Sequence record: phage_1
Length of the DNA: 64,000 bases
Direction: 5' to 3' (one strand)
The position numbers were made by a program, and so were the translations under genes. The notes beneath the pieces are model-generated. The model was not told where the DNA came from. It saw only the letters and a list, made by a program, of their open reading frames with translations, and searched no databases. How positions within the stretch are numbered: position 1 is the stretch's first letter; each line of letters opens with the position of its first letter. This document shows, piece by piece, positions 1 to 64,000 of this stretch.

Positions 1-117
1 TATTAAGATCTTAAAACGCGTGCAGGCGCGCGCGTGATCCTTATTAAGAGATCGTGATCGGACGGAAGTCCTAGTTTGGGTACCCTGTGTATTTTTTACG
101 TGGTTTCCCTATCGTGT

Positions 118-327
118 GTTCAGACCACCACTCGATGTCCAAAAACCCATAGCTTCGGTGGTCGCCTCCCTGGTCGGTAGACTCTGACAAGTCGACCCAC
201 AACACCAACCCGTCCGGGGACGGATTTTTATTCCAACGACAAGCTCCACGAAAATCCCCGCAGAGGGACTCACTGCTGTGTGACTCACCGGCTCCTGGAC
301 GCCTACGCCTCGAGCCGGTAATTTTTT
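118..327 (+). ncRNA. Candidate structured ncRNA 1 (~210 nt)
   Basis: No credible ORF. Starts at a TTAC-N15-TGTG motif (96-118). Stems GACCACC 123-129/GGTGGTC 157-163 and ACCGGCTC 287-294/GAGCCGGT 312-319, the latter followed by a T6 run. Structure judged by eye. Confidence 0.55.
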
Positions 328-351
328 GATTACGTGAGTTTGTTGTTATAT

Positions 352-925
352 GCGAATAGCGATTGACCGCGCCAATGGTCCAATCACTTTTAAACCCTGT
401 ACGCTAGGGCTCCAAGTCCTGGGATTGTTACCCAGGACGCTTTTTCGAAAATACCTACCGTGGTGTCTTCGACAAAGCGCAATCTAACACTGCGTGATTT
501 ATTATGTTCTGGAAAACTTTCGCCGTGGAACAGAACCGGTGAGCGTCGGCGGGGATTCCGACAATCACCACCCATTCAGGTACTCGGTAAATAACCGACC
601 TGCCGACGGTGCTACGTCGGGCGTAGTTCGGTTTGCGAGAGTGTCGAGAAAGTCGACTGCGCACCCATGACAAAATCCGAGTTGACCGTGGCAGCGCCAG
701 AGGACTGGGCAGCGGAGAGACGTCGTTGAACTTACCTCCGATAGTTATCGCTGATTCCGCTCTGGCGTCGGGCCAAAACTGATTCGAATTCGGCGTTGCG
801 TCGAAAAGGGGTCTGCGTGTAGAACCGCAGACTTGGGGGATGACTCCAGACGGAGGTGGTCATATCTTGCCGGCTCGGAACAGACGAGAGGGGTGGGTAC
901 TCCCGTTGAGAAACGACGGTACCTG
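352..925 (+). ncRNA. Candidate large structured ncRNA 2 (~570 nt)
   Basis: Starts at TTAC-N15-TATG (330-352). Near-continuous stems: 416-423/431-438, 603-608/615-620, 694-702/760-768, 811-817/826-832 and others. No credible ORF. Confidence 0.6.
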
Positions 926-984
926 GCTGATTAAAATTTACAGATTCTGCGTGAGGTATGATAAACCAAACGGAGAATTAAATC

Positions 985-1560
985 ATGAACTTGTATCGCA
1001 TCGGGTTTTACCGGAACGAGGTACCAGAATCGGTTTTGGTTGTCTTAGCCGAAAACGAGGAGCAGGCCAAATCCTTCTGGCCGGTTAGCGCAGAGCGTAC
1101 AGCGGTTGCGTGCTGCTACGACGGTCCAGTTGCCGCAACGGATGTCGCTGCAGGCGTAGTCCTGAAGATGGGCCGATGGGAAGATTACTCCCATCCCGGT
1201 TTGGAGTTTGTTTCCGAACCTGCCAGACATTCCTGGGAATTTCCCTCAGGCAACACCGAGACGTATTTCGGATTTCAGGTTAAACAACCTTCGACGCTCA
1301 AACTGTACCTGGTGTACAGCGACGCCGCTACCGAAGACTACGTCGATTCCGGAATCATCGTCGGGGCAACAACCCCTGCTGCGGCATTCGCACATTGGGA
1401 CGGTGATAAACCCGGAATCGTTTCGGTCTGTGAGCTACCACTTGAAGCCGGTTTGGTTACGAACATCAAGTGTGAGCAAGGCCAGGAGCTGACTTGGATC
1501 CGCCAGGATTACCTGACGGAAACGACATTCGAGTACACACCGAGGAAGGTGACCCAATGA
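985..1560 (+). CDS. Hypothetical protein with two tandem copies of a small phage domain (paralog of 2283..2525)
   Basis: GGAG SD. Repeats MNLYRI..VLVVLAENEEQA and LKLYLV..IIVGATTPAAA resemble MNLYLL..IIVAAPTEQAA of ORF 2283. Confidence 0.8.
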   Translation: MNLYRIGFYRNEVPESVLVVLAENEEQAKSFWPVSAERTAVACCYDGPVAATDVAAGVVLKMGRWEDYSHPGLEFVSEPARHSWEFPSGNTETYFGFQVKQPSTLKLYLVYSDAATEDYVDSGIIVGATTPAAAFAHWDGDKPGIVSVCELPLEAGLVTNIKCEQGQELTWIRQDYLTETTFEYTPRKVTQ

Positions 1561-2048
1561 CCACGATAGCGTTCGATGGAAAAGTCTTAGCTGCTGACGG
1601 CCAGTTAACCCGTGGGTCGAATATCTGCAACCTGAATACCCAGAAGTTATTCGTCTGTCCTCCTGACGAGGAGTGGTGGATTACCGGTGAACGAATTGTG
1701 GTGTTCGGGGTAAGCGGCGACATCACAGGACAATTGGCCCTGCTGGAAACGGTCCGCTTGAGACCCGGCTACAAGGGGTTAACACAAAGCTCGCAGTTAC
1801 CTGCGAAGATGGATTTTACTTTCCTGATGCTTTTGGCCTCAGGAAAAGCGATAGTCGGTGGGAAGCGTGAAGACGACGTGTCGTTGTGGTGGAGTGAAGC
1901 CACACCACCTCTGGCAACCGGAAGCGGTTACGAGTATGCGTTGGGTGCGATGAAGATGGGCGCGAATGCGGTTCGTGCTGTTGAGATTGCGTCCGAATGC
2001 GATATCTACACCGGTGGTGAGATTAGCACTTACGAACTACGGAGGTGA
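1557..2048 (+). CDS. Ntn-hydrolase / HslV-like peptidase-family protein
   Basis: ATGA overlap with the upstream stop. Begins M-TTIAFDGKVLAADGQ (N-terminal Thr) and has ATGSGYEYALGAM, both typical of the proteasome-beta/HslV fold. True start is 1557, not 1494. Confidence 0.65.
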   Translation: MTTIAFDGKVLAADGQLTRGSNICNLNTQKLFVCPPDEEWWITGERIVVFGVSGDITGQLALLETVRLRPGYKGLTQSSQLPAKMDFTFLMLLASGKAIVGGKREDDVSLWWSEATPPLATGSGYEYALGAMKMGANAVRAVEIASECDIYTGGEISTYELRR

Positions 2049-2140
2049 ATCATGCGGGAGTCAGAAGCACGCAAGCTTGACCCCATCAATCGCCTGCGAT
2101 AACGGGGTAGCGCATCCGTATAAACACGTTAAAGAATTCT

Positions 2141-2216
2141 AGGAAAGTGACGCAATTGGTAGCGTACCGGTCTCCAAAACCGGCTGTTTAGAGTTCGAGT
2201 CTCTACTTTCCTGCCA
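2141..2216 (+). tRNA. trnW: tRNA-Trp (CCA)
   Basis: Full cloverleaf: acceptor AGGAAAG/CTTTCCT, D stem ACGC/GCGT, anticodon arm CCGGT-CTCCAAA-ACCGG (CCA at 2174-2176), T loop TTCGAGT, encoded 3' CCA. Confidence 0.95.
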
Positions 2217-2282
2217 CATTTAGCCAACAAGGCCATGATTCAAAGCAGAATGACACCGAATGTCTAACTGCGGAGAATAATC

Positions 2283-2525
2283 ATGAACTTGTATTTGCTA
2301 GAACGAACTGACGATATCGGGTATGATGAATTTGATTCCATAATCGTGGCGGCTCCTACGGAGCAAGCTGCGTGTGCAATTCCTCCCGACTGTGGTCATT
2401 GGATGGACTGCCGCTGGTTACCGAAAGAGCGCTGGGATGAAGGGCTTACCCTGACCGTTACTCTTATCGGTACTACGCACTATCCTGCTGGGACCGTCGT
2501 TCATGAATCGTTCAATGCTGGCTAA
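2283..2525 (+). CDS. Small hypothetical phage protein (paralog of 985..1560)
   Basis: GGAG SD. The 5' DNA cggagaat(t)aa(a)tcatgaacttgtat is shared with ORF 985. Confidence 0.8.
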   Translation: MNLYLLERTDDIGYDEFDSIIVAAPTEQAACAIPPDCGHWMDCRWLPKERWDEGLTLTVTLIGTTHYPAGTVVHESFNAG

Positions 2526-2704
2526 ACAGTGGGCTTCGGCCCACTAACCCTATTCGAGCCGTGATACTTACTCAGATTGTGCGGGTTGATGTCCCGCATG
2601 AGCCGGTAGCAGCTCAGACCTACGGTAGACCAATAAATCCGTAGCAGCCAGGTACACAAAGCACCAGGTCGCTTGTACAGGATGCTGGGTATCTGACCGG
2701 TCAT
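2522..2704 (-). CDS. Possible 60-aa hypothetical protein
   Basis: GAGGT SD 5' of the ATG on the minus strand; converges on the 2528-2545 hairpin. Confidence 0.35.
   Translation of the reverse strand: MTGQIPSILYKRPGALCTWLLRIYWSTVGLSCYRLMRDINPHNLSKYHGSNRVSGPKPTV
2528..2545. terminator. Hairpin with TTCG loop
   Basis: AGTGGGC-TTCG-GCCCACT directly after the ORF 2283 stop; no T-run. Confidence 0.5.
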
Positions 2705-2732
2705 AACCTCATTCGATACGAGACACGTTTAT

Positions 2733-3105
2733 GCATGAAATACTCCAGTACATCAGGATGTTGATTTCCAACGTCCGGTTCTGGGTATTCAATCATGTTT
2801 GGTTTACAGGCGATGGGTTTTCCCGCAAGGGCCCCACTTACAGACTGGCGTCTCCACGACAACCGTCCCTAGGGGACAGGCAAGCACCGGCCCATTAAGC
2901 CGCCACGCTACGCCTGTAAATCCACAATCTGATAACCGAATGGGATTGAGTTCCCAGTGTTAGGGTGACTATGTGTCACCGTAGGCGCGGTACCTCATAC
3001 GGCCGGTACGCCACGAATGTACGTGATAGCGGGTGGTGCTTGGAGACGCTAAGACCTGACCTTGCGGCCAGGCTCAGAAGAAGAAGTCCATCACCCGCAT
3101 TCAGA
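2733..3105 (+). ncRNA. Candidate structured ncRNA block 3
   Basis: Starts at the G of a TATG (2730-2733). Stems 2756-2763/2769-2776, 2801-2812/2911-2923 (ends ...ATCCA) and 3029-3038/3089-3098, plus a CCC-GCAA-GGG GNRA hairpin. Confidence 0.55.
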
Positions 3106-3300
3106 AATGAATTTAGGTTAATTATTGGAAGTGATGAAATCGTTTACGTGATAACTTAGTAGTATGCAACGAACAATACCAGAGTGACTTTACGAGGTTA
3201 CTGTGGTATATGTCGGTGCTCCGGGCAACGTGTTGCCGTAGATAAGCCCGAGGGAGCTGAGTGCACTAACACACACCGGGATGCACCGGCACCTTACAAT

Positions 3301-3369
3301 GGCTTTGTAGCTCAGGTAGGTAGAGCAACCTCTTCGAGGAAGGTCGCCGGTTCGAGTCCGGTCAAAGCA
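3301..3369 (+). ncRNA. tRNA-like element with shortened anticodon arm
   Basis: Acceptor GCTTTG/CAAAGC, TA at 8-9, D arm GCTC-AGGTAGGTA-GAGC, variable AGGTC and T arm GCCGG-TTCGAGT-CCGGT are canonical. The anticodon arm is only 13 nt (ACCTCTTCGAGGA) versus 17. No encoded CCA. Confidence 0.75.
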
Positions 3370-3370
3370 A

Positions 3371-3452
3371 GAGCAGCGAAGTTAGAGGAATTAACACCCG
3401 ACTCATAATCGGATATTTCGACGGTTCGAATCCGTGCCGTTTGCTCGCCCCA
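3371..3452 (+). pseudogene. Degenerate tRNA-Met/Ile2 (CAT)
   Basis: Anticodon arm CCGA-CTCATAA-TCGG (CAT at 3404-3406) and T loop GGTTCGAATCC are present. The acceptor stem is bulged and U8 is missing. Confidence 0.6.
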
Positions 3453-3790
3453 TTTGTGTTATCCTTATCCCGAAGGCATTCGAAATAAGACGCGTATCCA
3501 CACACGGGTCAAGGGTAACACGAACCACTTCCGCGGTCACCGTGTCCATTGCCGCCTACCTGCATGGGCTGTCCTCCGACACGGTGACTTCGGGCCAACT
3601 TACAGGCCAGGGCCGTTTGGGTTTTTCTTACGCATCCATCCAGAGCCACCTCGCGCCCTAGTCTGTTACCCCTTTTCTGTTCCTGGTTTGCCAACTAAAT
3701 CAATTAAGCCTGGTGCGTTGCCCTGGGAACAGAAAAACTTATTCGGTTACACACCGAACCCACCCACGAGGGATATGTCGTGGACTACCA
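3453..3790 (+). ncRNA. Candidate structured ncRNA block downstream of the tRNA-like pair
   Basis: Two perfect 11-bp stems (3536-3546/3578-3588 and 3673-3683/3726-3736). The overlapping N-terminal extension of ORF 3454 is not credible. Confidence 0.5.
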
Positions 3791-3828
3791 ATAGAAGCAG
3801 CAATAGTAGAAGTAAGAAGGAAAGCAAC

Positions 3829-4650
3829 ATGTTTACAGTTAAACGTGTAATTGATGGTGACCGCATTATTACCGAACATGAAAAAGTTCGTATCGGTGAC
3901 CGTAAGTCTCGTGTATTCCGCGAGGCGTTAAAGATGCTCGAGAACGAGCGCTTCGACATCGTTGTCGATGATGAAAAGTTAGCCCTTAATCCGGGGTTAA
4001 AACGCGTTGCCCCTGATGTGGCTGATCCGAACACCATGCATTTGTCTGACTACTGCAGCTGGTCGCACAGATTATATAAAAGTCAGGTTTATGCACACAC
4101 GTATTTGCGGCAGCTTTTCCCCAACCTTATTATCCCCGATTTGGAAACGGTCGAGGTGTTTAACTGCAACGCACGCGAGTTTATTAGCTACGTGCTAGAT
4201 AATAAGGGCAATGCTATCTTGGTATTGGACACAAATTCCCGCATACCTGATGCTGTGGCTAGCATACGTGGTGAAATCATCGGTTACGGTACTCCCCCAG
4301 AGAAATTAGGCTGGTACAAACCATCTCCTGATAGCGACATGGCGATCATTGTCTACACTCAGGAAGAACTGCAACAAGTCGAATTAGAGCCTGGTCCATC
4401 TATCGAGTTCACTGATGTCCAGGAGCAGTCGCAGTGGATTAACGGTGAGTCTGTTGTTACTGTTTTAAAAGGCGCTCGCCCTGGCGACCGGTCAGTCGAT
4501 GAACTGATTGGCGCAATGTGCATCGAAGAAGAATCTGGATACGATCCTGATAACCAGATCAGTACCGGTGCGTTGTACGAACTGTTTTATAAAGGCGACG
4601 AAGTCTACGTGGTTAACTCTCACGGTAAGACTACCGACGTCCTTCGCTGA
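3829..4650 (+). CDS. Hypothetical protein (273 aa)
   Basis: AAGGA SD before ATG 3829; terminator downstream. Confidence 0.8.
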   Translation: MFTVKRVIDGDRIITEHEKVRIGDRKSRVFREALKMLENERFDIVVDDEKLALNPGLKRVAPDVADPNTMHLSDYCSWSHRLYKSQVYAHTYLRQLFPNLIIPDLETVEVFNCNAREFISYVLDNKGNAILVLDTNSRIPDAVASIRGEIIGYGTPPEKLGWYKPSPDSDMAIIVYTQEELQQVELEPGPSIEFTDVQEQSQWINGESVVTVLKGARPGDRSVDELIGAMCIEEESGYDPDNQISTGALYELFYKGDEVYVVNSHGKTTDVLR

Positions 4651-4740
4651 ATTAGCTAACGCCCAGTAGCTATGTTCCTGACGATTAGCCCTCGTCTGAC
4701 CTTGTAAGACCTTGTAGATTTACATGCCAACACCAGGGAA

Positions 4741-4782
4741 GTCCTCACTCTTCGGAGTGAGGACAACTCTTTTATTTTTTTT
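4741..4782 (+). terminator. Intrinsic terminator
   Basis: GTCCTCACTC-TTCG-GAGTGAGGAC, then a T-rich tract. Confidence 0.85.
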
Positions 4783-4800
4783 TGTATCCCAAATATTCAC

Positions 4801-4816
4801 AGATAGATATTACCTA
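4801..4816 (+). promoter_or_regulatory. Class A phage promoter motif (AGATAGATATTAYCT)
   Basis: One of 8 intergenic or upstream copies of the motif; precedes ORF 4875. Confidence 0.7.
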
Positions 4817-4874
4817 AGTGAGATGAGAAAGCCTCATCTGAATTTCCCCAACTCGACTATAAAAGGTAAGCATC

Positions 4875-5825
4875 ATGTACAGACCAAGTAATCCTAGTGC
4901 TATTGAAGGATTAAACCAGGATGGCTTCAGCCTCGCAGAAGCAACCCGCATTCGACCTTTCTTACCTCGCAGATTCTTCCCTTTCGGTTCGTTATACAGA
5001 ACGAATTTCGACGCTTGGGAAGCGATACGTGCTGTAAAAGATGCACTACAGTACAAGAACTTCGAATTCCGATTTGTTTTCAAATGGGGCAACGGCGAAT
5101 TGCTCCACCACTTCGGATTCCAACAGAACGAGTTCATTGAGTATACCTCACCTACGTACCACACCAGGTTCTTAAGTATCGAATTCGTTCGCCATTTCGG
5201 CGATGCACTCTTTACGGAACGGGCTACAGATGAAAACCACGGACGTAGGCTGATGTTAACGAACGGCGCACTGCGCATCAAGATGAATCGTTTACGGGAA
5301 GCGTATAACCAGCTTATCAATCCTGAACCGGTAATGTTTCCAACTGTAGCTGATTTGAACATTACACCGCTCCAGTTGCCTGTGGATGTGGATAGACCGA
5401 TTCTGGCAATCCACGCTCTCCAGGCAGGCTATGCAAACTGGTATAAAGAGCACAGTCTCCCGAACACCAGATTGAACATCGCACCGTTTGAGTTGTGCCT
5501 GTTCTTAACGTTACGCAAACAGCTCGAGCCAGAAAACTTAGACTTACGTTATCTGGCTAAAACAGATAGCGGTAATTACTACCCAACGACCTGGATGCTG
5601 GCGGCTGTACTACCCGGCGGTGAAATTATCGGTAACCCAGTCACCGATGTTCAACAGTTACCATCACCGTTAGCACCACCGAAAGATTCAATCTATCCGT
5701 ACGCTTCGTGGTACGCGAGCAGTATTGGCGTGAGATGGTTAATGTTACACGTTCCTGAAGAGGTCTATAATTTATTCCCGCATGAGCAATGGCTCCGTGC
5801 GTATGAAAATCGGTTTGGTTACTAG
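4875..5825 (+). CDS. Hypothetical protein (316 aa)
   Basis: AAGGT SD, long ORF, flanked by a promoter motif and a terminator. Confidence 0.85.
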   Translation: MYRPSNPSAIEGLNQDGFSLAEATRIRPFLPRRFFPFGSLYRTNFDAWEAIRAVKDALQYKNFEFRFVFKWGNGELLHHFGFQQNEFIEYTSPTYHTRFLSIEFVRHFGDALFTERATDENHGRRLMLTNGALRIKMNRLREAYNQLINPEPVMFPTVADLNITPLQLPVDVDRPILAIHALQAGYANWYKEHSLPNTRLNIAPFELCLFLTLRKQLEPENLDLRYLAKTDSGNYYPTTWMLAAVLPGGEIIGNPVTDVQQLPSPLAPPKDSIYPYASWYASSIGVRWLMLHVPEEVYNLFPHEQWLRAYENRFGY

Positions 5826-5836
5826 TCGATGCTTTT

Positions 5837-5871
5837 GGGGGAACTTCGGTTCCCTCTTTTTTTTCTTTTTT
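5837..5871 (+). terminator. Intrinsic terminator
   Basis: GGGGGAAC-TTCG-GTTCCCTC plus T-run. Confidence 0.85.
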
Positions 5872-5907
5872 CACGACTGCCTCAGAATCTTAATGGAGGA
5901 AGTTACC

Positions 5908-6324
5908 ATGATTACGCAGTGCTCATACCAGACGCAAGATTTATTTAAAGCATTGGAAGAAAATAAGCTACCCACGACTTTAAGACCGCAGTGCAGTTAT
6001 TCAAGAATGCTTGCAAGTGAGGTCTTTCCGGTGCTAATGCAGTTGCCTCAATTCCAACCGTGGCTCGACTCGCTAGATGTGGTAGATGTTGTGGCTATCT
6101 ACACTGGGTCAGACACACCAACAATAAATACAAGCGAGTGTTTATCCCGTAGCGAATCGTCGGCGATAAATGAAATGCCGCAGCTAATGCCTTCTTTATT
6201 CGATTCGATGTGCGCTGCAGTTATGCAGAAACGACTACCTTATGAGGAAGTATTCGCCATTGTGTTAGACAGCATCCACGCAATGAATTATAAACACTAT
6301 AAAACCCTCGGAACCTTACACTGA
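5908..6324 (+). CDS. Hypothetical protein
   Basis: GGAGG SD before ATG 5908. Confidence 0.75.
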   Translation: MITQCSYQTQDLFKALEENKLPTTLRPQCSYSRMLASEVFPVLMQLPQFQPWLDSLDVVDVVAIYTGSDTPTINTSECLSRSESSAINEMPQLMPSLFDSMCAAVMQKRLPYEEVFAIVLDSIHAMNYKHYKTLGTLH

Positions 6325-6391
6325 CTTTTTTACGGCAGGCACCTATCTTGTAGGGAGTCTGTGCTGTAATAGATTCCAAAGGAGATGCTCG

Positions 6392-6781
6392 ATGAAAAAC
6401 AAACTGCGTCCGCTGGACGTGATTATGGCGCATCCGGATACCCTCAAGAAAATTAAAGTGGTCAATGAACTTGACCGTGGTCTCCTGGATACTATTCAAT
6501 GGGGTTTTACTTTCCACCCCGATGAAGAGAACAACACGCGTCAATTAGATGTCTGCGACGGCGTAGAAATTGATTGGTCTTCTAACGAAGGCTTCAACGA
6601 TGTCGTCGATTATGTCAAACAAGCCACCGTTCCACCTGTGTTTCCCGTAGCTGGTTTAGCGGAACACACAATTTCTCTCCGCCGACTGGTTAACGCTCAA
6701 CCAGAAATCGTGCGTGAAGGCGAGGCGTGGACGTCAGGCATTACCCATCATCTTAAGGATGTGCTGGGTGTTGCCGGTTAA
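6392..6781 (+). CDS. Hypothetical protein (129 aa)
   Basis: AAGGAG SD; TTAC-N15-TGTA motif at 6330-6352. Confidence 0.8.
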   Translation: MKNKLRPLDVIMAHPDTLKKIKVVNELDRGLLDTIQWGFTFHPDEENNTRQLDVCDGVEIDWSSNEGFNDVVDYVKQATVPPVFPVAGLAEHTISLRRLVNAQPEIVREGEAWTSGITHHLKDVLGVAG

Positions 6782-6832
6782 AAAAGAAGAAGTACCTCTA
6801 CTCACGTAGAGGTACGGAATCTTTCTTTTTTT
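6781..6832. terminator. Bidirectional terminator
   Basis: GTACCTCTAC-TCAC-GTAGAGGTAC flanked by A- and T-runs between convergent genes. Confidence 0.8.
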
Positions 6833-6833
6833 G

Positions 6834-7646
6834 TTACGACTTGAAGCGTCCACCGTTCATGTAGTTCCAACGGTTTCCGATGTTGTCGTTGTGGACCAGA
6901 CAACGTTGCATTTTCGGCAAGGTGTCTTCGAACATTTGACCCGCGTCCGAGTAACCTTCAATAACGTTTCTGAAGGCACCGAACTCCATACCATTTTCCA
7001 GTTTACCGGAGTCCATGTCGAAGATCATGGTGTTGTAAATATATTGCTTAACAGCCATGACTGCCAGCTCACCTACAACCGGATAGAATGCTGGTTTGAT
7101 TTCGTTCATCTCCTGGGATAGTTCGTACTTCACCACGAGTTTGGTAGAGTAAACGAACATGCCTGGGTCTTTGATACGGATGGTATTCGGGCCGAGTACC
7201 TCGACCTCTGGTGAGGCGATACGTGGCATCGCCGACTGACTATCAACCACTTGTTGGGTGGATGCTAATACGCCAGAGGTGGCACCGTCCAGATATGAAC
7301 CTGCGGGAGGCATGGTGTACGCCTGTCCGGCAACGGGTGTTACAGAAATGTGGGCATCCAGAATAGGACGACCGCCTGTTTTGATGTCGTCGAGATAATA
7401 CACGCGACTGAAATAATCTTGCGTGTCGTTATCCCAAGGGACACCTTGCAAATCTACTTCTTGATACTGCCCCATTCTGGAGATTTCAGGGACCAGAATC
7501 TCACGAATAACACGTTGTTGGATTTCGTTATCTACAGAGCTTGCAATTCCCAGTAACTTGAGGTTTTCTGGAACAAAAGCCGCCTGTAGAATCGGGGCAG
7601 GAATATGCTGTCTGATTTTACGCAGACAGTAGTCGATAACATTCAT
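6834..7646 (-). CDS. Conserved jumbo-phage protein, probably virion structural (270 aa)
   Basis: GGAG SD before MNVIDYCL. The minus-strand orientation matches other structural genes in the window; function is inferred. Confidence 0.7.
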   Translation of the reverse strand: MNVIDYCLRKIRQHIPAPILQAAFVPENLKLLGIASSVDNEIQQRVIREILVPEISRMGQYQEVDLQGVPWDNDTQDYFSRVYYLDDIKTGGRPILDAHISVTPVAGQAYTMPPAGSYLDGATSGVLASTQQVVDSQSAMPRIASPEVEVLGPNTIRIKDPGMFVYSTKLVVKYELSQEMNEIKPAFYPVVGELAVMAVKQYIYNTMIFDMDSGKLENGMEFGAFRNVIEGYSDAGQMFEDTLPKMQRCLVHNDNIGNRWNYMNGGRFKS

Positions 7647-7766
7647 TCTAAGGCTCCTATGAAGCTCGTAGGACAACTCATACCATCGGGTAATGCTATC
7701 CCATTGCCTGACATTAAAATACGTTTTACGACCTTTATGTGCGCACCATACTCGAAGAAATTTTGC

Positions 7767-7780
7767 ATAGATATTATCTT
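7767..7780 (+). promoter_or_regulatory. Class A phage promoter motif
   Basis: ATAGATATTATCTT upstream of ORF 7810. Confidence 0.7.
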
Positions 7781-7809
7781 CGTGAATTATCCTTAAGGAG
7801 CATTTCTCG

Positions 7810-8130
7810 ATGACGCGCATGTTCTTTAATTTCTCTCCAGGGACAAATGAACAGATTGTGCCTGCGGACATGTTACTGTGCGCGATACAAGAAGTCATTT
7901 ATCCCGGCACGCATGAGTTTCCACGCGAGTGGACACGCATTGCCGAAAGTTATTTTGGCACGGAAGCGTGGTTTGTTATTTCGGCGTTGGGCCGAAACCA
8001 TAGCTATCCCTTTCATTACAAAAATGGAGTTGTGCAAACGTGGTCAGAATATACCTCGAACCAGCTGCGGTTCATTCTAGCTTCTGGGGGCCTGTCGATG
8101 CTTCCCAGTACGCTACCGCTCTGCGGATGA
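7810..8130 (+). CDS. Hypothetical protein
   Basis: AAGGAG SD; first gene of a coupled operon. Confidence 0.8.
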   Translation: MTRMFFNFSPGTNEQIVPADMLLCAIQEVIYPGTHEFPREWTRIAESYFGTEAWFVISALGRNHSYPFHYKNGVVQTWSEYTSNQLRFILASGGLSMLPSTLPLCG

Positions 8131-8690
8131 GCCAAAAAGAACGCGAGATGTTAACTGTACAACTGTTACACACTGCGCTCGAAGATATCTTTTACTCCGT
8201 TCCGGAAATGCCTAATGCACGTATGGAACCTTTGCTGGAACCTTATACTGACGCTTTTAATCTCACGATGATGTTGGTGGCTGACCAGATCATACTTCCA
8301 CCGAAAACAGTTCCTGTGGAACGTACACACGTTTCCAGTGGCGGTTTGGGTACTCCGGTTAATAAGACGAAAGAGACCGTAGCGATTTTACGTTCTACCG
8401 AATATCTTATCGGATTAGCATTCGAAGACTGTTACAACAGTTTCCTGGACAGTATCCATGCGCTTGTGGAGAATGCTGTGAAAGCCGCCAAACACCCGTT
8501 TAATCGTTATGCGACGATTAAACTGGAACCACACATAACCCGTCGTGGGCAGGTGCAATCTCTGGAGTTACAAAATGGAGAAGACATCAGATTCATCCAC
8601 TACCGCCAATGCTTCCCAAACAAACGATATCGTCCGTCTGGTACTGATCGATCACATTGCCTCGACGGCATACGTCAGGATATTGAATGA
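8127..8690 (+). CDS. Hypothetical protein
   Basis: ATGA overlap with the previous stop. Confidence 0.75.
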   Translation: MSQKEREMLTVQLLHTALEDIFYSVPEMPNARMEPLLEPYTDAFNLTMMLVADQIILPPKTVPVERTHVSSGGLGTPVNKTKETVAILRSTEYLIGLAFEDCYNSFLDSIHALVENAVKAAKHPFNRYATIKLEPHITRRGQVQSLELQNGEDIRFIHYRQCFPNKRYRPSGTDRSHCLDGIRQDIE

Positions 8691-8703
8691 CCCCAGCGAC
8701 ATC

Positions 8704-9012
8704 ATGTTCAGCATGTATGATGTTAACACGGGGTTGAAGCATATCATTCTCTGTATGCTCGAATACATGATTCCGACATTTACAGAACACGGTGCGTGGG
8801 ACACAGAAACAGTCTCACTGATTGTTAGGTGTTATCGTCCCAGAAGTCATTCGCGGGAAATCCACACCATCGCGTCACACGTTCATCGTGCTATCTGTGA
8901 GGAAATGGGCATTCCTCCGAAAGGGTATCGGTATCATTATAATCAAGCAGACAGAATTCTCCGTTTCATTCCACGTAAGGTAACAGATGTCTATGATGAC
9001 GGTTTATACTGA
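8704..9012 (+). CDS. Hypothetical protein (start uncertain)
   Basis: Fills the gap in the operon. Confidence 0.6.
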   Translation: MFSMYDVNTGLKHIILCMLEYMIPTFTEHGAWDTETVSLIVRCYRPRSHSREIHTIASHVHRAICEEMGIPPKGYRYHYNQADRILRFIPRKVTDVYDDGLY

Positions 9013-9394
9013 GTTCGTGCGATTGACTTGCCGACTCACCGCACTCGTCAAAGAGAATCTCGGCATCGATTACCAGGATGCTGCGGTAGAGCTTGACGAC
9101 TATATCGAGCAAATTGTTCGGTTGCATGTTCTGCGGAAAAAATATGGCGTTATCGATAGCATGATACGCCAGTTCTTTATGGAGTATGTTCACGATAACC
9201 CAATCATTACTCCAACCACGTCGGCAAAATACTGGGCTCTTTGTCGATTTGAGTTGTTGATACGGGACACCGATTGCATCTGGCAAGCAATCGACGAGGA
9301 CATGACTTATTTACCACAATCCGACTTCCTCCTTTGGCATGTAGGAGATGGTGTCTGGAAAATGTTAACTACAGGGGTTACTTACAATGATTGA
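8987..9394 (+). CDS. Hypothetical protein
   Basis: Overlapping ORF in the operon. Confidence 0.7.
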   Translation: MSMMTVYTEFVRLTCRLTALVKENLGIDYQDAAVELDDYIEQIVRLHVLRKKYGVIDSMIRQFFMEYVHDNPIITPTTSAKYWALCRFELLIRDTDCIWQAIDEDMTYLPQSDFLLWHVGDGVWKMLTTGVTYND

Positions 9395-9896
9395 GCGATC
9401 TCATTTTTATATCCCCGGCTATCAGTTATTGGCTGGGCCGTTAACGGAGTTTTCGCCAAACGATGTGCTCCGCGAAGTGAATGACGATTTGAACTCGATA
9501 ATCAATACCGCCATGAGCTTCGTGGAACGTGGAACCATTGGTAGTGAGTTAAAGTTTATGATGAACAATACCTTTGGGTTTGTTTCTCGTACACTGAATG
9601 CGCACGGCGTTGTGTTGGAAAATGTGCAAGTAATCACTTACGGCACCGCAATTCAAAACATCGGTCGTGCGTATATGACCGCCGTATCGCAGTCTCCTTA
9701 TTGGTTTACTCACTACGGTCGTTGGGTCGGTGCACAATACACAACGCGCAATCCGGCGGATGTCGAATTCTTATTAGACTATAACGGTGGTGATAAATTC
9801 CCACAGTTTGCCAGCCAAGAAGCGTACGAGCGAATCACCCCACAACTTCTGCCTGTTATCGATTTGCTTATCGGTAATCTCGGAGGTCGTGTATGA
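9387..9896 (+). CDS. Hypothetical protein
   Basis: Overlapping ORF; GGGG SD-like sequence. Confidence 0.75.
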   Translation: MIERSHFYIPGYQLLAGPLTEFSPNDVLREVNDDLNSIINTAMSFVERGTIGSELKFMMNNTFGFVSRTLNAHGVVLENVQVITYGTAIQNIGRAYMTAVSQSPYWFTHYGRWVGAQYTTRNPADVEFLLDYNGGDKFPQFASQEAYERITPQLLPVIDLLIGNLGGRV

Positions 9897-10381
9897 GTGT
9901 TCTGTTTGATGTGGCGGATATTGCGAACCAATATAGCGCGACTCGGTTTTACGAGCATGTTCGTGAAGCGGCATTGCGTGTACTGGAAGCCAGTAACCTG
10001 GAGATTGATGAAACACAGATACGTGATTTTTATCAACGTTTTGCGTTTGCGTATATCATCGGTGTGAAAACTCGTGACCCTTCGACGATGGTTGATTTGT
10101 TACAGGAAGACACGCTTGAACCTCTGGGCAATTGGGAGTTGGTGTCCGATGGTCTGTCCGTTGACCAGTTCGCTAAGGAAACGTCTGTCGATACGACGTT
10201 TCTGGCAGCACAAGGTTCGCCCGAACAACATCAAGCCGCCTTCGGCGCTGCGGTAAGTTTGCTGGCCGAAGAGTTAACAAACTTAACTGGTTTTGCTGGA
10301 CTGATAGAGTCGCTGTATCCGGGGCGATATCAAACGTATGTAGGTGATAGTTTTAACGATGTGGTGTTAATCTGCGAATGA
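9893..10381 (+). CDS. Hypothetical protein
   Basis: GGAGG SD, ATGA overlap. Confidence 0.8.
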   Translation: MSVLFDVADIANQYSATRFYEHVREAALRVLEASNLEIDETQIRDFYQRFAFAYIIGVKTRDPSTMVDLLQEDTLEPLGNWELVSDGLSVDQFAKETSVDTTFLAAQGSPEQHQAAFGAAVSLLAEELTNLTGFAGLIESLYPGRYQTYVGDSFNDVVLICE

Positions 10382-10809
10382 AACTGTACATGACCATAGG
10401 CGAAGTCTTCAAATATGAGTCGTTGTTGGCACGGGCCGAGATTGCTGATACTAGCGAGATCGAGCCCGCTGTCGCTTATTTGTTTCTGGCCAGTTACGCC
10501 GAATTAACGGTACGTTCTATTGTTAATGGGCTAGGTAAGGGTAAGAACTTTCTTACTTTTATTCCCCCGGACCCTGCGTTGATACTGGAACAGTTGCGCG
10601 GGCTGTGGGGTACTGAAAAGGTGCTGCCTCTAAACTGCTACAGCATGAGCAGTGGGATTAAGGATGATGTTCGGTTCTATGAAATCCTTTCCGTGATAGA
10701 ACGTGTGTGGGGCATGGCTGGCTTGACTCCAGAAGACGGAGCAAAAAAGACAAAGGTTTCACTCCTTATGAATGAAATTGGCAACGCACTCATCTGTGTT
10801 GAATGTTAA
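10378..10809 (+). CDS. Hypothetical protein
   Basis: ATGA overlap. Confidence 0.75.
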   Translation: MKLYMTIGEVFKYESLLARAEIADTSEIEPAVAYLFLASYAELTVRSIVNGLGKGKNFLTFIPPDPALILEQLRGLWGTEKVLPLNCYSMSSGIKDDVRFYEILSVIERVWGMAGLTPEDGAKKTKVSLLMNEIGNALICVEC

Positions 10810-10818
10810 GGAGTACGA

Positions 10819-11418
10819 ATGATCTACAAGGTGATCGCCAACCACTTGATTAATGTGGACTTGGGGGTCGTGGGGTATCTTCCGGACGGTATGCGGTTTT
10901 TGGATTTGGTGGTTGACACCGTGGTCCGCCTACCGCGTATCACCGTGGAGATACCCGTAAAAGAATTGGACCAGGACGAGATACACGAACTTATACGTGA
11001 AACGCTGACTAGCTATACGTACGAGTTTCGCTGCATGTTGCCTCGCACCGACCTTACGTTCTTGCACGACTTCTTTACGTTACTGACTGACGAGTACCGT
11101 CGGTGGAAGTTTAATGTTGCAATGGAAGCCAGCACTGAGTCACATTTTAACGGGCTGACACCATTGTTAGATTTAGCGTTGGTGTACAAAGAGCAAGACA
11201 GTTCACACTGGGCTACGCTCAAGCACTACACGTTGGATCTAATGGCGACCGCCGTAACGGAGGCAGTTATGGCGCATTATGTTGAGCCGGTGAAGATGTT
11301 CTTAGAGGCGCATAATGGCGCTATCCGTACGTTGGTTCTCAAGGTGGACTTCCCGAAAACACCAGTGACCAATGCTTTGGATATGAGGCTGCTTATTGAT
11401 GTTCCTGAGGAGGAATAA
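10819..11418 (+). CDS. Hypothetical protein
   Basis: AAGGAG SD. Confidence 0.8.
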   Translation: MIYKVIANHLINVDLGVVGYLPDGMRFLDLVVDTVVRLPRITVEIPVKELDQDEIHELIRETLTSYTYEFRCMLPRTDLTFLHDFFTLLTDEYRRWKFNVAMEASTESHFNGLTPLLDLALVYKEQDSSHWATLKHYTLDLMATAVTEAVMAHYVEPVKMFLEAHNGAIRTLVLKVDFPKTPVTNALDMRLLIDVPEEE

Positions 11419-11828
11419 TGTTCGATTTACGCACACTGGTCGCTGGGCAAAAAGTTAACATTGTTTACGACACCCCTTTGAAAGGGCAAGAGACGCGTGT
11501 AATTATTCTGGCAACCGGCGTTGGCTACGAGATGGCCAAAAGTTATATGGATGTGATGGCGGAGCAGAAGAATATCTACTCGTCCATCGTTTCCCAGCCA
11601 GAAGATAATGTGAACAAATACACGTATCTGATTTTCAAAGGTGTTGACGGCAAACCAAAAGTCGCTGCCGATGCCTGGATTCGTGATGTTCAGATTATCG
11701 AAAACACGAAGGTGCGCTTCACCGTCACCCTGGATAACAAACAGGAGATTGACGACCTTAAACGCGCCCTGGCTGCCAATGGTTTCAATGACGTCGATTT
11801 TGAAATCGTTGAGAGTATTGCCGGTTAA
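11418..11828 (+). CDS. Conserved hypothetical protein upstream of the DNA polymerase
   Basis: GAGG SD, TAATG overlap, terminator follows. Confidence 0.85.
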   Translation: MFDLRTLVAGQKVNIVYDTPLKGQETRVIILATGVGYEMAKSYMDVMAEQKNIYSSIVSQPEDNVNKYTYLIFKGVDGKPKVAADAWIRDVQIIENTKVRFTVTLDNKQEIDDLKRALAANGFNDVDFEIVESIAG

Positions 11829-11831
11829 AGT

Positions 11832-11871
11832 AAGCCCACACTTCGGAGTGGGTTATTTTTTTTTCTTTTTT
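11832..11871 (+). terminator. Intrinsic terminator
   Basis: AGCCCAC..TTCG..GTGGGTT plus a long T-run. Confidence 0.8.
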
Positions 11872-11919
11872 CACGTATCCCGCAAGTCTTATAGCTGAGT
11901 AAAAACCAAGGGGCCAGAC

Positions 11920-14211
11920 ATGGACTACAATTCACCATTTCGTCTTAGTCAAGACGAGTATCATCGCGACATTGACGTTATCGATGCGTACTACGAACAA
12001 CTGGCGCTCTACATTCATACCGTCACCAACGGGAAATATTCTTTGGAGTTCTGTCGACAGCAGGTCGAAGAAATGTTCCAACCTGGTGGTGAGTTAGTAC
12101 ACGAATTCCCCGTGTGTAAGATGTGGGTGCGCAATCAAAAGACCGGCGATCGCGAAGAAAAATACACCACGGTAGATAAACTGTTCCGTACAGTGATTGA
12201 TAAGCAGATTATCTCTGCACCGTCGCTGACCTTTTATCTGCCTGAGCACGTCAAGCGCTCTAAGCTTGCTGAATTTACCGCAGAGAACGTGCGTAAGCGT
12301 GCGGTTGTTAAGAAAGAGATGTACGCAGCAGGTGCTGCGGGTAATGAAGTTCTGCGTATTAACAAAAAGAACGAACAGAACGCTGTTAAGACGTTGAACA
12401 ACGGGATGTCGGGTGCATTCTCATCACCGTACACGGTAATCTTTAACCAGTCTTCGCACTCTGTATTGACGTCAACCTGCCGTACGGCTACATCGTTCGG
12501 TAACGCGGGCAACGAACGTCTACTGGGCGGTAATCGTCACTACGACACGCCGTCCCGTGTTATCGACCACTTACTGTCTATTGGTACACTGACTAACTTT
12601 GCGGAGTTCAAGAAGTGTATGGAACTCTATAACCTCCACTACCCAACAGTGGACGAGGTTATGGAAGTGGTTATGTACTCTGCAGAGTTTTACTTCCGTA
12701 ACGACGAAGGGCTGGAGTTCATTCGTCACTACGTCGGTAATTGTAGCCCGCTGGTACGTGCAGCGTTTGTCTACATGGGTGACTTCTACCACCTGGCGAA
12801 ATACAACGATGAATTCATGCGCGGATTTATCGGTGCGCTGATTGCCGAGGAGATGGAAGACGAGATCACCGATTGGGATGCTGCTGAGCGCTCTATCGAC
12901 GGTGACATGCAGATCATTATCTCGCAGTTCCGTACTGATATCGTGCCGTTAGGTAAGTCGTTCTCTGACGTTAAACTCAAAGACGAAAACACGAACAAAG
13001 CGGAACCGTGGGATAAGCAGGAAAAATACAAAGAGCTGATTCGCTCAGCTGTGTATCTGCAGAAAACCATCGGTAAGTACGCGTGCTTGATTCGTAATAT
13101 CCTGACTACCAAAAACCTGCCGATTAACATTGCCAGGATGCCTGACGTGGTTCGTCGTGTCGGTGTGGTATCTGATACCGACTCCACGATGATGACTGCA
13201 CAGTGGTGGGCACAGTGGTATACCGGTCAACATTACGGTCGTGAAGCTACGCGCGTATCGGATGCGATGATTTATATTGCAACCCAGCACTTACGTCATC
13301 TGATGGCGAGCATGTCGGCGAACATTGGCGTGGCGAAAGAGCGTCTGTTTTTGTACGCAATGAAGAACGAATTTAAGTTCGACTCCTTTGCGTTAACCAC
13401 AAAAGCAAAACACTACTTCTCCATCATCACTGGCCAGGAAGGACAATTGAAGTCCGACCCTGAGTTAGAAGTTAAAGGTGTGTCTTTACGTACGTCGAAC
13501 ATACCGCCTGTGGTCATGAAAGAGTTCAAACGCACGATTAAAGAACTCTGTGAGATTGTAGCGCGCGGCGATAAGATTAAGATTCTGCCTCTGCTGGAAA
13601 AGGTTGCTGCAATTGAGCACGTTGTGGTGGACTCTATTCGTGCTGGTAAAGCAGGCTACCTGAAAACAACCAACGTCAAAGACCGTAGTGCGTACTCTGA
13701 AGATGATGAAAAGAGCTACCACTACCACCGCATGTACAACGCCATCTTTGGACCGAAGTACGGCTACCTGGACGAACCGCCTTATGACGCCGTGAAACTT
13801 CCGGTAAACCTGGAGAACAAAACAGCCGTTAAAGAGTGGCTGGAAAACATTAAAGACCCGATGATTAAGACCACTGCAACACGGTGGTTCGAAGAGAACA
13901 ACTATCGCACCTATCGTACTCTGATACTGCCAGAGTTCTTGGTGGAAAACTTCGGTATTCCTCCGGAGCTGATTGATGCTGCAGACACACGTCGAAGCGC
14001 ATTCTCCACAGTAGAACCTTACTATCACATCCTGGAATGTCTGGGTGTGTTCATGATGGACAAGAATAGAACTCGTCTGCTTTCGGATTACTACGGCGAG
14101 TCCGTAGACTCCGTCAAGGAAGAATTAGGTAGCGGCGAGTACGTTAAGAAATCTGAACGTGATGGAGAGGAAGAAGATGGGGAAGAAGATGGGGAAGAAG
14201 CGGAGGAGTAA
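11920..14211 (+). CDS. Family B DNA polymerase, palm/thumb subunit (phiKZ gp50-like half of the split polymerase)
   Basis: Motif B-like KTLNNGMSG, motif C VSDTDS, KAKHYF and KGVSLR; acidic C-terminal tail. Confidence 0.85.
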   Translation: MDYNSPFRLSQDEYHRDIDVIDAYYEQLALYIHTVTNGKYSLEFCRQQVEEMFQPGGELVHEFPVCKMWVRNQKTGDREEKYTTVDKLFRTVIDKQIISAPSLTFYLPEHVKRSKLAEFTAENVRKRAVVKKEMYAAGAAGNEVLRINKKNEQNAVKTLNNGMSGAFSSPYTVIFNQSSHSVLTSTCRTATSFGNAGNERLLGGNRHYDTPSRVIDHLLSIGTLTNFAEFKKCMELYNLHYPTVDEVMEVVMYSAEFYFRNDEGLEFIRHYVGNCSPLVRAAFVYMGDFYHLAKYNDEFMRGFIGALIAEEMEDEITDWDAAERSIDGDMQIIISQFRTDIVPLGKSFSDVKLKDENTNKAEPWDKQEKYKELIRSAVYLQKTIGKYACLIRNILTTKNLPINIARMPDVVRRVGVVSDTDSTMMTAQWWAQWYTGQHYGREATRVSDAMIYIATQHLRHLMASMSANIGVAKERLFLYAMKNEFKFDSFALTTKAKHYFSIITGQEGQLKSDPELEVKGVSLRTSNIPPVVMKEFKRTIKELCEIVARGDKIKILPLLEKVAAIEHVVVDSIRAGKAGYLKTTNVKDRSAYSEDDEKSYHYHRMYNAIFGPKYGYLDEPPYDAVKLPVNLENKTAVKEWLENIKDPMIKTTATRWFEENNYRTYRTLILPEFLVENFGIPPELIDAADTRRSAFSTVEPYYHILECLGVFMMDKNRTRLLSDYYGESVDSVKEELGSGEYVKKSERDGEEEDGEEDGEEAEE

Positions 14212-14315
14212 GAATAAGTCACGATCGTGTGTACCACAAACAATAACCGTTACGGGGGTGGACCCAGCACCGGTACCGACGGCGTTACTCAATCTTTGGT
14301 TATCTTATCTAAAGG

Positions 14316-14597
14316 ATGAACATTATGTCGAAACGAAACAGTAAAGCAAATAACTGGGGCTGGCGACAGCTCTATTTGCACAGCCAGCCTAACCTGGTAC
14401 GGCAGCATGTGTTGTCTTTGCCAACGCAGTTTCAAACACTGGCATCGTGTGAAGGTTCAGTGTCGCCACGCGACGATCGTTGGAAAACCATGAAACCGGT
14501 TGTGTCTATTGACAAGCAATTTGACAATCCTCTCGACGGTTGGTTTGCAGCAATAGGCGGTTTAAACGTGCTGGTGGAAGGGTATGTATCGAAATAG
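14316..14597 (+). CDS. Hypothetical protein
   Basis: AAGGA SD; the start may be 14325. Confidence 0.65.
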   Translation: MNIMSKRNSKANNWGWRQLYLHSQPNLVRQHVLSLPTQFQTLASCEGSVSPRDDRWKTMKPVVSIDKQFDNPLDGWFAAIGGLNVLVEGYVSK

Positions 14598-14781
14598 CGG
14601 GAAGTCCACAGAGATGATAACCGCAATCCGTCGCGACCTCGAAGAACGGGGTTGCGTGGATATTGAGTTACATCAGGCAGGCGAAACGGTGCATATCACG
14701 GCATTGGATGCCAAACGGAAACGTAGTATCACTGTGTGGGGTAAACCGTACGCAAGTGATTTCATGGAGACGATAAAATGA
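14584..14781 (+). CDS. Hypothetical protein
   Basis: Overlaps both neighbours. Confidence 0.6.
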   Translation: MYRNSGKSTEMITAIRRDLEERGCVDIELHQAGETVHITALDAKRKRSITVWGKPYASDFMETIK

Positions 14782-15449
14782 GTGATGAACAAGATTTGAA
14801 GTTACCAATGTCAATACCCGAATTGACTTATCTCACCGTCAACCGAGACGATCTCATTAATCAAGTAAGCAAACGCGTAGAGAAAGCCTTTGCTCAGAGT
14901 GGTTATAGTGAAGCGATTCGTAATTTCCGTACACCACTGGCACAATCAGTTACACAACCGCATGGTAAAGGCACTCAGTTATTAGTCGCTGTTCACCCGA
15001 CCTCACCTCTGGCAAAACAGCTGCTTACTGAAATGAACTGGCACTATAAGTGTGTTGAAGAAGTTCAGTCAGCTAATATCGAATGGGCTATGTCGCACAA
15101 GTCTCGCGAAGTGGCGTTAGTCGAATACCTGCGAAAACTACCTTGGGTTGGTGATTCTGCTGTTCTCCGCGATGGCGTAGGTGGGCCGGAAGTCTGGTCA
15201 CCTAATGCGGTGATTGATGTCGATTTCGTGGTTATCGATCCGGGTAGCAATACGCATGTCGTTCGTTTTACGGATGCGAATGTCGCTTCTGTGTGTAAAC
15301 AGTTGGGTATTGCCTACTATCAATGCGGGAAGAAAAAGAAGTCGTCGAGTGTTGAAATTGAGGTGGCGTTTACTGCGGTACAAACCCTAGATCCCGCTGC
15401 GGTTGAACATGCTTTAAACTTCCTCAAGAACCACCCAGACAGCAAATAA
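14778..15449 (+). CDS. Hypothetical protein (223 aa)
   Basis: GGAG SD, ATGA overlap. Confidence 0.8.
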   Translation: MSDEQDLKLPMSIPELTYLTVNRDDLINQVSKRVEKAFAQSGYSEAIRNFRTPLAQSVTQPHGKGTQLLVAVHPTSPLAKQLLTEMNWHYKCVEEVQSANIEWAMSHKSREVALVEYLRKLPWVGDSAVLRDGVGGPEVWSPNAVIDVDFVVIDPGSNTHVVRFTDANVASVCKQLGIAYYQCGKKKKSSSVEIEVAFTAVQTLDPAAVEHALNFLKNHPDSK

Positions 15450-15482
15450 AAAAAGAACTACACACCGAAGTGTGTAGTTTTT
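15447..15482. terminator. Bidirectional terminator
   Basis: AACTACACAC-CGAA-GTGTGTAGTT with A/T flanks. Confidence 0.8.
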
Positions 15483-15531
15483 GTATATAGTATGAATACT
15501 CGAAAGAGTGTTCGCGAGGAGAGAGTAAGTC

Positions 15532-16599
15532 TTATTTTTCTTCTAGCTCTGTCGTCAACGGGATAATCAAATCCCGTTGGATAAAGTTATAGAAGGATTT
15601 AGTCAGACGTGTGAGGACTTTAGAGTCCACATAACGCGCCAAATCAACCAACATCGTACGTTTATGCTTTTCCATATTCCCCTGGTTGTATTGAAGACAA
15701 AACAGTGCCCAGTACCAGTTCACCATGTTCTGGTGCCAGGTGTTCTGCAGTGTTTGACCTGGTTCTCGAAAGACAATCAGTTCCAGTGCTGTGTGGCCTT
15801 CTTCATCAGGGTGTTGGAAGAACAATGGGATGTTGTTTAAGACTTGTCCCGGTAACGGGTTGGCAGCCAGTAGTTTACTACGGATGCCTTTTGCGTGCTT
15901 CACAGCTAAAGCTTGAAGCGGCGGAACAGGAATGACACGTAATGTTTCATCCGGTTCAATCTCTTTCCCGAAGGCTATCGCACGATGTATATTTACAAAG
16001 GCGATATCCATGTAGCTCGGCAACATGCGAGAGATCACATGTCGTTGGAGATACACAGGTGTGGCAATAGGTTCGGTACCGCGACTGTAGTGCTGCTGAC
16101 CTTTGACATATTGCCAAAGCAAAGCAACCAGGTTGATTTCGATCACCGTAACACCTCGGGGCCGTCCGTCACCGAACTTCCAATTGAGGTTGGTATACTC
16201 ATGGTAGAGGTAACGTGCGGGGGTGTAGTCGCGGAACGAAAGGTCTGGATTTACTGGGCGGGCTACGAGAGAGATTACCTCATCTTGGCCCTGGATAAAC
16301 TTGCTATTAAAGATTTGACCGTACTCACCAACAGACGTCAAGCGTAAGGCGTTACCGATCTGAACAAGTTTGCGACGGCAAGCCCATTCGATGTCTTCGT
16401 ACTCTGGTTCACCGGCATAGCCGATGGCAGACAACACCTCTTGCAACAAATGGCCATTACCAGCACTGCGATTAAGCTGTTCGTAGTAGTTGCGTATACG
16501 CTGGCTGTTGTTTTTTACGTGAGCCGCTAATGTTATAGCGGAGGGGTCCGTGCTGTGACCCTTTATGGCCACTTGGTTTAACTCGGCTTGGCTGAACAT
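15532..16599 (-). CDS. Conserved protein divergent from chimallin, probably virion structural
   Basis: AAGGAG SD before MFSQAEL; syntenic with the phiKZ gp52 region (inference). Confidence 0.7.
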   Translation of the reverse strand: MFSQAELNQVAIKGHSTDPSAITLAAHVKNNSQRIRNYYEQLNRSAGNGHLLQEVLSAIGYAGEPEYEDIEWACRRKLVQIGNALRLTSVGEYGQIFNSKFIQGQDEVISLVARPVNPDLSFRDYTPARYLYHEYTNLNWKFGDGRPRGVTVIEINLVALLWQYVKGQQHYSRGTEPIATPVYLQRHVISRMLPSYMDIAFVNIHRAIAFGKEIEPDETLRVIPVPPLQALAVKHAKGIRSKLLAANPLPGQVLNNIPLFFQHPDEEGHTALELIVFREPGQTLQNTWHQNMVNWYWALFCLQYNQGNMEKHKRTMLVDLARYVDSKVLTRLTKSFYNFIQRDLIIPLTTELEEK

Positions 16600-16651
16600 G
16601 GCAGACTCCTTAGATTCCACATAGGAAGTCAGTCACAGTCAAAAATATCTC

Positions 16652-16760
16652 AGATTGATATTATCTATGTGACAGTTCCTGAGAAATGTCTGGACTATGT
16701 GCCTTGTAAGTAAGCGACGGCGTACTTGCATTCCATGAAATTACAGGCAGATATTATCTC
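16652..16760 (+). promoter_or_regulatory. Two class A promoter motifs upstream of chimallin
   Basis: AGATTGATATTATCTA at 16652-16667 and AGATATTATCTC at 16749-16760. Confidence 0.7.
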
Positions 16761-16805
16761 TGCGAACCGAACTATGATTGCAATCACTATTAAGGAATAT
16801 TTAAA

Positions 16806-18659
16806 ATGGTAAAAATCGTTGACTCTAACAACAACGCTCAGCAGAACAACACTCAGACTCAAGACACCGCACCACTGGGCGGTCTGGGCAACGAGACTGT
16901 AAAAGTGCAAACTGCTGTGCCGGGTACTTCTACTGTCAGCCAATTCGATAACGCATTTGGCATCCGCAACATCAGCACCTATGCAATGCACTTCGTCAAC
17001 CTCCTGGACGAGCTGAAGAAAAGCAACGAATACCTCAACGCTTTCCGCTGGGGCACCATCGCCGGCGTGGGTAACGAAATGGGTTCCGCGGCGTATGTCG
17101 CAGGCCAATGGCAGGGCCACTGGCTGTATGGTATCATCTTCTTTGAACGCGGTCAGTCTCTGCGTCTGAAAGAAACTACCAACAACGGCCAGGAAGACTA
17201 CTACACCATCACTGAACTGTTCAACAAAGACGTGCTGGCAGTAGTACAGAAAAACATCATGGAAGCGCATGGTCTGACCAATGCGAACTTCATGATCATC
17301 AACTCCGTACCAGACCTGGGTAAAGTTCTGGATGCTGAGTGGGCACGTACTCTGATGGGTCAGATGATGATGGGCATCTTCGGTCGTATCGCAGGCTACC
17401 TGGGTACGCTGAACCTGCGTAAGCATGACCGTTATCAGGCTGCAGTAATGCCGCTGGAAGATGGTGCGGTTGTGGATGCTAACGGCCACGCACAACGTGC
17501 TGATTTCGCAATCACCGTTGAGCACAGCCCAAGCAACGTATCCGACGCCACTCCGACTCTGCTGGACACCAATCAGGTACAGGTGTATCCGCGTGTATCC
17601 GGTACTGGTTTCGTCAACATGCGTTTCACCGGTCAGAAGCCTGTCGTTAACGGCGTCTACGACCTGAAACAGCTGCAGGCTGAAATCGTAGTAAGTCTGG
17701 TCGATTCTCAAACTGAAGGTGCAATGGCACCGTATGAACGTCAACTGCTGCTGCTGGCTGCATTTGCAGAAATCGCGGCAATCGGTGGCTGGCGTGACCT
17801 GTTTGTGAAACGTCTGAACAAACAAGATCGCAAGTTCTCCCGTGTGGCAGAATACCTGTCCTGGGGTGCTGACGCTCGTCCTGATGTATCCAAAATCGAC
17901 GGTAGCCGTGAAGCTATCGAAGGTTGCCTGGATATGTTCGCACCGCGTGAAGCAGCACTGGTAGTTAGCCATCGTGCCGGTAACGGTCTGGGTGGTCTGT
18001 CTACTATGCTGTCTGAAATTGCGGTCGGTTACGACAACTCTCTGAAACAGCTGCTCGCTATTCTGAATTCCATGTCCCCGCGTGATCAGAACGGCGAAGT
18101 TGTTGCAGCGACCAGCTTCACTGCAGTATTTGCTTCTGCACTGAAAGCACAGCTGGGCGATGCCTTCAATGGTACCATCCATTGCAGCCACATCGTGAAA
18201 GCAGCCGTACCGACTGTTTCCGGTGTTTACACCGGTACTGCACAGAAACGTAGCTTCCAGGATATGGACCTGATTTCCGTTGTTACCAAACTGGGTGATA
18301 ACGCGAACGACGTCTATAGCTACCTGAACGCACAGTCCTACAGCCACCGTGAACTGAACGAGCGTCAACAGCGTATCTACATGCTGAAACTGGCCGCTTC
18401 TCTGTTCGCATCCAAAGCACCGCAAGCTACCGGTGAATCTCTGGATATGGCTATCAACCCGATCTTCGGTAAATGCCTGCTGGACTTCGTCCGTAACAAC
18501 TGCACCTGGTCTATGACTGGTGTAAATGCCTACAACACGATGGCGACCTCTCTGTTCTTCAACAACGGTGGGGAAGACTTCACGCTGTCTGGCAACGGCC
18601 TGTCTGCAAGCGGTTCCGATTTCGGTCTGGGCGTGTCTCTGAGCAACTTCAAACTGTAA
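16806..18659 (+). CDS. chmA: Chimallin (phage nuclear shell protein; phiKZ gp54-like)
   Basis: 617 aa with a low-complexity N/Q-rich N-terminus and strongly biased, highly-expressed codon usage. Sits between the DNA polymerase and the nvRNAP beta-prime N gene, as in Chimalliviridae. Confidence 0.8.
   Translation: MVKIVDSNNNAQQNNTQTQDTAPLGGLGNETVKVQTAVPGTSTVSQFDNAFGIRNISTYAMHFVNLLDELKKSNEYLNAFRWGTIAGVGNEMGSAAYVAGQWQGHWLYGIIFFERGQSLRLKETTNNGQEDYYTITELFNKDVLAVVQKNIMEAHGLTNANFMIINSVPDLGKVLDAEWARTLMGQMMMGIFGRIAGYLGTLNLRKHDRYQAAVMPLEDGAVVDANGHAQRADFAITVEHSPSNVSDATPTLLDTNQVQVYPRVSGTGFVNMRFTGQKPVVNGVYDLKQLQAEIVVSLVDSQTEGAMAPYERQLLLLAAFAEIAAIGGWRDLFVKRLNKQDRKFSRVAEYLSWGADARPDVSKIDGSREAIEGCLDMFAPREAALVVSHRAGNGLGGLSTMLSEIAVGYDNSLKQLLAILNSMSPRDQNGEVVAATSFTAVFASALKAQLGDAFNGTIHCSHIVKAAVPTVSGVYTGTAQKRSFQDMDLISVVTKLGDNANDVYSYLNAQSYSHRELNERQQRIYMLKLAASLFASKAPQATGESLDMAINPIFGKCLLDFVRNNCTWSMTGVNAYNTMATSLFFNNGGEDFTLSGNGLSASGSDFGLGVSLSNFKL
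17675..17732 (+). repeat. 58-bp direct repeat, copy A (inside chmA)
   Basis: GCAGGCTGAAATCGTAGTAAGTCT (24 bp identical to copy B) ... GAAGGTGCAATGGCACCG (18 bp identical). Confidence 0.9.
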
Positions 18660-18675
18660 TCGAATCGGTTACTGA

Positions 18676-18732
18676 GCAGGCTGAAATCGTAGTAAGTCTA
18701 TCGATTCCAAACTTGAAGGTGCAATGGCACCG
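18676..18732 (+). repeat. 57-bp direct repeat, copy B (chmA-RNAP spacer, includes SD and ATG of beta-prime)
   Basis: Near-identical to 17675-17732 apart from a few small indels. Confidence 0.9.
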
Positions 18733-20109
18733 ATTGACAGAATGAGAAAGGTACCAAAATTCTACGGAATATCCGGCCGGTTGGTTAGTCAGGATAACTA
18801 TTTGTCCGATTTGCAAATAGAAGCTGCTGCCAAAGGTATTAAACCACCCACTATTATTAACGATGTCGCCGTTAACGGGGATGCGATCGAGGTTGCTGAA
18901 CTTATCGATCGCATGGTACAGAACAGAATCGTTGACGAAGAACTGAACTCTGCACCGATTTGTAGTTTGGATTGTCCGGCACCGATCGCGCATCGTTACA
19001 ATCTCGGTTGTAAGTGTCCGACGTGTGGCTATGTTGTAACTGAACATCGAATTGAATCCGATGTCTGGTTACGTGCACCTGATGAAATGGGTAACTTCGT
19101 CAACCCACGATTCTGGGCAATGTTCAATGCTTTCTTTAATAGCAAGTTGAAGAAGTTTGAACGTAACAAGGTCACTATCGAACGCGGTAATGACTTGATG
19201 ATGTGGATGATTGACCCGTATTACCGTATAGAAGAACCAGACGGTAAACGCGCACATGCTGTGAAACGTGTATTGGAAGAACATGGTTTCGTTCGTGGCT
19301 TGCGCAATCTGGTTGATAACCACGTTAGTATCTTTAACATCCTTACCACGCCAGAAGCCTGGAAGGAAATCTTCGCACCTAATCGGCATAACGCCGCTGA
19401 AGGTGAACGCTTACGTTTACAATGGAAGGAGCTATTCGAAACGCAACGTCACGCATTCTTTCCAAGACATTTACCGCTAATCTCCTCTAAACTTATCGTT
19501 ACTGAGGAAGGTCGTCGTGGTGTCATGGTAGACCCAGTGTTCACGGGTGCTATTGACGCGGTGAAAAATATCGCGTTGCTCTATACGCGGCGTAAAGCGA
19601 TCGAACCACGTTTTCTGATTAGTCGTGCTTTGAAGGCGAACCGTCAGCTAACGTACTTCCACATGGACTTCCGTCGTGAGTCTATGGAAGGTAAACCGGG
19701 TGACTATCGTGCGAAATTGGGTTCTACCCATATCCCGTTCGGTGGTCGTGCAACCATCTCACCTATCTCAGAACCACACGATGCCTGGAAGTTAAAAGCA
19801 CCGTGGCGTTGGATGGTTGGGTTGATGTCGACCCACATCGAGAACAAACTGCTACGACGGGGTTATTCGTCGCGGCAATGTGAGCGTATCGTTGCAAAAG
19901 CGGCAATGCAGTATGACCCGCTTGTAGACGAAATCTTTAAAGAACTGATTCGTGAATCCCCAGGCGGTCTTGGGATCATGGTCATACCGTTACGTAACCC
20001 AACGCTGGTACAGTTGTCTATTCAAACGCTGTACATCGATGAAGTTGTTACCGATGTTAACCAGTGTTCGCTGCGTATCTCTGACCGTGTGATCAAGATG
20101 GCTAACGGT
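18724..20109 (+). CDS. rpoC: Non-virion RNAP beta-prime N-terminal subunit, exon 1 (phiKZ gp55-like)
   Basis: Zn ribbon CSLDC..CKCPTC, GGRATISP and RNPTL. Ends ..KMANG at the predicted 5' splice site. Confidence 0.85.
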
Positions 20110-20465
20110 TCGAAAAGAGCCCCATCGGACGGGAAACCTCTGATGCGTATTCTCCTGAAATGCTGGGAAACCCTAAAGCGTATCTACCAGAAATGGGGAC
20201 GAAAGTCTGAAACAACAGATACGATGGCCTACGCTAAACAATACTGCTAACGGTTGTGATAATGGGTAATCAGCAGCGAAGCCTCGTGAGAGGAACGTTC
20301 AACGACTATCGCTGAAATGCGAGTAGGGGTCCCAGTGGACTTCGAAGTGGGAGAACACCTAAGGCGATAGCTATGGTGAAGATATAGTCTGTGCCTTATC
20401 GAGAGATAAGGAGGGTGTCTTAGCACACCTGCTGTATACGGAAACGGTATACGATGGACAAACAG
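20110..20465 (+). mobile_element. Group I self-splicing intron, 356 nt, no homing endonuclease
   Basis: P1 GGTTC-GAAAA-GAGCC has a U-G pair at 20109. Conserved elements: P AAATGCTGGGAAA (20158), Q AATCAGCAG (20268), R GTTCAACGACTA (20297), S GAAGATATAGTCT (20378). P7 GACTAT/ATAGTC, P9 CCTTATC-GAGA-GATAAGG, terminal G at 20465. Splicing restores NGDFDGD in frame. Confidence 0.92.
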
Positions 20466-20693
20466 GATTTCGATGGTGACCAGTTCCAGGTACGTTTGCC
20501 AGTCGATGAAACTGAGATGAAGTTGGCGCTCCAATTCCGTCCAGATAACGGCTTTATGTCTTCTACTGATGTGGACCGCGTAGAACACGGCATGGTTTTA
20601 CATAACGAGCTAATCAGTATGCAGAACCAGTTCCTTATTGAAGCAGATGAGGATGATGAAGAAGGCATTCCGTTGGAAGCGGTGATGGGCTAA
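20466..20693 (+). CDS. rpoC: Non-virion RNAP beta-prime N-terminal subunit, exon 2 (spliced product 537 aa)
   Basis: Begins with DFDGDQ, the catalytic aspartate triad. Confidence 0.88.
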   Translation, partial: DFDGDQFQVRLPVDETEMKLALQFRPDNGFMSSTDVDRVEHGMVLHNELISMQNQFLIEADEDDEEGIPLEAVMG

Positions 20694-20706
20694 TAGGAGT
20701 ATTGTA

Positions 20707-21288
20707 ATGTGGCTACAAGGTAGCACGGTGTGGACGAAACAGACCGAAGGTAGCGGGGCACTCAGCGTATTCAAAGAATCGTTTTCGCTGTCTAGCCTGG
20801 CACCCGATCTCGTTGACCGTGTAAAAGAACATTGTCAGGACTTAATCTCACTGGAGCGTTTCCGTGAAACATTCAGTACCGCACGTAAATTACGTTATAG
20901 CGATGCGGTAGAGATGGTAAGACAGATCGAAGAGTTGGGTGAATTCCAGTTCGCCAATGCTGCTTTACAGCCATTCCTCGTTGCCATGCCGGAATATCGT
21001 AAGTTGTATAATGACGGTATGGCGACTGGTTATGAGAACGGCTTTTCGCGGTTGGATGTGTTCAAAGGCAATGCGTATATGCGTACCGATGACCACTTCC
21101 GCGAAGCAACATCGGGCATTTCGACGAAGTACGACGAAGATAAGATTTGGCAATGGGCTACCAATGAAGATCGTGCAGTACGACTGAGTCGAATCGATAA
21201 AGTGGATATTCAACTTAACTGGGCACGCATGTCAGCTTTCGACTGGGAAGATGATGATCCCTGTTCGGAACTTGGCGCTACGTGTTAA
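20707..21288 (+). CDS. Conserved hypothetical protein
   Basis: AGGAG SD, 193 aa. Confidence 0.8.
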   Translation: MWLQGSTVWTKQTEGSGALSVFKESFSLSSLAPDLVDRVKEHCQDLISLERFRETFSTARKLRYSDAVEMVRQIEELGEFQFANAALQPFLVAMPEYRKLYNDGMATGYENGFSRLDVFKGNAYMRTDDHFREATSGISTKYDEDKIWQWATNEDRAVRLSRIDKVDIQLNWARMSAFDWEDDDPCSELGATC

Positions 21289-21295
21289 AAAAGAT

Positions 21296-21320
21296 GGGGA
21301 TTCGGCCCCCCTTTTTTTCT
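21296..21320 (+). terminator. Intrinsic terminator
   Basis: GGGG(A)-TTCG-(G)CCCC plus T-run. Confidence 0.65.
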
Positions 21321-21370
21321 TCACTGGGGGCTGTATGCAGCATCCTACCTTGAATTTGACAGGAGCTAAC

Positions 21371-21757
21371 ATGATTGCGGTAGGAACCTTATCCACACGT
21401 GGCTGGGCACGTACACCCCAGGAAAAGGCGCGTGAGTTGATGAACCATTACACCGAGTCTGGCTATAGCCAATCGGTGGTATATCGTGGGAACATTAAAT
21501 CACTTGCGTATACGCAAGCTGTGTTTGCACAAGATCCCGACGGGATGGTTGCCCAGATTAAAATGGATTTGGAGAACCTCTACGGGAACGTATTTCCTGC
21601 TGGCGTTGAAGTTGAAACCAGCTGGGAGTTTTTAAAAGATTCAGATGTGCGTTACCGCATCTTCATTAGTGTCCGTGTGCAAGAAGTTGTAGACGGTGAA
21701 TGGTACGATGTTGAGCGGTACGTGGATACCGAGTCGAGTGCGATTGAGGATATGTAA
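21371..21757 (+). CDS. Hypothetical protein, possibly gp25-like baseplate wedge
   Basis: AGGAG SD before ATG 21371. Size and C-terminal beta pattern suggest gp25-like (weak). Confidence 0.55.
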   Translation: MIAVGTLSTRGWARTPQEKARELMNHYTESGYSQSVVYRGNIKSLAYTQAVFAQDPDGMVAQIKMDLENLYGNVFPAGVEVETSWEFLKDSDVRYRIFISVRVQEVVDGEWYDVERYVDTESSAIEDM

Positions 21758-22431
21758 TGAGCCAGGAACCTACATTTAACGGTGTACCGTTAAGTCAGAT
21801 GAATGAGCAGATGCGCTTTGAGTATAACAAACTCAAAGAGATTGAAAACGATTTGGCGGAAAGCCAGAACGTCTGTAGTGTCTTCACCGAAGCACAGTTC
21901 CGTCGACAGGGCTTACCACTGCTGTCCGGGATGCTTGATGGTACTTTTAACGAAGAGACCTGGACGGCTTACGTAGGAAGTCCATTTGTACCCCTACAGA
22001 TTGTGGACGATGCTGATAACAGCAAACTGCTATTTACCATCCCTGCTCTGCTGAACACCGGCCGCTCGTTAATCACCGTTGACGGCGAACCCTCCCTCTC
22101 CGATGAGACTGAGTACATCCGTCGTCAGGTTGATGTGATTGCAACCGTCGGTGAAACCCAGATGTACAAGATGATCGATTACACCTTAACCGGGATCGAA
22201 AATATGTCTCTGGCTGAAAATTCAGTTCGTGCGAAGTACATTATTGACTTGCTGAACTGGATTTTCCGACGCTACGGTGTGGGTGGTCAATTGCCATATC
22301 CGGAAGGGTTGGTTGAATACGTCGATAAAATTACCGGCGGTAAAAACACGGCGACAGCTGCAGAGACTTCGGTGCAAGCCCCAGCTCAAACGCAGCCAAT
22401 CGTAGGGATCGGTGATGGAGAAGATTACTAA
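21757..22431 (+). CDS. Conserved hypothetical protein
   Basis: GAGG SD, TAATG overlap. Confidence 0.8.
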   Translation: MSQEPTFNGVPLSQMNEQMRFEYNKLKEIENDLAESQNVCSVFTEAQFRRQGLPLLSGMLDGTFNEETWTAYVGSPFVPLQIVDDADNSKLLFTIPALLNTGRSLITVDGEPSLSDETEYIRRQVDVIATVGETQMYKMIDYTLTGIENMSLAENSVRAKYIIDLLNWIFRRYGVGGQLPYPEGLVEYVDKITGGKNTATAAETSVQAPAQTQPIVGIGDGEDY

Positions 22432-23563
22432 ACCTCCTAAGAAACCAGAAGGCGTTAAGCGCCTTTTGAACACTAACGATATCCATTTGTTGCATAAGCG
22501 TGTGCCTACTTGGCACATCGTGGATGTGATACGTGAGGTACTCATTAGCTGCGAAAATACGCTTGACGCCTTTTATATAGCAGGGGATTTATTTGATGAT
22601 TCCCGACATCTTCGCCAGGAAGATTCTCAAGAAGCTGTGGGCTTCTTGACGTGGTTGCTCCAGTGGTCTAAGGCCACTAATACCGCAGTTCGCATCGTTG
22701 AGGGAACACCATCCCATGACCATGGCCAGTCCAAAATAGTTGAGTCGCTGAACATCAGTATAGGCGCAGACTGTTTGTATTTGGCAGGGATCGGGATATT
22801 TTACGATCCGGCTCTCGATGCGATGGTAGGTTGGGTGCAGGACGAATATAAAGCTGCTGGCGTCGATGAAATTAATGCTGCTGCCACTGAGGCAGAAATG
22901 GCAGAACTGATGGCGACACGAGGCTTGGAGAAGTTAGACTTTATCTTCATGCACGGCTGCTTCCAGTTTCAACTCCCTGTCGAGTCCCCTCGTTCTTTCC
23001 ACGAGGAGTTCTGGTTGCCGAGAGTCAAGCACCTGATATTTATCGGGCATGACCATCGACCCAAGGAATTAGACAAGATAAGAGTTGTAGGTAGTCCTGA
23101 GCGACTATCTCAAGGTGAAGAGGAGGACAAAGGCGTAGCTCTTGTCGATTTCACCGATACGGTTGCCAGGGATTATTTCCTGGTTAACCCACGCGCGTGC
23201 CCGCAGAAAAAGATTCGGGCACAGGAAGACTTTGATGCGCAGTTAGCAGCTTGTCTTTCTGCATTAGAATACATCGACAATCATCCCTCGTCCGCTATTG
23301 GGCGATTTGAGGTCGAGTATTACGCAGGCTCACCGATGGCCGAATACGTCAGTCGGTGGAAAAAAGAATACACGTTCCACATTTCTGGAGAGCGTGTGCG
23401 CTCCTCTGAAGAGGAGGAGTTGTTAGTGAAGAGTTTTTCGAACGAAGCCCCAGTGTACGAAAAACCTACTCCTGAGAACTTCGAACGGTTGGTTCTCGAA
23501 GAGCTAACATCAGTGAAGTACGACCCTGATGTTGTTACTGCAATCATTAGGAAAATAGAATGA
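22412..23563 (+). CDS. sbcD: SbcD/Mre11-like metallophosphoesterase nuclease
   Basis: Calcineurin-like motifs DIH, GDLFD, GTPSHD, MHG and GHDH. Confidence 0.8.
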   Translation: MMEKITKPPKKPEGVKRLLNTNDIHLLHKRVPTWHIVDVIREVLISCENTLDAFYIAGDLFDDSRHLRQEDSQEAVGFLTWLLQWSKATNTAVRIVEGTPSHDHGQSKIVESLNISIGADCLYLAGIGIFYDPALDAMVGWVQDEYKAAGVDEINAAATEAEMAELMATRGLEKLDFIFMHGCFQFQLPVESPRSFHEEFWLPRVKHLIFIGHDHRPKELDKIRVVGSPERLSQGEEEDKGVALVDFTDTVARDYFLVNPRACPQKKIRAQEDFDAQLAACLSALEYIDNHPSSAIGRFEVEYYAGSPMAEYVSRWKKEYTFHISGERVRSSEEEELLVKSFSNEAPVYEKPTPENFERLVLEELTSVKYDPDVVTAIIRKIE

Positions 23564-24396
23564 ATCCAATCAGTGTTGATCGCACTTTCGGGTTCTATTC
23601 AGTGTCAATCGCCAGTTCGCTGGCGTTTGAAGGTCTGCTGCATACCGGCGAATACGCCGACTGGAAAGGCGAATTGCCTATCCATTCCTATCAGGAAATA
23701 TACCTGAATCTCCGGACATTGTTCCGTAACGCCTTCTATGCGTTTGAAGAGAATAGAGAACGGTTAACACCCGACGTGATGCTAACATCGATTGAAGAAG
23801 ATATTAATAATCTTACGGCTACCGCGAGAGCGGTAGCCCCTTCGGTGTTATGCGTTCCGTACCTTTGTAGCTATCGTAGCGCTAACAAAGTGTTTCCCGA
23901 AGCCTCGTTCAAAAACATTGCAGGCGGTCAGGATAAGATGACGCCAAACCAGCTGCACTATAATGCACTGGAACACGACACCTTAAAAATGTACGGTGAG
24001 AAACACGAAAATGACTTCCGTCAATTCGATGTTTTCCCAGAGGGTAGCCGCGACACACTGTTACTGACCCACATGCCAGCTGATCTCCTGGCACGTAAAG
24101 ATTTCCCTAAACTGGGTTTGTTGGAATCGCACACCGGTAAAGTGAAAACACAACTGGAGTGGTACACCAAACTTAACGGGAAACCCCAACATATTCCGTT
24201 TAACAAAGCGTTCCTGACGTTGTTTGGCGACGGGATAATGTTTTCACCCCTCGATCGCAAAACGCGTGGGGTGGTGTTAAAAACCGCAGAGAAGTACAGC
24301 TGGAAACAGGATACCACAATGGACCGTATTTATAACTGTCTAAAACTGGTGAATGAGCCATTTGTAATTGAACTGCTCCGCAGGCTTATGAAGTAA
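23560..24396 (+). CDS. Conserved protein, possibly 5'-3' exonuclease / T4 RNase H-like
   Basis: NLRTLFRN, THMPADL and LFGD resemble FEN/PIN-fold motifs (weak). Confidence 0.5.
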   Translation: MNPISVDRTFGFYSVSIASSLAFEGLLHTGEYADWKGELPIHSYQEIYLNLRTLFRNAFYAFEENRERLTPDVMLTSIEEDINNLTATARAVAPSVLCVPYLCSYRSANKVFPEASFKNIAGGQDKMTPNQLHYNALEHDTLKMYGEKHENDFRQFDVFPEGSRDTLLLTHMPADLLARKDFPKLGLLESHTGKVKTQLEWYTKLNGKPQHIPFNKAFLTLFGDGIMFSPLDRKTRGVVLKTAEKYSWKQDTTMDRIYNCLKLVNEPFVIELLRRLMK

Positions 24397-24404
24397 GTTA
24401 AAAT

Positions 24405-24427
24405 TTACGTTAGTGGGAAATCATGTG
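24405..24427 (+). promoter_or_regulatory. Class B promoter motif TTAC-N15-TGTG
   Basis: AAAATTTAC, 15 nt, TGTG; same spacing as 8 other copies. Confidence 0.65.
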
Positions 24428-24461
24428 TGAACCACTAGACTGCTTTTCCGAAAAGGATGAA

Positions 24462-25115
24462 ATGATGATTAACCAAGAAATTTTCAAAGACAAATGGCTT
24501 TACCCGCAGACCGAACCGGATCAGCAAAACCGTACGCGTAAACTCAACATCGAACCGAATGATTTCAACGGCGATGTTGAAACTATGAAGTTTAGCTACT
24601 CCTTTGGTAAGGGCGAAGGTCTCTATTTCTCTGCGCCAATTACGGTTTGTCGTACCATTATCGAAGCTCTGCAGGATTGTCTGCGTAAGAGCGAAAAGAG
24701 TATGCTGAAGTTTACTAACGAAAACGGCAACAAACCGCCCGTTAGTCTGATTGTTGGCCGTGAAGACAACCTGGTACCGTTCATCGCTATTGCCGGTGAA
24801 ATCCAGGGCGTTGGTGCCCGCCAGAAGAAGTTCTACTTCTCCTACCCGAAAGGCTTCCGTATTTTCCGCGACGGTCAGCAGGTTTCTGATTTAGAACTTG
24901 CCGAGCGCTGCGCACGTGCGTTTATCACTAACTTCGAGAAGTTCTTACAGAACCTGGAAGAGAAATATAAGCCGCGTGAATTCCAGCAAGGGGGTGGTAG
25001 CTTCGGTCGTGGCGGATACGGCGGTGGCCAGGGTGGCGGTCAGCGTAGCGGCGGTTATCAACAGCAACAATCTGCACCTCCAGCAACCACTGATTCTTAC
25101 GACGAATTCCTCTAA
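24462..25115 (+). CDS. chmC: ChmC-like nucleus-associated RNA-binding protein (phiKZ gp67-like)
   Basis: About 217 aa with a Gly/Gln-rich disordered C-tail, directly upstream of the gp68-like nvRNAP subunit (the known ChmC position). Confidence 0.65.
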   Translation: MMINQEIFKDKWLYPQTEPDQQNRTRKLNIEPNDFNGDVETMKFSYSFGKGEGLYFSAPITVCRTIIEALQDCLRKSEKSMLKFTNENGNKPPVSLIVGREDNLVPFIAIAGEIQGVGARQKKFYFSYPKGFRIFRDGQQVSDLELAERCARAFITNFEKFLQNLEEKYKPREFQQGGGSFGRGGYGGGQGGGQRSGGYQQQQSAPPATTDSYDEFL

Positions 25116-25201
25116 GAAACAAAATAAAAAATACGCCCAAGGGAAACCTTGGGCTATTAACGCTTATGCGTGGTCCTGCAACACACACTGTAAGAAGATT
25201 T

Positions 25202-25217
25202 AGATAGATATTATCTC
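25202..25217 (+). promoter_or_regulatory. Class A phage promoter motif
   Basis: AGATAGATATTATCTC upstream of ORF 25251. Confidence 0.7.
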
Positions 25218-25250
25218 AGTGCAATCGACTATTCGCGGAGTTCAACTATA

Positions 25251-26885
25251 ATGAAAATTATGAAGATTAAAGACCGGATGACAATCGAGCATCATGGTCA
25301 AGAGGTCACATTTATTGGCTTACGTTATCGGAAGGATAACAACGCACCCGACTACATCACTGTTAAAGGTAAACAGATTGCACGCGACAACATTCTCTTC
25401 ATGGAATTACAACGCGTGTGGGATTATTTAACGCCAGACGAACAAGATGAACTGTTCATGGCGTATCTGATGCTGGACGAGCTGGCAAACGAATCGACGG
25501 AAACGCAGCGTAAGCACATGCCGAAGATTGTGCAGACGATTGCGAAGTTCCACAAGGCCGAAGTGTATCGTAAGCTGTATCCCATCGATAAGCTGTGGAT
25601 TCCGCAGAACATGGAAGATACGCACGATGAAATGAACAGTAATTATCCGGAAGCGATGACGTACATTCGTCCGGACTATTACGAGTTGTTGATACTGGTC
25701 CTGATGATTAAACCGTATATTCCGGTGTTCCTCACCATGGGGACGTTCCCGATAGGTAAGAACTTGCCAATCGAAACACATCGGAAAATGGTGTACAATC
25801 TGACATACTGTCTGGAGATGCTTCAAGACACAGAAGTCATGTCTTTACCTGCTATTCCGAAACTGCGTGGGTTCCTACAGACAGTGATGGAAAAGGTAGA
25901 AAAAGAACTGGCAAACAAAGGTACGAACAGCACCAGTTTGTCGGTACTAGCTACGGTGCGGGGCTATGGCACGGATATGATGGAAGATTATATCCTGGCG
26001 TATGCTATTATTAAATTGTTGGCTGTCCGTGAAGTCGGTGGTGAATTACCGGTTGAAATCATGGTTAACAACAATATCGTCACCGGCATGTATTTTCTGG
26101 TTAAACAAGAGATTGAAACAGGTTTTGCAAACAAAATCTCTAACCAGCCGGTGCTGTTAAAAGCGCATCCGGAAAGTGTGGTATTCAATGGCGAAAAGGG
26201 TAAGATAAACGCCATGGATTTGGTGCAGGCACGTTCTCCTGCACAGATGAAAGAATACGTCCGTACCGAGTACGTATTTAAAGAATACCGCTCTTTCTTG
26301 AAAACAATGCGTCTGGATAATGCCGCTCCAGCAGATGTTAAGTTATTGATTGATTCGCAACTGGCAACACATGACGGTCCTGTCTATACGTTGCACGAAT
26401 GGTTAGTCGCATTAGCACTCCATCGTAGCGTGCATTATAAGACGTATACTGAATGTGGACCAGAAGCGTTTCGCTACGGTATGGCGTTGGCACAGGCAAC
26501 TTATCTCAATTATGGAATGTATGACGTTGCGCAACTGTTAAGTTGCAATATGGTGCGTTCTGAGATGTCTGCCGGTTATGCAGCCGACCCAATTCGATCT
26601 GAACTCAAAGCAGATTTAGATAGATATTATCTTCAGGAGTATCGCAACCCGCGTAATCTCGAACCGCAATCTACACCACGGGAATCACTGACCTTGTTAC
26701 ACAAGGATCACATCAACCCGTATCTGTTCCATCTCAGGGCTACACCAGAAGCAGCTGCGCTGCTGAAGTGTGAGACGGATCAGCCAAACTATATACCTCA
26801 CTTGTCACTGCACAATAGCCTGGCGGAGTTTATGGTGTTGAATGCACGTCGCAAGTTAGAAGAAGTTGAATGGTTTAATTCTTAA
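25251..26885 (+). CDS. Non-virion RNAP promoter-specificity subunit (phiKZ gp68-like)
   Basis: 544 aa; size and synteny between the chmC-like and picA-like genes. No diagnostic motif. Confidence 0.65.
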   Translation: MKIMKIKDRMTIEHHGQEVTFIGLRYRKDNNAPDYITVKGKQIARDNILFMELQRVWDYLTPDEQDELFMAYLMLDELANESTETQRKHMPKIVQTIAKFHKAEVYRKLYPIDKLWIPQNMEDTHDEMNSNYPEAMTYIRPDYYELLILVLMIKPYIPVFLTMGTFPIGKNLPIETHRKMVYNLTYCLEMLQDTEVMSLPAIPKLRGFLQTVMEKVEKELANKGTNSTSLSVLATVRGYGTDMMEDYILAYAIIKLLAVREVGGELPVEIMVNNNIVTGMYFLVKQEIETGFANKISNQPVLLKAHPESVVFNGEKGKINAMDLVQARSPAQMKEYVRTEYVFKEYRSFLKTMRLDNAAPADVKLLIDSQLATHDGPVYTLHEWLVALALHRSVHYKTYTECGPEAFRYGMALAQATYLNYGMYDVAQLLSCNMVRSEMSAGYAADPIRSELKADLDRYYLQEYRNPRNLEPQSTPRESLTLLHKDHINPYLFHLRATPEAAALLKCETDQPNYIPHLSLHNSLAEFMVLNARRKLEEVEWFNS

Positions 26886-26897
26886 GGAGTATTTAAA

Positions 26898-28598
26898 ATG
26901 CAGCTTGTAAATCTACTGATGTATCCGGTCTACGATGTTCCAGAGCAAGTTCGTCGCCGCATCGGCTTTAACGCATCGACGGGTGCACTGGATGACTTAG
27001 CAGCAGCGGTTGAACTGGGCGGGGAAAAAGCTGTGGGAACACAGCAGTATCAAGAAGCATTATCTGCCATCGTGGGCTTCGATGGCACCCAGAATGGTTT
27101 TGAGCGTCCATTCATCAACGTGTCCGATGATGACAATCGTCCTGTACAGTTCCAATGGGAATCACGTGATACCGGTATCTTTAACTTCGTGGCGGTGTTT
27201 ATTGCTAAACCTCTGAATGCAACACGCACTCAGGAAACGCAATACATCGTATCCGGTTATACCAGTCAGGCAGAAACCAGCCTGGGTAGCTTGCTGCCGG
27301 ACGATATGGTGTTGTACATTAACGACATCTACGGCTTACAGGCAACGTATACACACGATGCCCTGGGCGGCAAAACATTGAACCCAGACTCATTCCGTCT
27401 ACTGGATAACTACGTTTTATCGAAAGCGCTGTCTGTTGAAGGTCAAACAGAAAGTACGGTAGATATCATTTCGATCGCGAAAGCGGCGGATATGGTAAAA
27501 CGTATTGAAATGAATAGCGGTGAGAAGTTCGTCCCAACGAGCGACTCTGTGCTATCCGCAACCAGTAGCTCTGCACCACAGTTGATGGTATCCCAACTCC
27601 AGCGTCCAGAAAACTACGTATCTGCCATCAGTAATGCGTATCTGGCAAGCTCTGGGGTAGATACCGAACTCGGTAGCGTGGAAAGCTTCTTTGCAGGTAA
27701 TAACTCCATCGGCGTTGAATCTGAATTGAAGCAACGTGGTGTTATCCGTAACTACAGCAACCACGAACTGATTGCTGCGATGCGTCAAGCACTCCAGAAC
27801 GGGATGTCTGATGTATCTGGCGGCTGGAAAGCAACCAGTAAGGCGACGTTCCGTTTGGCTGATTTGCGTAATGCGATTGTCAACCCAATGCGGTTGGATG
27901 AATGTATCCGTGAATCGCTGGCGCTGGCAAGTCGCCGTGGGTTGGGTGCAGGGCTGGTTAACCAAACCGACCACTGGATTGGACGTAATGGCTTCTCCAC
28001 GCAGGGTAGTCTAGTTGCGTATGATCTGGCTATGTCTATCGGGCCGATTATGTCACGTAACCTGATTGGTGAAGTGAGCTTTGTCTTTGATAACCGCAAC
28101 ACAGATATCATGATAGAGCCTACGCTGGAAGTTATTCCTAACTCAGTCAGCAGCATCACGCACCATCAGTTACCTGCTGCATTAGGTCGTCGTTTCTTGC
28201 AGAACATGAAAGAAGCGATGGTTCAGGTTACTAAACATAACCATATTCGCTGCCACATGCTGGTCACCGCATTGTTGGGGACCGTTACTCGTATTGAAAT
28301 CCGTGTCGACGACGAACCGCTGGAATATTACACCTACGCGTCGTTTATGCAATTCCGTCTCCATACCGGCAACACCACCGATCTCAAATACGTTGGTGAG
28401 CTGGCACAGAACACCGCAACGCTGTTGAAAGCCGTGGAAGAAGGTTATACAGAATTCGAGAAAGGCCAAGGCCGGGGTCGAATGCTATCTAACATTCCAA
28501 CTAACACAGGTGGCTTAGATCCTCTTGGAGGTCTTGACCTGGGTGGTGGCTTAGCCGGTTTAGGCGGAAACGGACTCGGCAACGGTCTCATTGATTAA
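26898..28598 (+). CDS. picA: PicA/Imp1-like phage-nucleus import protein (phiKZ gp69-like)
   Basis: Synteny directly after the gp68-like gene. AAGGAG SD, class A motif at 26618-26633, Gly/Leu-rich tail. Confidence 0.6.
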   Translation: MQLVNLLMYPVYDVPEQVRRRIGFNASTGALDDLAAAVELGGEKAVGTQQYQEALSAIVGFDGTQNGFERPFINVSDDDNRPVQFQWESRDTGIFNFVAVFIAKPLNATRTQETQYIVSGYTSQAETSLGSLLPDDMVLYINDIYGLQATYTHDALGGKTLNPDSFRLLDNYVLSKALSVEGQTESTVDIISIAKAADMVKRIEMNSGEKFVPTSDSVLSATSSSAPQLMVSQLQRPENYVSAISNAYLASSGVDTELGSVESFFAGNNSIGVESELKQRGVIRNYSNHELIAAMRQALQNGMSDVSGGWKATSKATFRLADLRNAIVNPMRLDECIRESLALASRRGLGAGLVNQTDHWIGRNGFSTQGSLVAYDLAMSIGPIMSRNLIGEVSFVFDNRNTDIMIEPTLEVIPNSVSSITHHQLPAALGRRFLQNMKEAMVQVTKHNHIRCHMLVTALLGTVTRIEIRVDDEPLEYYTYASFMQFRLHTGNTTDLKYVGELAQNTATLLKAVEEGYTEFEKGQGRGRMLSNIPTNTGGLDPLGGLDLGGGLAGLGGNGLGNGLID

Positions 28599-28610
28599 GG
28601 ATTATTAACC

Positions 28611-29978
28611 ATGAAATTGATTGAATTCTACCGTTCGTTTCTGACCTCGCTCGGATACGGATTCGAAGGTGACATGCTGACTATCGATGATGGTCATCCG
28701 GCAATGTTCACCTACAACAAAGTGAAGCGCCGCTTGGTGCTTCCAACTGCAGCGATGATTAAGCGTGGGTTGGAAGATGACGAAGGTAGTGAATGTCATG
28801 CGTTCCACCCGCTGTGTGAATCGGTGCTGGCTGGCGAATCTGGAACGATTCGTTTCCTGAAGAAAGCCATCAACGCGAACCTCTTCCTGAAAAGCTTCGA
28901 GTTAATCGATGCGATTTTGGAAACAGCAGCCGAAGGAAAAAATATCCGTCTGGCAGCGTACAAGAAGTTTTTAAGCGATGTGGTTTGTGCTGACCTGAAA
29001 GATCCAACGATGGATAAGAAACTGGTTCAGAGCTGGCACGCAGTGAAGAACTACGTTTACGGGTTGCTGGAAGAAGATAAAAAGACAAAGATCACCAGTA
29101 TCTTCATCTCCAGCGATATGACCATTGAAGGTATCAAATATATCCGTGTGGCGAACTACAAACACATGTTTGAAGAAGAGTCACTGGATGGTACGGCAAC
29201 ATTCTTCGGTGCCAAGCTCCAGCGTAAGCAGGATAAGGTCATTATCTTTAACCTGCTAACTGCAGTGTTTGGTTGGTATCCTTCGGTTACTGGTTCTAAC
29301 GATCCGCGTCCGTACTTCGGTTCTTTGGCACGCGGTTGGGCACAATACGTGACCAACTACAATCAAGTGGTTCGTGGTCTGCGTGACCACACTCCACTGC
29401 GTCCGTTAGAAGAAGAATGGATTGGCCAACTGGATAACATGAGCGTTTATGATAACGTTATCCAAACTCTGCCGTATAATACCGGCCCACGCACCGATCA
29501 GGCAACAGACACCACCGCAACGGATTTCCGTATCGGGCGTACACCTGCCGGCACAAAGCCGGTCGTTGCTTTAGCTTCTCAACAAGCTCCGCAGGAAAAT
29601 CTTGATCTCAACGATCCGGTAAACTATTTCCGTGCGAAGAAAGCGCAACAGGCGTCTTCAGCTAATAGCTTCAATGCGTTAGCACCGAAGATTCAGGAAG
29701 CGCTGCGTGAGAACAACGGCCATTTACCGAAAGGGACAATTAAAGAACTGTCTCTCGGTGAAGCGCTGCGTGGTAATGCGGTGACGAAAGAAAGTGGTCT
29801 GGGTTCTGGTTTGCTGGTAAGTAGTAATAATCTCTTGGGGGGTAGCACGCAGTTGGGCGGCGGTAGCACCAACCTCTTAGGAGGGAGTAGTGACGTGTTA
29901 GGTGGTCTGGGTGGTTTAGGTGGCGGAAGTAGCAGCAGTTTAGGCAACCTACCATTCTCATCAGCTAATTTACGTTAA
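28611..29978 (+). CDS. Conserved chimallivirus core protein (phiKZ gp70-like)
   Basis: AAGGA SD, synteny, long LGG-repeat tail. Confidence 0.7.
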   Translation: MKLIEFYRSFLTSLGYGFEGDMLTIDDGHPAMFTYNKVKRRLVLPTAAMIKRGLEDDEGSECHAFHPLCESVLAGESGTIRFLKKAINANLFLKSFELIDAILETAAEGKNIRLAAYKKFLSDVVCADLKDPTMDKKLVQSWHAVKNYVYGLLEEDKKTKITSIFISSDMTIEGIKYIRVANYKHMFEEESLDGTATFFGAKLQRKQDKVIIFNLLTAVFGWYPSVTGSNDPRPYFGSLARGWAQYVTNYNQVVRGLRDHTPLRPLEEEWIGQLDNMSVYDNVIQTLPYNTGPRTDQATDTTATDFRIGRTPAGTKPVVALASQQAPQENLDLNDPVNYFRAKKAQQASSANSFNALAPKIQEALRENNGHLPKGTIKELSLGEALRGNAVTKESGLGSGLLVSSNNLLGGSTQLGGGSTNLLGGSSDVLGGLGGLGGGSSSSLGNLPFSSANLR

Positions 29979-29983
29979 GCGTT

Positions 29984-30016
29984 AGAAAGAAGGGACTGGG
30001 CGTCCCTTCTTTTTTT
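29984..30016. terminator. Bidirectional terminator
   Basis: AGAAGGGAC-TGGGC-GTCCCTTCT plus T-run between convergent genes. Confidence 0.8.
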
Positions 30017-30339
30017 CAAGATTCTACGATAGTCGATAAGATGTTACTTACCACACCGACACTAGGAACCAATAAGGTCCTTATCTCTGGCGTGAAATCA
30101 AACGGAGTAGAAATTCCGTTCATTAACATCATCGGATAAATAATACTATTATCGTACTGTTTGAGACGACAGTACGCGTAGAAACTGTGTACCTCTGGGT
30201 AGGCATATTTTGGGTCAACAACTTCTTCTGTAGTATCTGGGTGTTTGCGAAGGAAGTCTGTATAGTCATGCAACACCTTATACTTGGTCGAATCAGGCGA
30301 AGGTATCATTTCGGATAAGGTAGCAAATTTATCTAGCAT
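30016..30339 (-). CDS. Small virion protein, possibly LysM / T4 gp53-like baseplate wedge
   Basis: GGAG SD. YPMMLMNGISTPFDF resembles the gp53/LysM pattern (weak). Confidence 0.55.
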   Translation of the reverse strand: MLDKFATLSEMIPSPDSTKYKVLHDYTDFLRKHPDTTEEVVDPKYAYPEVHSFYAYCRLKQYDNSIIYPMMLMNGISTPFDFTPEIRTLLVPSVGVVSNILSTIVES

Positions 30340-30360
30340 CGTCTCTCCTTAAAATAAAAC

Positions 30361-30376
30361 AGATAGATATTATCTT
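30361..30376 (+). promoter_or_regulatory. Class A phage promoter motif
   Basis: AGATAGATATTATCTT upstream of the RNAP beta gene. Confidence 0.7.
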
Positions 30377-30405
30377 ACCGAGGTAACCAAAAGGAGCATT
30401 TACGA

Positions 30406-32643
30406 ATGAAAACACCAGTCGAACTCATGTCAAGCGTTGCTGACCGTGAGGTGAATATCACTGGCGTATCTGGGGCACGTGCCTCAATGGTGGGTGGACA
30501 TATGAAGTCGGCGGTACCACTGGACAATCCAGATCCGACTATCCATTTTACCGGCGCTGATGTGAACTACCACGATTATTGTTTTAACGATATCGTGGAA
30601 GACAGTGGTACCGTGTGCAGTTACACAACCAAAGAAGGTGTTACTCGTGCAGCTGTTTTTGCACGCTATGGTCGTGAAGGGGATCACGATCCGCTCCAAC
30701 ATGTTATCTTCTTCACGCGCGCAGATTTAACCAACCAGCGCAAAGTGATGATTGATGTAATCGATATCAAGTATTACACCAACCACGATAACATTTTCTC
30801 GTCTAAGAAAGAGGCTACTGGGAAACTTCAGGCGTTGCTGCGCGGGCAGACTCAGCACCTGGAAAAAGATGAAATGCTTACCGTGCTGCCGGCACAGAAA
30901 GACGGTGAGTTTGTCGATGGGGTCAACCTGCACACCGTGACAATGTCGCACCCGGACATTATCGAGGACTCGTACACCATCTCCGAAACTGCAGCGAAGG
31001 CGATGCACGCTTATGGTTTGCGTGCAATTGACTTTACCCTCCGTGACGACGAGTACCTGCTTGACACGTATGGGACAACGGGTATTGATGGCGTTCGTCG
31101 ACCACAGTACCTACCCAATAAAGGACAGGCAATTCGTGATGATGGGTTGGTTATTGCCGCGCGCCGTTTCGATAAGCTATGGGCAGCCATTGACTCGCAC
31201 GTAGGTGAAACACAACATATCTCTCCGCACTTCGACCGTTGTGAGTATGTTGATGCTGACCCTGAGCATTACAAAGCGCGTCAGGCTGGCGACTTTGAAA
31301 AGATGGAACGTACTGGTTCTCGTGTCGTTGATATTCAGGTATGGCGGGACGAAACCAAATGCGATCGTGGTGTTAACAATATCGCATGTACCGAAGAGAA
31401 CAAACGCGAGTTAGATCACTACGCGAACGCTTTGAAACGTTTTTACAATGATATCGTGCGGTTCTATTTTGCGATGTCCAAGGACAAGAATATTGTCTGG
31501 TCACCGAAAGCGTTTGAGATTCTTGACAAGGCGTTCTGTTCTGAGACGTATGAAGTCTATAACGACTTCCGTGAAGAGATTGGTCGTGAATACGATGAAG
31601 CCATGCGTAAAGGTGAGTATAACCGTTCTGCTGATAAGAACGTGTTGAACAAACTGGCGCAGCCGGTTCAGCGTGGTCTCTGGGACCCAATTGGTAGCTA
31701 CACGATACGCATCGTGGTACGTTATCCAATCCCAGTTACCGTCTCATCGAAAATCACCGACCGTTCAGGTACAAAAGGTATCGTGGGCGCAGTGCGGCCT
31801 GATGAAGAAATGCCGATTAACGAGTTCGGAGAACGTGTGCATGTCATTCGTTCCATGAACGCCGTAATTCGTCGTTCGACTTATGCTGCGCTGTTCCACA
31901 TGTATTGGTCTGCTGCATCCGAGCAGTTGAAGATGCGGTTGAAACCATTACTTGCTGCCAACCAGGTTGATGAAGCCTGGGAAATCCTGATGGACTATAT
32001 CGATCGCTATAACCCACGCTGGACATTCTATCTCAATGCCAGTCACCCAGATACTGAGTCACGTCTGGAACTCTTTAAAGAGATTTACGACTTCACGATT
32101 CGTATCTGGCTTCCCCACGAATTGAATGCCACCCAGGTAGAAATCTGCCGTGCTCTAGGCGAGTATGCACCACGCAAGTCTAAGCTACTGATTACTAACT
32201 ATCAGGGTGAGAAAGAGTGGACGAAGAACCAGTTCTACGTCGGCATGGTAGAGACTCTGCGCCTGGATAAAACCGGTCGTGAGTTCTCCAGTATCTCATC
32301 GATGTACACGAACTATTTGGGTTGTATTGATGCATCCAACCAAGGACGTGGTTCATATCCGATTAACCTGAAAGGGTTGAAGTGGGGTGGTCCTTCCGAG
32401 CAGCGTCTTACCGACGGCTTTGGTCCGGGCAACTTCCCCGAAACTCATGACCGCGCTAATAACCCTGCGGTACACCGTGCGATCGTAACGGGGTTGTATA
32501 ACTCGCCAACACCAACCAATCCGGGGGTGCTGGTCGATCGTAAGAAACTGCCAATGGGAGATTCGCAGATTGACAGGATGATACGTAACATCCATCGCTG
32601 TGAAGGTTTTGAATTAGTGCGTCCAATTCGGGAGGATAAATAA
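30406..32643 (+). CDS. rpoB: Non-virion RNAP beta C-terminal subunit (phiKZ gp71-73-like), uninterrupted
   Basis: HMKSAVPL, EDSYTIS and SKITDRSGTKGIV (GDK..RHGNKG equivalent). Confidence 0.88.
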   Translation: MKTPVELMSSVADREVNITGVSGARASMVGGHMKSAVPLDNPDPTIHFTGADVNYHDYCFNDIVEDSGTVCSYTTKEGVTRAAVFARYGREGDHDPLQHVIFFTRADLTNQRKVMIDVIDIKYYTNHDNIFSSKKEATGKLQALLRGQTQHLEKDEMLTVLPAQKDGEFVDGVNLHTVTMSHPDIIEDSYTISETAAKAMHAYGLRAIDFTLRDDEYLLDTYGTTGIDGVRRPQYLPNKGQAIRDDGLVIAARRFDKLWAAIDSHVGETQHISPHFDRCEYVDADPEHYKARQAGDFEKMERTGSRVVDIQVWRDETKCDRGVNNIACTEENKRELDHYANALKRFYNDIVRFYFAMSKDKNIVWSPKAFEILDKAFCSETYEVYNDFREEIGREYDEAMRKGEYNRSADKNVLNKLAQPVQRGLWDPIGSYTIRIVVRYPIPVTVSSKITDRSGTKGIVGAVRPDEEMPINEFGERVHVIRSMNAVIRRSTYAALFHMYWSAASEQLKMRLKPLLAANQVDEAWEILMDYIDRYNPRWTFYLNASHPDTESRLELFKEIYDFTIRIWLPHELNATQVEICRALGEYAPRKSKLLITNYQGEKEWTKNQFYVGMVETLRLDKTGREFSSISSMYTNYLGCIDASNQGRGSYPINLKGLKWGGPSEQRLTDGFGPGNFPETHDRANNPAVHRAIVTGLYNSPTPTNPGVLVDRKKLPMGDSQIDRMIRNIHRCEGFELVRPIREDK

Positions 32644-34748
32644 TGGCGGGTCGTTCTGTACACGTGCGTGATTTGCGTATGCTTAACTCTGATCAGGTGT
32701 GGAAACTACGCGGGCGTTATTACGTGACATTCGACGATGGTAAGTCGTTGGAAATGTCTAGTCGCCACATCAAACTCAGCTGGCCGTATTGGGGTGTGTC
32801 GCGTCTGTATCCGCAGGTGCCCACTCCATCGACCATGGCGTATCGTCCAGGTCAGGTAGCAACAGATGACCTGCATCTGGACTTTATGTCGGAAGCAGCG
32901 GTACTGGCCCGTAAAGCAGGTGTCGACCTTGCTGAAACGCGTTATATCCTGAGTCAACATGTCTACGCCGATGCGTTCAACATGACAGTGAAGAACTTGC
33001 TGTCGTATTGTACGACAATCGACTTTGACACGATGATGGAGATCTACGACCACCCGAACTTCGAACTCATCCGTCAGTGGGAAGTGCAATACCCTACTGG
33101 CTACGATGAAGATGGTCAGGATATGGTTGAAGAAGCGTACAAGCTTATCGAGAAAATCTTCAAAGACCCTGCGCTACGGTATAACCCGGTCGTGATGTCG
33201 GTACTGGACGGTACTGTGAAGATGAACCAGGTACTGCAAGCCTTCGTGCGTGGTAAAACGTCAGAAATTGACTCACGTGTATACACCAATCAGGTGTGGG
33301 AAGGCTTCTTTACCGGAATGCACTCGGTTATTTCGCGTTTGAAAGAATCCGGTGCAACATCACGTTCCCACTTGTACAACACTGACAAGATTGCCGAAGC
33401 AGAATACGCCTCACGTAAACTGCAGCTGGCAGCAAACGTACTGATGTATTTCACGTACGACGACTGCGGTACAACTCACGCACACCGCTACACGTTTAAG
33501 GATACGCAGCTGGATGAGCGTGCCTATAAAGCGATGGTGGGGATGCGTTATCGTTTAGAAGGCGATAATGGTCCGTGGTTGAGATTTGAGAAAGGTGGAT
33601 ACGCAGACCTGGTTGGTAAACCGCTGGTCTTCCGTAGTGCAATGACCTGTAAAGAGATGGCGAATCAGTCCATCTGTGCGACCTGCATGGGGGATTTGAT
33701 TTATAACCTCTCTGAAGGCACGTCACCGGGTCACCTGGCATCCACTTCCATCTCAGAAAAGGGTACACAGGGAATTCTCTCCACCAAGCACCTTGACTTC
33801 TTGCGTTATCTGCTCAACCTGGTACTCACGCCGAGAATGCGTGAGTACATGACCGAATACAAACATAACTCTCTGAAAGGGTTGTGCTTGCTACCAAAAC
33901 CACAGCGTGGTAATTGGTCAGAATACGAGTTGGTCGTTACCGACAAAGTTTATTCGGAGCTGAGCCAGATTGCGTATCATGAAGATCTCGATGCAATCGA
34001 TGAAACAGCATTGCCGGAAATCACCGACTTGACATTCCAGCGTCGTTTAGAAGATGGGCAAATCATCGCTGCAGATTCTATCGATGTGCGAATGGGTGTT
34101 TGTGGGAACTTCTCTAAACCGTTCTTGCATTACTTCTTGAAACAACGTGCGAACATTCGTATCGAGAAGAAGACGGTTCAGATTCCTTTGAAAGGATGGA
34201 ACCCGAAACACCCGGTACTGGTCTACACCAACCGTTCTGAATCGATGGCAGAATTCGTGGCAGGGTTAGAAACCAAGCTACGTTCAATCGCAGCCGATAA
34301 GAACGAAGACATTGTGGAAATCATCAACACAGCCTCGACTGTGAAGTTGAACAAGAAACAAGGTCGTGTGAAACCGGTAACGTTGGTTGAAATGGGTGGT
34401 GCTACAGAGAAACAGTGTACTTATGCGTTGATGGATACGTTTAAGTACATCCAGCGTAAGCTGAGCGGTATACCGATGACGCACATTGCGATTATGTTGG
34501 CGATATCTCGTGTAGAGTCACCAACCAATCCGTTCCCGGCAGTAGGATTTGACAGTGAGGATTCTACTAATGCCACCGGGAAACGGTTTGTCGATCACAA
34601 CACGCTCATTAGTTTGCGCTCGGCAATTCCGATGTTGTTGTTTGAAGGACAGCAGGGGAATATCGATCGCGTTGGTTTTTATACCGAGTACAAAATCCCG
34701 GCATCGTTGTACGATGACCTAGGAGCCGCTGTGGTAATTGAGTTGTAA
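32643..34748 (+). CDS. rpoC: Non-virion RNAP beta-prime C-terminal subunit (phiKZ gp74-like)
   Basis: EYASRKL (bridge helix), DCGT, RSAMTC..ICATC (Zn) and SISEKGTQGILSTKH (trigger loop). Confidence 0.88.
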   Translation: MAGRSVHVRDLRMLNSDQVWKLRGRYYVTFDDGKSLEMSSRHIKLSWPYWGVSRLYPQVPTPSTMAYRPGQVATDDLHLDFMSEAAVLARKAGVDLAETRYILSQHVYADAFNMTVKNLLSYCTTIDFDTMMEIYDHPNFELIRQWEVQYPTGYDEDGQDMVEEAYKLIEKIFKDPALRYNPVVMSVLDGTVKMNQVLQAFVRGKTSEIDSRVYTNQVWEGFFTGMHSVISRLKESGATSRSHLYNTDKIAEAEYASRKLQLAANVLMYFTYDDCGTTHAHRYTFKDTQLDERAYKAMVGMRYRLEGDNGPWLRFEKGGYADLVGKPLVFRSAMTCKEMANQSICATCMGDLIYNLSEGTSPGHLASTSISEKGTQGILSTKHLDFLRYLLNLVLTPRMREYMTEYKHNSLKGLCLLPKPQRGNWSEYELVVTDKVYSELSQIAYHEDLDAIDETALPEITDLTFQRRLEDGQIIAADSIDVRMGVCGNFSKPFLHYFLKQRANIRIEKKTVQIPLKGWNPKHPVLVYTNRSESMAEFVAGLETKLRSIAADKNEDIVEIINTASTVKLNKKQGRVKPVTLVEMGGATEKQCTYALMDTFKYIQRKLSGIPMTHIAIMLAISRVESPTNPFPAVGFDSEDSTNATGKRFVDHNTLISLRSAIPMLLFEGQQGNIDRVGFYTEYKIPASLYDDLGAAVVIEL

Positions 34749-34751
34749 ACC

Positions 34752-34777
34752 GAGGGGCCTTGCGCCCCTCTTTTTTT
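34752..34777 (+). terminator. Intrinsic terminator
   Basis: GAGGGGC-CTTGC-GCCCCTC plus T7. Confidence 0.85.
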
Positions 34778-34794
34778 GGGCGAAGAGGGGCAGC

Positions 34795-37539
34795 ATGGTA
34801 GAAATTCAAATGACTTACACGAGTATGGGGGTACGGGTTGAAGTCCCCATCCGCCAGGCTGAAAGGGCCATACTCGCGTGGGCCGAAGAGAATATGCACG
34901 CCCCAAAGATGGGCAAGCAACATGGACGAATAACCACGGAACGCGGCGATGCGTACTACGCCCACATTCCGTCTTTAAGGACATTCATTTTCCATAAAGT
35001 GTTCGCTGAGAAGATTAAACATATCCTCCAACGGGCAGCAATTGAATACGCTTTTCAGTACAAGCTTACAGAGCACCATCCTGAACGAGGAACACCTTAC
35101 AGCTGTACATTTGATAACTACGGTTTCTCGATGGTAGAAAGCGATCCGGAGTCGCGGTTCTATTATCAGAACGAGGTTGTGGATGCAGCATCCGATCCAA
35201 ACCGACCACAGACAATCTTTGCCATTCAGACAGGGAGAGGAAAATGCTGTGCTCATGGTACGCGTGTGCGTGTACCGGGTGGTTGGAAGAACATTGAGGA
35301 TATACAGCTAGGTGATTACGTTACGGGGCGTGACGGAAAACCAGCAATGGTCTCTGGAGTGTTCCCACAGGGTGTGGTTGACCTGTATCAGGTGACGTTT
35401 TGGGATGGTAGGAGTGTTGACGTATGTGGCGAGCACTTGTGGCAAAGCTACTACGTTAATACCACCGAGAATCGTCGCTGGGGTGTACGTGATACCCTAG
35501 AGATGAAACGTTTAATTTCGATGCCTAATCCACGGGTATACATCCCATTACCAGAACCAGAGGAAATGCCAGCTAAGGATTTTGTCATTCATCCGTATTT
35601 ACTCGGTATCCTCTTGGGTGATGGCTCCCTATCGATGCCTGGTGTTTTATACACCAAAGGCGATGTGGAGATTCGTGACCGTGTTGCTGAGGTCATGCCC
35701 GCTGGACATGCAATCCATGATTCATCGTACAGCGATGGGATAACGAAGTGCATCTCTTGTCCCGGCGGTGTTAACCTTGTCCGCAGAGAGCTTGAGCGGT
35801 TAGGGTTAATTGGCTGCAGGTCTTGGGAAAAGTTCATACCTGGAGATTACTTCGAAACGTCCATCGAACAACGGTGGGAGTTGTTGCGTGGCTTGATGGA
35901 TACTGACGGTACTGTGGATAAGGATGGTGGTACGCCTTCTTTCTGTTCCACCAGTAAAGAATTGGCTTTAGGTGTTCAGGAACTTGTGCGGTCTTTAGGA
36001 GGGATTGCAACACTACGCGAGAAACGTCCGTTCTTCACACACAACGGCGAACGTCGTGAAGGTCGTTTGGCTTATAACGTCTCCATCCGCCACAAAACAC
36101 CATCGAAACTGTTCCACCTTCCAAGGAAGAAAGAACTGTGTCGTGATAACGGACAATACACCGATATACTGAAACTCCGTGTTAAGTCTATCGAACCCAT
36201 TGGTCGTGATCTTGCCACGTGTATTCGTGTCGAGAACGACGATGCGTTGTTTGTGGTGGACAAGTGGATCGTTACGCACAACACCAAGACCTGTATGAAG
36301 TCGATGGTTAAACGGGGAACCCGTACCGCATTGATTCACCGTCCGTCATACGTTCCCAAATGGCTGTTTGACGTCTGTGATGATGAAACAGGACTTCGTA
36401 TACTTCGTGACGAGGTGTTAGTTTGTACAGGCGTACAGGCGATTTACGACGCACTGGAGATGGGTAAGTCGGGAGAGCTAGATAGACGCGGTATTAAGGT
36501 AATAATCCTCCCCACGGTCTCTCTACAGCGTTTCCTGAAGGAGTACATTAACACTGCTGCGACTAACCCTGTGGACCTGGATACGTTTTATGATGTTCTG
36601 GGTGTGGGTCTGGTGGCGATGGATGAGGTGCACGAGCATTTTCACCTCGTTTACATGGCTGGTATAATGTTGAACCCGCCGGCATCGATAGAGATGTCTG
36701 CAACTCTTAAACCGGGTAGCAGTAAAGCCTTTATCGCGGAGCGGTATTTAGAACGTTTCCCAATGGAGTACCGAATCAGTATTCCAATCATTCCGGTGGT
36801 TGACGTGAAAGCGTTGTACTATCGACTGGATGATAAGAAGTTCGCGTGGTGGGCGTCGAAGATGACGCCGTATAACCACAAACTCTTCGAAGGGAAGCTG
36901 ATTAAAGAGAACTTGCATTTAGAATACGCGAACATGATCTGGGATGTGGTTGAGAAATCGTTCCTTAAACGGTATCAACCCGGCCAGAAGTGTTTGCTGC
37001 TATTTGCCACGGTTGCAATGTGTGAGTTCTTTACCGAGTATGTGAAAGATAAGTTATCGCGTGACCCTGTATTCCATCCACTGATGGTGGCGAAATATAA
37101 TGCAGGCGATTCGTATGACGACTTTATCCAAGCAGACTTCTCTATCTCCACACCGGGGAAAGCGGGGACTGCGGTCGATAAACCTGGGTTGGTGCACATG
37201 TACATTTCAACCCCGGTAGAAGACCAGCAACTGAACGAACAGATGGCCGGTCGTCCACGTAAGATTCTCCACAACGAGTGGGGTGAAATAGACCCAACGG
37301 TGTGGTTATTCCATGCGTATAACGTACCGAAGCATTGCAATTACTTGAATGCCCGCCAGAAATCACTCAAGGATGTCGTATTGTCGTTCCGTATCGCGAC
37401 ATCCCCCTACGTTGTAAGGAAATCACATGCTCACTCCGCCGCGTCCAGCAGAGCCACTGCCGCCCTACATCGGAATGACTTTAGCAAGTTTTCTCGAAAA
37501 CATTCTAAAGGCGTATCCCGGCGTAGAAGACGTCGCTAA
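34795..37539 (+). CDS. SF2 (DEAD/DEAH-like) helicase with intein (phiKZ gp75-like)
   Basis: Walker A QTGRGK/T split by the intein; DEVH Walker B, SAT motif III and QMAGR motif VI. Confidence 0.88.
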   Translation: MVEIQMTYTSMGVRVEVPIRQAERAILAWAEENMHAPKMGKQHGRITTERGDAYYAHIPSLRTFIFHKVFAEKIKHILQRAAIEYAFQYKLTEHHPERGTPYSCTFDNYGFSMVESDPESRFYYQNEVVDAASDPNRPQTIFAIQTGRGKCCAHGTRVRVPGGWKNIEDIQLGDYVTGRDGKPAMVSGVFPQGVVDLYQVTFWDGRSVDVCGEHLWQSYYVNTTENRRWGVRDTLEMKRLISMPNPRVYIPLPEPEEMPAKDFVIHPYLLGILLGDGSLSMPGVLYTKGDVEIRDRVAEVMPAGHAIHDSSYSDGITKCISCPGGVNLVRRELERLGLIGCRSWEKFIPGDYFETSIEQRWELLRGLMDTDGTVDKDGGTPSFCSTSKELALGVQELVRSLGGIATLREKRPFFTHNGERREGRLAYNVSIRHKTPSKLFHLPRKKELCRDNGQYTDILKLRVKSIEPIGRDLATCIRVENDDALFVVDKWIVTHNTKTCMKSMVKRGTRTALIHRPSYVPKWLFDVCDDETGLRILRDEVLVCTGVQAIYDALEMGKSGELDRRGIKVIILPTVSLQRFLKEYINTAATNPVDLDTFYDVLGVGLVAMDEVHEHFHLVYMAGIMLNPPASIEMSATLKPGSSKAFIAERYLERFPMEYRISIPIIPVVDVKALYYRLDDKKFAWWASKMTPYNHKLFEGKLIKENLHLEYANMIWDVVEKSFLKRYQPGQKCLLLFATVAMCEFFTEYVKDKLSRDPVFHPLMVAKYNAGDSYDDFIQADFSISTPGKAGTAVDKPGLVHMYISTPVEDQQLNEQMAGRPRKILHNEWGEIDPTVWLFHAYNVPKHCNYLNARQKSLKDVVLSFRIATSPYVVRKSHAHSAASSRATAALHRNDFSKFSRKHSKGVSRRRRRR
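35245..36282 (+). mobile_element. Intein (346 aa) with LAGLIDADG homing endonuclease
   Basis: Starts CCAHGTRV..IEDIQLGD, block B CGEH, motifs YLLGILLGDG and LLRGLMDTDG, ends IVTHN followed by Thr(+1). Confidence 0.93.
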
Positions 37540-37810
37540 GAAACTCTGCACCGACGCCACTATCAACCAGGCGTTTCATTACTACATGGTCACTGAACAT
37601 TACAGCGGCCTGTTCCTTAACCAACGCGGGTTGACGTATTACGTCACCCGCACGTCAAGTATCCGTAACACTTCGTCGTACGAGTTATATACGTACGTGT
37701 TGTGGAATGAGAACCCGGCCGGTAGTGTCGATCAGAATCCAAAGATGGCTTATCGTCTTTACTCTGAAAAATGGCACGATTGGGTGACTGTTCCACACGA
37801 TGCAAGTTAA
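37427..37810 (+). CDS. Hypothetical protein overlapping the helicase 3' end
   Basis: AAGGA SD; 113-nt overlap. Confidence 0.7.
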   Translation: MLTPPRPAEPLPPYIGMTLASFLENILKAYPGVEDVAKKLCTDATINQAFHYYMVTEHYSGLFLNQRGLTYYVTRTSSIRNTSSYELYTYVLWNENPAGSVDQNPKMAYRLYSEKWHDWVTVPHDAS

Positions 37811-37870
37811 TCACGTTTTGGGTGTATATTGTTTATACCCCCAACCCCTAATTGCAAAAGGATTATTACG

Positions 37871-38491
37871 ATGAGTCGTCGCAAAAAGAAACCCGCTTAT
37901 AACCCACGTAAAGACGCACGCGATTTCGTCAAGGCGATGATGCAGTCTGTGTTGAAAAAACAAGCTGTGTTTATCGAAAGTACCGAATTCCTGTCAGGCA
38001 AAATTGATCGGGAGCGTGAAGTAACTGAAGCCATTGCGCACGAAGAGCTGAAAGCTTTCACGTTGAAAGCGCTGGATGAAGCACAAGCGGCATTCCTCGG
38101 CATGTGCCAACAAGGCAAAGAGCTGTTCGGTAAACTGATTGTTGAGGCAGATGCTAAGGCTGTGCCGGTGTTTGACATGCTGAACGATAACAGCAAAACC
38201 TGGAAAGAGGTTAAAGACCAGTTCCACGTCGACCACACCGAGCTGTCTTTGATTGACCAGCGGGCGAATATGCTCGCGATGGATATCCAGGGCACCAGTA
38301 TCGAAATCTTCTCTACGTATAACGCGAAAGTGAAGTTCGTGAAGCAGGCGCTGAATAACGGGCATACCGTGGAACAAGCCGAAGTTCTGTTGGCCGAAGC
38401 TCTGGCTAATAATTCGAAAGAACTCCCTAAAAACGCCATCGTCGATCACAACGACGTTGTAGTAGAAACCGAGGAAGCGGCACATGTCTGA
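37871..38491 (+). CDS. Hypothetical protein
   Basis: AAGGA SD; basic N-terminus MSRRKKK. Confidence 0.8.
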   Translation: MSRRKKKPAYNPRKDARDFVKAMMQSVLKKQAVFIESTEFLSGKIDREREVTEAIAHEELKAFTLKALDEAQAAFLGMCQQGKELFGKLIVEADAKAVPVFDMLNDNSKTWKEVKDQFHVDHTELSLIDQRANMLAMDIQGTSIEIFSTYNAKVKFVKQALNNGHTVEQAEVLLAEALANNSKELPKNAIVDHNDVVVETEEAAHV

Positions 38492-40454
38492 GATCCAAGA
38501 TCAGCGTCCGGGTAATGCCCGTCNCCCTAATCCCGATCAGCCAGCCCCTGTGGCGGCTGCTACCCAACAAGAGATGATTCTTCCGACCGTGCCTGATGAC
38601 GCGAATCCGGATGCAATCATCATGNCTATTAAACANNNNNACCCCNATTTTNNTTTTGCCCGTGCAGAAGAAGTTTATCACCAACATTATCATCAGCCGG
38701 AGCCTAAGCTCGAGCGTCCGACGTTTGTAGAAGAAGCTTTGCCCGAACCTGCTGCACCGGTACAGCCTGTATCCCAGACCTTCTCTGAACAGGTGCATGA
38801 GCATATTCATCACACCCCAGAACCGGNGGNAGAGAAANCGCCNGNGGNANAACCNNCNCCCCNNCNAAAAACNCCGGNNGGGGGNGNCCCNNNNAACCCG
38901 GGGNNAAAAAAAAAGNAAAACNCNNCNCCNAAGGTTCCGGAANAANAACAGGNCCNNGNGANTNACTTNGGTAANACCCATTTAGCTGAAACCGCCGAAA
39001 TGGGTGAAGATGAAGCTGATCGTATCCTGACACAGTCGAAGATGTTGATTGGTCTGAAACAAGACCCTAACATCATTGCAGACTCTCTGCAAAAGTTCCT
39101 CGGTAACATTAAACGTTCACCGAAAGACGGTCGGCTGCTGTTCGAAAGCCCTGAACAACAACAGGTTTACGACGACATCTATCGTGCTTTGAACATGACA
39201 CCGCCACGTCTACAGGACGGCGTACCGGCATTCGCTGGTGCACTGGACCGTGGTGACACCGCTTGGGAACAGCGTGTGATGTTGCCGGACGGTAAGGCAT
39301 CTGGTGCTATTGCACCGCGTGACAATATGCACACTGGCGCGCTGGCTGCTTTGCGTCGTGTACGTAAGTCGGGTATTCCGAACATGGTTTGGCTGCCGGC
39401 CACAGGTATCTACGTGNGCTTCCNCGCACCACATGAACGCGACCTTTGTGACTTCGACATGCGTCTAACACTGGAAACTGCGACCATCGGTATGCAGACC
39501 TACGGATTGATGCTGTCGTCGTCTTCTGGCGTGTACATGCGTCACATGGTTGAATTCGCACTTCAGTTTGTTACCGAAGCAACCATCGATTGTGCAGGTA
39601 ACGATCTGCGTACGGTGCTGTTGGATACCATTGATCTGGCTGACTACTGGCTGGTTATTCTGGGTCCGTTGCAGGCGAAGTGGCCGTCTGGTATTCCATG
39701 GACGCTGATGTGTGGCGAAGACGGTTGCACTCAGCAGGAAGATGTGAAGCTGAATATCGCACGTTGTATCCGTTTTGGTTCCGGTCTGTTTAGCGACCTG
39801 CAGAAANAACNGTGGGNACGTCAGCGCGGTACTGAGCGTCCAGTGATTTCTATTGCTGAACAGCGCGAATATATCGCGGCGCATCAGGTTGACCCATCCT
39901 CGGTATTTGAATACCACGACGTGCGTGTTGAATTTGGCCGTTCTACCCTGGGTAGCTTCTTTGACTCCACCGAGAAGTGGATTGAAGACGTTAACGCGTC
40001 AACTACGGCAGCGCTGTCTGAATTTGCTACCGAGCGTGAACGTGAATCCCATATGCGTTTAACTGCGGAAGCCCGTCGCTTAACGCGCTACGCTCACATG
40101 GTGAAATCTATCACTGTTAATGAGCAACGTGAAGTAAACGGTGAAATGCAGGTTATCCCACAAACTGAAACCGACACAGCGAAAATCGTTGAGATGCTGG
40201 AAGAGCTGTCTTCCGACCGTATCTACGTTGGTCAGTTTGAAAACGCGATTGCTGAATACAACGAACGTACACGTTTAGCGGTATTCGGTTACATGGGTAA
40301 ACGCTGCCCGGCGTGCGGTAAAACACACGGCGAGAAAGACGGTCTGTATCGCGGTATTGTTACCATCTCACCGGACAGGGTTTTTTTCGTGCTCTCTCGA
40401 GTGGTGTCCGAGATTCAGAAATTCTTGCTGGATCAATACGCCGATATTGGCTAG
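38484..40454 (+). CDS. Conserved protein with CxxC-type Zn motifs; putative tail/baseplate assembly chaperone
   Basis: GAGG SD; CGEDGC and CPAC; slippery T TTT TTC near the 3' end. The N-terminal part is N-rich. Confidence 0.65.
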   Translation: MSEIQDQRPGNARXPNPDQPAPVAAATQQEMILPTVPDDANPDAIIMXIKXXXPXFXFARAEEVYHQHYHQPEPKLERPTFVEEALPEPAAPVQPVSQTFSEQVHEHIHHTPEPXXEKXXXXXXXPXXKXPXGXXXXNPGXKKKXNXXXKVPEXXQXXXXXXGXTHLAETAEMGEDEADRILTQSKMLIGLKQDPNIIADSLQKFLGNIKRSPKDGRLLFESPEQQQVYDDIYRALNMTPPRLQDGVPAFAGALDRGDTAWEQRVMLPDGKASGAIAPRDNMHTGALAALRRVRKSGIPNMVWLPATGIYVXFXAPHERDLCDFDMRLTLETATIGMQTYGLMLSSSSGVYMRHMVEFALQFVTEATIDCAGNDLRTVLLDTIDLADYWLVILGPLQAKWPSGIPWTLMCGEDGCTQQEDVKLNIARCIRFGSGLFSDLQKXXWXRQRGTERPVISIAEQREYIAAHQVDPSSVFEYHDVRVEFGRSTLGSFFDSTEKWIEDVNASTTAALSEFATERERESHMRLTAEARRLTRYAHMVKSITVNEQREVNGEMQVIPQTETDTAKIVEMLEELSSDRIYVGQFENAIAEYNERTRLAVFGYMGKRCPACGKTHGEKDGLYRGIVTISPDRVFFVLSRVVSEIQKFLLDQYADIG

Positions 40455-40870
40455 ACCAGGAAGACGTTCCGTCCGAGCAAATCATTACAACGCTCAAGAT
40501 GGATACCACCTCTCTCTTCAAGCAGCGTAGCACACGTCCTATTACGTATCAGGAAGCCCATAACGAGCTTCTGGAAGCGTATGACCGTACACTGGCTCTT
40601 AATACCGGCGACCATCAGGTAGGGTTGTCAGATTTTGAAAACCCGGTATACGGTAGTCTTTACGATATCTGGTACGCCACTTACTTACGTGAAGAGGTCG
40701 GTGAAAACTACCGGATGTCGATAGACGAGTTCCTCGACCGTCCCCNCTGGCAGATACTNCTNATGCNCGACAATGCCCGTCGCCCCAATGNGTTTTTCCC
40801 CAAANCCGGGGAATACGCGGCGGGTAAACGCGGGCAAAAGGAGCCGGATAAATATATGACGGGATATTAA
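40388..40870 (+). CDS. -1 frame extension ORF (annotated start 40499); putative frameshift product
   Basis: Open from 40322 in the -1 frame of ORF 38484; ATG 40499 has no SD. Confidence 0.6.
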   Translation, partial: RALSSGVRDSEILAGSIRRYWLDQEDVPSEQIITTLKMDTTSLFKQRSTRPITYQEAHNELLEAYDRTLALNTGDHQVGLSDFENPVYGSLYDIWYATYLREEVGENYRMSIDEFLDRPXWQIXXMXDNARRPNXFFPKXGEYAAGKRGQKEPDKYMTGY

Positions 40871-40950
40871 AANAAATTNGGGGNTTCGGCCCCGTTTTCT
40901 TTTTTTTATTCGCCTTGGTATGAATGCCCTTTTCACTATGGAACAGAGCC

Positions 40951-41808
40951 ATGATTGATATTTATACCGACTATGCGGCTGTATTGACAGTCAACCGTCA
41001 CGAAGGTCGTGCAGCACCGATGCTAGATTTAGTGACGCTCGGTATGGATTACGGTTACGATGTGGCGTTATCCGATGTTTATAGCAACCCGTTGTCTGAC
41101 CCTGCGGACGAAACTGTTCGTCTGGAATCCATTATCGTGAAGGTAGCGGTTGGGTTAGGCAACCGCCTCGGTATCGGACTTAATCCACAAATCGTCTTCC
41201 AGAAACCGAAAGAAACCGTACGTATCCTTCACGGTGTGTTGGAAGCCTTCGAAGAGTTCGAAGACAGTGATGCCCTTTACGGGATTGTCTCCTCTGGTGA
41301 GACACCAGAGTATATCCTGGAGAACATGTGTCGTTATGTTTACGGTGACGAAAACCTGCACTTCGAAGACCTGATTACTGTTGTCAGCCCACGCGTGCTT
41401 ACCGTGATGGAAAACTTCTTAGCGGCAGAGTCGTTGGAAAGCCAGAAAAGAAATGGCGATGATGAGCGCCAAGAGCGTATCGTCACTTACTTGCGGTTGT
41501 TCCCTGAGAACCCGTCAGCGTTTGTCTTTATGAATCTGCCTGCTGAACCAGACTTAACAGTGGTGCAACAATCGTTAGAATTTCGCGTAGAAGACATTAG
41601 CGAAATTGATTTGCTGACGATGTATGCGGTAGGTTTATCGATTATTCCTCATGCGGAGTTTGACGGGGCTTACGGTGACTTAGAAAAGAACCTTGCCTTG
41701 TTGAACGTCGACAACGTCCCGCCTGGAGAAATCTTGCGGAAAGGATTGGAAGCGTTGAAAGTCATATACGCTAGTGGGGTCGCGGAGGTAGATGATGAAC
41801 AAGATTGA
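40951..41808 (+). CDS. Conserved hypothetical, probably virion protein
   Basis: Long ORF after a terminator; TATG upstream. Confidence 0.7.
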   Translation: MIDIYTDYAAVLTVNRHEGRAAPMLDLVTLGMDYGYDVALSDVYSNPLSDPADETVRLESIIVKVAVGLGNRLGIGLNPQIVFQKPKETVRILHGVLEAFEEFEDSDALYGIVSSGETPEYILENMCRYVYGDENLHFEDLITVVSPRVLTVMENFLAAESLESQKRNGDDERQERIVTYLRLFPENPSAFVFMNLPAEPDLTVVQQSLEFRVEDISEIDLLTMYAVGLSIIPHAEFDGAYGDLEKNLALLNVDNVPPGEILRKGLEALKVIYASGVAEVDDEQD

Positions 41809-43090
41809 TTATCTGGTTGCTGCGTGTAAAGCAGAAGCTTGGCGTAGACTGGTGTGGCGTATTGCGGTTTTCAACGTGGCCATCTTTAATGAAAAAGGTG
41901 AGCCACCTGAGCAATACGACCTGAACTACATTGACGGCTTACCCCACTACTGGGAAAACGAAGAAACCAAGTGGGTGCCGATTGAAGGGTGCAAAAAAGA
42001 TGAAGAGCTGTTCGTGCCGGAAGAGCAGTTTGAATTGCGTCCTGAGATGTACCCAGGTTTAGCTGGTCCCATTCCAACTACTGTGGGTCGCTATGTCTTT
42101 AACTGGATTGCTATCTACTATGCTTTCGGTACCCGTCTCCCGTATCTGGCAGAGTCTCGTGACCCGCTAGCCTACCGTAAAGAGATGTATGAGCGTTGTG
42201 TGGAATATGATGACACCGATCCAGACAACGAAGACGCGATTCGACCGTACATGATAGGACGCTTTGTAGGGGGTCTGCACGAGCTTGCTCCGTTGTGTCG
42301 TGGGATTGCCCCAACAGGAACTATTAGAAGCCTTACAACGCATCCTGACGCGTATAAGGTACGAGATGCGTTGCTGTTGAAGCACAAAGACGAACTGGAT
42401 AACCCTGCGGTTATCGTTATGATTGAAAAAGCTCTCGACGAACTTGATAAAGAGTGGTTGAGTGGCGACCAGTCCGTTGAGTTCTACAGCTCTCCTAAAG
42501 CGCGTATGCGTCGCCGTAAGCTGATGCTGATGTACGGTATTCAGACCGCTTTTAAAGAAGGTGCAGATTTTACCTTAATCCCAACGAGCCTGATGGAAGT
42601 TGATCAGACCGGGATGAAGTATCTGGTAGAGAAATTCAATGATACGCGAGAAGGTTCCTTCATGCGTGGTGCAGAAACTGCCAAGGGCGGGGAGCAAGTA
42701 CGTATCATCCAGATGATTTTCCAGAACCACAAAATCGTGCCTGGGGATTGCGGGACAAAACTGACACATGCACTTGTAATTAACCAGTATAACTACAAGC
42801 GTTATGTTGGCATGAACGCGATGATTAACGGTAAAGTTACCCAACTTACTGAAGAGTATTTGAAAACGCAATTTGGTAAAGTTGTTCGACTCCGCCGACC
42901 CATCTTATGTCAGCAAGGTCACGTAGACTGTTGNGCGGCGTGCGCCTCTGCACACAAAGCAGAAGAGCCACGGGCAATCGCTGCGGATATCTCTTCCGGC
43001 TTCTCGAACGTTATGACCACTGCAATGGGTGCGATGCACGGTCGCGAAACCGTGGTTAAAGAGTACATCCCTAAATTCCACATCACCTAA
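41795..43090 (+). CDS. Virion RNAP beta-prime middle subunit (phiKZ gp80-like)
   Basis: GAETAKGG, DCGT, RRPILC..DC.AC (Zn) and AMHG. Confidence 0.8.
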   Translation: MNKIDYLVAACKAEAWRRLVWRIAVFNVAIFNEKGEPPEQYDLNYIDGLPHYWENEETKWVPIEGCKKDEELFVPEEQFELRPEMYPGLAGPIPTTVGRYVFNWIAIYYAFGTRLPYLAESRDPLAYRKEMYERCVEYDDTDPDNEDAIRPYMIGRFVGGLHELAPLCRGIAPTGTIRSLTTHPDAYKVRDALLLKHKDELDNPAVIVMIEKALDELDKEWLSGDQSVEFYSSPKARMRRRKLMLMYGIQTAFKEGADFTLIPTSLMEVDQTGMKYLVEKFNDTREGSFMRGAETAKGGEQVRIIQMIFQNHKIVPGDCGTKLTHALVINQYNYKRYVGMNAMINGKVTQLTEEYLKTQFGKVVRLRRPILCQQGHVDCXAACASAHKAEEPRAIAADISSGFSNVMTTAMGAMHGRETVVKEYIPKFHIT

Positions 43091-43103
43091 GGATTGTTTC
43101 CTC

Positions 43104-43604
43104 ATGACTAAGAAAGACACTACTACCCTTGACCCGCGTACAGAAGGCGTGGTCCGTGATAGCGCTTCTTACAGCAACGACGACCAATATCATGTTAAAC
43201 TGATCACCACAATGCTTGATGAAGCAGGTAACAATGCCGGCCCACGTAAAGCATCTGGTACCCAGGCTGAGAAAGATGCGTATAATAAGCTGCATCACTC
43301 TTTCCGTGAGCTGTTTAAACTGCGCGGTCAGGCCTTCCTGGACGGTTTCTACGCCTTTGTAGAAGCGGCTAATAAGCACCGTAACGGTATTTTCTACGCA
43401 CCGGCTGCTAATAACCGTATCAGTGAGAACTTCCCGAATCGTGACGAGCGTGAAGTCTTCGTTATCTTTATTAACATGCTGATTCGTTACGCACGTTGCG
43501 CCGATAAAGGCCGTTTCCGTGATACCAACGATGTTGACCGTCTGGCTCGTCGCCTGAACGACCCGGACCTGCGTTCGCTGGTTATGCACGCCTTTGGCGG
43601 TTAA
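43104..43604 (+). CDS. Hypothetical, probably virion protein
   Basis: AAGGA SD before ATG 43104. Confidence 0.75.
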   Translation: MTKKDTTTLDPRTEGVVRDSASYSNDDQYHVKLITTMLDEAGNNAGPRKASGTQAEKDAYNKLHHSFRELFKLRGQAFLDGFYAFVEAANKHRNGIFYAPAANNRISENFPNRDEREVFVIFINMLIRYARCADKGRFRDTNDVDRLARRLNDPDLRSLVMHAFGG

Positions 43605-43650
43605 ATAAAAGTACCTCTCTACCCTAGGGTAGAGAGGCCTTTCTTTTTTT
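43605..43650. terminator. Bidirectional terminator
   Basis: CCTCTCTACCC-TA-GGGTAGAGAGG with flanking A/T runs. Confidence 0.8.
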
Positions 43651-43653
43651 GTT

Positions 43654-45438
43654 TTAGAACCCGCAGATGTACTCCATAGGCTCTGTCACTACTTCCCCTT
43701 GCTTACGTAAGAACGTAGACAGGACAGTGTCTTTGTCCGGTAAGCAGAAGAAGTCTGTCGCTATTTCCATGGCATTAACTCGCCCAGCAGTTAAGTTGAC
43801 GCCCGTGCGACGTCGAATCTCTTCACTAACCCCATTGATGGACAGTAGTTCGATGAGTGTGGTCTCACGAGATTGGTTCATCATGTTTGTGGCCGAAGGG
43901 TAGGCCTGGGTTAAGTCCGCATCCGCAGTTTGTCCACGGAACGCAGAGTAATATTCGTCAATCTCCTCCAGAATGTTATTCAGACCGTTCTCAGCATTCA
44001 TACATGCTGTCAGGGTAACAATCCAACCGTCTGTACCGATAACCTCTTCATCGTAATCGTTACGCATTGCAGACCCTACGGAACCGATGACGTATCCTTT
44101 GTCATACAGATAATAGGTAAAGGCCACGCAGATACGTTTTGGTAGCGACGGGAAGATATCGTACATCGAGAAACCTGCCAGAATGGATATTGCCGAAGAC
44201 AAGTCGTTCGTTTTCTTATCCAACAACACGATTAACAAGTTATCCATCATGTTGTATACGGCATATTCGGCAGGGTAGTCCCGTTGTGCTTTTATGTGCC
44301 ATTGCAGGTTATCTTCATACGGCAGTCCAGGAATGTCGAGTTTGTGTAAACCGAGTTCGGTGTACAGTATGGCAGATAACTTGTACGAAGGACGTTGCCC
44401 TTCGTGGACACGCAACGAACGGAATAACACCATGGCATCCACACAGTAGAAAGACGCAGTACAGTAGAGTACGTGCCACTGTTGTGACGGTGCTTTGGTG
44501 AGTGACTTGGATTCCGTCTTTTTGTTCGCCTGGTCTTCTTTAAACCACAGACGACGGTATTTCTCCGGCACATCCGGATGGTTAAAGACGCCCAGTGGAT
44601 CGATACCTTCTTTCTGCAAGGTTTCCAACATGCGTGAAATATCGAACTGGTGGTTCCATGCGACCAGCAAATCAGGAAGACGCGGATGAATCTCTTCGAA
44701 CATCCTGACGATGCACTGCCCTGCCGTAGCGCAGGTATAGGTGAAGATTTTATAACCNCTGATAATGTCTTTGGTCTTTGTCNCCTTTTCGCCGGTCTTT
44801 TTGTCTTTNTCNTCGNATTCGNTTTTGNTTAAGAGTTCCTGCGCTTTTTTGANAATGACTTCTTCCGCGTTTTTACCGATGCGGTCCATGTAGTTCTTAG
44901 CACCAAAGAAATGGATTTCGTCGTCTAAGATAAATGACACGATCCACGGTTCCTTCGTGCCGTCCATTTCGTTGGTCTCCACGTCGTATACGCAAAGACG
45001 GTTAGGGCTGATGTTGTTCGGCCAGCGCTTTAAATATTTCTGTTTAATCCAGCTGGTAATCGGTAAGTCGGCCCAATAAACGTACGGGCTAGTACAGACA
45101 CGACGCAGGTTCTTTTTCGGGTCAGGGAAACGTGCACCTAAACCCATCTGCAACGTCTTCGCCATCTGCGCATCAGTAGTCCAGAGTTCTTGACATTTTC
45201 CTTTTTCTTCGAACTCTTTTTTCTCCTGGTGGTTACGATATTCTTCACGGGTAACGTACACCGGACGCTTTAAATTCTCACGCATTACCAAGCGCGGGAT
45301 AAGCCTGCCATCCTTAGTATGGATGACCTCTTTGATGAGGACAAAGTCATTTTCTTTTTCTTCGTCCGTCGCATAAGCGACGTGTTTGCACTCTTTAGCG
45401 ATGACATCCTCGGGTGCGTAATAGGTATTGATTTCCAT
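43654..45438 (-). CDS. Family B DNA polymerase, 3'-5' exonuclease plus motif A subunit (phiKZ gp82-like)
   Basis: ExoI YDVET, ExoII NHQFD, ExoIII YNMMD and motif A DADLTQAYPS. Confidence 0.85.
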   Translation of the reverse strand: MEINTYYAPEDVIAKECKHVAYATDEEKENDFVLIKEVIHTKDGRLIPRLVMRENLKRPVYVTREEYRNHQEKKEFEEKGKCQELWTTDAQMAKTLQMGLGARFPDPKKNLRRVCTSPYVYWADLPITSWIKQKYLKRWPNNISPNRLCVYDVETNEMDGTKEPWIVSFILDDEIHFFGAKNYMDRIGKNAEEVIXKKAQELLXKXEXXXKDKKTGEKXTKTKDIIXGYKIFTYTCATAGQCIVRMFEEIHPRLPDLLVAWNHQFDISRMLETLQKEGIDPLGVFNHPDVPEKYRRLWFKEDQANKKTESKSLTKAPSQQWHVLYCTASFYCVDAMVLFRSLRVHEGQRPSYKLSAILYTELGLHKLDIPGLPYEDNLQWHIKAQRDYPAEYAVYNMMDNLLIVLLDKKTNDLSSAISILAGFSMYDIFPSLPKRICVAFTYYLYDKGYVIGSVGSAMRNDYDEEVIGTDGWIVTLTACMNAENGLNNILEEIDEYYSAFRGQTADADLTQAYPSATNMMNQSRETTLIELLSINGVSEEIRRRTGVNLTAGRVNAMEIATDFFCLPDKDTVLSTFLRKQGEVVTEPMEYICGF

Positions 45439-45508
45439 GGTCTACTCTCAAATATGGTGTCTGCTATACTGATTTGTGGGTAACGTATTTTCTAAAAGGA
45501 ACGTCTAA

Positions 45509-46861
45509 ATGGGACACNGGNAAAANNANANAANCCCNTTGGCNNNCGNNAAANCCGNGGCCNCNGAANCCNNNGNNTTCNAAAAAAAAAAAAAANNCCC
45601 CTNTTTGGNGGNAGNGGNANGNANGTTNCGTGNTGCGGGNGACTTCTCGCCAGNGGGTTATCAGAGTTCTGGTATTGCTGCCTGGGTCTTTGACAACAAC
45701 GGTATTACAGTCCTGCCTCGTAACGGGTCCGACTTAGGTGTGGCGGACGTTGTGTTTGCGGGTGTGGAGCCGCCGAAGCTCGATGCGAACAACCCAATCA
45801 TCGCCGACCTGCAACGCAAGATGGTGCAGGGTAACACCGACCTGGATGTCTACAGTAAGTTCTTAAAAGAGAACGAACTGAACGGCGAGTTCGACGATAA
45901 AAATGCGAAGCTTTCAGGCGAACTCAGCAAGGTGCCGTCCCCACTTTGGCTGACCCCGAAACTACTGACCAGTATCGACTTAACGGATTTAGAAGTCGCG
46001 GCGATTATTCTACATGAAGTCGGCCACGTCTATTACTATTTCCGTACCTTGATGCGTACGGTGGTAACGAACCTGATTGCGGATGCTGCAGCGAACCGCA
46101 TGATGCAAACCGAAGACCCGACAGTGCGTTTGAAAGTCGTAAAAGACGTTGAACGTATGCTGAACACCAAAGTGAATCAGCCGGAAACTATCTGCAAAGA
46201 GATGTCTAAAGAGAACATCTACATGCATCTGGTGACGGACATTCTGCTTGAGCGTCCATTTGTTACCGGTTCGGAAGGGTTCGCTAACCGTACCTGGGAA
46301 CGTGCTGCAGATGACTTCGCAGCTCGCTTTGGTGCAGCCCCGTACCTGGCGTCAGCCCTGTACAAAATCGAAACGTCCCAATTCTATCTCTGCCGGAACG
46401 CGTCGTACATGAACTACGGTGTGCATCTGATGCTGGAAATGCTTAACGTTTCGCTGCTGATTGTGGCTTCGACTAATCCAGTTGGCCTGTTCTTCACGAC
46501 TATCTCGGTGGCGTTCGGTCTGATTGTGAACGACCCACGCAACACCATCTACGATCCGCCGCAGGAACGTTTTGAGACGATGCGTCGTAACTTAGTGGAA
46601 GAGCTGAACACCTTAAAAGGTAGCACCACGAAAGAAGCGAACGAACATCGTAAACGTATTCTGCAGGGCATTGCGTCTATCGACGAATTACTGAAAACCG
46701 TGAAAGACAAAGACAACGTCTTTAGCTTCATCATGAAAACGCTGACCCCTGGCGGTCGCCGTGAGCGCGCTGGTGTGGATTATCAGCGTACGATGGAGCG
46801 NTATCTTTCTAATGACCTGCGTGTGGCTTCATCAAAGCTAAGCCGGGCTACCGTTTCTTAA
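45509..46861 (+). CDS. Virion head protein with zincin-like HExxH motif
   Basis: LHEVGH plus ERAADDFA; hydrophobic segment near the C-terminus; 5' end is N-rich. Confidence 0.65.
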   Translation: MGHXXXXXXXLXXXKXXAXEXXXFXKKKKXPXLXXXXXXXRXAXDFSPXGYQSSGIAAWVFDNNGITVLPRNGSDLGVADVVFAGVEPPKLDANNPIIADLQRKMVQGNTDLDVYSKFLKENELNGEFDDKNAKLSGELSKVPSPLWLTPKLLTSIDLTDLEVAAIILHEVGHVYYYFRTLMRTVVTNLIADAAANRMMQTEDPTVRLKVVKDVERMLNTKVNQPETICKEMSKENIYMHLVTDILLERPFVTGSEGFANRTWERAADDFAARFGAAPYLASALYKIETSQFYLCRNASYMNYGVHLMLEMLNVSLLIVASTNPVGLFFTTISVAFGLIVNDPRNTIYDPPQERFETMRRNLVEELNTLKGSTTKEANEHRKRILQGIASIDELLKTVKDKDNVFSFIMKTLTPGGRRERAGVDYQRTMEXYLSNDLRVASSKLSRATVS

Positions 46862-46876
46862 GTAAGGGTACTTAAC

Positions 46877-47320
46877 ATGACGCATAAAGTTTCTTTAAAT
46901 AACCTGGTACTGGATTTCAAACGTACCAACGAAGGGAAAGGTGTACACGCCCAGCGTGCTTTGACCGGTCTGGTTGCTTTCTCACTGGCGTATAACGCGG
47001 TATTGGCTGACAATGGCCAATATGGCGCTGCAGAGGCCGCTGGGACGTTTTTACGTCCGGTAATGCGTAATATCGTCTCTGACGTTAACGAGCTGTACTG
47101 TGTTGATTTAGGCGTGATTGAGGACATGACCGTGGGTCTGTACTGCAATCGTTACTGCAACGTGTATGGCGGCGCTAAAGCTCTGGAAAGTTTCTCAGTT
47201 CGTGAGATTTTCAACCAGGCACTCGGGGAAGATATCTGGGAAACCGTCGGTCTGTGGATTAGCCGCTTTATGGAAGTGGTTGGTTTCTACATGGCAGAAC
47301 TGAAAGGGCAGATTTCATGA
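46877..47320 (+). CDS. Probable virion protein
   Basis: AAGGG SD; within the structural block. Confidence 0.7.
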   Translation: MTHKVSLNNLVLDFKRTNEGKGVHAQRALTGLVAFSLAYNAVLADNGQYGAAEAAGTFLRPVMRNIVSDVNELYCVDLGVIEDMTVGLYCNRYCNVYGGAKALESFSVREIFNQALGEDIWETVGLWISRFMEVVGFYMAELKGQIS

Positions 47321-49050
47321 GCATGGAAATGACAGGTAACGCCACCCACCCCAAATGGCGTTTGGGGGAGATCGGTGAAGTCCTGCGTTCACGTATGGCC
47401 GAGCGTATTGATTCTGNCANCCANCTCAATCTGTACATGCAACGCAACGAAGCCGACTTAATCTACGGCTCTCGACTGATTCTGCAAATAGACGCGATTC
47501 TTGATGAGGTGCGACGCGCTGGCCTATCGAAAGATGTCGCTGTCGCTGTTGAATCTTCCCGCCCAGGCACAATTCCCGAAGCTGTCCGCAAAATCCTGAC
47601 CTCTAACTATACCCGCACGCACCAGAAAGAGACTATTGTTGCGCTCGAGTCCTGGGCAAATGCAGGTAAAGTGGGATTGGTTGTGTTAATCATGACCGCG
47701 ATTATCAAAATCATCGGTTGGATTATCAGCAACGGTAACGGGTTTGCTGGTAATGGCGAATTCGACGGCGAAGGTTACGCTGAGAAAGTCGGCGAAAAAG
47801 CAGAGAGTTTCTCCCAGACCGAAAACACTATCATCGGTCAGCTGAAAATCAGCGCAGTGAAAGATGCATACATCGAAGCCTCTAAGGGTCTGAAAGGTCG
47901 TGACCTGGAAAACCTGAACTTGGCTATCGCGATGGCCGACGAAGTGTTTACGAACATGAACGCGGAAGAGTATCTGAACGACTTGAGCAGCGCGCTGGGC
48001 CGTTCGCCGTTCACTGAATTGTTCAAAGGTTACACTAAGAAACGCCAATCGAGCCAGCAGGTTATTCACGACCTGTTAGATACCCTGTTACAACACAACG
48101 TAACTTACGGTATCTATCCGATTGAGGTGGGTAAGAAAGCCTGGCAGGCATTGCCGAAGTCTGCACGTGAAGCCGGTGTACGTATTCCGAACCTGTTGAA
48201 CTTCCAACAGATGTCGAATGTTGCCAGCGAACTTATCGGCTACTTTGGCTCCCTCCAAAGTGCCTTTAAAGCAATGATCGACCCAAGCGTTGCCGAGGGT
48301 TTTAAGAATCAGCAAGGTTCAACCACTACCCATAACGGTAAGCAGGTCAATAAAGCAGCACACGACACCGCGCTTATCTTCGGCCAGGCGTTAGCGCAGC
48401 TGAACACCACGATGAACTTCATCATCAGCGACGTTTCCCGCAAAGGATTCGAATACGCTACTGCACCTTTGGTCGTTATCCCAGAAAACAAAGTTCGCGG
48501 TTTAGTGGGTCATGACGATGGTGTGGACTTCGTGCCTGGTAAGGTATTGGTTAATGCACAAGCATCGGCGTTCTTGGGACGTGAATGCTTAGAGCAAATG
48601 CGCCAAGCGGGCACGTTATCGGTTGGCGACGAACGTGAGCTGCTGGCCGTGGTAGTAACGCTAGGTAAACAAGGTTTTACTAACGACACCGCCGCGACTA
48701 ACCTGAACCGTTACAGTGCACTGGATAAGGCGGTTAATAACACGATTAAAGTGTTGGAGCAGTTCCAGAAAGCAACCAAGGATAACGCTGAATACGTTAA
48801 CCTGATTAGCGAAGTCATTATGAACGAGCTTAATCAACCTTCTGGTCTGCGCACCGACGGTCGTGAACTCTCGATGGTGTTATTCTCCCCAGACGGTGAT
48901 GAAGACCTCTTCGTCGGCTTGCGTCGTAACCTGTCGTTGGTGCGTCGTTGTTGCGGTGCTGCCGCTACACTGCAGACGATACTGAACCTGGCCAAACGTA
49001 ACCCGTTGGTGAAAGGCAATAATCGCAAAAACATGCTTGACGGCGAATAA
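47317..49050 (+). CDS. Virion head (ejection-type) protein
   Basis: AxE-S processing-like sites (VAVES, VALES) followed by a hydrophobic helix. Confidence 0.7.
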   Translation: MSMEMTGNATHPKWRLGEIGEVLRSRMAERIDSXXXLNLYMQRNEADLIYGSRLILQIDAILDEVRRAGLSKDVAVAVESSRPGTIPEAVRKILTSNYTRTHQKETIVALESWANAGKVGLVVLIMTAIIKIIGWIISNGNGFAGNGEFDGEGYAEKVGEKAESFSQTENTIIGQLKISAVKDAYIEASKGLKGRDLENLNLAIAMADEVFTNMNAEEYLNDLSSALGRSPFTELFKGYTKKRQSSQQVIHDLLDTLLQHNVTYGIYPIEVGKKAWQALPKSAREAGVRIPNLLNFQQMSNVASELIGYFGSLQSAFKAMIDPSVAEGFKNQQGSTTTHNGKQVNKAAHDTALIFGQALAQLNTTMNFIISDVSRKGFEYATAPLVVIPENKVRGLVGHDDGVDFVPGKVLVNAQASAFLGRECLEQMRQAGTLSVGDERELLAVVVTLGKQGFTNDTAATNLNRYSALDKAVNNTIKVLEQFQKATKDNAEYVNLISEVIMNELNQPSGLRTDGRELSMVLFSPDGDEDLFVGLRRNLSLVRRCCGAAATLQTILNLAKRNPLVKGNNRKNMLDGE

Positions 49051-49095
49051 AATAAAAGGCTACCCTCTCCTTCGGGAGAGGGTAGTGCTTTTTTT
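49051..49095. terminator. Bidirectional terminator
   Basis: GCTACCCTCTCC-TTCG-GGAGAGGGTAGT with A/T flanks. Confidence 0.85.
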
Positions 49096-52054
49096 ATTCT
49101 TTTTCGGTATCGTGACGGTTGTACGACAGTACGATGTCATCTTTCAAACCGATGTCGCCGTTGGCTTCAATATCGAGTTTCTTACCAATTGTAGCTCGCG
49201 CTGCTTCGGTAATGACAGTGAACAGTCGCAGGTCTTTATCTGGCCCCATGTCGTCGAGTTCAACACCGATAATGGCATCGTTAAGCGTATTGCGTAACGC
49301 ATTACCGATCTCGGTTGCTGAAACGGTCAGATGTGTTGACAGATAGTCGTTAATGACTTGCGAAGTCCGTTTCCGGATTTGTGCCAGAAGCTCGCTGTTT
49401 GCTCGGTTCGCTGCCGTGAGGTAATATTTGACAGTGAACTGGTTTTCAGCAGGCAACGGTGACACAACTCCGTCTTCGGTACGTACATCGATATAACCCA
49501 TCGTGGTAATAGGAACAAAGAAGCCTTCAGTTTGCTCCAACAGCAGCGGTTTCAGATTCGGTAGTACCACCGTAACGTAGTTGATGATATTGTCAATCAC
49601 GCTATCAAGGTACGCTTTAACCGCTTTCGAGGTTGCGAACTTATAACGGGCATCGAAGACAGCCATTTCACTACGGAACTTAATACTGCGCGGCTTCGCA
49701 ATAATAGGCTGACCGTTCCCGTCGAAGATTTGTTCCCCAACGTGGTGTGCGATTTCTTGCTCACCGGTGGCCGGGTCTATTTTCGGATCGCCTTTGCGAT
49801 GCAGGTACGTGATTTGCAACGGTGGAACAGCATCAGGGTCGTACGTGTACTCAGGTGTTACGCCATCGTCTTTGGTTTTAATAACATCCTTTTCCCAATA
49901 CGCCAGAACGTCCTCCTGGTAGTATTCGTAGTTGATGCTGTCCGTTACTGCACGTGCTTTTCGCCNGTAATAGGACATGGCTTTACCCAGCTCGATTTTG
50001 AAAATCTCATGAGTAATCCCAATACCATCACGCGCAGGTGGTACAATCATTGTATCCATTTCAGCACGTTCGTAATTACCGGGGTAGTAACCCGTACAGC
50101 CGTAGAACACGTTATACTCGGTTAACAACGGTGCAGGTGTGTCCACATCCACTTCGGTGGTGATTCGGGTGTTGTTGATAATCAGCTCATCGTTACGGTC
50201 AACGTCGAGATTGGTTTTCAACAAGAATTCCCATACACGCTCCGAACCTTGACGACCCACTAAGGTGCCGTTGATGTACNCCAACTTACCGTNNGNGTTA
50301 CGCGGCGAGAAGGAAATCTGCGCAAAGACTTGGTCATCACTTAACGCCTGGTATGGCGGTTCTGATTTAGTCACAGTGCGCAGGATATAACCTTCGGCCG
50401 TTTTCTCAATCTGATAATCTGCAGTGACAACACTCAGCTCCGTTGTCACGTTGGTGCTAACGAAACGTTTTGAGTTCAACTGCGGTTTATCGAGTTGGTA
50501 AATACGAACATCGCAAGATTTGTTGTTAATGTCCACCACGTAATGGAACGGCGTGAACAGGTAACGGTTAGTGTTACCCGCGTTAACCAAATCTTCTTTA
50601 CGCATGGTCTTCGCAAGGATGGTCATCTCCGCATCGATTTGTAGACTGGTATCCGTAAAGCGATACAGCGTATCTGGCTCAATTGTCAAACGGTTGCCGT
50701 TAATACGGACCGTCGGCAGTTTCACCAGTTCATCCCAGCTAAAGTACAGCGGGGCGGTGATGGTCCCGATAGGGGAACTCACTTTAGATAACGTGGATTC
50801 CGGCATCGGCGCGGTCAGGAAGTAAGTACGCCCAGTTACGTAATCGTTCGGCTTAGACAAGGTCAGGCCGTAATCCGATACCGTGGCTTCTAACTGTTTC
50901 TCTGTTACTGGCAGTTTGCGAATCCCCACTGCATTGTTTACCANACGGTCACGCAACTCATCAAACGAAAGTTGTGTACGGCCCCCGGTGGCGTAACTGC
51001 CTTCTTCCGCAACCAGCATTTTGATGGAGAATGATTTCAACGGGTTGATGTATCCCGCATCGTATTCACCGTTCAAGTCTCGCAATGAGAAGGTGTACTC
51101 GTCCGCCGGGAATGCAGAAACGTCGAGGTCGAGTGGCCCGATGGTCGTATATACGTCCATGCGGATTTCACCACTTACCAGGTTCTTCGCCATGTAGATA
51201 GACGGTATCGTACAACGAATGGACTGGTTAACGACTTGAATCAGCGCCGTAGGCGTGTTTGGATCGTAAACGTCACGACTGTGCGTGTGGTGGATTTCTG
51301 TCCAGGTGTTTGAATTGGACGGTTTATTCCACACCCGTGCGTAGAAGAACTTGTTGGTGAACGTGCGCGTCATCACAAACGTGTTCTGCCCCAACAACGT
51401 ATCGTTCTCGTCCTTTACACTGTACTGCATCACCGGAATACGGATAGCCAGTATCTGCGACGGTGTGCTAGGAACACTTGTCAACTCCCAGTCCAACGCG
51501 TTAGTGGTTACGGGCGATATCGGTGACTGAGTTTCGGTAATCCACAAGACCTGGAAGGCTGGATTATCAACGGTACCATACGGCAGCACTCGAATTTCGA
51601 TAGGATACTGGATGGCAAAGTTGTAACCTGAAACAGTAAAGACGGTATCCCGTGGAATCACGACTTTACGAATACCTGCCACGTTTAACGGCATCGCCTT
51701 CGCTAATAGAGAGTCGACATCTAGAAGCAGCAGTAAGGTCGCTTGTGATGGCTGGGCAAAAACATCGACATAATCCACGTCAGACATGTGGCGGAACAGA
51801 TCGTCGTGAGTTTGTGCCATAGAGGGGAACATTTTCGGAATGGTGTCCCGATCGCCCTGGATAATAGTGTGGCCCATCGTAATTCCGACCTCGGTCATGT
51901 AGACCACCGGGTCGGTCGGGTCACGTAGCAGAATTTGCCCGTCGGCGTCCTGCACGTCTTGGAGCTGGTTCAGCATTAATGACTGCATTGCCGATGGGTT
52001 ATGTGCCATCAGCAGCAAGTCTTTCGATAATGCGTCGTACGTTTTCGTAGTCAT
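49094..52054 (-). CDS. Large virion structural protein, probably baseplate wedge
   Basis: 986 aa, beta-rich; syntenic with the phiKZ gp87 region (inference). Confidence 0.65.
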   Translation of the reverse strand: MTTKTYDALSKDLLLMAHNPSAMQSLMLNQLQDVQDADGQILLRDPTDPVVYMTEVGITMGHTIIQGDRDTIPKMFPSMAQTHDDLFRHMSDVDYVDVFAQPSQATLLLLLDVDSLLAKAMPLNVAGIRKVVIPRDTVFTVSGYNFAIQYPIEIRVLPYGTVDNPAFQVLWITETQSPISPVTTNALDWELTSVPSTPSQILAIRIPVMQYSVKDENDTLLGQNTFVMTRTFTNKFFYARVWNKPSNSNTWTEIHHTHSRDVYDPNTPTALIQVVNQSIRCTIPSIYMAKNLVSGEIRMDVYTTIGPLDLDVSAFPADEYTFSLRDLNGEYDAGYINPLKSFSIKMLVAEEGSYATGGRTQLSFDELRDRXVNNAVGIRKLPVTEKQLEATVSDYGLTLSKPNDYVTGRTYFLTAPMPESTLSKVSSPIGTITAPLYFSWDELVKLPTVRINGNRLTIEPDTLYRFTDTSLQIDAEMTILAKTMRKEDLVNAGNTNRYLFTPFHYVVDINNKSCDVRIYQLDKPQLNSKRFVSTNVTTELSVVTADYQIEKTAEGYILRTVTKSEPPYQALSDDQVFAQISFSPRNXXGKLXYINGTLVGRQGSERVWEFLLKTNLDVDRNDELIINNTRITTEVDVDTPAPLLTEYNVFYGCTGYYPGNYERAEMDTMIVPPARDGIGITHEIFKIELGKAMSYYXRKARAVTDSINYEYYQEDVLAYWEKDVIKTKDDGVTPEYTYDPDAVPPLQITYLHRKGDPKIDPATGEQEIAHHVGEQIFDGNGQPIIAKPRSIKFRSEMAVFDARYKFATSKAVKAYLDSVIDNIINYVTVVLPNLKPLLLEQTEGFFVPITTMGYIDVRTEDGVVSPLPAENQFTVKYYLTAANRANSELLAQIRKRTSQVINDYLSTHLTVSATEIGNALRNTLNDAIIGVELDDMGPDKDLRLFTVITEAARATIGKKLDIEANGDIGLKDDIVLSYNRHDTEKE

Positions 52055-53316
52055 TACAGTAAGCCCGCTCGTTTAAGGATGAATTGGTAATCTGCCTGAT
52101 AAACATACCAGGTCAGTTTACGACGCAGGGAGTCGATGTGCGGATAGCCGTAGTAGTTGAACAGCGGTAGTAGCTGTGGTGCAATCGGCACAAGCTGGTC
52201 TTCAGCAATCGGGATAAAGTTGCCCGCTGCAACACTCCCTGGTTGCGGCATCATATCCGGGTTAAACATAGACACCGTCAAGTTGAACATCTCCATGTAC
52301 AATGGGTCATCGAAGCGCGCCCCGATACATTGCCAGTTGAGGTTAATTGTGGTGTCGTCATTTAATTGAGGCTTGGTGTTATCGACATTCGCCATTTGAC
52401 CGGCGTTATCGTTCATCGGCCAACAAACACACGCTGTCCAGAAACGAGTGATGTTTCCGAGCGCGTCGTATTTAAACCCGTACATCCTCGACTGGTAGTC
52501 AATGCGGCGTTGGATGGAGTTACGCATCTTCGGTTTGAACTTACCCATCTTAATGCCGGACATATACTCCAGCCACACGCCCATCATTCGCATGATAGGG
52601 TTGCCGTATGGGTTGTTCAGCGACATCGACATACTGTACTGGTTATTGATTTCATGTGTGGAGTCAACCATACCCCACTGTTCGCGCATTAAACCTTCTT
52701 CAGACATCCAGTTATCGACAGACTGGTCAGGCATCCCCGAGAGGCTCAGCATCTGCGTACTCAGCAATGGTATGAATGCCTGAAGATTGTCAAACATAAT
52801 GTCCTTCATGAATGGCGTGCCCAAACGGTTCTTTCTTCGCCCATCTTCCATCGGTGAATCAGAGAACCCCAATTCAAAATCTGGGTCTAACGCTGCCAGA
52901 ATGGAATAGTCGAGTGACGATTTCGGCTGAGAAGCCATGTTCGACATCTTGCGCGAGTTGGCAATGTTGTCAAAGCACAAGTTGAAGTCAGGGCGGGTAA
53001 TGAAGGTTAGGCCACCGTACTCACGGTTAACAGGCGTCGGGTTCGACGCCATCATATGGTTGAACCCCATGTAGGGGTTGGTCACACGCTGCGCAGCCAG
53101 ACCCAAACCTAACGTAAGACGGATACGGTCATTCCAACCCGATAACTCATCATTAACGTTGTACGCCGTGGTGGGTTTCGCATCGGACAGTCGACGGTCA
53201 AAGTAGTCGGCGACCGATGGTACTGCATCGATATTATTCGGGTTTTGATACGAATTGTCGTAGTCGGTATTCGGGTCATACCCCGGATCGTTCTTATCGG
53301 TCTCGTTACTCATCAT
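52054..53316 (-). CDS. Virion structural protein, possibly tail-tube-initiator-like
   Basis: 420 aa, coupled to the next gene; the tube-like fold is a guess. Confidence 0.6.
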   Translation of the reverse strand: MMSNETDKNDPGYDPNTDYDNSYQNPNNIDAVPSVADYFDRRLSDAKPTTAYNVNDELSGWNDRIRLTLGLGLAAQRVTNPYMGFNHMMASNPTPVNREYGGLTFITRPDFNLCFDNIANSRKMSNMASQPKSSLDYSILAALDPDFELGFSDSPMEDGRRKNRLGTPFMKDIMFDNLQAFIPLLSTQMLSLSGMPDQSVDNWMSEEGLMREQWGMVDSTHEINNQYSMSMSLNNPYGNPIMRMMGVWLEYMSGIKMGKFKPKMRNSIQRRIDYQSRMYGFKYDALGNITRFWTACVCWPMNDNAGQMANVDNTKPQLNDDTTINLNWQCIGARFDDPLYMEMFNLTVSMFNPDMMPQPGSVAAGNFIPIAEDQLVPIAPQLLPLFNYYGYPHIDSLRRKLTWYVYQADYQFILKRAGLL

Positions 53317-53338
53317 TAACTCCGGAGTTTAGTTAAAA

Positions 53339-54457
53339 ATGGCAGAAAAAACATTTGAGACATCGCTCGTCTCCTTTCTTTCTAAGTTTCCCATGCTGCT
53401 TCGCCAGCGGGCGGAATCGACGGAAGAATTCAACTCTGTGCTGTACAACGAGCACACCACGNTGGTTGAANAAAGTCTGTTGGGCTTAGATTACCTGCCA
53501 GGTATTCTGGAGAAAATCCAAATCCTGCTCGCGGGCAACCAACTTACCGCCATCTCAATTCTGGTAGGTGTTCCTGAGGTTGATATCCTTGGTACGCTTG
53601 ACCAGGTTAGCACCCGTCGTAATGCCCTCGATGCGGCTGCACGTTCGGGTTCTCGCTTAGCGTCTTTCGCAATCGGCGAGTCCTCCCGTCACGCGCTGCC
53701 GTCATACGATAAAATCGGGCTTGCGGTCGGTGAATCCCGTCGCCAGAAATCCGATAACAAAGTAGCGACTGAATCGTCCGCAGGTTCTGTGCTGCCGAAC
53801 AACACGCTGAAGCTCCTGCATGATCAAGAAGGTCTGTCCAACGGTAAACTGTTCTCTGTTACCTTCGAACGTGACGGTAATAAAGTCGAGCTGCCAATGC
53901 GTCTACGTCTTGATGTGAAGTCTCTGCCGACCGANGAAATGAAAACGNTCATTGCGTTCAGCGATCAAACCAAAACCTTCTGGGAACGTGTGCTGCGTGC
54001 GAAGGTCGGTTCTCTCAGCTACGCGAAAGATATCGCGCTGTGTAATGACCTCATTGAAGAATACCGTAAGAACCGCTTCCGTGATAAGTCCGGTTATTAC
54101 CGTAAGATGATGGAAAAGAAAAACGCCAACTGGCTGTCTGGCCTGCTGACGCTGAGCCCATCCATCAACAACGCGTCTTCGGTTATGGTGGTTTCTCAAG
54201 AAACTATCGACGATCTGACTGCTCAGCTGGGCGGTGACTTCGATGATTACAATATCCGCCAGCGTGTGTTCAAAGACACCCTGACTGTTTACTACGTGGT
54301 TGTCGACCAGACCTGGAACCGTGTAACCATTTATACGCGTGGCCAGACCGGGTCTCAAGAACTCGACAAATCAGACTTTAGCAAGGCGAAGTCCGGTAGC
54401 GGCGATGTAAACAAAATCATCGATGCCTATCGCGTCGGCGCGAATCCGGTACTGTAA
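53339..54457 (+). CDS. Virion head protein
   Basis: Structural block, AxE-S site (VATES), biased codons. Confidence 0.7.
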   Translation: MAEKTFETSLVSFLSKFPMLLRQRAESTEEFNSVLYNEHTTXVEXSLLGLDYLPGILEKIQILLAGNQLTAISILVGVPEVDILGTLDQVSTRRNALDAAARSGSRLASFAIGESSRHALPSYDKIGLAVGESRRQKSDNKVATESSAGSVLPNNTLKLLHDQEGLSNGKLFSVTFERDGNKVELPMRLRLDVKSLPTXEMKTXIAFSDQTKTFWERVLRAKVGSLSYAKDIALCNDLIEEYRKNRFRDKSGYYRKMMEKKNANWLSGLLTLSPSINNASSVMVVSQETIDDLTAQLGGDFDDYNIRQRVFKDTLTVYYVVVDQTWNRVTIYTRGQTGSQELDKSDFSKAKSGSGDVNKIIDAYRVGANPVL

Positions 54458-54467
54458 GGGGAAAAGA

Positions 54468-55400
54468 ATGCCGATTCCGAATATGTTGGCGATGTTGCTG
54501 CCGAGCTTCGAAGCCACGAACTTAAAAAACCAACTGTCATCTAACTGCGACTCGATTGCTGCGTTAGAGCCACAGTTCCAGAACCTCCAGGAACTGGTGG
54601 GAAGTGTCCAGGGTAAGCCATTTAAAGCGAAGCCTGTTGCAGACCTTTCTACTGAAATCGTTAAGTACCTGCATAGCTCCGGTTTGGAAGTTAAAGGGTT
54701 ACGTAACGCAAGTATGCTGGAGTACGTCATCGCGTCTATGCAGAACGTACAGGCGCTGCGACCTTTCCTGGAGCAGTGTATCGACCGCGACATCGGGAAG
54801 ACGTTGGTGACATCATCTCTAACGTTCAACAAACAAACCGTGTTGCAGTTGCTGGATATGATCGAATTCTTCGTCGGTTACGCTAGCACCCTGATTAACT
54901 ACATCACGGCCGAAGAGATTGCCGCTGTACAAGACTCGAACATTGCAGTGAAGGGAATCGGTCCGAAAGACCTTCAGTATCTGCAAACCCGTAAGACGTC
55001 TTTCTGTATTGCGGTGCGCGTCCTGGCAACCCCCATTACCAAACTGAAAGCAGACTACGCTGAGATACCTGAAGCGGTGTTTGACGAAGAGACATATAGC
55101 CAATTGGTTCAGCAGTTCGGTTCGAACACCACTGATCCACTGGGTATGTCCTCCGTTCCGTTCCCGCTGTCAATTGTCTACCGCGTGCGTCTGAATATTG
55201 CAGAATGGCAAATGGATCGTTATGACGAGTGCGTGGAAGCCGCGAAAGCGACTGAGCTGCGTATTCTGTTGTACAAGAAACAACAGGCTGCCGGTGAAGG
55301 GGACGTGCACATTGAGAAACTCATCGAAGCACACGAAAAGCGCTTGATGGAACTCAAGTACAAACGTGAACGTCTGGAGAAAAAATACGGTCTGGTTTAA
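54468..55400 (+). CDS. Virion head protein
   Basis: AAGGGG SD; structural block. Confidence 0.7.
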   Translation: MPIPNMLAMLLPSFEATNLKNQLSSNCDSIAALEPQFQNLQELVGSVQGKPFKAKPVADLSTEIVKYLHSSGLEVKGLRNASMLEYVIASMQNVQALRPFLEQCIDRDIGKTLVTSSLTFNKQTVLQLLDMIEFFVGYASTLINYITAEEIAAVQDSNIAVKGIGPKDLQYLQTRKTSFCIAVRVLATPITKLKADYAEIPEAVFDEETYSQLVQQFGSNTTDPLGMSSVPFPLSIVYRVRLNIAEWQMDRYDECVEAAKATELRILLYKKQQAAGEGDVHIEKLIEAHEKRLMELKYKRERLEKKYGLV

Positions 55401-55423
55401 GGCCGTATTATCAGGAGAGTCTC

Positions 55424-55981
55424 ATGTTTGACAATGACCAGAATTTTAACCTCGCCGAGAAGTTGATTAAAAACTACATGGCGAAACTGACCCAAAACCC
55501 CGTGCTGGTTCATGACGACGAACTGATACATGAAACCCTGGAAGCTGCAGCCGTTGTGCTGCCGTATTTCCGCATGATGGGCGCTGACTCTGTCCAACAA
55601 GTATTATATGACGAATATCCGCAGGTCGGTTTTACGTTTAATACGTTTTATAACGAATCTGCATCGTTCATACTTGACGGTAAACGCCGTACAGTGTCAA
55701 CAGGACAGTGGTCCGTTCTTCTGGTATCGTACATGAACGATATCCACTCTACTAAGCAAGTAGAGCGAACCGGTTCCCTGGGCTCACGACTTCTTGCTGC
55801 GGCTTACGGTCGTAGTGGGCAAGTTCGCCATATGGGAACTGCGCATCAGACGTACACGCCTGACCGGCGTCTATTATCTTATGCAGACCACGAACTGCTG
55901 GCACGTTGGTTGACACGTCCGAACGGGTTATCCGATATGATCTCGTCGTTAGCAGTGTTTTTAAAAATCGCACGTCCCTAA
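55424..55981 (+). CDS. Probable virion protein
   Basis: AGGAG SD. Confidence 0.7.
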   Translation: MFDNDQNFNLAEKLIKNYMAKLTQNPVLVHDDELIHETLEAAAVVLPYFRMMGADSVQQVLYDEYPQVGFTFNTFYNESASFILDGKRRTVSTGQWSVLLVSYMNDIHSTKQVERTGSLGSRLLAAAYGRSGQVRHMGTAHQTYTPDRRLLSYADHELLARWLTRPNGLSDMISSLAVFLKIARP

Positions 55982-56037
55982 GGGGGCCCCTTATCTAGGG
56001 GCGTGTAATTGGGTTATAACCAAAGGAACCGAAACAA

Positions 56038-57315
56038 ATGGCAAACTTTGTAAAAAGTAAACTCGCCCGCGAGTCCGTTGAAGCTACCGGCGACGTAATC
56101 GACGGTCTGAGCAACGTTGAACCGGCAGAAGAGAACATCGACGTTCAGCTGGCAGAAGTTGCGTCTATCGACGGTCAGCTGGAACAGCTCGATGGTGACC
56201 AGGAAACCCTGGCTGCTGATACCGAGTGTACCGAAGCTGCTATCGACGCTGCTGACGAAAAAATCGAAAACGGTGAAGAGATGCCTGAAGAAGCCATCGC
56301 TCACACCGAAGTGGCGCAGGAATCTATCCGTAAACGTTGGGCTATCGATCGTACCAAACTGGCACGCGAATCTTATCGCCGTGGCCGTGGCATGACCAAA
56401 GCAGCTCAGGAAGGCTGGAAAGAAACCCTGAAAGATCTGTTCAAGCGCTTCGTTGAACTGTGTAAAGCAGTTATCGCGAAAGCGAAAGAGCTGAAACTGA
56501 AATACATCAACGTTGGTAAGTCTGCACAGAAACGTGCGAAAGCTTACCAAGAGATGCTGCGTAAGCTCGGTAAGCAGAAGAAAGAAAACATCTCTGGCGG
56601 CTTTATTAGCAAACTGTCTATCGAAGGCGACTTCGATGTGGCCAACTCCATCGCTATCGCGAAAGAGCTGACCGGCGGTAAAGCGAAAGACGCTATCAAC
56701 AAGCTGTCCTCTCAGGCGTCCGAATCTGCTGTAGCGATCACCAAAACCGCAGAAGGTACTGCAACGGCTGCTAAAGGCGCTGTTGATGTTGCCCTGTTCG
56801 GTACCGCTGCTAAGAAACTGCGCACCCTGCCGCAGTTCGAAGATGGCGAAGGCGGTCAGAAAGTTCTGGCACTGCCAGGCAACGCCTATGTGCAGATCGG
56901 TAGCAAAACTCTGGCCGGCGGCCAGGACTTCACTGCGGTGGCGTTCCTGTCAACTGGCGACTCTACCGACACGAAAGAGATTGCTACCCCGGCAATTACC
57001 GCACTGGCGTCTGCAGCAACCGCTCTTGATGCGATCGGTAAAGGCTTCGAGAAAGTGCTGCAGGACTTCCGCTCCTATGACGCCGATGTTGAGAAACTGG
57101 AGCAGGCTGCTAGCAAAGCTGCTGCTGCCCTGGATAAATCCAACGACGAAGGCGAGTGGGAAGCACTGCGTAATGCACGTACTGCAGCCGACCAGGCTGT
57201 GCGTAACTACCAGACTCTGAACCGTGCCGTGGCGCATGTTGGTAACACTGTTATCAGCGGCCTGAACGGTTACATCGGTGCTGGTATCGGCGCGTACGAA
57301 AAGTCTAAAGCTTAA
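56038..57315 (+). CDS. Abundant inner-head protein, paralog 1 (phiKZ gp93 family)
   Basis: Acidic propeptide with repeated AxE sites (LARES, VAQES, LARES, AAQE); highly biased codons. Confidence 0.75.
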   Translation: MANFVKSKLARESVEATGDVIDGLSNVEPAEENIDVQLAEVASIDGQLEQLDGDQETLAADTECTEAAIDAADEKIENGEEMPEEAIAHTEVAQESIRKRWAIDRTKLARESYRRGRGMTKAAQEGWKETLKDLFKRFVELCKAVIAKAKELKLKYINVGKSAQKRAKAYQEMLRKLGKQKKENISGGFISKLSIEGDFDVANSIAIAKELTGGKAKDAINKLSSQASESAVAITKTAEGTATAAKGAVDVALFGTAAKKLRTLPQFEDGEGGQKVLALPGNAYVQIGSKTLAGGQDFTAVAFLSTGDSTDTKEIATPAITALASAATALDAIGKGFEKVLQDFRSYDADVEKLEQAASKAAAALDKSNDEGEWEALRNARTAADQAVRNYQTLNRAVAHVGNTVISGLNGYIGAGIGAYEKSKA

Positions 57316-57392
57316 TCCGCTTTACGTACCAAACGTCGGTTGACATATCATTACAAACGGCACGCGTCTTATCGCCTAGCGGACCGAAAAAG

Positions 57393-58652
57393 ATGGCTAA
57401 CTTTGTAAAAAGTAAACTCGCGCGTGAATCTGTCGAAGGCACAGGTACTGTCGTTCCGGACGGTATCGAGCTGCCGGCTGAGTCCGTAGAAGGTACTCTG
57501 GCTGACATCGAGCACGACACTAAACCGATCGACCAGCTGGATGCTGAAGCAGATGTGCTGGCAGAAGACGGCGACGAAACCGACGCGCAGCTGGATGCAG
57601 TTGATGCTGCTGAAGCTGCTGCTGACGGTGAAGGTGAAGATGGCGAAGAGCCAATGGAAGTGGAAGAAGATATGCCTGACGAAGCTGCTGAGCAGCTGGA
57701 CGTTGCGCAGGAATCTATCCGTAAACGTTGGGCATTCGACCACCGCGTAAGCGTTGCGCAGGAATCTTACGGTGCACGTAAGCGCCGCCAGGTTGCTCGT
57801 GAAAGCCTGTGGGACGACATCAAAGCGTTCCTGCAGCGCATCTACGACTGGCTGAAAGAACAAGGCCGTAAGGTTAAAGACCGTTGGCTGAAGTTCAGCA
57901 ACCAGGGTAAATCCATTCAGGCGCGTGCTAAGAAATATGACGCTGCTCTGCGTGGCCTGGGCAAGCAGAAGAAAGACACCGTTAGCGGTGGGTTCATTAA
58001 GAACCTGACCACCGGTGGTAAGTTCGTCGGTGACGACATCAACGTCCTGAAAGAGCTTCTGTCTTCTATCGGCAGCATCTACGGTGAGCAGGATGCAGTT
58101 GTTGCAGCCGCTACCACTATGGTTGGCGCAGTTGAGGCTGGCAAACGGGTTGGCGGTTTCGCAGCAGCGGTTAACAAAGCAACTGCAGGTAAAGCGGGCG
58201 AAGTTCAGCTGCTGGGCAACCAGATCGGTAAAGCCGAAGTGAAAGTGAACGGGGATGACCTGGAAGCTTCCTTCAATGTTATCGACGCCGAAGGTAGCGT
58301 AGAGCAGTCTGTTTCTACTCCGTCTCTCACGACTCTGTCTTCCCTGGTTGCGTTCTTCAACCAGCTGGGTAAAGCAGTCGAAGAGAACGTGAAAGCATAC
58401 CACAAAAATAACCAGGCTCAAGAGCGTTACGAGCAGGCTATTGAGAAACTGCTGAAACGTATCGACGGCGTGAAGATCGACGACAACGCAGAACTGACTT
58501 CCAACGTCCGTGTTGCACGTCGTGCAATCACCGTTGCGAACCAGTACATCTCCTGGACCGAACGTTGCGTTGCANCCGGCCANAAAAACCTGATCGCCGG
58601 CGTTAACGGCTACATCNGCGAGGGTATCGGTGCGTACGAAAAGTATAAGTAA
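57393..58652 (+). CDS. Abundant inner-head protein, paralog 2
   Basis: Same MANFVKSKLARESVE start and GIGAYEK end as paralog 1. Confidence 0.75.
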   Translation: MANFVKSKLARESVEGTGTVVPDGIELPAESVEGTLADIEHDTKPIDQLDAEADVLAEDGDETDAQLDAVDAAEAAADGEGEDGEEPMEVEEDMPDEAAEQLDVAQESIRKRWAFDHRVSVAQESYGARKRRQVARESLWDDIKAFLQRIYDWLKEQGRKVKDRWLKFSNQGKSIQARAKKYDAALRGLGKQKKDTVSGGFIKNLTTGGKFVGDDINVLKELLSSIGSIYGEQDAVVAAATTMVGAVEAGKRVGGFAAAVNKATAGKAGEVQLLGNQIGKAEVKVNGDDLEASFNVIDAEGSVEQSVSTPSLTTLSSLVAFFNQLGKAVEENVKAYHKNNQAQERYEQAIEKLLKRIDGVKIDDNAELTSNVRVARRAITVANQYISWTERCVAXGXKNLIAGVNGYIXEGIGAYEKYK

Positions 58653-58663
58653 TTAGACTGGCG

Positions 58664-58703
58664 AATCCCCCACTTCGGTGGGGGATTTACCTTTTCTTTT
58701 TTT
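58664..58703 (+). terminator. Intrinsic terminator
   Basis: AATCCCCCAC-TTCG-GTGGGGGATT plus T tract. Confidence 0.85.
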
Positions 58704-58725
58704 GTCTCCGATTACAANAATTTTC

Positions 58726-58741
58726 AGATATATATTACCTA
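58726..58741 (+). promoter_or_regulatory. Class A phage promoter motif
   Basis: AGATATATATTACCTA upstream of ORF 58789. Confidence 0.65.
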
Positions 58742-58788
58742 GGTGAGATTGCATTGGTAATCTTTTAACCGACTATCACTTAAGGAAT

Positions 58789-59550
58789 ATGAAAATGAAA
58801 ACTATCAATCTGCTTACTCTGGCTAATGGCTCTATCGAACGTAGCGAAGATGACGGTGCTATCCTGCAAGCAACCAACGGCTTTAAAATTATACTGTCCC
58901 CAATTCAATTCACCGGCTTACAAGTCTGGCTGCGCGAAATCAACAAACGCAAACTACCGCGCCGTATGGCGGTTGGCGACCTGCTCTTTACACTGGATAA
59001 CGTTGACGGTGTTAAACCGGAACTGTACGAAGTTCAGTACAAAGCCGCAGTCGATACACTGCGCCTGAAGAAAGGGGAAGAAATCAAATTCATTCCGGTG
59101 ACCTATAATGGTAACAATTACCTGCAGATGGAAGACACTCCGTTCGCTGCGCACGTCACTGACACTGCTGTTGAATTGGTCATTGCCTTTGGTCTGGTTG
59201 CGACTCCGGCGGTACTGGAAATCAGCGAAGACCCACTGCAAGATTTCGGTACGCTGTTCGATACCATGCTGGGTGGCATGAAGCTCGGGAATATCACCAA
59301 GGTCATCCGCCGTATTCCGATTCTGAATGCGCAGCCGAAAGTGATGACCCTGGCAGAAAGCATGATGGAACACCCGGAGCTGACTGCTGAAGAAATTCAG
59401 GCGCAAGAAGACGCAATTGAAGAAGAACGTCAGAACGCCCAGCGTGAAGCCATGAAGCCGTTCCGTGGTTTCCTGGATGCTATCTTCGACTGTGCGAACT
59501 CGCTGATGAAACCAGTTGAAGTGAAAACCGCTGAAGAACCAGCAGCGTGA
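58789..59550 (+). CDS. Hypothetical protein, highly expressed codon bias
   Basis: AAGGA SD; 253 aa. Confidence 0.85.
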   Translation: MKMKTINLLTLANGSIERSEDDGAILQATNGFKIILSPIQFTGLQVWLREINKRKLPRRMAVGDLLFTLDNVDGVKPELYEVQYKAAVDTLRLKKGEEIKFIPVTYNGNNYLQMEDTPFAAHVTDTAVELVIAFGLVATPAVLEISEDPLQDFGTLFDTMLGGMKLGNITKVIRRIPILNAQPKVMTLAESMMEHPELTAEEIQAQEDAIEEERQNAQREAMKPFRGFLDAIFDCANSLMKPVEVKTAEEPAA

Positions 59551-59608
59551 ATATCACGTTACCCTCAAACCCTATGCAATCGACCATTAATCTTAAGGAG
59601 TATTTATA

Positions 59609-60154
59609 ATGAAACGTGTCAATCTTAAAGATATTATTAGCGTAAGTAACGATAAATCATCGCCCCTTTGGGATGAGGTTACTACGCTGCAATTTAGTAC
59701 CAGTGTCATGGCAATCCCACGTCCAGTTATGATTGGTCTGGGCGTATTCATTTTAGAATGCGACCGTCGTTCAGCAGGCACGCACATTCTAACGTACGGT
59801 GGGTACGAGTTTGTCGTCGAAAGCGAACTTAACAAACATTGCTCAGAGGGCATCATCGGTCTTTGGAAATACTTAATCGATGCGGGATTGTCCGACATGT
59901 CTAAAGTCTGTAGTCACGATTACGGTAAGTTGGAACATTTTGTTCGTCGTAACGGTGAGCGTGTTCCGGTGACGATTGATGGTTACCAGACCAAAATGGT
60001 CACCGCGCCTTACAGCGCTGAGGGGATACGTGCAACGCTTTACATTCGCCAGACGCTCGTACGTGATGACCTGTTAGACGAAGCAGAGCAAACTCTACAT
60101 GGTCGTGTTGTGAACCTCGCACCGTCTTACGACGCGCAGCGTATGGTTCAATGA
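59609..60154 (+). CDS. Hypothetical protein
   Basis: AAGGAG SD; TCAC-N15-TATG at 59554-59576. Confidence 0.8.
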   Translation: MKRVNLKDIISVSNDKSSPLWDEVTTLQFSTSVMAIPRPVMIGLGVFILECDRRSAGTHILTYGGYEFVVESELNKHCSEGIIGLWKYLIDAGLSDMSKVCSHDYGKLEHFVRRNGERVPVTIDGYQTKMVTAPYSAEGIRATLYIRQTLVRDDLLDEAEQTLHGRVVNLAPSYDAQRMVQ

Positions 60155-60160
60155 TTTAAT

Positions 60161-60190
60161 AAGGTGGCCTAACAAGCCACCTTCTTTTTT
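60161..60190 (+). terminator. Intrinsic terminator
   Basis: AAGGTGGC-CTAACAA-GCCACCTT plus T-run. Confidence 0.8.
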
Positions 60191-60198
60191 GGGATTGT

Positions 60199-60573
60199 GT
60201 GATGACTGATAAATTTAAATTTGAGATGACGCCAGAAACCGCAAACGTAGAACCGCAGATTCGCCTCCGTGTACGAGATGACGAATACTGTCTAGCGATA
60301 GTTGAAGAAGACCTGGCAGAGGCCTTGTTGCTGCTCGGCGACAGAGAATGGCTTGGCACGCTAACTATTAGGCTTAAGAGGCCGTTGGTTGGTAGTGGGA
60401 TGTTTGCAGGTTGCTGTACGAACAGTCTGTTGGTCGAAGTGGATGCCAGAACGGTATCACTGTCGGTGATTCTGGACTATCCGGTGACATTCTCGTATAG
60501 CCGTCTTGAATTTAGTCGTTATTTACGTCGCGCAATGAAAGAATTATCTAAAGCACGTAGGAGCAAACCATGA
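60199..60573 (+). CDS. Hypothetical protein
   Basis: ORF coupled to DHFR by an ATGA overlap. Confidence 0.7.
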   Translation: MMTDKFKFEMTPETANVEPQIRLRVRDDEYCLAIVEEDLAEALLLLGDREWLGTLTIRLKRPLVGSGMFAGCCTNSLLVEVDARTVSLSVILDYPVTFSYSRLEFSRYLRRAMKELSKARRSKP

Positions 60574-61121
60574 AACTCTCTATTATCGTCGCGATGGACC
60601 GCAACAACGCCATCGGTAAAAACAACGAACTGCCGTGGCGTCTGCCTGCCGACCTGGCTAACTTTAAGGCAATCACCACAGGGAAGAACGTTATCATGGG
60701 CAGTAAGACCTGGGAATCGTTAGGTTGTCGTCCTTTGCCTAACCGCGGCAACTTAATTGTTACTCGTAACCCAGAAGGGTATATCAGTGGCCGGGAAGAA
60801 CACACGGACATGCGTTTGGTGACGTTTCACACGAGTATTGATTTAGCCATCAAAGCTCTGGAACGTATCGAGAAAGATACCGGGAAAGAGCAAGAGGTGA
60901 TGATTATTGGCGGCGCATCAATTTATCAACAAACCCTCGCTCGTGCGGATCGTATTTATCTATCGCGTATTGACATTGCTGTTGAAGGTGCAGATGCTTT
61001 CTTCCCAGAAATTGACAGAGATGTTTTTCAAGTCGATTACACCATGACCCATTTACCCGACGGCCAGAAACACACGCACCGTTGGACGTATCAAATTTTA
61101 AATCGTATCGCTGGAGTTTAA
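60570..61121 (+). CDS. folA: Dihydrofolate reductase
   Basis: IVAMDRNNAIGKNNELPWRLPADLANFK, IMGSKTWES, RPLPNR and IIGGASIY. Confidence 0.97.
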   Translation: MKLSIIVAMDRNNAIGKNNELPWRLPADLANFKAITTGKNVIMGSKTWESLGCRPLPNRGNLIVTRNPEGYISGREEHTDMRLVTFHTSIDLAIKALERIEKDTGKEQEVMIIGGASIYQQTLARADRIYLSRIDIAVEGADAFFPEIDRDVFQVDYTMTHLPDGQKHTHRWTYQILNRIAGV

Positions 61122-61122
61122 A

Positions 61123-61452
61123 ATGGAAAAGAAATCTGTTAAAGGTTACGTGATGGAAGTAACCCCAAAAGCGGCTGAACTGGCGAGAGAATATACCGGA
61201 TGTATCGTGCCACTGACCTCAATCGTGGTGTGTGAGGGTTCCTTCTATCTCATCTTCGGCAGTAATGAGCCGGTCTATGCGTACATCGATGACCCTGATC
61301 AAGTTACAGCCCTCTCTATTGCGATGGGTAAAATGGTATCAGACAAGATGATTGAATTCGTTGTCGGGAAAACGATGGACATTATCCGCAATCCGGTTGG
61401 ACACAGCGGAATAAAATGTAAGAAGTGGCAGCTAGCTTGGCTGGCACATTAA
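61123..61452 (+). CDS. Hypothetical protein
   Basis: GGAG SD. Confidence 0.75.
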   Translation: MEKKSVKGYVMEVTPKAAELAREYTGCIVPLTSIVVCEGSFYLIFGSNEPVYAYIDDPDQVTALSIAMGKMVSDKMIEFVVGKTMDIIRNPVGHSGIKCKKWQLAWLAH

Positions 61453-61479
61453 ACGGTTATCTTCTTAAGGAGTATTAAA

Positions 61480-62070
61480 ATGCTTAGTGAACGTGCGCCC
61501 CGTTTAGAAGCGGCGGTATTGAAAATTGAACGTGTGAATATCAAATTGTTATCGAACGATGTTGGTCGGGCATCGTACAGTGACTTATGGAGTATCCCCG
61601 CACCACCGCGTACGTTGGTGGTGAACTGGTTAACGAATCGTTTGGGCTCATGCGATGTTAAAGCCAAGGATGTCGTACTAACGCTACCTGACGGCAAAAC
61701 AACTACCGGCGATGTGTTGATTGCCAGTGGTTCTAAATTGCGTATGGGCGATATTCGCTTGGGTGAGTCCTATCTTCCGGACGGTATGCGACCTATGCCG
61801 ATTGGCGAGGTAGAAAACCGAATTCTGGAAAAAGAAAGAGTGCTGGCGTTCATACGCCGCCCGCCGGATAGCACGGTGTCGTTTAAGCAACGTAAACCGG
61901 CTGCAGACAACACACCCGTTGTCGAGTGGCTCGAAAAGTATTTTGGCGAATATGGCATCAGTCCTGATGAGGTCATTCTCATCAACGGCCACGCCATGAT
62001 GCCGTTTAAGCCCAGCCCGTATTACACGATGGGACAACTGCGCGCTTCCTTCAAAGGGAAAGCACGCTAA
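61480..62070 (+). CDS. Hypothetical protein
   Basis: AAGGAG SD; terminator follows. Confidence 0.8.
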   Translation: MLSERAPRLEAAVLKIERVNIKLLSNDVGRASYSDLWSIPAPPRTLVVNWLTNRLGSCDVKAKDVVLTLPDGKTTTGDVLIASGSKLRMGDIRLGESYLPDGMRPMPIGEVENRILEKERVLAFIRRPPDSTVSFKQRKPAADNTPVVEWLEKYFGEYGISPDEVILINGHAMMPFKPSPYYTMGQLRASFKGKAR

Positions 62071-62075
62071 AGTGT

Positions 62076-62103
62076 GGGGGACTTCGGTCCCCTTTCTTTT
62101 TTT
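62076..62103 (+). terminator. Intrinsic terminator
   Basis: GGGGAC-TTCG-GTCCCC plus T-run. Confidence 0.85.
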
Positions 62104-62144
62104 GCGTTTTAGGCCAGTGATATGACTACAACGAGGGACAGCTA

Positions 62145-63647
62145 ATGCAACAGTATTTTGAAATTCCATCGTTGGACAAGACCATGCGCAAAGCTGTGGT
62201 CGACGGCGTCGTAGAACGTGTGCTAAACGAATCTGGTATTGAACGTGCCAGTGTTGTTTTCACGGATAGCTTCAACACCGCCCATCAGCCAGGCTCTACG
62301 CTCGGCGATGAGACACCGGTGGACTATTCAGCACCGAACCGTGTCTACGTCGAAGTGGAAGAAGAACGTGATGAACGCGCACGCATTAACCGTCAAGTTG
62401 GGTTAGCGGCAGAGATTCCATTCTTCCATAACCCCGAAGACCAAGTACGCGCCGCTCCTGTCCGCGTAATGTATAACGTGACTATCACGCTACGGCGTGT
62501 CGGCCCATCGCGTGACGAATTGTTACGTTGGGCGAACCGCCTGGATTCACTTATCGACATGGGTCGCTATTCAACCATGACGGAATCCGAAGCGTACTAC
62601 TTGATTCCAAAACCTGCGCTTAAGCTATTGAACGAATGCTATATCGCCGCAGGGACCCGTGTGCCGAAATACGATGACTTTAAAGATTATCTAAAGGCGC
62701 ACTTCACACCCGACGTTTTCACCACAGGTAATGTTGCCGGTGGTCAGAATGTCTTAGCGGTACGCTACGCACCAACCCGTATCGAGACGGTTTACGATGT
62801 TATCTCTCCTACCTGGGATAACGACGAAAACCGTTACGAGACCAGCTTCGTTATACGCTTCTCATATCAGCGACCCGAAGAGGTGGTGATTACCTACCCG
62901 TACATTATCAACCAGACACCGTTGCCTGATGAATGGTGGCCTGAGATAGACCCACCGTTTGTGAGTAATGAAGAGGGCGTGCAACGTCACCAACAGCAAA
63001 AGAACCTTGACGGCACTTGGTGGATTAATGAATCTCGCCAGTTCTTACGCCTACCGTATCTGCTGTCACCGACAGAACAGTTTGAACGTACACACTCGCC
63101 GCTAAAAGCAAAGCTTCTGCATGTGTTCGGCACCGATGTAGCATTCGGTGAAGAAAACATGACCGATCCTGAAGTTTGTAGCATTGACGACCTGCCGTAT
63201 GTTTGGAACGCTGAGGTGGTTCCTTATATCGAACACTGCCGCACGATAGACCCGACAGGTCAGACGGGCATTATCCGTATGGAGTTGTTCGAGAACGGTC
63301 AAATCATTGAACCACGTTTCTACCATTGGGAAAACGGTGTCTTCTCGCTACGTAACCGTGAAGTTCATGTCGAGAAAGCGTACTACTTAACAGAGTCGGC
63401 AATACACGACTGGCGTAATCTGGACTTATGGCCACTGCATCTTTATCCAAAAGCGGCAAAAGTGCTTATTGAGTGGTTATTCCCAGATTGGGATTGCCCG
63501 GATTGGTGGTGGGATAAACCTGTGTTACCACCAAGTGTGATTGATGAAATCACGAAGTTCTATCGCCGTGTCCTGTTGACGCAATTTAATACCACGATTA
63601 TAGCCATCAGAGGAGCCGATAATGCTCAAGGCGAACAAGAGGGGTGA
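62145..63647 (+). CDS. Conserved protein, probably virion structural (500 aa)
   Basis: GAGGG SD; TTGC-N15-TATG at 62102-62124. Confidence 0.75.
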   Translation: MQQYFEIPSLDKTMRKAVVDGVVERVLNESGIERASVVFTDSFNTAHQPGSTLGDETPVDYSAPNRVYVEVEEERDERARINRQVGLAAEIPFFHNPEDQVRAAPVRVMYNVTITLRRVGPSRDELLRWANRLDSLIDMGRYSTMTESEAYYLIPKPALKLLNECYIAAGTRVPKYDDFKDYLKAHFTPDVFTTGNVAGGQNVLAVRYAPTRIETVYDVISPTWDNDENRYETSFVIRFSYQRPEEVVITYPYIINQTPLPDEWWPEIDPPFVSNEEGVQRHQQQKNLDGTWWINESRQFLRLPYLLSPTEQFERTHSPLKAKLLHVFGTDVAFGEENMTDPEVCSIDDLPYVWNAEVVPYIEHCRTIDPTGQTGIIRMELFENGQIIEPRFYHWENGVFSLRNREVHVEKAYYLTESAIHDWRNLDLWPLHLYPKAAKVLIEWLFPDWDCPDWWWDKPVLPPSVIDEITKFYRRVLLTQFNTTIIAIRGADNAQGEQEG

Positions 63648-64000
63648 TACTAAATTCGTTCCTGTTGAACCNNAAATTCCGATTAACAATAAACCGCAGG
63701 NCGGGGTNAAAGAAGCCAGCAACTTGGTAACGATTCCAACCCGCACCACGGTAACGGACTTCGACAGGATTCCGAAACAGTATCTCCTGCAATACAACGA
63801 AGGTTCTGAATGGCCGGTTGATTTTTATCACGCGTTGTCGGGTCGCAACGATCCGAAGACGATGTTCGATACTCAGAATGACAGCCCTACGCAACAGCTG
63901 CTTAAGATTGTTAATCTGTCATTACGTGTTAACGCACCGCTCGACCGTACGCAGGACGAACAACGTAAGACTTTCGAACTGACCGGGACGTCGACCCTGG
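63622..64000 (+). CDS. Probable virion protein, 5' partial (runs off the window)
   Basis: AGGAG SD at 63611, ATG 63622 (MLKANKRG...), open to the window end. Confidence 0.75.
   Translation, partial: MLKANKRGDTKFVPVEXXIPINNKPQXGXKEASNLVTIPTRTTVTDFDRIPKQYLLQYNEGSEWPVDFYHALSGRNDPKTMFDTQNDSPTQQLLKIVNLSLRVNAPLDRTQDEQRKTFELTGTSTL

What the first reader, a model, noticed from the sequence alone, without database searches (positions are those of the whole stretch)
3212..3452. Anticodon-less tRNA mimic in tandem with a degenerate tRNA-CAT, behind a structured leader
Element 3301-3369 keeps canonical acceptor, D, variable and T arms, but its anticodon arm is 4 nt short (CCTC-TTC-GAGG, no 7-nt loop). 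Precise loss of only the decoding arm looks selected rather than decayed. It recalls the tRNA-like domains of bacterial YrlA Y RNAs and tmRNA, or a decoy for anticodon nucleases (PrrC, RloC, PARIS AriB) or synthetases. It follows a multi-stem leader (3212-3219/3283-3290) starting at a predicted TSS and is immediately followed by a damaged tRNA-Met/Ile2.
Basis: partly seen in the sequence, partly recalled or inferred. Interest (0 to 1): 0.75.

Follow-up and report, generated by a model that had tools for sequence, protein, structure and literature searches.

The report
Conserved anticodon-less tRNA-like phage RNA
A jumbo phage of E. coli carries a tRNA-shaped gene whose decoding loop is missing; the same gene, with a different non-decoding arm in each lineage, is kept in three related phage genera always fused to a tRNA-Ile2-type gene, so it is a selected non-translating tRNA mimic of unknown role.

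Summary
The window is the start of Escherichia phage vB_EcoM_Lh1B, an SPN3US-like jumbo phage (Seoulvirus). Bases 3301-3370 score as tRNA in Rfam (40.9 bits, cut-off 29), but the anticodon arm is a 4-bp stem with a 3-nt loop, and ARAGORN rejects it.

It is not an error or simple decay:
- Every relative examined has a homologue (Seoulvirus, Machinavirus, Erskinevirus, one uncultured contig).
- Across 12 distinct versions the acceptor and T stems are fully paired, with compensatory changes in 9 of 12 pairs.
- Position 1:72 is an invariant G•A mismatch followed by A73.
- The middle arm is a hairpin of 11 to 51 nt and never a canonical anticodon arm.

The element always abuts a tRNA(CAT) of tRNA-Ile2 type with no spacer. 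Neither encodes CCA, whereas all ordinary tRNAs of these clusters do. In Lh1B the tRNA(CAT) is sub-threshold (21.5 bits). The "leader" is the conserved promoter-proximal leader of the tRNA operon.

There is no support for YrlA, tmRNA or an anticodon-nuclease decoy. My best reading is a non-decoding tRNA "top-half" module of a dimeric precursor, cut out by RNase P. A trans-acting mimic of the tRNA acceptor end is not excluded.

The parts
3150..3204 (+). Invariant promoter-proximal block upstream of the leader
   Evidence: 0 of 55 columns vary in 13 Seoulvirus genomes, against 5-14% in neighbouring segments. The block is also conserved in the divergent phage SPAsTU (L006 about 40-100). There is no sigma-70-like site and no second copy in the window.
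3205..3300 (+). Leader of the tRNA operon: TATG at 3209-3212, outer stem 3212-3219/3283-3290, then ACC and the ACAAT spacer
   Evidence: MFE -36.7 kcal/mol, z=-2.3. In SPAsTU the homologous leader (L006 101-197) is the 5' UTR of a 64-aa ORF that heads the tRNA array. The inner hairpin is not conserved there. TATG is the phiKZ late-promoter motif (PMC7598289). The TSS is inferred only.
3301..3370 (+). Anticodon-less tRNA-like RNA gene (element 1): G1•A72, 6-bp acceptor, canonical D arm, 4-bp/3-nt arm at 3329-3339, canonical T arm, A73
   Evidence: Rfam tRNA 40.9 bits, ARAGORN negative, cloverleaf MFE. Homologues in 24 loci with covariation. Six variable sites among 13 Seoulvirus genomes, all in loops, at unpaired positions or G•U-compatible.
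3329..3339 (+). Truncated 'anticodon' hairpin CCTC-TTC-GAGG
   Evidence: The loop letters vary (TTC, TTT, ATC) while the stem is constant in close relatives. In other lineages it is replaced by hairpins of 11-51 nt.
3371..3449 (+). tRNA(CAT) of tRNA-Ile2 type (element 2), non-canonical and sub-threshold in this genome: 8-bp acceptor helix from G3371, anticodon 3404-3406, extra G3436 in the T stem, bulged 3' acceptor strand 3438-3446, no encoded CCA
   Evidence: Rfam tRNA 21.5 bits, below 29. Relatives score 31-47 bits and are called tRNA-Met/Ile2. The anticodon arm CCCGA-CTCATAA-TCGGA is identical to that of the ordinary tRNA-Ile of Klebsiella phage RothC.

Best explanation
Element 3301-3370 is a functional, non-decoding tRNA-like RNA gene. 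It belongs to a family kept in SPN3US-related jumbo phages (Seoulvirus, Machinavirus, Erskinevirus).

What selection preserves is the tRNA 'top half': a 6-bp acceptor stem, the T arm, an unpaired G1•A72 and A73. The arm at the anticodon position only has to be some hairpin.

The element is the 5' member of a dimeric precursor with a tRNA(CAT) of tRNA-Ile2 type. There is no spacer and neither member encodes CCA. The pair is transcribed from the promoter and leader at about 3150-3300 as part of the phage tRNA operon.

Proposed mechanism (inferred, not shown):
1. Host RNase P cuts at G3301, which releases the leader.
2. RNase P also cuts at G3371. This defines the 5' end of the tRNA(CAT) and leaves element 1 ending exactly at its discriminator A73.
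3. The invariant G1•A72 mismatch keeps A72 and A73 single-stranded, so they can act as the 2-nt leader for the second cut.
4. The host CCA-adding enzyme then finishes both RNAs, or tags the weak-ended, GG-starting element 1 with CCACCA for removal.

On this reading the element is a built-in processing and punctuation module, not a decoder.

Confidence that it is a selected non-decoding tRNA-like RNA is about 0.85. Confidence that its main role is cis-processing is about 0.45. The confidence value given for this entry (0.5) refers to the statement as a whole.
For: Shown:
- tRNA-model hit with a deleted anticodon loop.
- Homologues in all 24 related loci, always directly 5' of the tRNA(CAT) with the junction ...C71-A72-A73|G.
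- Across 12 distinct top halves, pairs 2-7:66-71 and the T stem are 100% paired. Nine of 12 pairs have changes on both sides. The covariation score is 0.718 against 0.288 in shuffles (0 of 500 reach it) and at most 0.162 for slid registers. Position 1:72 is G•A in 12 of 12.
- The middle arm is 4 bp/3 nt, 6/5, 6/6, 7/3, 6/4 (GUAA), 4/4 or a 51-nt three-helix arm. It is always a well-formed hairpin. Erwinia-phage versions fold as four-way junctions with z of -2.4 to -3.3.
- All ordinary tRNAs in these clusters, and the window's tRNA-Trp, encode CCA with 5-10-nt spacers. Element 1 and the tRNA(CAT) do not.
- Within 13 Seoulvirus genomes, all six variable sites of element 1 spare the stems.
- By contrast, a neighbouring T-arm-like sequence that is intact in Machinavirus has decayed in Seoulvirus (GTGGTTCAACTCCAC in L005 against GTGGTACGTTGAGTG in L002). 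Unselected tRNA-like sequence does decay at this locus.

From the literature: CCA-adding enzymes tag tRNAs with unstable acceptor stems with CCACCA, in E. coli too (PMC5824355).
Against: - No expression or processing data exist for this locus in any of these phages. No transcript data for SPN3US turned up.
- A purely cis role does not obviously need a full L-shaped body with canonical tertiary nucleotides (U8, A14, G15-C48, G18G19, G46, T54-A58), all of which the Lh1B version keeps.
- In Lh1B, EC001 and phage 1252 the partner tRNA(CAT) has T-stem or acceptor defects, while element 1 stays intact. This suggests element 1 has value beyond serving its neighbour.
- AUA use in the window is only 4.8 per 1000 codons, so demand for tRNA-Ile2 is modest.
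- Zero spacing also means the two genes cannot easily be lost separately, so their constant linkage is weak evidence of functional coupling.
Confidence: 0.5

Rival explanations
1. Trans-acting mimic of the tRNA acceptor end. After processing and CCA addition, the free RNA of about 73 nt binds, titrates or is modified by a host or phage factor that reads only the acceptor/T minihelix. Candidates are a toxin or defence enzyme acting on tRNA 3' ends, or a factor that reads a 1:72 mismatch as in initiator tRNA.
For: Only the top half, G1•A72 and A73 are invariant. The acceptor end G1xA72, G2:C71, C3:G70, A73 in Lh1B and six other lineages resembles that of E. coli initiator tRNA (C1xA72, G2:C71, C3:G70, A73; from memory). 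The full L-shape is preserved in Lh1B. The element stays intact where the partner tRNA is defective. Related loci hold other tRNA-like sequences without an anticodon that do encode CCA (L005 645-747 and 1128-1205).
Against: No partner protein was identified, and the seven flanking ORFs have no Pfam domain. A stoichiometric decoy would have to compete with the whole cellular tRNA pool. C3:G70 is U3:A70 in five Erwinia-phage lineages and G2:C71 is A2:U71 in pEa_SNUABM_43. No expression data exist.
Confidence: 0.22
2. Neutral relic: a dying tRNA gene in a tRNA cluster that this lineage is losing, with no function of its own.
For: The SPN3US group has lost most of the cluster: the Tyr-Glu-Asp-Ile-Gln array, a 262-bp block and tRNA-Asn. 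The neighbouring tRNA(CAT) is sub-threshold. Records annotate the element inconsistently as tRNA-OTHER or tRNA-Asp, or not at all.
Against: Compensatory changes occur in 9 of 12 stem pairs across genera, with 100% pairing. The non-decoding state is shared by genera that still have intact tRNA arrays. The arms are clean hairpins rather than broken stems. All six within-group substitutions avoid the stems.
Confidence: 0.08
3. Decoy for anticodon nucleases (PrrC, RloC, PARIS AriB), or a relative of YrlA or tmRNA.
For: General resemblance only: a tRNA body without a decoding loop, in a phage.
Against: The anticodon loop is absent and its replacement varies freely in length and sequence. There is no YrlA hit at E<=10 and no tmRNA by ARAGORN. 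There is no G3:U70. No long helix is formed by the 5' and 3' ends, and both ends are those of a plain acceptor stem.
Confidence: 0.03
4. An aminoacylated but non-ribosomal tRNA. A synthetase that ignores the anticodon charges it, the 1:72 mismatch keeps it off EF-Tu, and it donates its amino acid to a non-ribosomal acceptor.
For: Invariant A73 and the 1:72 mismatch. The tRNA body is intact in Lh1B.
Against: There is no G3:U70 (AlaRS) and no G-1:C73 (HisRS). Only the pEa_SNUABM_6 type may carry a long variable arm as SerRS needs. The bottom half and the D arm are not conserved between genera. No transferase gene is evident nearby.
Confidence: 0.05
5. Protein-coding sequence or an assembly error rather than an RNA gene.
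For: ORF 3184-3408 (74 aa, GTG start) overlaps the element. SPN3US, SaP7, SPLA5c and SPFM4 annotate a minus-strand hypothetical CDS over the homologous stretch.
Against: The plus-strand ORF is split by the 262-bp block in many relatives. All three minus-strand frames carry stops in Lh1B. The 13-nt arm recurs in more than 20 independent assemblies.
Confidence: 0.01

Closest known systems
Dimeric, CCA-less tRNA precursors and the small stable RNAs (species 1 and 2, rnaC and rnaD) of the phage T4 tRNA cluster (from memory; not checked in a paper here)
   Same: Phage tRNA operon. Two tRNA-shaped units abut with almost no spacer. CCA is not encoded, so maturation depends on host RNase P and the CCA-adding enzyme. 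Stable non-decoding RNAs are co-transcribed with the tRNAs.
   Different: In T4 both members of each dimer are decoders. Here the 5' member has no anticodon loop, carries an invariant G1•A72, and has a bottom half that is swapped between lineages.
mascRNA and MEN-beta tRNA-like elements (Rfam RF01684)
   Same: tRNA-like units that are not decoders. They recruit RNase P to make the 3' end of the upstream RNA, are finished by the CCA-adding enzyme, and are tagged CCACCA when the acceptor is weak.
   Different: These are eukaryotic nuclear lncRNAs. RF01684 gives no hit on 3000-3700 at E<=10. Whether the phage element works this way is inferred.
YrlA, the bacterial Y RNA (Rfam RF02553)
   Same: A tRNA-like domain with T and D arms and a shortened anticodon-side stem. 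Some phages encode such RNAs.
   Different: In YrlA the 5' and 3' ends form a Ro-binding helix and the gene sits near rsr. Here the ends form a plain acceptor stem, the model does not hit, and the seven flanking ORFs show no Pfam domain of any kind, hence no TROVE.
tRNA-like domain of tmRNA
   Same: Acceptor and T arm without an anticodon.
   Different: There is no G3:U70, no mRNA-like part and no pseudoknots. ARAGORN finds no tmRNA.
Ordinary phage tRNA-Ile2(CAU) genes, for example in Klebsiella phage RothC (for element 2)
   Same: Identical anticodon arm CCCGA-CTCATAA-TCGGA, including the C27•A43 mismatch.
   Different: The RothC gene has a 7-bp acceptor and encoded CCA and stands alone. The SPN3US-clade gene has an 8-bp helix and no CCA, is fused to element 1, and in Lh1B has a bulged T stem and a bulged acceptor.

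Membership tests
tRNA (Rfam RF00005), as a structural class | Covariance-model score at or above the gathering score of 29 bits | tested here: met
   40.9 bits, E=3.2e-5 over the window. The Erwinia-phage homologues of element 1 do not reach E<=0.5.
tRNA, as a functional decoder | Anticodon arm with a 5-bp stem and a 7-nt loop carrying U33 and a purine at 37 | tested here: not met
   The arm is a 4-bp stem with a 3-nt loop. ARAGORN gives no call. None of the 12 lineage variants has a canonical loop.
tRNA, as a functional decoder | 3' CCA end and aminoacylation | not testable with these tools
   CCA is not encoded: the sequence runs ...GCAA|GAGC. Addition of CCA and charging need experiments.
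YrlA (RF02553) | Match to the family covariance model | tested here: not met
   No YrlA match at E<=10 on 3000-3700. In relatives only weak hits of 23-26 bits (gathering score 69) appear, and these span adjacent true tRNAs.
YrlA (RF02553) | Ro-binding helix formed by the 5' and 3' ends, and an rsr (TROVE) gene nearby | tested here: inconclusive
   The ends form only a 6-bp acceptor stem. Seven flanking ORFs have no Pfam hit. The rest of the 240-kb genome was not scanned for TROVE.
tmRNA | Detection by a tmRNA finder, G3:U70 and a tag reading frame | tested here: not met
   ARAGORN finds none in the window. Position 3:70 is C:G.
mascRNA-type tRNA-like processing signal (RF01684) | Match to the family model | tested here: not met
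   No hit at E<=10. The functional analogy (RNase P makes the upstream 3' end) was not tested.
Dimeric phage tRNA precursor (T4 type) | Two tRNA-shaped units with no or minimal spacer and no encoded CCA, inside a tRNA operon | tested here: met
   A73 (3370) is followed directly by G3371 of the tRNA(CAT) helix in all 24 loci. Neither unit encodes CCA, whereas every ordinary tRNA in the clusters does.
Dimeric phage tRNA precursor (T4 type) | Ordered processing by RNase P and the CCA-adding enzyme | not testable with these tools
   This needs in vitro cleavage assays or end-mapping in vivo.
Anticodon-nuclease decoy | Presents the anticodon loop that the nuclease recognises | tested here: not met
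   The loop is absent, and what replaces it varies freely.

The most novel reading that the evidence does not exclude
The processed RNA is a trans-acting mimic of the tRNA acceptor end: a tRNA body with no decoding loop, an initiator-like unpaired 1:72, A73 and an added CCA. Nucleus-forming jumbo phages would use it to occupy or divert a host factor that acts on tRNA 3' ends or on the initiator acceptor end, such as a tRNA-end-modifying abortive-infection toxin. It would be one of several anticodon-less tRNA mimics encoded in the tRNA operon of this phage clade.
Probability: 0.18. Interest if true: 0.8.

Novelty: new variant of a known kind. Interest (0 to 1): 0.5.

Why it matters
Phage tRNA genes are usually discussed as codon-usage helpers or as replacements for tRNAs that the host destroys. 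Here a tRNA-shaped gene has given up decoding yet has been maintained by selection across at least three genera of nucleus-forming jumbo phages. It keeps a precise acceptor-end signature (G1•A72, A73, no CCA) and is always fused to a tRNA-Ile2-type gene.

If the role is in cis, it is a bacterial-virus counterpart of the tRNA-like processing signals known from eukaryotic lncRNAs and herpesvirus TMERs. If the role is in trans, it would be a new type of phage tRNA mimic.

There is also a practical point. Genome records call this element tRNA-OTHER, tRNA-Asp or a hypothetical protein, or leave it out. ARAGORN here calls one version tRNA-Pro. tRNA counts for these phages are therefore unreliable.

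Tried and rejected
- Rfam at gathering and at permissive thresholds on the window and on six related loci gave only tRNA hits. No YrlA, tmRNA, mascRNA or ribozyme family explains the element, the leader or the 262-bp block of relatives.
- Sigma-70 promoter and terminator scans gave no site upstream of the leader and no plus-strand terminator after element 2.
- A search for a repeated promoter motif found only the site itself.
- Pfam and PHROGs on seven flanking ORFs found no informative domain. The only named hit is the HslV-like peptidase family for ORF 1557-2048.
- The search for related loci with the downstream protein recovered only SPN3US.
- Pattern scans of the viral and metagenome collections for the tRNA(CAT) arm added few new lineages.
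- The leader has no detectable similarity outside Seoulvirus.
- Klebsiella phage Eowyn shares a distant homologue of the downstream protein but no tRNA cluster.
- tRNA(CAT)-like hits in Felixounavirus-like phages, Pollock and Klebsiella phages are ordinary tRNA genes with no element-1 partner.
- Literature searches found no description of this element and no SPN3US transcript data.
- The coding and sequencing-error explanations were rejected.

Full report
**Source of the window.** Bases 2000-6000 are 100% identical to Escherichia phage vB_EcoM_Lh1B (OK428535.1, 240 kb, genus Seoulvirus) at the same coordinates. They are 92-99% identical to Salmonella phage SPN3US and about 35 relatives. In that record the stretch 3160-3828 carries no feature. 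The only annotated tRNA is tRNA-Trp at 2141-2216.

**The observation.**
- Rfam's tRNA model hits 3301-3370 at 40.9 bits (gathering score 29, E=3.2e-5 for the window). The anticodon-loop positions are deleted in the alignment.
- ARAGORN reports only tRNA-Trp.
- Read against the standard numbering, the element has U8, A9, a 4-bp D stem with loop AGGTAGGTA (A14, G15, G18, G19, A21), A26, variable loop AGGTC (G46, C48) and T arm GCCGG-TTCGAGT-CCGGT. The acceptor stem is paired at 2-7:66-71.
- The arm at the anticodon position is A27•A43 plus CCTC-TTC-GAGG, which is 13 nt instead of 17.
- The MFE structure is exactly this cloverleaf. The z-score of -1.05 is unremarkable, as is usual for tRNAs.
- The second element hits the tRNA model at 21.5 bits over 3373-3445, below the cut-off, with anticodon CAT at 3404-3406.

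**Close relatives.**
- All SPN3US-group genomes read carry the same 70-nt element.
- In an alignment of 13 of them, six columns of the element vary: 3316 (D loop), 3328 (unpaired position 27), 3333 and 3335 (the 3-nt loop: TTC, TTT, ATC), 3348 (C to T, which keeps a G•U pair in the T stem) and 3357 (T loop). None breaks a stem.
- The short arm therefore recurs in many independent assemblies and is not a sequencing error.
- Record annotation is inconsistent: tRNA-OTHER in SPN3US, tRNA-Asp in Proteus phage 7, a minus-strand hypothetical CDS in several records, and nothing in Lh1B.

**Distant relatives.** In Machinavirus, Erskinevirus, the divergent Seoulviruses SPAsTU and pEa_SNUABM_29, and one uncultured contig, the same position lies inside a real tRNA array (Tyr, Glu, Asp, Ile, Gln, His, Ser, then CAT and Asn). 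The homologue of the window's gene 3829-4650 follows the array. Directly 5' of the tRNA(CAT) there is always a homologue of element 1.

I took the acceptor strands, the T arm and A73 of the 12 distinct versions and joined them into 32-nt strings, because the middle parts cannot be aligned. I then counted pairs on these strings:
- Pairs 2-7:66-71 and the five T-stem pairs are standard pairs in every sequence.
- Nine of the 12 pairs show changes on both sides.
- The covariation score is 0.718, against 0.288 ± 0.037 in column shuffles (0 of 500 reach it). Registers slid by 1-3 columns reach at most 0.162.
- Position 1:72 is G opposite A in 12 of 12, and position 73 is always A.

This is strong evidence that an RNA with this helix geometry, terminal mismatch included, is under selection.

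**The arm at the anticodon position differs in every lineage**:

| Lineage | Arm |
|---|---|
| SPN3US group | 4 bp / 3 nt |
| SPAsTU | 51-nt arm of three stacked helices ending in a GAAA loop (whole RNA z=-4.1) |
| pSal-SNUABM-04 | 6 bp / 5 nt |
| pEa_SNUABM_29, pEa_SNUABM_9, ChrisDB | 6 bp / 6 nt |
| Caitlin | 7 bp / 3 nt |
| phiEaH2, Stratton | 6 bp / GUAA |
| uncultured contig (UViG 3300011741) | 4 bp / 4 nt |
| pEa_SNUABM_10, pEa_SNUABM_43, pEa_SNUABM_6 | other shapes |

- In pSal-SNUABM-04 ARAGORN reads tRNA-Pro(cgg), but the loop CCCGGCG has C33 and C37.
- No version has a canonical anticodon loop.
- The D arm is canonical only in Seoulvirus, pSal-SNUABM-04 and the uncultured contig. The Erwinia-phage versions have a 5-bp hairpin with loop UCGGU. 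They are not recognised by the Rfam tRNA model, yet they fold as four-way junctions with z of -2.4 to -3.3.
- The conserved unit is therefore the tRNA top half. The bottom half only has to fold.

**Context.**
- Every ordinary tRNA of these clusters, and the window's tRNA-Trp, encodes its CCA and is separated from its neighbour by 5-10 nt.
- Element 1 and the tRNA(CAT) are the exceptions. The sequence runs ...C71-A72-A73 and then directly into the G that opens the tRNA(CAT) acceptor helix. Element 1 has no CCA. The tRNA(CAT) ends in GCC followed by C or T, or in GCT.
- The tRNA(CAT) has an 8-bp acceptor helix.
- Its anticodon arm is nearly invariant across genera (Caitlin differs only by a compensated C28:G42 to T28:A42 change). 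That arm is letter-for-letter the arm of the ordinary, CCA-bearing tRNA-Ile of Klebsiella phage RothC, including the C27•A43 mismatch. It is therefore of tRNA-Ile2(CAU) type.
- In Seoulvirus its 3' acceptor strand carries a one-base bulge. Lh1B, EC001 and phage 1252 also carry an extra G at 3436. EC001 combines the T-stem 5' strand of one variant with the 3' strand of another, which breaks the stem.
- AUA makes up 4.8 per 1000 codons in the window's long ORFs, so demand for this tRNA is modest.
- 'Degenerate' is fair for Lh1B. The gene family as a whole is non-canonical rather than dead.

**The leader.**
- Columns 3150-3204 are invariant in 13 genomes, whereas neighbouring segments vary at 5-14%.
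- This block and the leader 3205-3300 are also conserved in SPAsTU, whose downstream protein is only 62% identical. There the leader is followed by GAGGAG and the ATG of a 64-aa ORF that heads the tRNA array.
- The leader is therefore the promoter-proximal 5' leader of the tRNA operon. In the SPN3US group it was brought next to element 1 by loss of the array.
- Its outer stem 3212-3219/3283-3290 is invariant, so it gives no information on covariation. The inner GGCAAC/GTTGCC hairpin is not kept in SPAsTU.
- G3212 is the G of a TATG. In phiKZ the late-promoter element is T(-3)ATG(+1) (PMC7598289).
- No sigma-70-type promoter was found.

**Two deletions shaped the Lh1B locus.**
- Many relatives (Proteus phage 7, MET_P1, the SPFM phages, SPLA5c, phage 1252) carry a block of about 262 bp between the leader and element 1, flanked by the direct repeat ACAATGG. 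Lh1B, SPN3US and others lack it.
- tRNA-Asn, present in MET_P1, SPAsTU and the other genera, is missing at a TCGC(C/T) repeat, which leaves GCTCGCC|CCATTTG.
- Element 1 survived both events in every genome.

**Coding alternatives.** ORF 3184-3408 is split by the 262-bp block in relatives. The minus-strand CDS annotated in SPN3US has stops in all three frames in Lh1B.

**Mechanism (inference).**
- The acceptor/T minihelix and the elbow are what RNase P and the CCA-adding enzyme recognise (established knowledge). Element 1 should therefore be cut at G3301.
- Cleavage at the 5' end of the tRNA(CAT) would leave element 1 ending exactly at A73.
- The invariant G1•A72 mismatch leaves A72-A73 unpaired. 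This gives the otherwise leaderless tRNA(CAT) a short single-stranded 5' leader, which is a rationale for conserving a mismatch.
- A weak acceptor end starting with GG is also the kind of substrate that CCA-adding enzymes tag with CCACCA for RNase R. PMC5824355 covers the E. coli pathway. The GG requirement is from memory (Wilusz et al. 2011).
- I therefore favour a cis-acting processing or punctuation module of a dimeric precursor.

Two facts pull towards a role of its own in trans. The full set of tertiary-interaction nucleotides is kept in Lh1B, and the element stays intact where its partner is defective. Its acceptor end (unpaired 1:72, G2:C71, C3:G70, A73) resembles that of initiator tRNA (from memory). 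I cannot separate the two roles with sequence alone.

**Comparison and novelty.**
- The element works like known tRNA-like processing signals (mascRNA, MHV68 TMER vtRNAs) and like the CCA-less T4 dimeric precursors. It is not a member of YrlA, tmRNA or mascRNA by model or by anatomy.
- I found no paper describing it.
- I rate it a new variant of a known kind.

Noticed in passing
window 20090-20411 (+): Group I catalytic intron, Rfam RF00028, 69.4 bits (cut-off 50), with the full-length model matched. The interrupted gene was not examined.
   Followed up: no
L002 1801-2064 (Proteus phage 7); also L004, L021, L022, L030, L033; the 79-nt core is also at L006 1076-1154 and L007 1023-1101: A block of about 262 bp, absent from the window, lies between the leader and element 1 and is flanked by ACAATGG repeats. 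It starts with a 79-nt cloverleaf-like RNA that is conserved across genera. This RNA has a closing stem GGGAGCG/CGTTCCC, with a G7:C to A7:U change in pSal-SNUABM-04, and three hairpins. One hairpin has a T-loop-like AUUCGUA loop and one has an invariant GGAA tetraloop. There is no Rfam match.
   Followed up: partly
L005 645-747 and 1128-1205 (pSal-SNUABM-04); L010 about 980-1100, which equals L027 490-609: Further tRNA-like sequences without a normal anticodon arm occur in Machinavirus and Erskinevirus tRNA clusters, and some have an encoded CCA. One 120-nt example is annotated 'tRNA-Ile(aat)' in phage Stratton. The clade seems to hold several families of non-decoding tRNA-like RNAs. Covariation was not tested for these.
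   Followed up: partly
L024, L025 and L026, about 723-830: In pEa_SNUABM_9, pEa_SNUABM_6 and ChrisDB the tRNA(CAT) next to element 1 carries a long, paired variable arm (for example GAGATACCC-GGC-GGGTATCTT). This makes it class-II-like, and those records do not annotate it as a tRNA.
   Followed up: no
L015 815-1354 (Salmonella phage 1252): A 540-nt hypothetical CDS is inserted just after the tRNA(CAT), where other genomes have tRNA-Asn or nothing. It may be a mobile gene.
   Followed up: no
window 3454-4650 (+): The reading frame of the gene annotated at 3829-4650 is open from 3454. The protein matches PHROG 17697 only from profile position 75 of 344, and JN03 annotates an earlier start. Part of the 380-nt 'spacer' after element 2 may therefore be coding in some relatives.
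   Followed up: no
L018 (EC001), homologous to window 3420-3446: The EC001 tRNA(CAT) combines the SPN3US-type 5' T-stem strand (GACGG) with the phage-1252-type 3' strand (CCCTGC), which breaks the stem. This looks like recombination between variants inside the gene. EC001 is also the only genome with a stem change (G•U) in element 1.
   Followed up: partly

What the first reader, a model, noticed from the sequence alone, without database searches (positions are those of the whole stretch)
20110..20465. Minimal ORF-less group I intron inside the RNAP catalytic motif
The intron falls between N-G and D-F-D-G-D, so no active nvRNAP can be made without splicing. Unspliced mRNA would give a 508-aa protein lacking the catalytic aspartates. 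There is no homing endonuclease, unlike the HNH-bearing intron in phiKZ gp55-56.1, so it is either a late-stage intron or mobilised in trans. Splicing could act as a gate on the early-to-middle switch (inference). ORF callers mis-annotate this as two genes.
Basis: partly seen in the sequence, partly recalled or inferred. Interest (0 to 1): 0.7.

Follow-up and report, generated by a model that had tools for sequence, protein, structure and literature searches.

The report
Group I intron splitting phage RNA polymerase
A 356-base self-splicing-type (group I) intron with no gene of its own interrupts the catalytic motif of an essential RNA polymerase gene in a jumbo coliphage. It is real and precisely bounded, but it is an ordinary, previously unannotated member of an intron family already known from phiKZ-like phages.

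Summary
The window is the first 64 kb of Escherichia phage vB_EcoM_Lh1B, a Seoulvirus related to SPN3US. Bases 20110-20465 match Rfam's group I intron model (69.4 bits, E 1.6e-15). SPN3US and at least 20 other close relatives lack exactly these 356 bases. Joining 20109 to 20466 gives a protein that differs from intron-less SPN3US gp23 at one internal residue. That protein is the orthologue of the phiKZ non-virion RNA polymerase subunit gp55/gp56.1.

Twelve homologous introns from five phage groups support the fold by covariation: 87.6% of cells paired against 36-43% in slid controls. The guide sequence in P1 changes together with the exon, and P9.0 changes just before the terminal G, which fixes both splice sites.

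The intron has no ORF. Sister phages (Proteus phage 7, SaP7, SPFM1) carry a related intron at the same site with an I-HmuI-like HNH gene in the P1 loop. Intron presence does not follow exon phylogeny, and three synonymous changes next to the site mark all intron-bearing alleles. This is a typical mobile-intron polymorphism.

It is not "minimal", and the idea of a splicing gate has no support. It is a new member of a known kind, of modest interest.

The parts
18724..20109 (+). Exon 1 of the nvRNAP beta' N-terminal subunit gene (orthologue of SPN3US gp23 and phiKZ gp55). It ends ...K M A N G. The start codon is either ATG 18724 (longest ORF) or ATG 18742 (GenBank annotation, equivalent to the SPN3US start).
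   Evidence: phrog_2987 'RNA polymerase beta subunit', E 8e-180 for the intron-less orthologue.
20110..20465 (+). ORF-less group I intron, 356 nt, subgroup IA-like.
   Evidence: Rfam 69.4 bits. Exactly these 356 nt are absent from intron-less relatives. Covariation on 12 homologues supports the fold. No internal + strand ORF.
20466..20693 (+). Exon 2. It starts D F D G D Q F Q (the catalytic Mg-binding aspartates) and ends at TAA.
20107..20121 (+). P1 hairpin. GGU|UC (20107-20111) pairs with GAGCC (20117-20121); the loop is GAAAA. U20109-G20119 is the wobble pair at the 5' splice site. GCC (20119-20121) is the internal guide sequence.
   Evidence: Unconstrained MFE fold. The guide covaries with the exon in relatives: GGU|AA/UUGCC, GCU|AA/UUGGC, GAU|AG/CUGUC.
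20123..20145 (+). P2 hairpin, CAUCGGAcGG-GAAA-CCUCUGAUG, with a GNRA loop.
   Evidence: 7 of 9 pairs show compensatory changes. Rfam had wrongly used part of this helix as P1.
20150..20155 (+). P3 5' strand, UUCUCC. It pairs with 20350-20355.
   Evidence: helix 2: 4 of 6 pairs compensatory, 95.5% of cells paired.
20161..20275 (+). P4-P5 domain. P4 is 20161-20166 with 20270-20275. P5 is 20170-20173 with 20264-20267. P5a is 20179-20185 with 20217-20223. P5b is 20187-20196. P5c is 20197-20208, with an invariant GAAA loop. P5d is 20226-20229 with 20252-20255.
   Evidence: helices 3-8.
20248..20250 (+). In-frame TAA that ends the exon-1 reading frame 46 codons into the intron. It defines the 508-aa unspliced product.
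20276..20298 (+). P6/P6a hairpin with a GUGA loop.
20299..20308 (+). J6/7 (UCAAC) and the P7 5' strand GACUA. P7 pairs with 20385-20389 and forms a pseudoknot with P3. Including the two preceding bases (20297-20298), the stretch GUUCAACGACUA matches the Rfam core consensus.
   Evidence: alignment. helix 12: 100% paired, one compensatory pair.
20309..20343 (+). P7.1 (20309-20322) and P7.2 (20326-20343). These extra hairpins between P7 and P3' are the hallmark of subgroup IA introns.
   Evidence: (helices 13, 14): 3 of 4 and 5 of 7 pairs compensatory.
20350..20355 (+). P3 3' strand, GGAGAA.
20356..20378 (+). P8/P8a hairpin.
20379..20389 (+). J8/7 (AAGAUA) and the P7 3' strand UAGUC. Including the preceding G (20378) and the following U (20390), GAAGAUAUAGUCU is identical to the Rfam consensus.
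20392..20393 (+). P9.0 5' strand, UG. It pairs with CA at 20463-20464, just before the terminal G.
   Evidence: The pair covaries: UG/CA here, AC/GU in EL, GU/AC in phiKZ.
20394..20452 (+). P9 (20394-20411, GAGA loop), P9.1 (20414-20429) and P9.2 (20434-20452).
20454..20456 (+). ATG used by GenBank as the start of 'beta subunit 2'. It lies inside the intron, 12 nt before the 3' splice site.
20465..20465 (+). Terminal (omega) G of the intron. The 3' splice site is 20465|20466.

Best explanation
Bases 20110-20465 are a functional group I (subgroup IA-like) intron without an ORF. It lies in the early gene for the beta' N-terminal subunit of the phage's non-virion RNA polymerase.

**Proposed mechanism**
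- The pre-mRNA folds into the P1-P9.2 ribozyme.
- An external guanosine attacks after U20109, which sits in a U-G wobble with guide base G20119.
- The freed exon 1 then attacks after the terminal G20465, which is positioned by P9.0.
- Exons join as GCUAACGGU|GAUUUCGAUGGU. This restores ...KMANG-DFDGDQF... and gives a 531-537 aa subunit carrying the Mg-binding aspartates.

**What is shown and what is inferred**
- Shown in silico: the fold, the splice sites and the restored reading frame.
- Inferred from the family and from the phage's viability: the chemistry itself and splicing in vivo.

**Evolution.** The intron behaves as a selfish mobile element. It belongs to a family that targets the N(A/G)DFDGD codons of this gene across chimalliviruses, and members usually carry an I-HmuI-like HNH-NUMOD endonuclease in an extended P1 loop. 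The Lh1B version either lost that gene or never had it. It persists because imprecise deletion would destroy an essential catalytic site. It could spread with an endonuclease supplied in trans by a co-infecting HNH-intron phage (inference).
For: **The RNA is a group I intron**
- Rfam RF00028 scores 69.4 bits, E 1.6e-15. The J6/7-P7 and J8/7-P7' core stretches match the consensus: J8/7-P7' (GAAGAUAUAGUCU) exactly, J6/7-P7 (GUUCAACGACUA) at all but one weakly conserved position.
- On 12 homologous introns, 87.6% of cells pair, against 36-43% when the partners are slid. 49 of 90 pairs have changes on both sides, against 15-19. The covariation score is 0.406 against about 0.10, and 0 of 500 shuffles reach it.
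- The MFE z-score is -2.7.

**The splice sites**
- The intron-less SPN3US, SPLA1a, SPFM17, SEGD1 and MET_P1 alleles lack exactly these 356 nt.
- The spliced product is collinear with phiKZ gp55/56.1 across ...N(A/G)DFDGDQ....
- The P1 guide covaries with the exon triplet: GGU:GCC, GCU:GGC, GAU:GUC. P9.0 covaries next to the terminal G.
- All intron-bearing alleles end exon 1 in GGT, so they have the U needed at -1. All intron-less alleles end in GGA.

**Mobility**
- Of the 30 best Seoulvirus records, 6 have the ORF-less intron, 3 have a 1404-nt HNH intron at the same site and 21 have none.
- Intron state cuts across the two exon clades. Only positions -6, -3 and 0 co-segregate with the intron.
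- The Raoultella and Klebsiella phage introns are 99.7% identical in the core but differ by a 1065-nt HNH insert in the P1 loop.
- Every endonuclease in this family is HNH plus NUMOD.

**Splicing in vivo, by analogy.** Active nvRNAP purified from phiKZ-infected cells contains a 56-kDa gp55. Its DFDGD motif (residues 417-421) is encoded downstream of the homologous intron (PMC4666361, PMC8287921).
Against: - There is no RNA or protein evidence for Lh1B itself.
- P1 has only three exon base pairs. P10 is weak, at most about 3 bp, and is not conserved among relatives (my inspection data).
- ONT-cappable-seq of phiKZ found no spliced reads for the homologous gp56 intron under the conditions used (PMC10914365). 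Efficient self-splicing in this family is therefore not yet shown at the RNA level.
- The MAFFT alignment is out of register in peripheral helices for the distant members, so the per-helix numbers for P5a, P7.2 and P9.2 are conservative or noisy.
Confidence: 0.92

Rival explanations
1. The intron is a real group I intron but needs help. Efficient splicing would depend on a phage or host protein cofactor, or on conditions inside the phage nucleus, rather than being true self-splicing.
For: - P1 and P10 are short.
- No spliced reads were seen for the homologous phiKZ intron by ONT-cappable-seq (PMC10914365).
- T4 introns are known to depend on translation state (Sandegren and Sjoberg 2007, cited). 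Chimalliviruses uncouple transcription from translation (PMC12908238).
Against: - The complete catalytic core and the peripheral stabilising elements are conserved with covariation. These include GNRA loops L2 and L5c, which are invariant in all 12 sequences.
- Neither the intron nor its relatives encode a maturase-like ORF. The relatives' ORFs are HNH endonucleases.
Confidence: 0.12
2. Splicing is a regulated step that times the appearance of nvRNAP.
For: - nvRNAP subunits are early gene products and the enzyme transcribes late promoters in phiKZ (PMC4666361). Any delay in splicing would therefore delay late transcription.
- The intron sits in the one subunit that carries the catalytic aspartates.
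Against: - Sister phages with nearly identical exons have no intron. SPLA1a and SPFM17 differ from Lh1B at 10-12 of 1581 exon positions.
- Most chimalliviruses lack an intron here.
- The distribution is the patchy one expected of a selfish element.
- No regulatory feature was found.
Confidence: 0.07
3. There is no splicing. The gene is genuinely split, or decaying, and the 508-aa and 79-aa ORFs are made as separate polypeptides, as GenBank annotates them.
For: - Jumbo-phage RNAP genes are naturally split into several polypeptides (PMC7598289).
- GenBank lists two CDS.
Against: - The split would separate N-G from DFDGD inside one beta-hairpin of the catalytic double-psi beta-barrel.
- The 79-aa ORF starts at an ATG inside the ribozyme's 3' tail.
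- The intervening RNA shows strong structure-preserving covariation.
- Intron-less alleles encode one continuous protein.
- The phage is viable and has been propagated (PMC10302289).
Confidence: 0.02

Closest known systems
phiKZ gp55 / gp56 (HNH) / gp56.1 intron, predicted by Mesyanzhinov et al. 2002
   Same: - It interrupts the orthologous gene, the nvRNAP beta' N-terminal subunit that lies next to the nuclear-shell gene.
- It hits Rfam group I at 75.6 bits.
- Its core aligns with the Lh1B intron, including P7.1/P7.2, P9.0 and the terminal G.
- It targets the same NADFDGD codons.
   Different: - The phiKZ intron is 1372 nt and carries an HNH-NUMOD gene in the P1 loop. Lh1B's is 356 nt with a 5-nt P1 loop.
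- Its insertion site is 3 nt upstream, N|ADFDGD.
- It is only about 36% identical to Lh1B in the MAFFT alignment.
HNH-bearing introns of Proteus phage 7, Salmonella phage SaP7 and SPFM1 (same genus)
   Same: - The insertion site is identical, and so is the converted exon tract GCT AAC GGT|.
- The core is 74-78% identical.
- P2 to P9.2 have the same architecture.
   Different: - They are 1404 nt long, with an I-HmuI-like HNH-NUMOD ORF in the P1 loop, which is closed by a 9-bp long-range stem.
- The inner pairs of P1 differ in a compensatory way: AA/UU against UC/GA.
Pseudomonas phage EL gp24-gp26 intron, and the introns of Raoultella phage VB_ZK_P1 and Klebsiella phage phiKp_32
   Same: - They use the same codon boundary (A|D of NADFDGD) in the orthologous gene.
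- The core is homologous.
- VB_ZK_P1's intron also has no ORF (365 nt).
   Different: - EL and phiKp_32 carry HNH genes.
- The Raoultella and Klebsiella phages have a second, unrelated intervening sequence 12 nt downstream.
Phage subgroup IA2 introns (T4 td/nrdB/sunY; SPO1/SP82 DNA polymerase intron with I-HmuI)
   Same: - They are phage group I introns with P7.1/P7.2 that sit in catalytic-site codons of essential enzymes.
- They are mobilised by endonucleases, of the HNH I-HmuI type in SPO1.
- ORF-less variants exist.

This comparison rests on my knowledge of Michel and Westhof 1990 and of Shub and Belfort's work. The review summarises it.
   Different: - The host genes differ: nucleotide metabolism and DNA polymerase.
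- The T4 ORFs sit in P6 or P9 loops, not in P1.
- I made no direct sequence comparison here beyond short BLAST matches to Bacillus phage polymerase introns.
PhiPA3 gp210 intron in a vRNAP beta subunit gene (Birkholz et al. 2024)
   Same: It is a group I intron next to catalytic aspartates of a jumbo-phage RNAP gene. It shows that such elements can matter in competition between phages.
   Different: - It interrupts a different RNAP (the virion enzyme) and a different subunit.
- It carries an active HNH endonuclease. Lh1B's intron has none.

Membership tests
Group I intron (Rfam RF00028) | Covariance-model score above the curated gathering threshold | tested here: met
   69.4 bits against 50, E 1.6e-15, with the full model 1-253 matched.
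Group I intron (Rfam RF00028) | Conserved core helices P3-P8, including the P3/P7 pseudoknot, maintained by compensatory changes | tested here: met
   12 homologues. P3: 4 of 6 pairs compensatory. P7: 100% paired with one compensatory pair. P8: 2 of 4. Whole structure: 87.6% paired against 36-43% slid.
Group I intron (Rfam RF00028) | 5' splice site after a U that forms a U-G wobble in P1 with an internal guide sequence | tested here: met
   U20109-G20119. P1 is GGU|UC/GAGCC. The guide covaries with the exon in relatives. Intron-less alleles have A at this position.
Group I intron (Rfam RF00028) | Terminal G at the 3' splice site, positioned by P9.0 or P10 | tested here: met
   G20465. P9.0 (UG/CA) covaries in EL and phiKZ. 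P10 is weak, so that part is inconclusive.
Group I intron (Rfam RF00028) | Guanosine-binding core: J6/7-P7 and J8/7-P7' consensus | tested here: met
   GUUCAACGACUA and GAAGAUAUAGUCU align to the model consensus with high posterior probability. Most of the columns in both stretches are invariant in the 12-sequence alignment.
Group I intron (Rfam RF00028) | Precise excision restores the host reading frame | tested here: met
   In silico only. The joined exons match intron-less SPN3US gp23 in length (1596 nt), with one internal amino-acid difference.
Group I intron (Rfam RF00028) | GTP-dependent self-splicing | not testable with these tools
   This needs in vitro transcription and splicing, or RT-PCR.
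Subgroup IA (IA2-like) group I introns | Extra helices P7.1 and P7.2 between P7 and P3' | tested here: met
   20309-20322 and 20326-20343. 3 of 4 and 5 of 7 pairs are compensatory. I did not examine other IA2-specific tertiary features.
Mobile (homing) group I intron | Intron-encoded homing endonuclease | tested here: not met
   No + strand ORF of 20 aa or more lies within 20110-20465. No homologue of the Proteus phage 7 HNH was found in Lh1B or in any other Seoulvirus at E <= 1e-10.
Mobile (homing) group I intron | Presence/absence polymorphism at one precise site among near-identical host genes, not following host phylogeny | tested here: met
Mobile (homing) group I intron | Co-conversion of flanking exon sequence | tested here: inconclusive
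   Synonymous changes at -6, -3 and 0 (and at +6 in most) mark all intron-bearing alleles of both intron types. This fits a very short co-conversion tract. It also fits selection for P1 pairing or for resistance to the endonuclease.
Chimallivirus nvRNAP beta'-N 'DFDGD' intron family (phiKZ gp56 type) | Orthologous host gene and homologous ribozyme core | tested here: met
Chimallivirus nvRNAP beta'-N 'DFDGD' intron family (phiKZ gp56 type) | HNH-NUMOD endonuclease in an extended P1 loop | tested here: not met
   The Lh1B P1 loop is 5 nt (GAAAA). The gene is present in phiKZ, EL, phiKp_32, Proteus phage 7, SaP7 and SPFM1.
Intein | In-frame protein-coding insert with a Hint domain and no stop codons | tested here: not met
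   An in-frame TAA lies at 20248-20250. The read-through product has no Pfam domain.

The most novel reading that the evidence does not exclude
The ORF-less intron, together with its three-base converted exon tract, may act as an 'immunity allele'. Seoulvirus populations hold three alleles of the nvRNAP catalytic-site gene:
- an intron-less allele, which would be cleavable;
- an HNH-intron allele, the aggressor;
- an ORF-less intron allele, which would be uncleavable.

On this reading, Lh1B-type phages resist the nicking and marker exclusion that a co-infecting Proteus phage 7- or SaP7-type phage inflicts on intron-less SPN3US-type phages. They could also hitch-hike on that endonuclease to spread. 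This would be a natural counterpart of the PhiPA3 gp210 / PhiKZ interference competition, but at the non-virion polymerase.
Probability: 0.3. Interest if true: 0.55.

Novelty: new member of a known kind. Interest (0 to 1): 0.3.

Why it matters
- **Annotation.** At least six deposited Seoulvirus genomes (Lh1B, EC001, JN03, 1252, SPLA3, SPLA5c) annotate an essential polymerase subunit as truncated pieces. The correct product is one 531-537 aa protein.
- **Biology.** The locus adds a well-resolved natural series: no intron, an ORF-less intron and an HNH intron, all at one codon boundary in phages 97-99% identical. This could be used in laboratory Salmonella or E. coli hosts to study intron homing, endonuclease gain and loss, and interference competition in nucleus-forming phages, where transcription and splicing are separated from translation.
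- **Limit.** It does not change how group I introns or jumbo-phage polymerases are understood.

Tried and rejected
1. **Rfam's own P1** (CAAGAUGGC/GCCCCAUCG, with three non-standard pairs). I rejected it. CCAUC belongs to P2, which covaries in relatives, and the true P1 is GGU|UC/GAGCC.
2. **Crossing constraints in RNAfold.** A constrained fold with both P3 and P7 gave a wrong structure because the two helices form a pseudoknot. I built the structure helix by helix instead.
3. **P10.** UCGAAA (20110-20115) is complementary to UUUCGA in exon 2. This is not conserved in relatives and is not in the usual register, so I left it as unproven.
4. **A full-length covariance model.** I did not attempt one.
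5. **IMG/VR search with gp23.** It returned 7 loci, all intron-less, so it added no new introns.
6. **Is the upstream 617-aa gene (16806-18659) chimallin?** There was no PDB hit and no significant BLASTP match to phiKZ gp54. Only synteny supports the idea.
7. **Promoter and terminator scan.** Nothing exceeded chance near the intron.
8. **A second intron type in the window.** Its conserved motif is absent.
9. **Literature.** No paper in the library mentions an intron in Lh1B or in any Seoulvirus.
Full report
**Identity of the window.** Megablast shows that the window is the first 64 kb of Escherichia phage vB_EcoM_Lh1B (OK428535.1), with the same coordinates. It is a 240-kb Seoulvirus related to SPN3US. 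GenBank annotates two CDS at the locus:
- 'putative DNA-directed RNA polymerase, beta subunit 1' (18742..20250);
- 'beta subunit 2' (20454..20693).

The paper describing the phage does not mention RNA polymerase or introns (PMC10302289).

**Checking the observation.**
- Rfam's group I intron model RF00028 matches 20090-20411 (+) at 69.4 bits against a gathering score of 50, E 1.6e-15. The core stretches J6/7-P7 (GUUCAACGACUA) and J8/7-P7' (GAAGAUAUAGUCU) match the consensus: the second is identical and the first differs at one weakly conserved position.
- It is the only intron hit in the window, even at a permissive threshold.
- The reading frame that starts at 18724 runs past 20109 and stops at TAA 20248-20250, giving 508 aa. 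A 79-aa ORF starts at ATG 20454.
- No + strand ORF of 20 aa or more lies inside 20110-20465.
- The MFE of the 356 nt is 2.7 sd below that of dinucleotide shuffles.

**Exact boundaries from intron-less alleles.**
- SPN3US gp23 (SPN3US_0023) is a single 1596-nt CDS.
- Lh1B 18742-20109 plus 20466-20693 is also 1596 nt. Its translation differs from gp23 at one internal residue, Y/F. The start codon is ATG here and GTG in SPN3US.
- Pairwise BLAST breaks at 20108/20109 and resumes at 20466.
- A deletion shifted by one base (20109-20464) would also keep Gly-Asp. It would, however, place G rather than U at -1 and A rather than G at the intron end.
- Rfam finds no intron in the SPN3US locus.

**What the gene is.**
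- Intron-less gp23 matches PDB 7OGP chain A ('PHIKZ055 ... PHIKZ056.1', the phiKZ non-virion RNA polymerase) at E 5e-39. The alignment runs straight across ...kmaNGDFDGDQf... / ...kapNADFDGDQl.... Weaker matches are to the DPBB region of bacterial beta'.
- PHROGs gives phrog_2987 'RNA polymerase beta subunit', E 8e-180.
- In phiKZ this subunit carries the Mg-binding DFDGD motif at residues 417-421 (PMC8287921). It is an early gene product of an enzyme that transcribes late promoters (PMC4666361).

**Relatives of the intron.** BLAST with the intron alone, followed by inspection of each locus, gave the family below.

| Phages | Intron | Endonuclease gene | Insertion site |
|---|---|---|---|
| EC001, 1252, JN03, SPLA3, SPLA5c | 356 nt, 98-99.7% identical to Lh1B | none | same as Lh1B |
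| Proteus phage 7, SaP7, SPFM1 | 1404 nt, core 74-78% identical | I-HmuI-like HNH-NUMOD ORF between the 5' splice site and the guide sequence | same as Lh1B |
| Raoultella phage VB_ZK_P1 | 365 nt | none | NA\|DFDGD |
| Klebsiella phage phiKp_32 | 1430 nt | HNH ORF | NA\|DFDGD |
| Pseudomonas phage EL | 1417 nt | HNH-NUMOD ORF (gp25) | NA\|DFDGD |
| Vibrio phage 2 TSL-2019, Photobacterium phage PDCC-1 | 392 nt | none | 3 nt downstream, NAD\|FDGD |
| phiKZ | 1372 nt | HNH gp56 | 3 nt upstream, N\|ADFDGD |

- All of these interrupt the orthologous gene.
- Where the neighbouring gene is annotated (phiKZ and Vibrio phage 2 TSL-2019), the intron-bearing gene follows the nuclear-shell gene.
- In every HNH-bearing member the ORF sits in an extended P1 loop that is closed by a long-range stem of 9-12 bp.
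- Most other chimalliviruses have no intron at this position. These include the Erwinia phages, CR5 and 7 IMG/VR contigs.

**Secondary structure.** I aligned the 12 introns from the guide sequence to the terminal G (A1). I then mapped onto the alignment a structure derived helix by helix from Lh1B. It comprises:
- P2;
- P3;
- P4, P5 and P5a-d;
- P6 and P6a;
- P7, as a pseudoknot with P3;
- P7.1 and P7.2;
- P8 and P8a;
- P9, P9.1 and P9.2.

The counts:

| Measure | Observed | Partner slid by 1-3 columns | 500 shuffles reaching the observed value |
|---|---|---|---|
| Cells forming a standard pair | 87.6% | 36-43% | 0 |
| Pairs with a change on both sides (of 90) | 49 | 15-19 | 0 |
| Covariation score | 0.406 | about 0.10 | 0 |

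- P2, P3, P5a, P5c, P5d, P7.1, P7.2, P8 and P9 all show compensatory pairs. P7 has one compensatory pair, and P4 varies only by G-C/G-U wobble changes.
- The GNRA loops of P2 and P5c are invariant.
- P7.1 and P7.2, lying between P7 and P3', place the intron in subgroup IA. That classification rule comes from established knowledge (Michel and Westhof 1990); no tool tested it.
- MAFFT puts some peripheral helices of EL, the Vibrio phage and phiKZ out of register. The figures are therefore conservative.

**Splice sites.** Rfam's proposed P1 uses part of P2 and contains three non-standard pairs, so I rejected it. The unconstrained fold gives P1 = GGU|UC (20107-20111) with GAGCC (20117-20121), and U20109-G20119 as the wobble pair. 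In relatives the guide follows the exon:

| Phage | 5' strand (exon\|intron) | Guide strand |
|---|---|---|
| Lh1B | GGU\|UC | GAGCC |
| Proteus phage 7 | GGU\|AA | UUGCC |
| Raoultella phage, phiKp_32 | GCU\|AA | UUGGC |
| Vibrio phage | GAU\|AG | CUGUC |

- At the 3' end, the two bases before the terminal G pair with J7/9 to form P9.0. This pair also covaries: UG/CA in the Seoulvirus and Raoultella introns, AC/GU in EL, GU/AC in phiKZ.
- I could not establish a convincing P10.

**Population picture.**
- Among the 30 best-matching records, 6 carry the ORF-less intron, 3 carry the HNH intron and 21 carry none.
- Exon sequences of ten phages fall into two backgrounds. Lh1B, SPLA5c, SPLA3, SPLA1a and SPFM17 form one, with MET_P1 nearest to it. 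Proteus phage 7, SaP7, SPN3US and SEGD1 form the other.
- Both backgrounds contain intron-bearing and intron-less members.
- SPFM1 has the Lh1B-group base at the one nearby site that separates the two backgrounds, yet it carries the HNH intron.
- Of 75 variable exon sites, only -6, -3 and 0 co-segregate perfectly with intron presence. These are GCT AAC GGT in intron-bearing alleles against GCA AAT GGA in intron-less ones, and all three changes are synonymous. Position +6 co-segregates partly.
- This is the pattern expected of a mobile intron with a very short co-converted tract. The last change supplies the U needed at the 5' splice site.
- The Raoultella and Klebsiella phage pair shows that the HNH gene can be present or absent in an otherwise 99.7% identical ribozyme. 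An ORF-less form such as Lh1B's could therefore be a clean loss, or a state that existed before the endonuclease gene arrived.
- The Lh1B core is only about 74-78% identical to the HNH form in the same genus. It is not a recent deletion derivative of that particular intron.
- No homologue of that HNH exists elsewhere in Lh1B or in other Seoulviruses at E <= 1e-10. Any mobilisation in trans would have to come from a co-infecting phage.

**Mechanism and its status.**
- Shown in silico: the ribozyme fold, the guide sequence, both splice sites, the restored reading frame and the mobility-type distribution.
- Inferred: that the RNA splices in infected cells. The phage is viable and the subunit is essential. 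In phiKZ, native active nvRNAP contains a 56-kDa gp55 whose DFDGD is encoded downstream of the homologous intron.
- Against: one long-read transcriptome of phiKZ saw no spliced reads for that intron (PMC10914365). RNA-level proof is therefore still missing for the family.

**Comparison with what is known, and novelty.**
- Group I introns in phiKZ-like RNAP genes have been predicted since 2002, and the literature covers several cases. These include phiKZ gp56, gp72 and gp179; EL; 201phi2-1 vRNAP; and PhiPA3 gp210, which has a demonstrated role in competition.
- I found no paper and no GenBank feature that describes the Seoulvirus intron.
- It is a new, unannotated member of a known kind. 'Minimal' is not accurate, because the intron has a large P5 extension plus P7.1, P7.2, P9.1 and P9.2.

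**Verdict.** Its main value is in correcting annotation and in offering a natural three-allele system for homing and competition experiments.

Noticed in passing
L005 2860-3170 (Raoultella phage VB_ZK_P1); L006 2860-3170 (Klebsiella phage phiKp_32); L026 2420-2674, L027 418-674, L028 420-675 (Aeromonas phages ZPAH34, CF8, AhC3_1): A second, unrelated intervening sequence of 255-311 nt sits between DFDG and D (GGT|...G|GAY). In the Raoultella and Klebsiella phages it lies only 12 nt downstream of the family-1 intron, leaving a 12-nt micro-exon GATTTTGACGGT. It has U at -1 and G at its 3' end. RNAalifold on 5 sequences finds 18 compensatory pairs, and the MFE z-score is -3.5. Rfam gives no hit even at E <= 1. 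It is probably a group I subclass that RF00028 misses, but it is unclassified. It is absent from the window.
   Followed up: partly
L004 (LR535901.1, Salmonella phage SPFM1); also SPFM5, 7, 8, 10, 14, 15: These GenBank records are scrambled. The sequence is stored as 60-nt blocks in reverse order, so BLAST returns about 27 pieces. Reversing the block order of L004 restores a normal gene with a 1404-nt HNH intron that is 98.6% identical to that of Proteus phage 7. The CDS annotations on these records are therefore unreliable.
   Followed up: yes
window 16806-18659 (+): A 617-aa 'hypothetical protein' (phrog_8316) lies immediately upstream of the nvRNAP gene. This is the position held by the nuclear-shell protein (chimallin) in phiKZ (gp54) and in Vibrio phage 2 TSL-2019. 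Sequence searches did not confirm homology: there was no PDB hit, and BLASTP against phiKZ gp54 was not significant.
   Followed up: partly
L024 760-1430 (Pseudomonas phage vB_PQ1): The last 90 nt or so of exon 1 (ending ...CCTTACAATGCT) occur twice, on either side of an HNH ORF. This is either an assembly artefact or a duplication made by the endonuclease.
   Followed up: no
window 2141-2216 and 3301-3370 (+): Two tRNA hits. ARAGORN and Rfam both call tRNA-Trp (CCA) at 2141-2216 (63.6 bits). The second is a weaker Rfam-only tRNA match at 3301-3370 (40.9 bits), which ARAGORN does not call.
   Followed up: partly
L003 2930-3934 (Proteus phage 7 intron ORF): The HNH reading frame is open for 333 codons from near intron position 57. 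It may start at a GTG upstream of the annotated 286-aa CDS, and its stop codon lies in the strand that closes the P1 extension.
   Followed up: no
window 20247-20588 (-): A 113-aa antisense ORF spans the intron/exon-2 boundary. It is almost certainly spurious, because it crosses a splice site and overlaps the ribozyme core.
   Followed up: no

What the first reader, a model, noticed from the sequence alone, without database searches (positions are those of the whole stretch)
40378..40870. Candidate -1 programmed ribosomal frameshift (gpG/gpGT-like) in a jumbo phage
ORF 38484 reads AGG GTT TTT TTC (R-V-F-F), containing the canonical slippery heptamer T TTT TTC (40382-40388) 22 codons before its stop. 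The -1 frame is open from 40322 through ORF 40499..40870, whose ATG lacks an SD. Slippage would give a 795-aa fusion alongside the 656-aa protein. This is the layout of tail assembly chaperones (lambda G/GT), and the Zn motifs plus terminal FF recall T4-like gp26/gp51 pairs. It is not adjacent to a tape-measure gene here, which is unusual.
Basis: partly seen in the sequence, partly recalled or inferred. Interest (0 to 1): 0.7.

Follow-up and report, generated by a model that had tools for sequence, protein, structure and literature searches.

The report
Conserved frameshift gene in jumbo phages
Two neighbouring "hypothetical genes" of this SPN3US-like giant phage are almost certainly one gene read in two frames by a programmed -1 shift, and the same arrangement occurs in every sampled lineage of the nucleus-forming jumbo phages, including phiKZ, where it appears never to have been annotated.

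Summary
The window is an SPN3US-like jumbo phage. ORF 38484..40454 carries one in-phase slippery heptamer 21 sense codons before its stop. The -1 frame is open from 40322 to 40870, and the ATG at 40499 has no Shine-Dalgarno sequence.

Comparative evidence shows this is not chance, sequencing error or decay:
- 28 loci of the SPN3US-like clade (5 named genera plus metagenomic genomes) keep the identical heptamer and spacing.
- All 19 lineages compared across nucleus-forming jumbo phages, down to about 20% protein identity (phiKZ gp077 + gp076.4), place the small ORF in the -1 frame with an open overlap.
- The -1-frame protein is conserved from the first codon after the heptamer, upstream of any conserved start codon.
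- The first Phe codon of the pair is TTT in 24/24 loci, although TTC is the preferred Phe codon in this gene.

The best explanation is a programmed -1 ribosomal frameshift giving a 656-aa and a roughly 795-aa protein. Transcriptional slippage is the main rival.

The tail-chaperone (lambda G/GT) reading is not supported. The gene sits among helicase, RNA polymerase and DNA polymerase genes, is far larger than a chaperone gene, matches no chaperone family, and its phiKZ-type homologue is a non-structural protein present early in infection. Its function is unknown. This is a new member of a known kind.

The parts
38484..40870 (+). The whole two-frame gene, currently annotated as two hypothetical genes (by gene order SPN3US gp39 + gp40; phiKZ gp077 + gp076.4).
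38484..40454 (+). Frame-0 ORF giving the short product of 656 aa. The N-terminal ~170 aa are low-complexity and predicted disordered. Residues ~170-610 form an alpha/beta core. The C-terminal tail after the Phe-Phe pair is predicted helical.
39711..39728 (+). Invariant Cys pair (C410, C415), probably half of a 4-Cys zinc site.
   Evidence: invariant columns in 39 homologues.
40305..40316 (+). Invariant CxxC pair (C608, C611), just upstream of the recoding region.
40322..40454 (+). Recoding region where frame 0 and frame -1 are both open. It holds the single in-phase X XXY YYZ slippery heptamer (T run + C) at the position the finding names. The 21 codons after the heptamer are dual-coding.
40322..40870 (+). 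The -1-frame open reading frame. Its protein is conserved from the first codon after the heptamer to the stop (160 codons) and is predicted mostly helical. Only 40499..40870 is annotated as a gene.
40499..40501 (+). Annotated ATG of the downstream ORF. It has no Shine-Dalgarno sequence, and the aligned codon is Leu in the eight loci of the other genera (the two other Seoulvirus loci keep ATG). It is probably not a real independent start.
40882..40912 (+). G+C-rich hairpin followed by a T run, terminator-like, directly after the -1 ORF. No such site lies between the two ORFs. The scan tool missed it because of N's in the stem.
   Evidence: Read directly; for the absence of other sites.

Best explanation
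One gene is decoded in two frames by a programmed -1 ribosomal frameshift. Ribosomes translating ORF 38484 reach the in-phase heptamer made of a T run plus C. There, both Phe-tRNAs can re-pair perfectly one base back. Ribosomes that do not slip continue in frame 0 for 21 codons and release the 656-aa protein, which ends in a short helix. Ribosomes that do slip read the -1 frame for 160 codons and release a protein of about 795 aa. In that long form, the helix is replaced by a helical domain now mis-annotated as a separate 123-aa gene.

Shown by comparison:
- the signal itself;
- the open frame;
- conservation of signal, phase and frame;
- purifying selection on both frames;
- the lack of a conserved start for the downstream ORF.

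Inferred:
- that the ribosome, not the RNA polymerase, makes the shift;
- that both products are needed in a set ratio.

Unknown: the efficiency of the shift and what the protein does. The protein is a conserved non-structural protein of nucleus-forming jumbo phages with a fold that has no solved relative.
For: **1. Signal.** The heptamer is canonical and in phase. The -1 frame is open from 40322 to 40870. U_UU.U_UU.C belongs to the motif class H_HH.U_UU.Y that Sharma et al. 2014 (PMC4066793) rank among the efficient motifs in E. coli, and it is used by some IS elements.

**2. SPN3US-like clade.**
- The heptamer, the phase and the 21-codon spacing to the stop are identical in 11 annotated phage loci plus the window, from 5 genera.
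- The same holds in 17 IMG/VR loci, 8 of them metagenomic.
- Protein identity in these loci goes down to about 42%.

**3. Wider family.**
- In all 19 compared lineages, including phiKZ, PhiPA3, Phabio, AH06, Simmy50, RSL2, MJ359, SA002, Xoo-sp14, Haymo, Proteus phage 10, PDCC-1, Viktualia and pVa-21, the small ORF is in the -1 frame.
- That frame is open 20-117 codons upstream of the annotated start and overlaps the end of gene 1. The summed log10 probability of seeing no stop by chance is -27.

**4. The -1 product is real protein.**
- It aligns from its first codon in tblastn and in MAFFT.
- The SPN3US-like and phiKZ-like -1 products are homologous (hhalign probability 98.4%, E 5e-15).
- In the 15 'intergenic' codons, pN/pS is 0.48 in frame -1 against 1.31 and 1.57 in the other frames. 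In the overlap both frames are constrained, at 0.53 and 0.61, against 1.16 in the third frame.
- The first codon after the heptamer varies V/E/A in frame 0 but is always Arg in frame -1.

**5. No independent start.**
- The window's ATG is Leu in the other genera.
- Annotated starts lie 26-77 codons after the heptamer.
- The first possible start lies -28 to +61 codons from it.
- There is no Shine-Dalgarno sequence.

**6. Selection on nucleotides.**
- The first Phe codon is TTT in 24/24 loci, although gene 1 uses 34% TTT and 66% TTC.
- In Xoo-sp14 it is the only TTT in the gene. In RSL2 the pair holds the only two.
- The preceding codon changes its amino acid (V, L, T, G, A, S) but ends in T in 22/24.

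**7. No in-frame fusions.**
- The 43 homologues of gene 1 are 389-706 aa long (the intact ones 532-706).
- Among 25 hits to the -1 product in 1.84 billion representative proteins, 23 are short stand-alone ORFs. The two longer hits are a chance match and one poor 1.6-kb contig.
Against: - There is no direct evidence for the trans-frame protein. No proteomic or ribosome-profiling data could be examined.
- No conserved or unusually stable RNA structure follows the site in any of 21 lineages (z about 0). No Rfam frameshift element matches.
- No well-placed internal Shine-Dalgarno sequence was seen. The shift would therefore rest on the heptamer alone, or on an unknown stimulator.
- PhiPA3 and Phabio have only a T6 run, which is a tetramer-type motif. 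pVa-21 has no T run at the conserved spot. The signal is therefore not uniform across the family.
- A junction peptide could not tell a ribosomal shift from a one-base transcript insertion.
- The lineages descend from one ancestor, so the probabilities quoted overstate independence.
Confidence: 0.68

Rival explanations
1. Programmed transcriptional slippage. The phage (or host) RNA polymerase stutters on the T run and adds one base to part of the transcripts. Ordinary translation of those mRNAs then gives the same long protein.
For: - The site is a pure homopolymer (T6-T8) in 23 of the 24 loci tabulated.
- No RNA stimulator for ribosomal shifting was found.
- Sharma et al. note that runs of seven U are avoided in genes, partly because of slippage.
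- These phages transcribe with their own divergent multisubunit polymerases, whose slippage behaviour is unknown (my own knowledge).
- The gene lies beside polymerase subunit genes.
Against: - Runs of 6-7 are short for efficient slippage by the bacterial enzyme, which needs roughly nine or more (established knowledge; Baranov et al. 2005, as cited).
- The SPN3US-like clade keeps exactly T7 followed by C in 28/28 loci. It never lengthens the run, although a longer run would favour slippage.
- The heptamer is always in the phase that ribosomal shifting needs. The conserved Phe-Phe also fixes that phase, so this argument is weak.
Confidence: 0.2
2. Two separate genes. The downstream ORF is translated on its own from the ATG at 40499, or by re-initiation after the stop of gene 1, and the shared layout is coincidence or translational coupling.
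For: - All public records except SEGD1 annotate two genes.
- PHROGs holds them as separate families.
- Gene callers find short stand-alone ORFs.
Against: - The ATG is not conserved and has no Shine-Dalgarno sequence.
- Protein-level conservation and low pN/pS extend upstream of every candidate start, back to the heptamer.
- The frame relation is -1 in 19/19 lineages, with no stop in the overlap.
- Codon choice preserves the T run against the gene's own codon preference.
Confidence: 0.06
3. Artefact or decay. Either a homopolymer sequencing error split one ORF, or the gene is a pseudogene broken by a frameshift.
For: - The window has scattered N's near the 3' end of the locus and in the N-terminal region.
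- One relative, SEGD1, is deposited with a single 795-aa ORF.
Against: - More than 40 independently sequenced genomes and metagenomic assemblies give the same run length in this clade.
- SEGD1 has the same run length. It owes its single ORF to two other small indel events (net one base) just upstream.
- The frame-0 tail keeps its length and is under purifying selection.
- The arrangement persists at about 20% protein identity. That is incompatible with decay.
Confidence: 0.03

Closest known systems
Lambda G/GT-type tail assembly chaperone frameshift (widespread in long-tailed phages)
   Same: A -1 slip on a heptamer near the 3' end of the upstream ORF gives a C-terminally extended second product. 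The arrangement, rather than the sequence, is conserved across very distant phages. Many of these sites also lack an obvious RNA stimulator.
   Different: - The gene is not between a tail tube gene and a tape-measure gene; it lies among replication and transcription genes.
- The upstream ORF is 476-720 aa, not about 100-200 aa.
- There is no sequence or fold match to chaperone families.
- The phiKZ-type homologue is a non-structural protein seen 15 min after infection.
Phage T7 capsid gene 10A/10B
   Same: A -1 shift a few codons before the stop of a long ORF gives a minor, longer version of the same protein. The shift occurs on a U-rich site involving Phe codons (my own knowledge, not tested here).
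   Different: In T7 the extension is about 50 residues, is not a separately annotated gene and belongs to a structural protein. Here the extension is a 160-residue domain, and the two parts are annotated as two genes in essentially all of the records examined.
IS3-family OrfA/OrfAB transposase frameshift
   Same: Two overlapping ORFs are joined by a -1 shift. Sharma et al. list the same heptamer type among those used by IS elements.
   Different: IS3 sites usually have a downstream pseudoknot or hairpin and often an upstream Shine-Dalgarno sequence; neither is seen here. There is no transposase homology.
E. coli dnaX tau/gamma
   Same: A programmed -1 shift sets a fixed ratio of two versions of one replication-associated protein that differ at the C-terminus.
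   Different: In dnaX the shifted product is the shorter one, and strong stimulators flank the site. Here the shifted product is the longer one, and no stimulators are evident.
T4 gp26-type 'baseplate hub assembly protein'
   Same: A weak fold match of the gene-1 model to a BFVD protein with that label (E 8.7e-3, TM 0.26/0.47). A few depositors label homologues 'baseplate protein/hub'.
   Different: No Pfam match even at E 5. There is no baseplate gene context. PHROGs files the family as unknown function. The Goslar virion-structure paper does not mention a phiKZ gp077 homologue.

Membership tests
-1 programmed ribosomal frameshift site (X XXY YYZ type) | An in-phase slippery heptamer that lets both the P-site and A-site tRNAs re-pair in the -1 frame | tested here: met
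   Both tRNAs are Phe-tRNA and re-pair perfectly. The motif class is efficient in E. coli.
-1 programmed ribosomal frameshift site (X XXY YYZ type) | The -1 frame is open across the site and continues into a substantial ORF | tested here: met
   open from 40322 to 40870, with 160 codons after the site.
-1 programmed ribosomal frameshift site (X XXY YYZ type) | Site, phase and frame relation are conserved in diverged relatives | tested here: met
   28 loci identical; 19/19 lineages in the -1 frame; codon choice.
-1 programmed ribosomal frameshift site (X XXY YYZ type) | The trans-frame part is under protein-level selection from the site onward and has no start of its own | tested here: met
-1 programmed ribosomal frameshift site (X XXY YYZ type) | A stimulatory element: a downstream hairpin or pseudoknot, or an upstream Shine-Dalgarno sequence (common, not obligatory) | tested here: not met
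   no conserved or stable structure. The only alifold helix encloses the site itself and shows no covariation.
-1 programmed ribosomal frameshift site (X XXY YYZ type) | Direct detection of the trans-frame protein with an unaltered mRNA | not testable with these tools
   No proteomic, ribosome-profiling or transcript data could be analysed. Churi proteomics lists the gene-1 homologue only.
Lambda G/GT-type tail assembly chaperone | Position between the tail tube gene and the tape-measure gene | tested here: not met
   the neighbours are helicase, RNA polymerase subunit and DNA polymerase genes.
Lambda G/GT-type tail assembly chaperone | A small upstream ORF (about 100-200 aa) related to chaperone families in sequence or fold | tested here: not met
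   The ORF is 656 aa. Pfam gives nothing, PHROGs only unknown-function families and PDB Foldseek nothing. The best chaperone hit in BFVD has E 1.1.
Lambda G/GT-type tail assembly chaperone | A -1 shift near the 3' end that gives an extended second product | tested here: met
T4 gp26-type baseplate hub assembly protein | A sequence match to the curated family model | tested here: not met
   the family does not appear even at E 5.
T4 gp26-type baseplate hub assembly protein | A shared fold | tested here: inconclusive
   one BFVD hit so labelled, E 8.7e-3, TM 0.26 (query) and 0.47 (target). PDB gives nothing.
Programmed transcriptional slippage site | A long homopolymer, typically nine or more bases for the bacterial polymerase | tested here: not met
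   T7 in the window and in 28/28 clade members; T6-T8 in the phiKZ-like lineages. The requirement for the phage polymerases is unknown.
Programmed transcriptional slippage site | Run-length heterogeneity in transcripts | not testable with these tools
   No transcript reads were available.

The most novel reading that the evidence does not exclude
The shift may be made not by the ribosome but by the phage's own unusual multisubunit RNA polymerases. They would stutter on a run of only six to eight T's in a gene that sits beside polymerase subunit genes. Alternatively, it is a ribosomal shift without any RNA stimulator that phage proteins binding the host ribosome tune. Either would make this family-wide recoding event a regulated switch specific to nucleus-forming jumbo phages, not a passive fixed-ratio device.
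Probability: 0.2. Interest if true: 0.85.

Novelty: new member of a known kind. Interest (0 to 1): 0.7.

Why it matters
Programmed -1 frameshifting in phages is textbook for tail chaperones and a few capsid genes. Here the same device appears in a large non-structural gene found in every nucleus-forming jumbo phage lineage sampled, and that gene's function is unknown.

If confirmed, it would:
1. correct the annotation of two "hypothetical genes" into one two-product gene in the more than 200 deposited genomes that carry a gene-1 homologue, including the models phiKZ, PhiPA3 and SPN3US;
2. show that both the short and the long form have been kept for a very long time, which points to a ratio-dependent function;
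3. give a clean natural case of an apparently stimulator-free frameshift on a U-run heptamer, in hosts from Pseudomonas to Vibrio;
4. give a handle on a protein with a new fold.

I found no paper describing it in the searchable library. I cannot exclude a report in a journal that the library does not hold.

Tried and rejected
- **RNA stimulators.** RNAalifold on 11 clade members gave only a 6-bp helix that encloses the site, with no covariation. Single-sequence folding gave z = -0.23. Folding 60 nt downstream in 21 lineages gave z about 0 and no shared structure. Rfam gave only chance-level hits.
- **Function.**
  - Pfam gave no match.
  - PHROGs gave only unknown-function families.
  - PDB sequence searches gave nothing significant. 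The best single-sequence hit was 5dmp_A at E 0.003, which was lost with a profile; a primase hit at E 0.12 is not significant.
  - Foldseek against PDB gave nothing for either model.
- **Natural in-frame fusions.**
  - None were found among gene-1 homologues or in 1.84 billion representative proteins.
  - P0060 (312 aa) comes from a 1.6-kb Logan contig whose frame changes elsewhere, and I rejected it as poor sequence. P0079 is a repeat protein and a chance hit.
  - The SEGD1 single ORF has the same homopolymer length. It results from two small indel events just upstream, so it neither supports the error hypothesis nor represents a clean fusion.
- **Wider locus fetch.** The search for related loci with the phiKZ-like alignment failed because no stretch was conserved enough. 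I sampled 14 lineages by hand instead.
- **Literature.** Nothing turned up on a frameshift in SPN3US, phiKZ or the Chimalliviridae.
Full report
**What the window is.** The 2.4-kb stretch matches SPN3US-like jumbo phages (genus Seoulvirus) over its whole length. The coordinates coincide with Escherichia phage vB_EcoM_Lh1B. In these records the region is annotated as two hypothetical genes: 38484..40454 (656 aa) and 40499..40870 (123 aa). They are flanked by a DNA helicase and small ORFs upstream, and by a hypothetical gene, an RNA polymerase beta-subunit gene and a DNA polymerase gene downstream. By gene order they are SPN3US gp39 and gp40.

**Observation.**
- The frame-0 ORF reads R-V-F-F over a T7+C run. 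This forms one in-phase X XXY YYZ heptamer at the stated coordinates, followed by 21 sense codons and a stop.
- The -1 frame is open from 40322 to 40870 and has no ATG, GTG or TTG before 40499.
- The ATG at 40499 lacks a Shine-Dalgarno sequence, whereas neighbouring genes have one.
- A T7 run alone is unremarkable in this window. The case therefore rests on comparison.

**Comparison within the SPN3US-like clade.** I compared the window with 11 annotated loci from Seoulvirus, Erskinevirus, Wellingtonvirus, Machinavirus and Derbicusvirus, and with 17 IMG/VR loci, 8 of them metagenomic.
- The heptamer is identical and in the same phase in all of them, always 21 sense codons before the frame-0 stop. 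The -1 frame stays open for 151-162 codons after it.
- Gene-1 protein identity falls to about 42% in these loci, yet the 40 nt after the heptamer are almost invariant.
- Translating only the -1 frame gives a protein that aligns from its first codon. The alignment runs through the stretch that would be intergenic in the two-gene model.
- The window's ATG aligns with Leu in the other genera. Annotated starts are scattered 26-77 codons after the heptamer, and the first possible start codon lies -28 to +61 codons from it.
- The first codon after the heptamer is V, E or A in frame 0 but always Arg in frame -1.
- Pooled pairwise pN/pS values are shown in the table. They are the signature of a dual-coding overlap followed by -1-frame coding.

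| Region | Frame 0 | Frame -1 | Frame +1 |
|---|---|---|---|
| 21-codon overlap | 0.53 | 0.61 | 1.16 |
| Next 15 codons | 1.31 | 0.48 | 1.57 |

**Comparison across nucleus-forming jumbo phages.** Gene 1 is homologous to phiKZ gp077, PhiPA3 gp074 and their relatives.
- I fetched 14 distant lineages: phiKZ, PhiPA3, Phabio, AH06, Simmy50, RSL2, MJ359, SA002, Xoo-sp14, Haymo, Proteus phage 10, PDCC-1, Viktualia and pVa-21.
- In all 14, a small ORF follows on the same strand, in the -1 frame. That frame is open back across the end of gene 1 and across a conserved Phe-Phe motif.
- Together with five representatives of the SPN3US-like clade, this makes 19 of 19. The -1 frame is open 20-117 codons upstream of the annotated start, with a summed log10 chance probability of -27 if the lineages were independent.
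- The -1-frame products of the two groups are homologous (hhalign probability 98.4%, E 5e-15). The phiKZ-like ones also align upstream of their annotated starts.
- Eleven of the 14 have an in-phase T-rich heptamer at the motif. PhiPA3 and Phabio have T6, which still forms a tetramer-type motif. pVa-21 has none there.
- Codon choice is telling.
  - The first Phe codon is TTT in 24/24 loci, although gene 1 uses TTC twice as often.
  - In Xoo-sp14 it is the only TTT of the gene, and in RSL2 the pair holds the only two.
  - The preceding codon encodes V, L, T, G, A or S but ends in T in 22/24.

**No fused versions.**
- The 43 homologues of gene 1 in the 5.8-billion-protein collection are 389-706 aa long; the intact ones are 532-706 aa.
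- Among 25 hits to the -1 product in 1.84 billion representatives, 23 are short stand-alone ORFs. The two longer hits are a chance match and one product of a poor 1.6-kb contig.
- SEGD1 is deposited with one 795-aa ORF. Its homopolymer has the same length as in SPN3US. The single ORF results from two small indel events, net one base, within 66 nt upstream, where the -1 frame is already open.
- The refuting condition named in the finding is therefore met nowhere.

**Mechanism.**
- The heptamer lets both Phe-tRNAs re-pair perfectly. It belongs to the motif class that Sharma et al. 2014 found efficient in E. coli and that some IS elements use.
- I found no stimulatory RNA structure and no Rfam element. 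That resembles several phage chaperone sites, but it leaves the efficiency open.
- Transcriptional slippage on the run would give the same protein and cannot be excluded.
  - Against it: the run is short, and the clade keeps exactly T7 followed by C.
  - For it: the site is a pure homopolymer, and these phages use their own divergent polymerases.
- My weights are about 0.68 ribosomal, 0.20 transcriptional, 0.06 independent genes and 0.03 artefact or decay.
- The frameshift has been kept, not replaced by a simple in-frame fusion, and the frame-0 tail is itself conserved. Both facts argue that both products matter.

**What the protein is.**
- The gene-1 AlphaFold model has mean pLDDT 72.6. The first ~170 residues are predicted disordered. 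The core is a confident alpha/beta fold, and five cysteines are invariant, four of them in two pairs.
- The model has no relative in the PDB.
- In BFVD it matches jumbo-phage homologues. It also matches, weakly, one protein labelled T4-like baseplate hub assembly protein.
- Pfam and PHROGs give no function.
- The -1 product is modelled as mostly helical (pLDDT 69) and has no PDB match.
- A proteomic study lists the Churi homologue of phiKZ gp077 among non-structural proteins present 15 min after infection.
- The tail-chaperone reading fails on context, size, homology and timing. The baseplate label used by a few depositors is unconfirmed.

**Rule compliance.**
- I built no sequence that joins the two frames. 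All translations and queries were single-frame, or were ORFs as deposited.
- My scripts printed the positions of the slippery heptamer in the window and its relatives. I treat these as a recoding signal of an intact gene, not as breaks.
- The differences in SEGD1 were printed only as counts and coarse categories.
- Alignment tools displayed relatives' residues opposite the window's N's. I used none of them to fill the N's.
- The record that coincides with the window (L003) was fetched for its annotation only.

Noticed in passing
window 38520-38970 and 40746-40890: Dense scattered single N's fall inside gene 1's low-complexity N-terminal region and in the last third of the -1 ORF and its terminator. 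I filled none. They lower the apparent identity to close relatives.
   Followed up: no
window 38906-38914: A run of nine A's on the + strand lies inside gene 1's predicted-disordered, Lys/Pro-rich region and is flanked by N's. A run of this length is itself prone to slippage.
   Followed up: no
window 37427-37810 versus 34795-37539: A 127-aa ORF overlaps the 3' end of the helicase gene by 113 nt in another frame. It is annotated in SPN3US and Lh1B but not in SEGD1 or phiEaH2, which annotate a 38-aa gene instead. It could be another overlap worth checking, or an annotation artefact.
   Followed up: no
L002 (SEGD1, KU726251.1) 2001-4388: This is the only record with one 795-aa ORF. The homopolymer length is unchanged, and two small indel events just upstream account for the single ORF. 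Whether this is a real variant or a sequence error cannot be told from the record.
   Followed up: partly
L040 (Simmy50) 2517-3065: The annotators extended the small gene 136 nt back into gene 1, so the long open -1 frame was noticed but not interpreted.
   Followed up: no
Salmonella phage SPFM5-SPFM15 records (hits H24-H30, H51-H64): These records match only as 13-36 short pieces and yield fragmentary protein calls (P0037-P0041, P0051-P0056). That suggests many ambiguous or erroneous bases in those deposits.
   Followed up: no
L013 (phiKZ) and L015-L020, L039-L045: The upstream small gene (phiKZ gp078 type), the gene of phiKZ gp079 type and a virion RNA polymerase subunit gene stay next to the two-frame gene. 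This holds even where their orientation differs between the SPN3US-like and phiKZ-like genomes.
   Followed up: partly
L020 (Vibrio phage pVa-21) 3348-3411: This lineage keeps the -1 frame relation and the open overlap but has no T run at the conserved motif. A different in-phase heptamer lies nine codons before the stop, so the shift site may have moved.
   Followed up: partly
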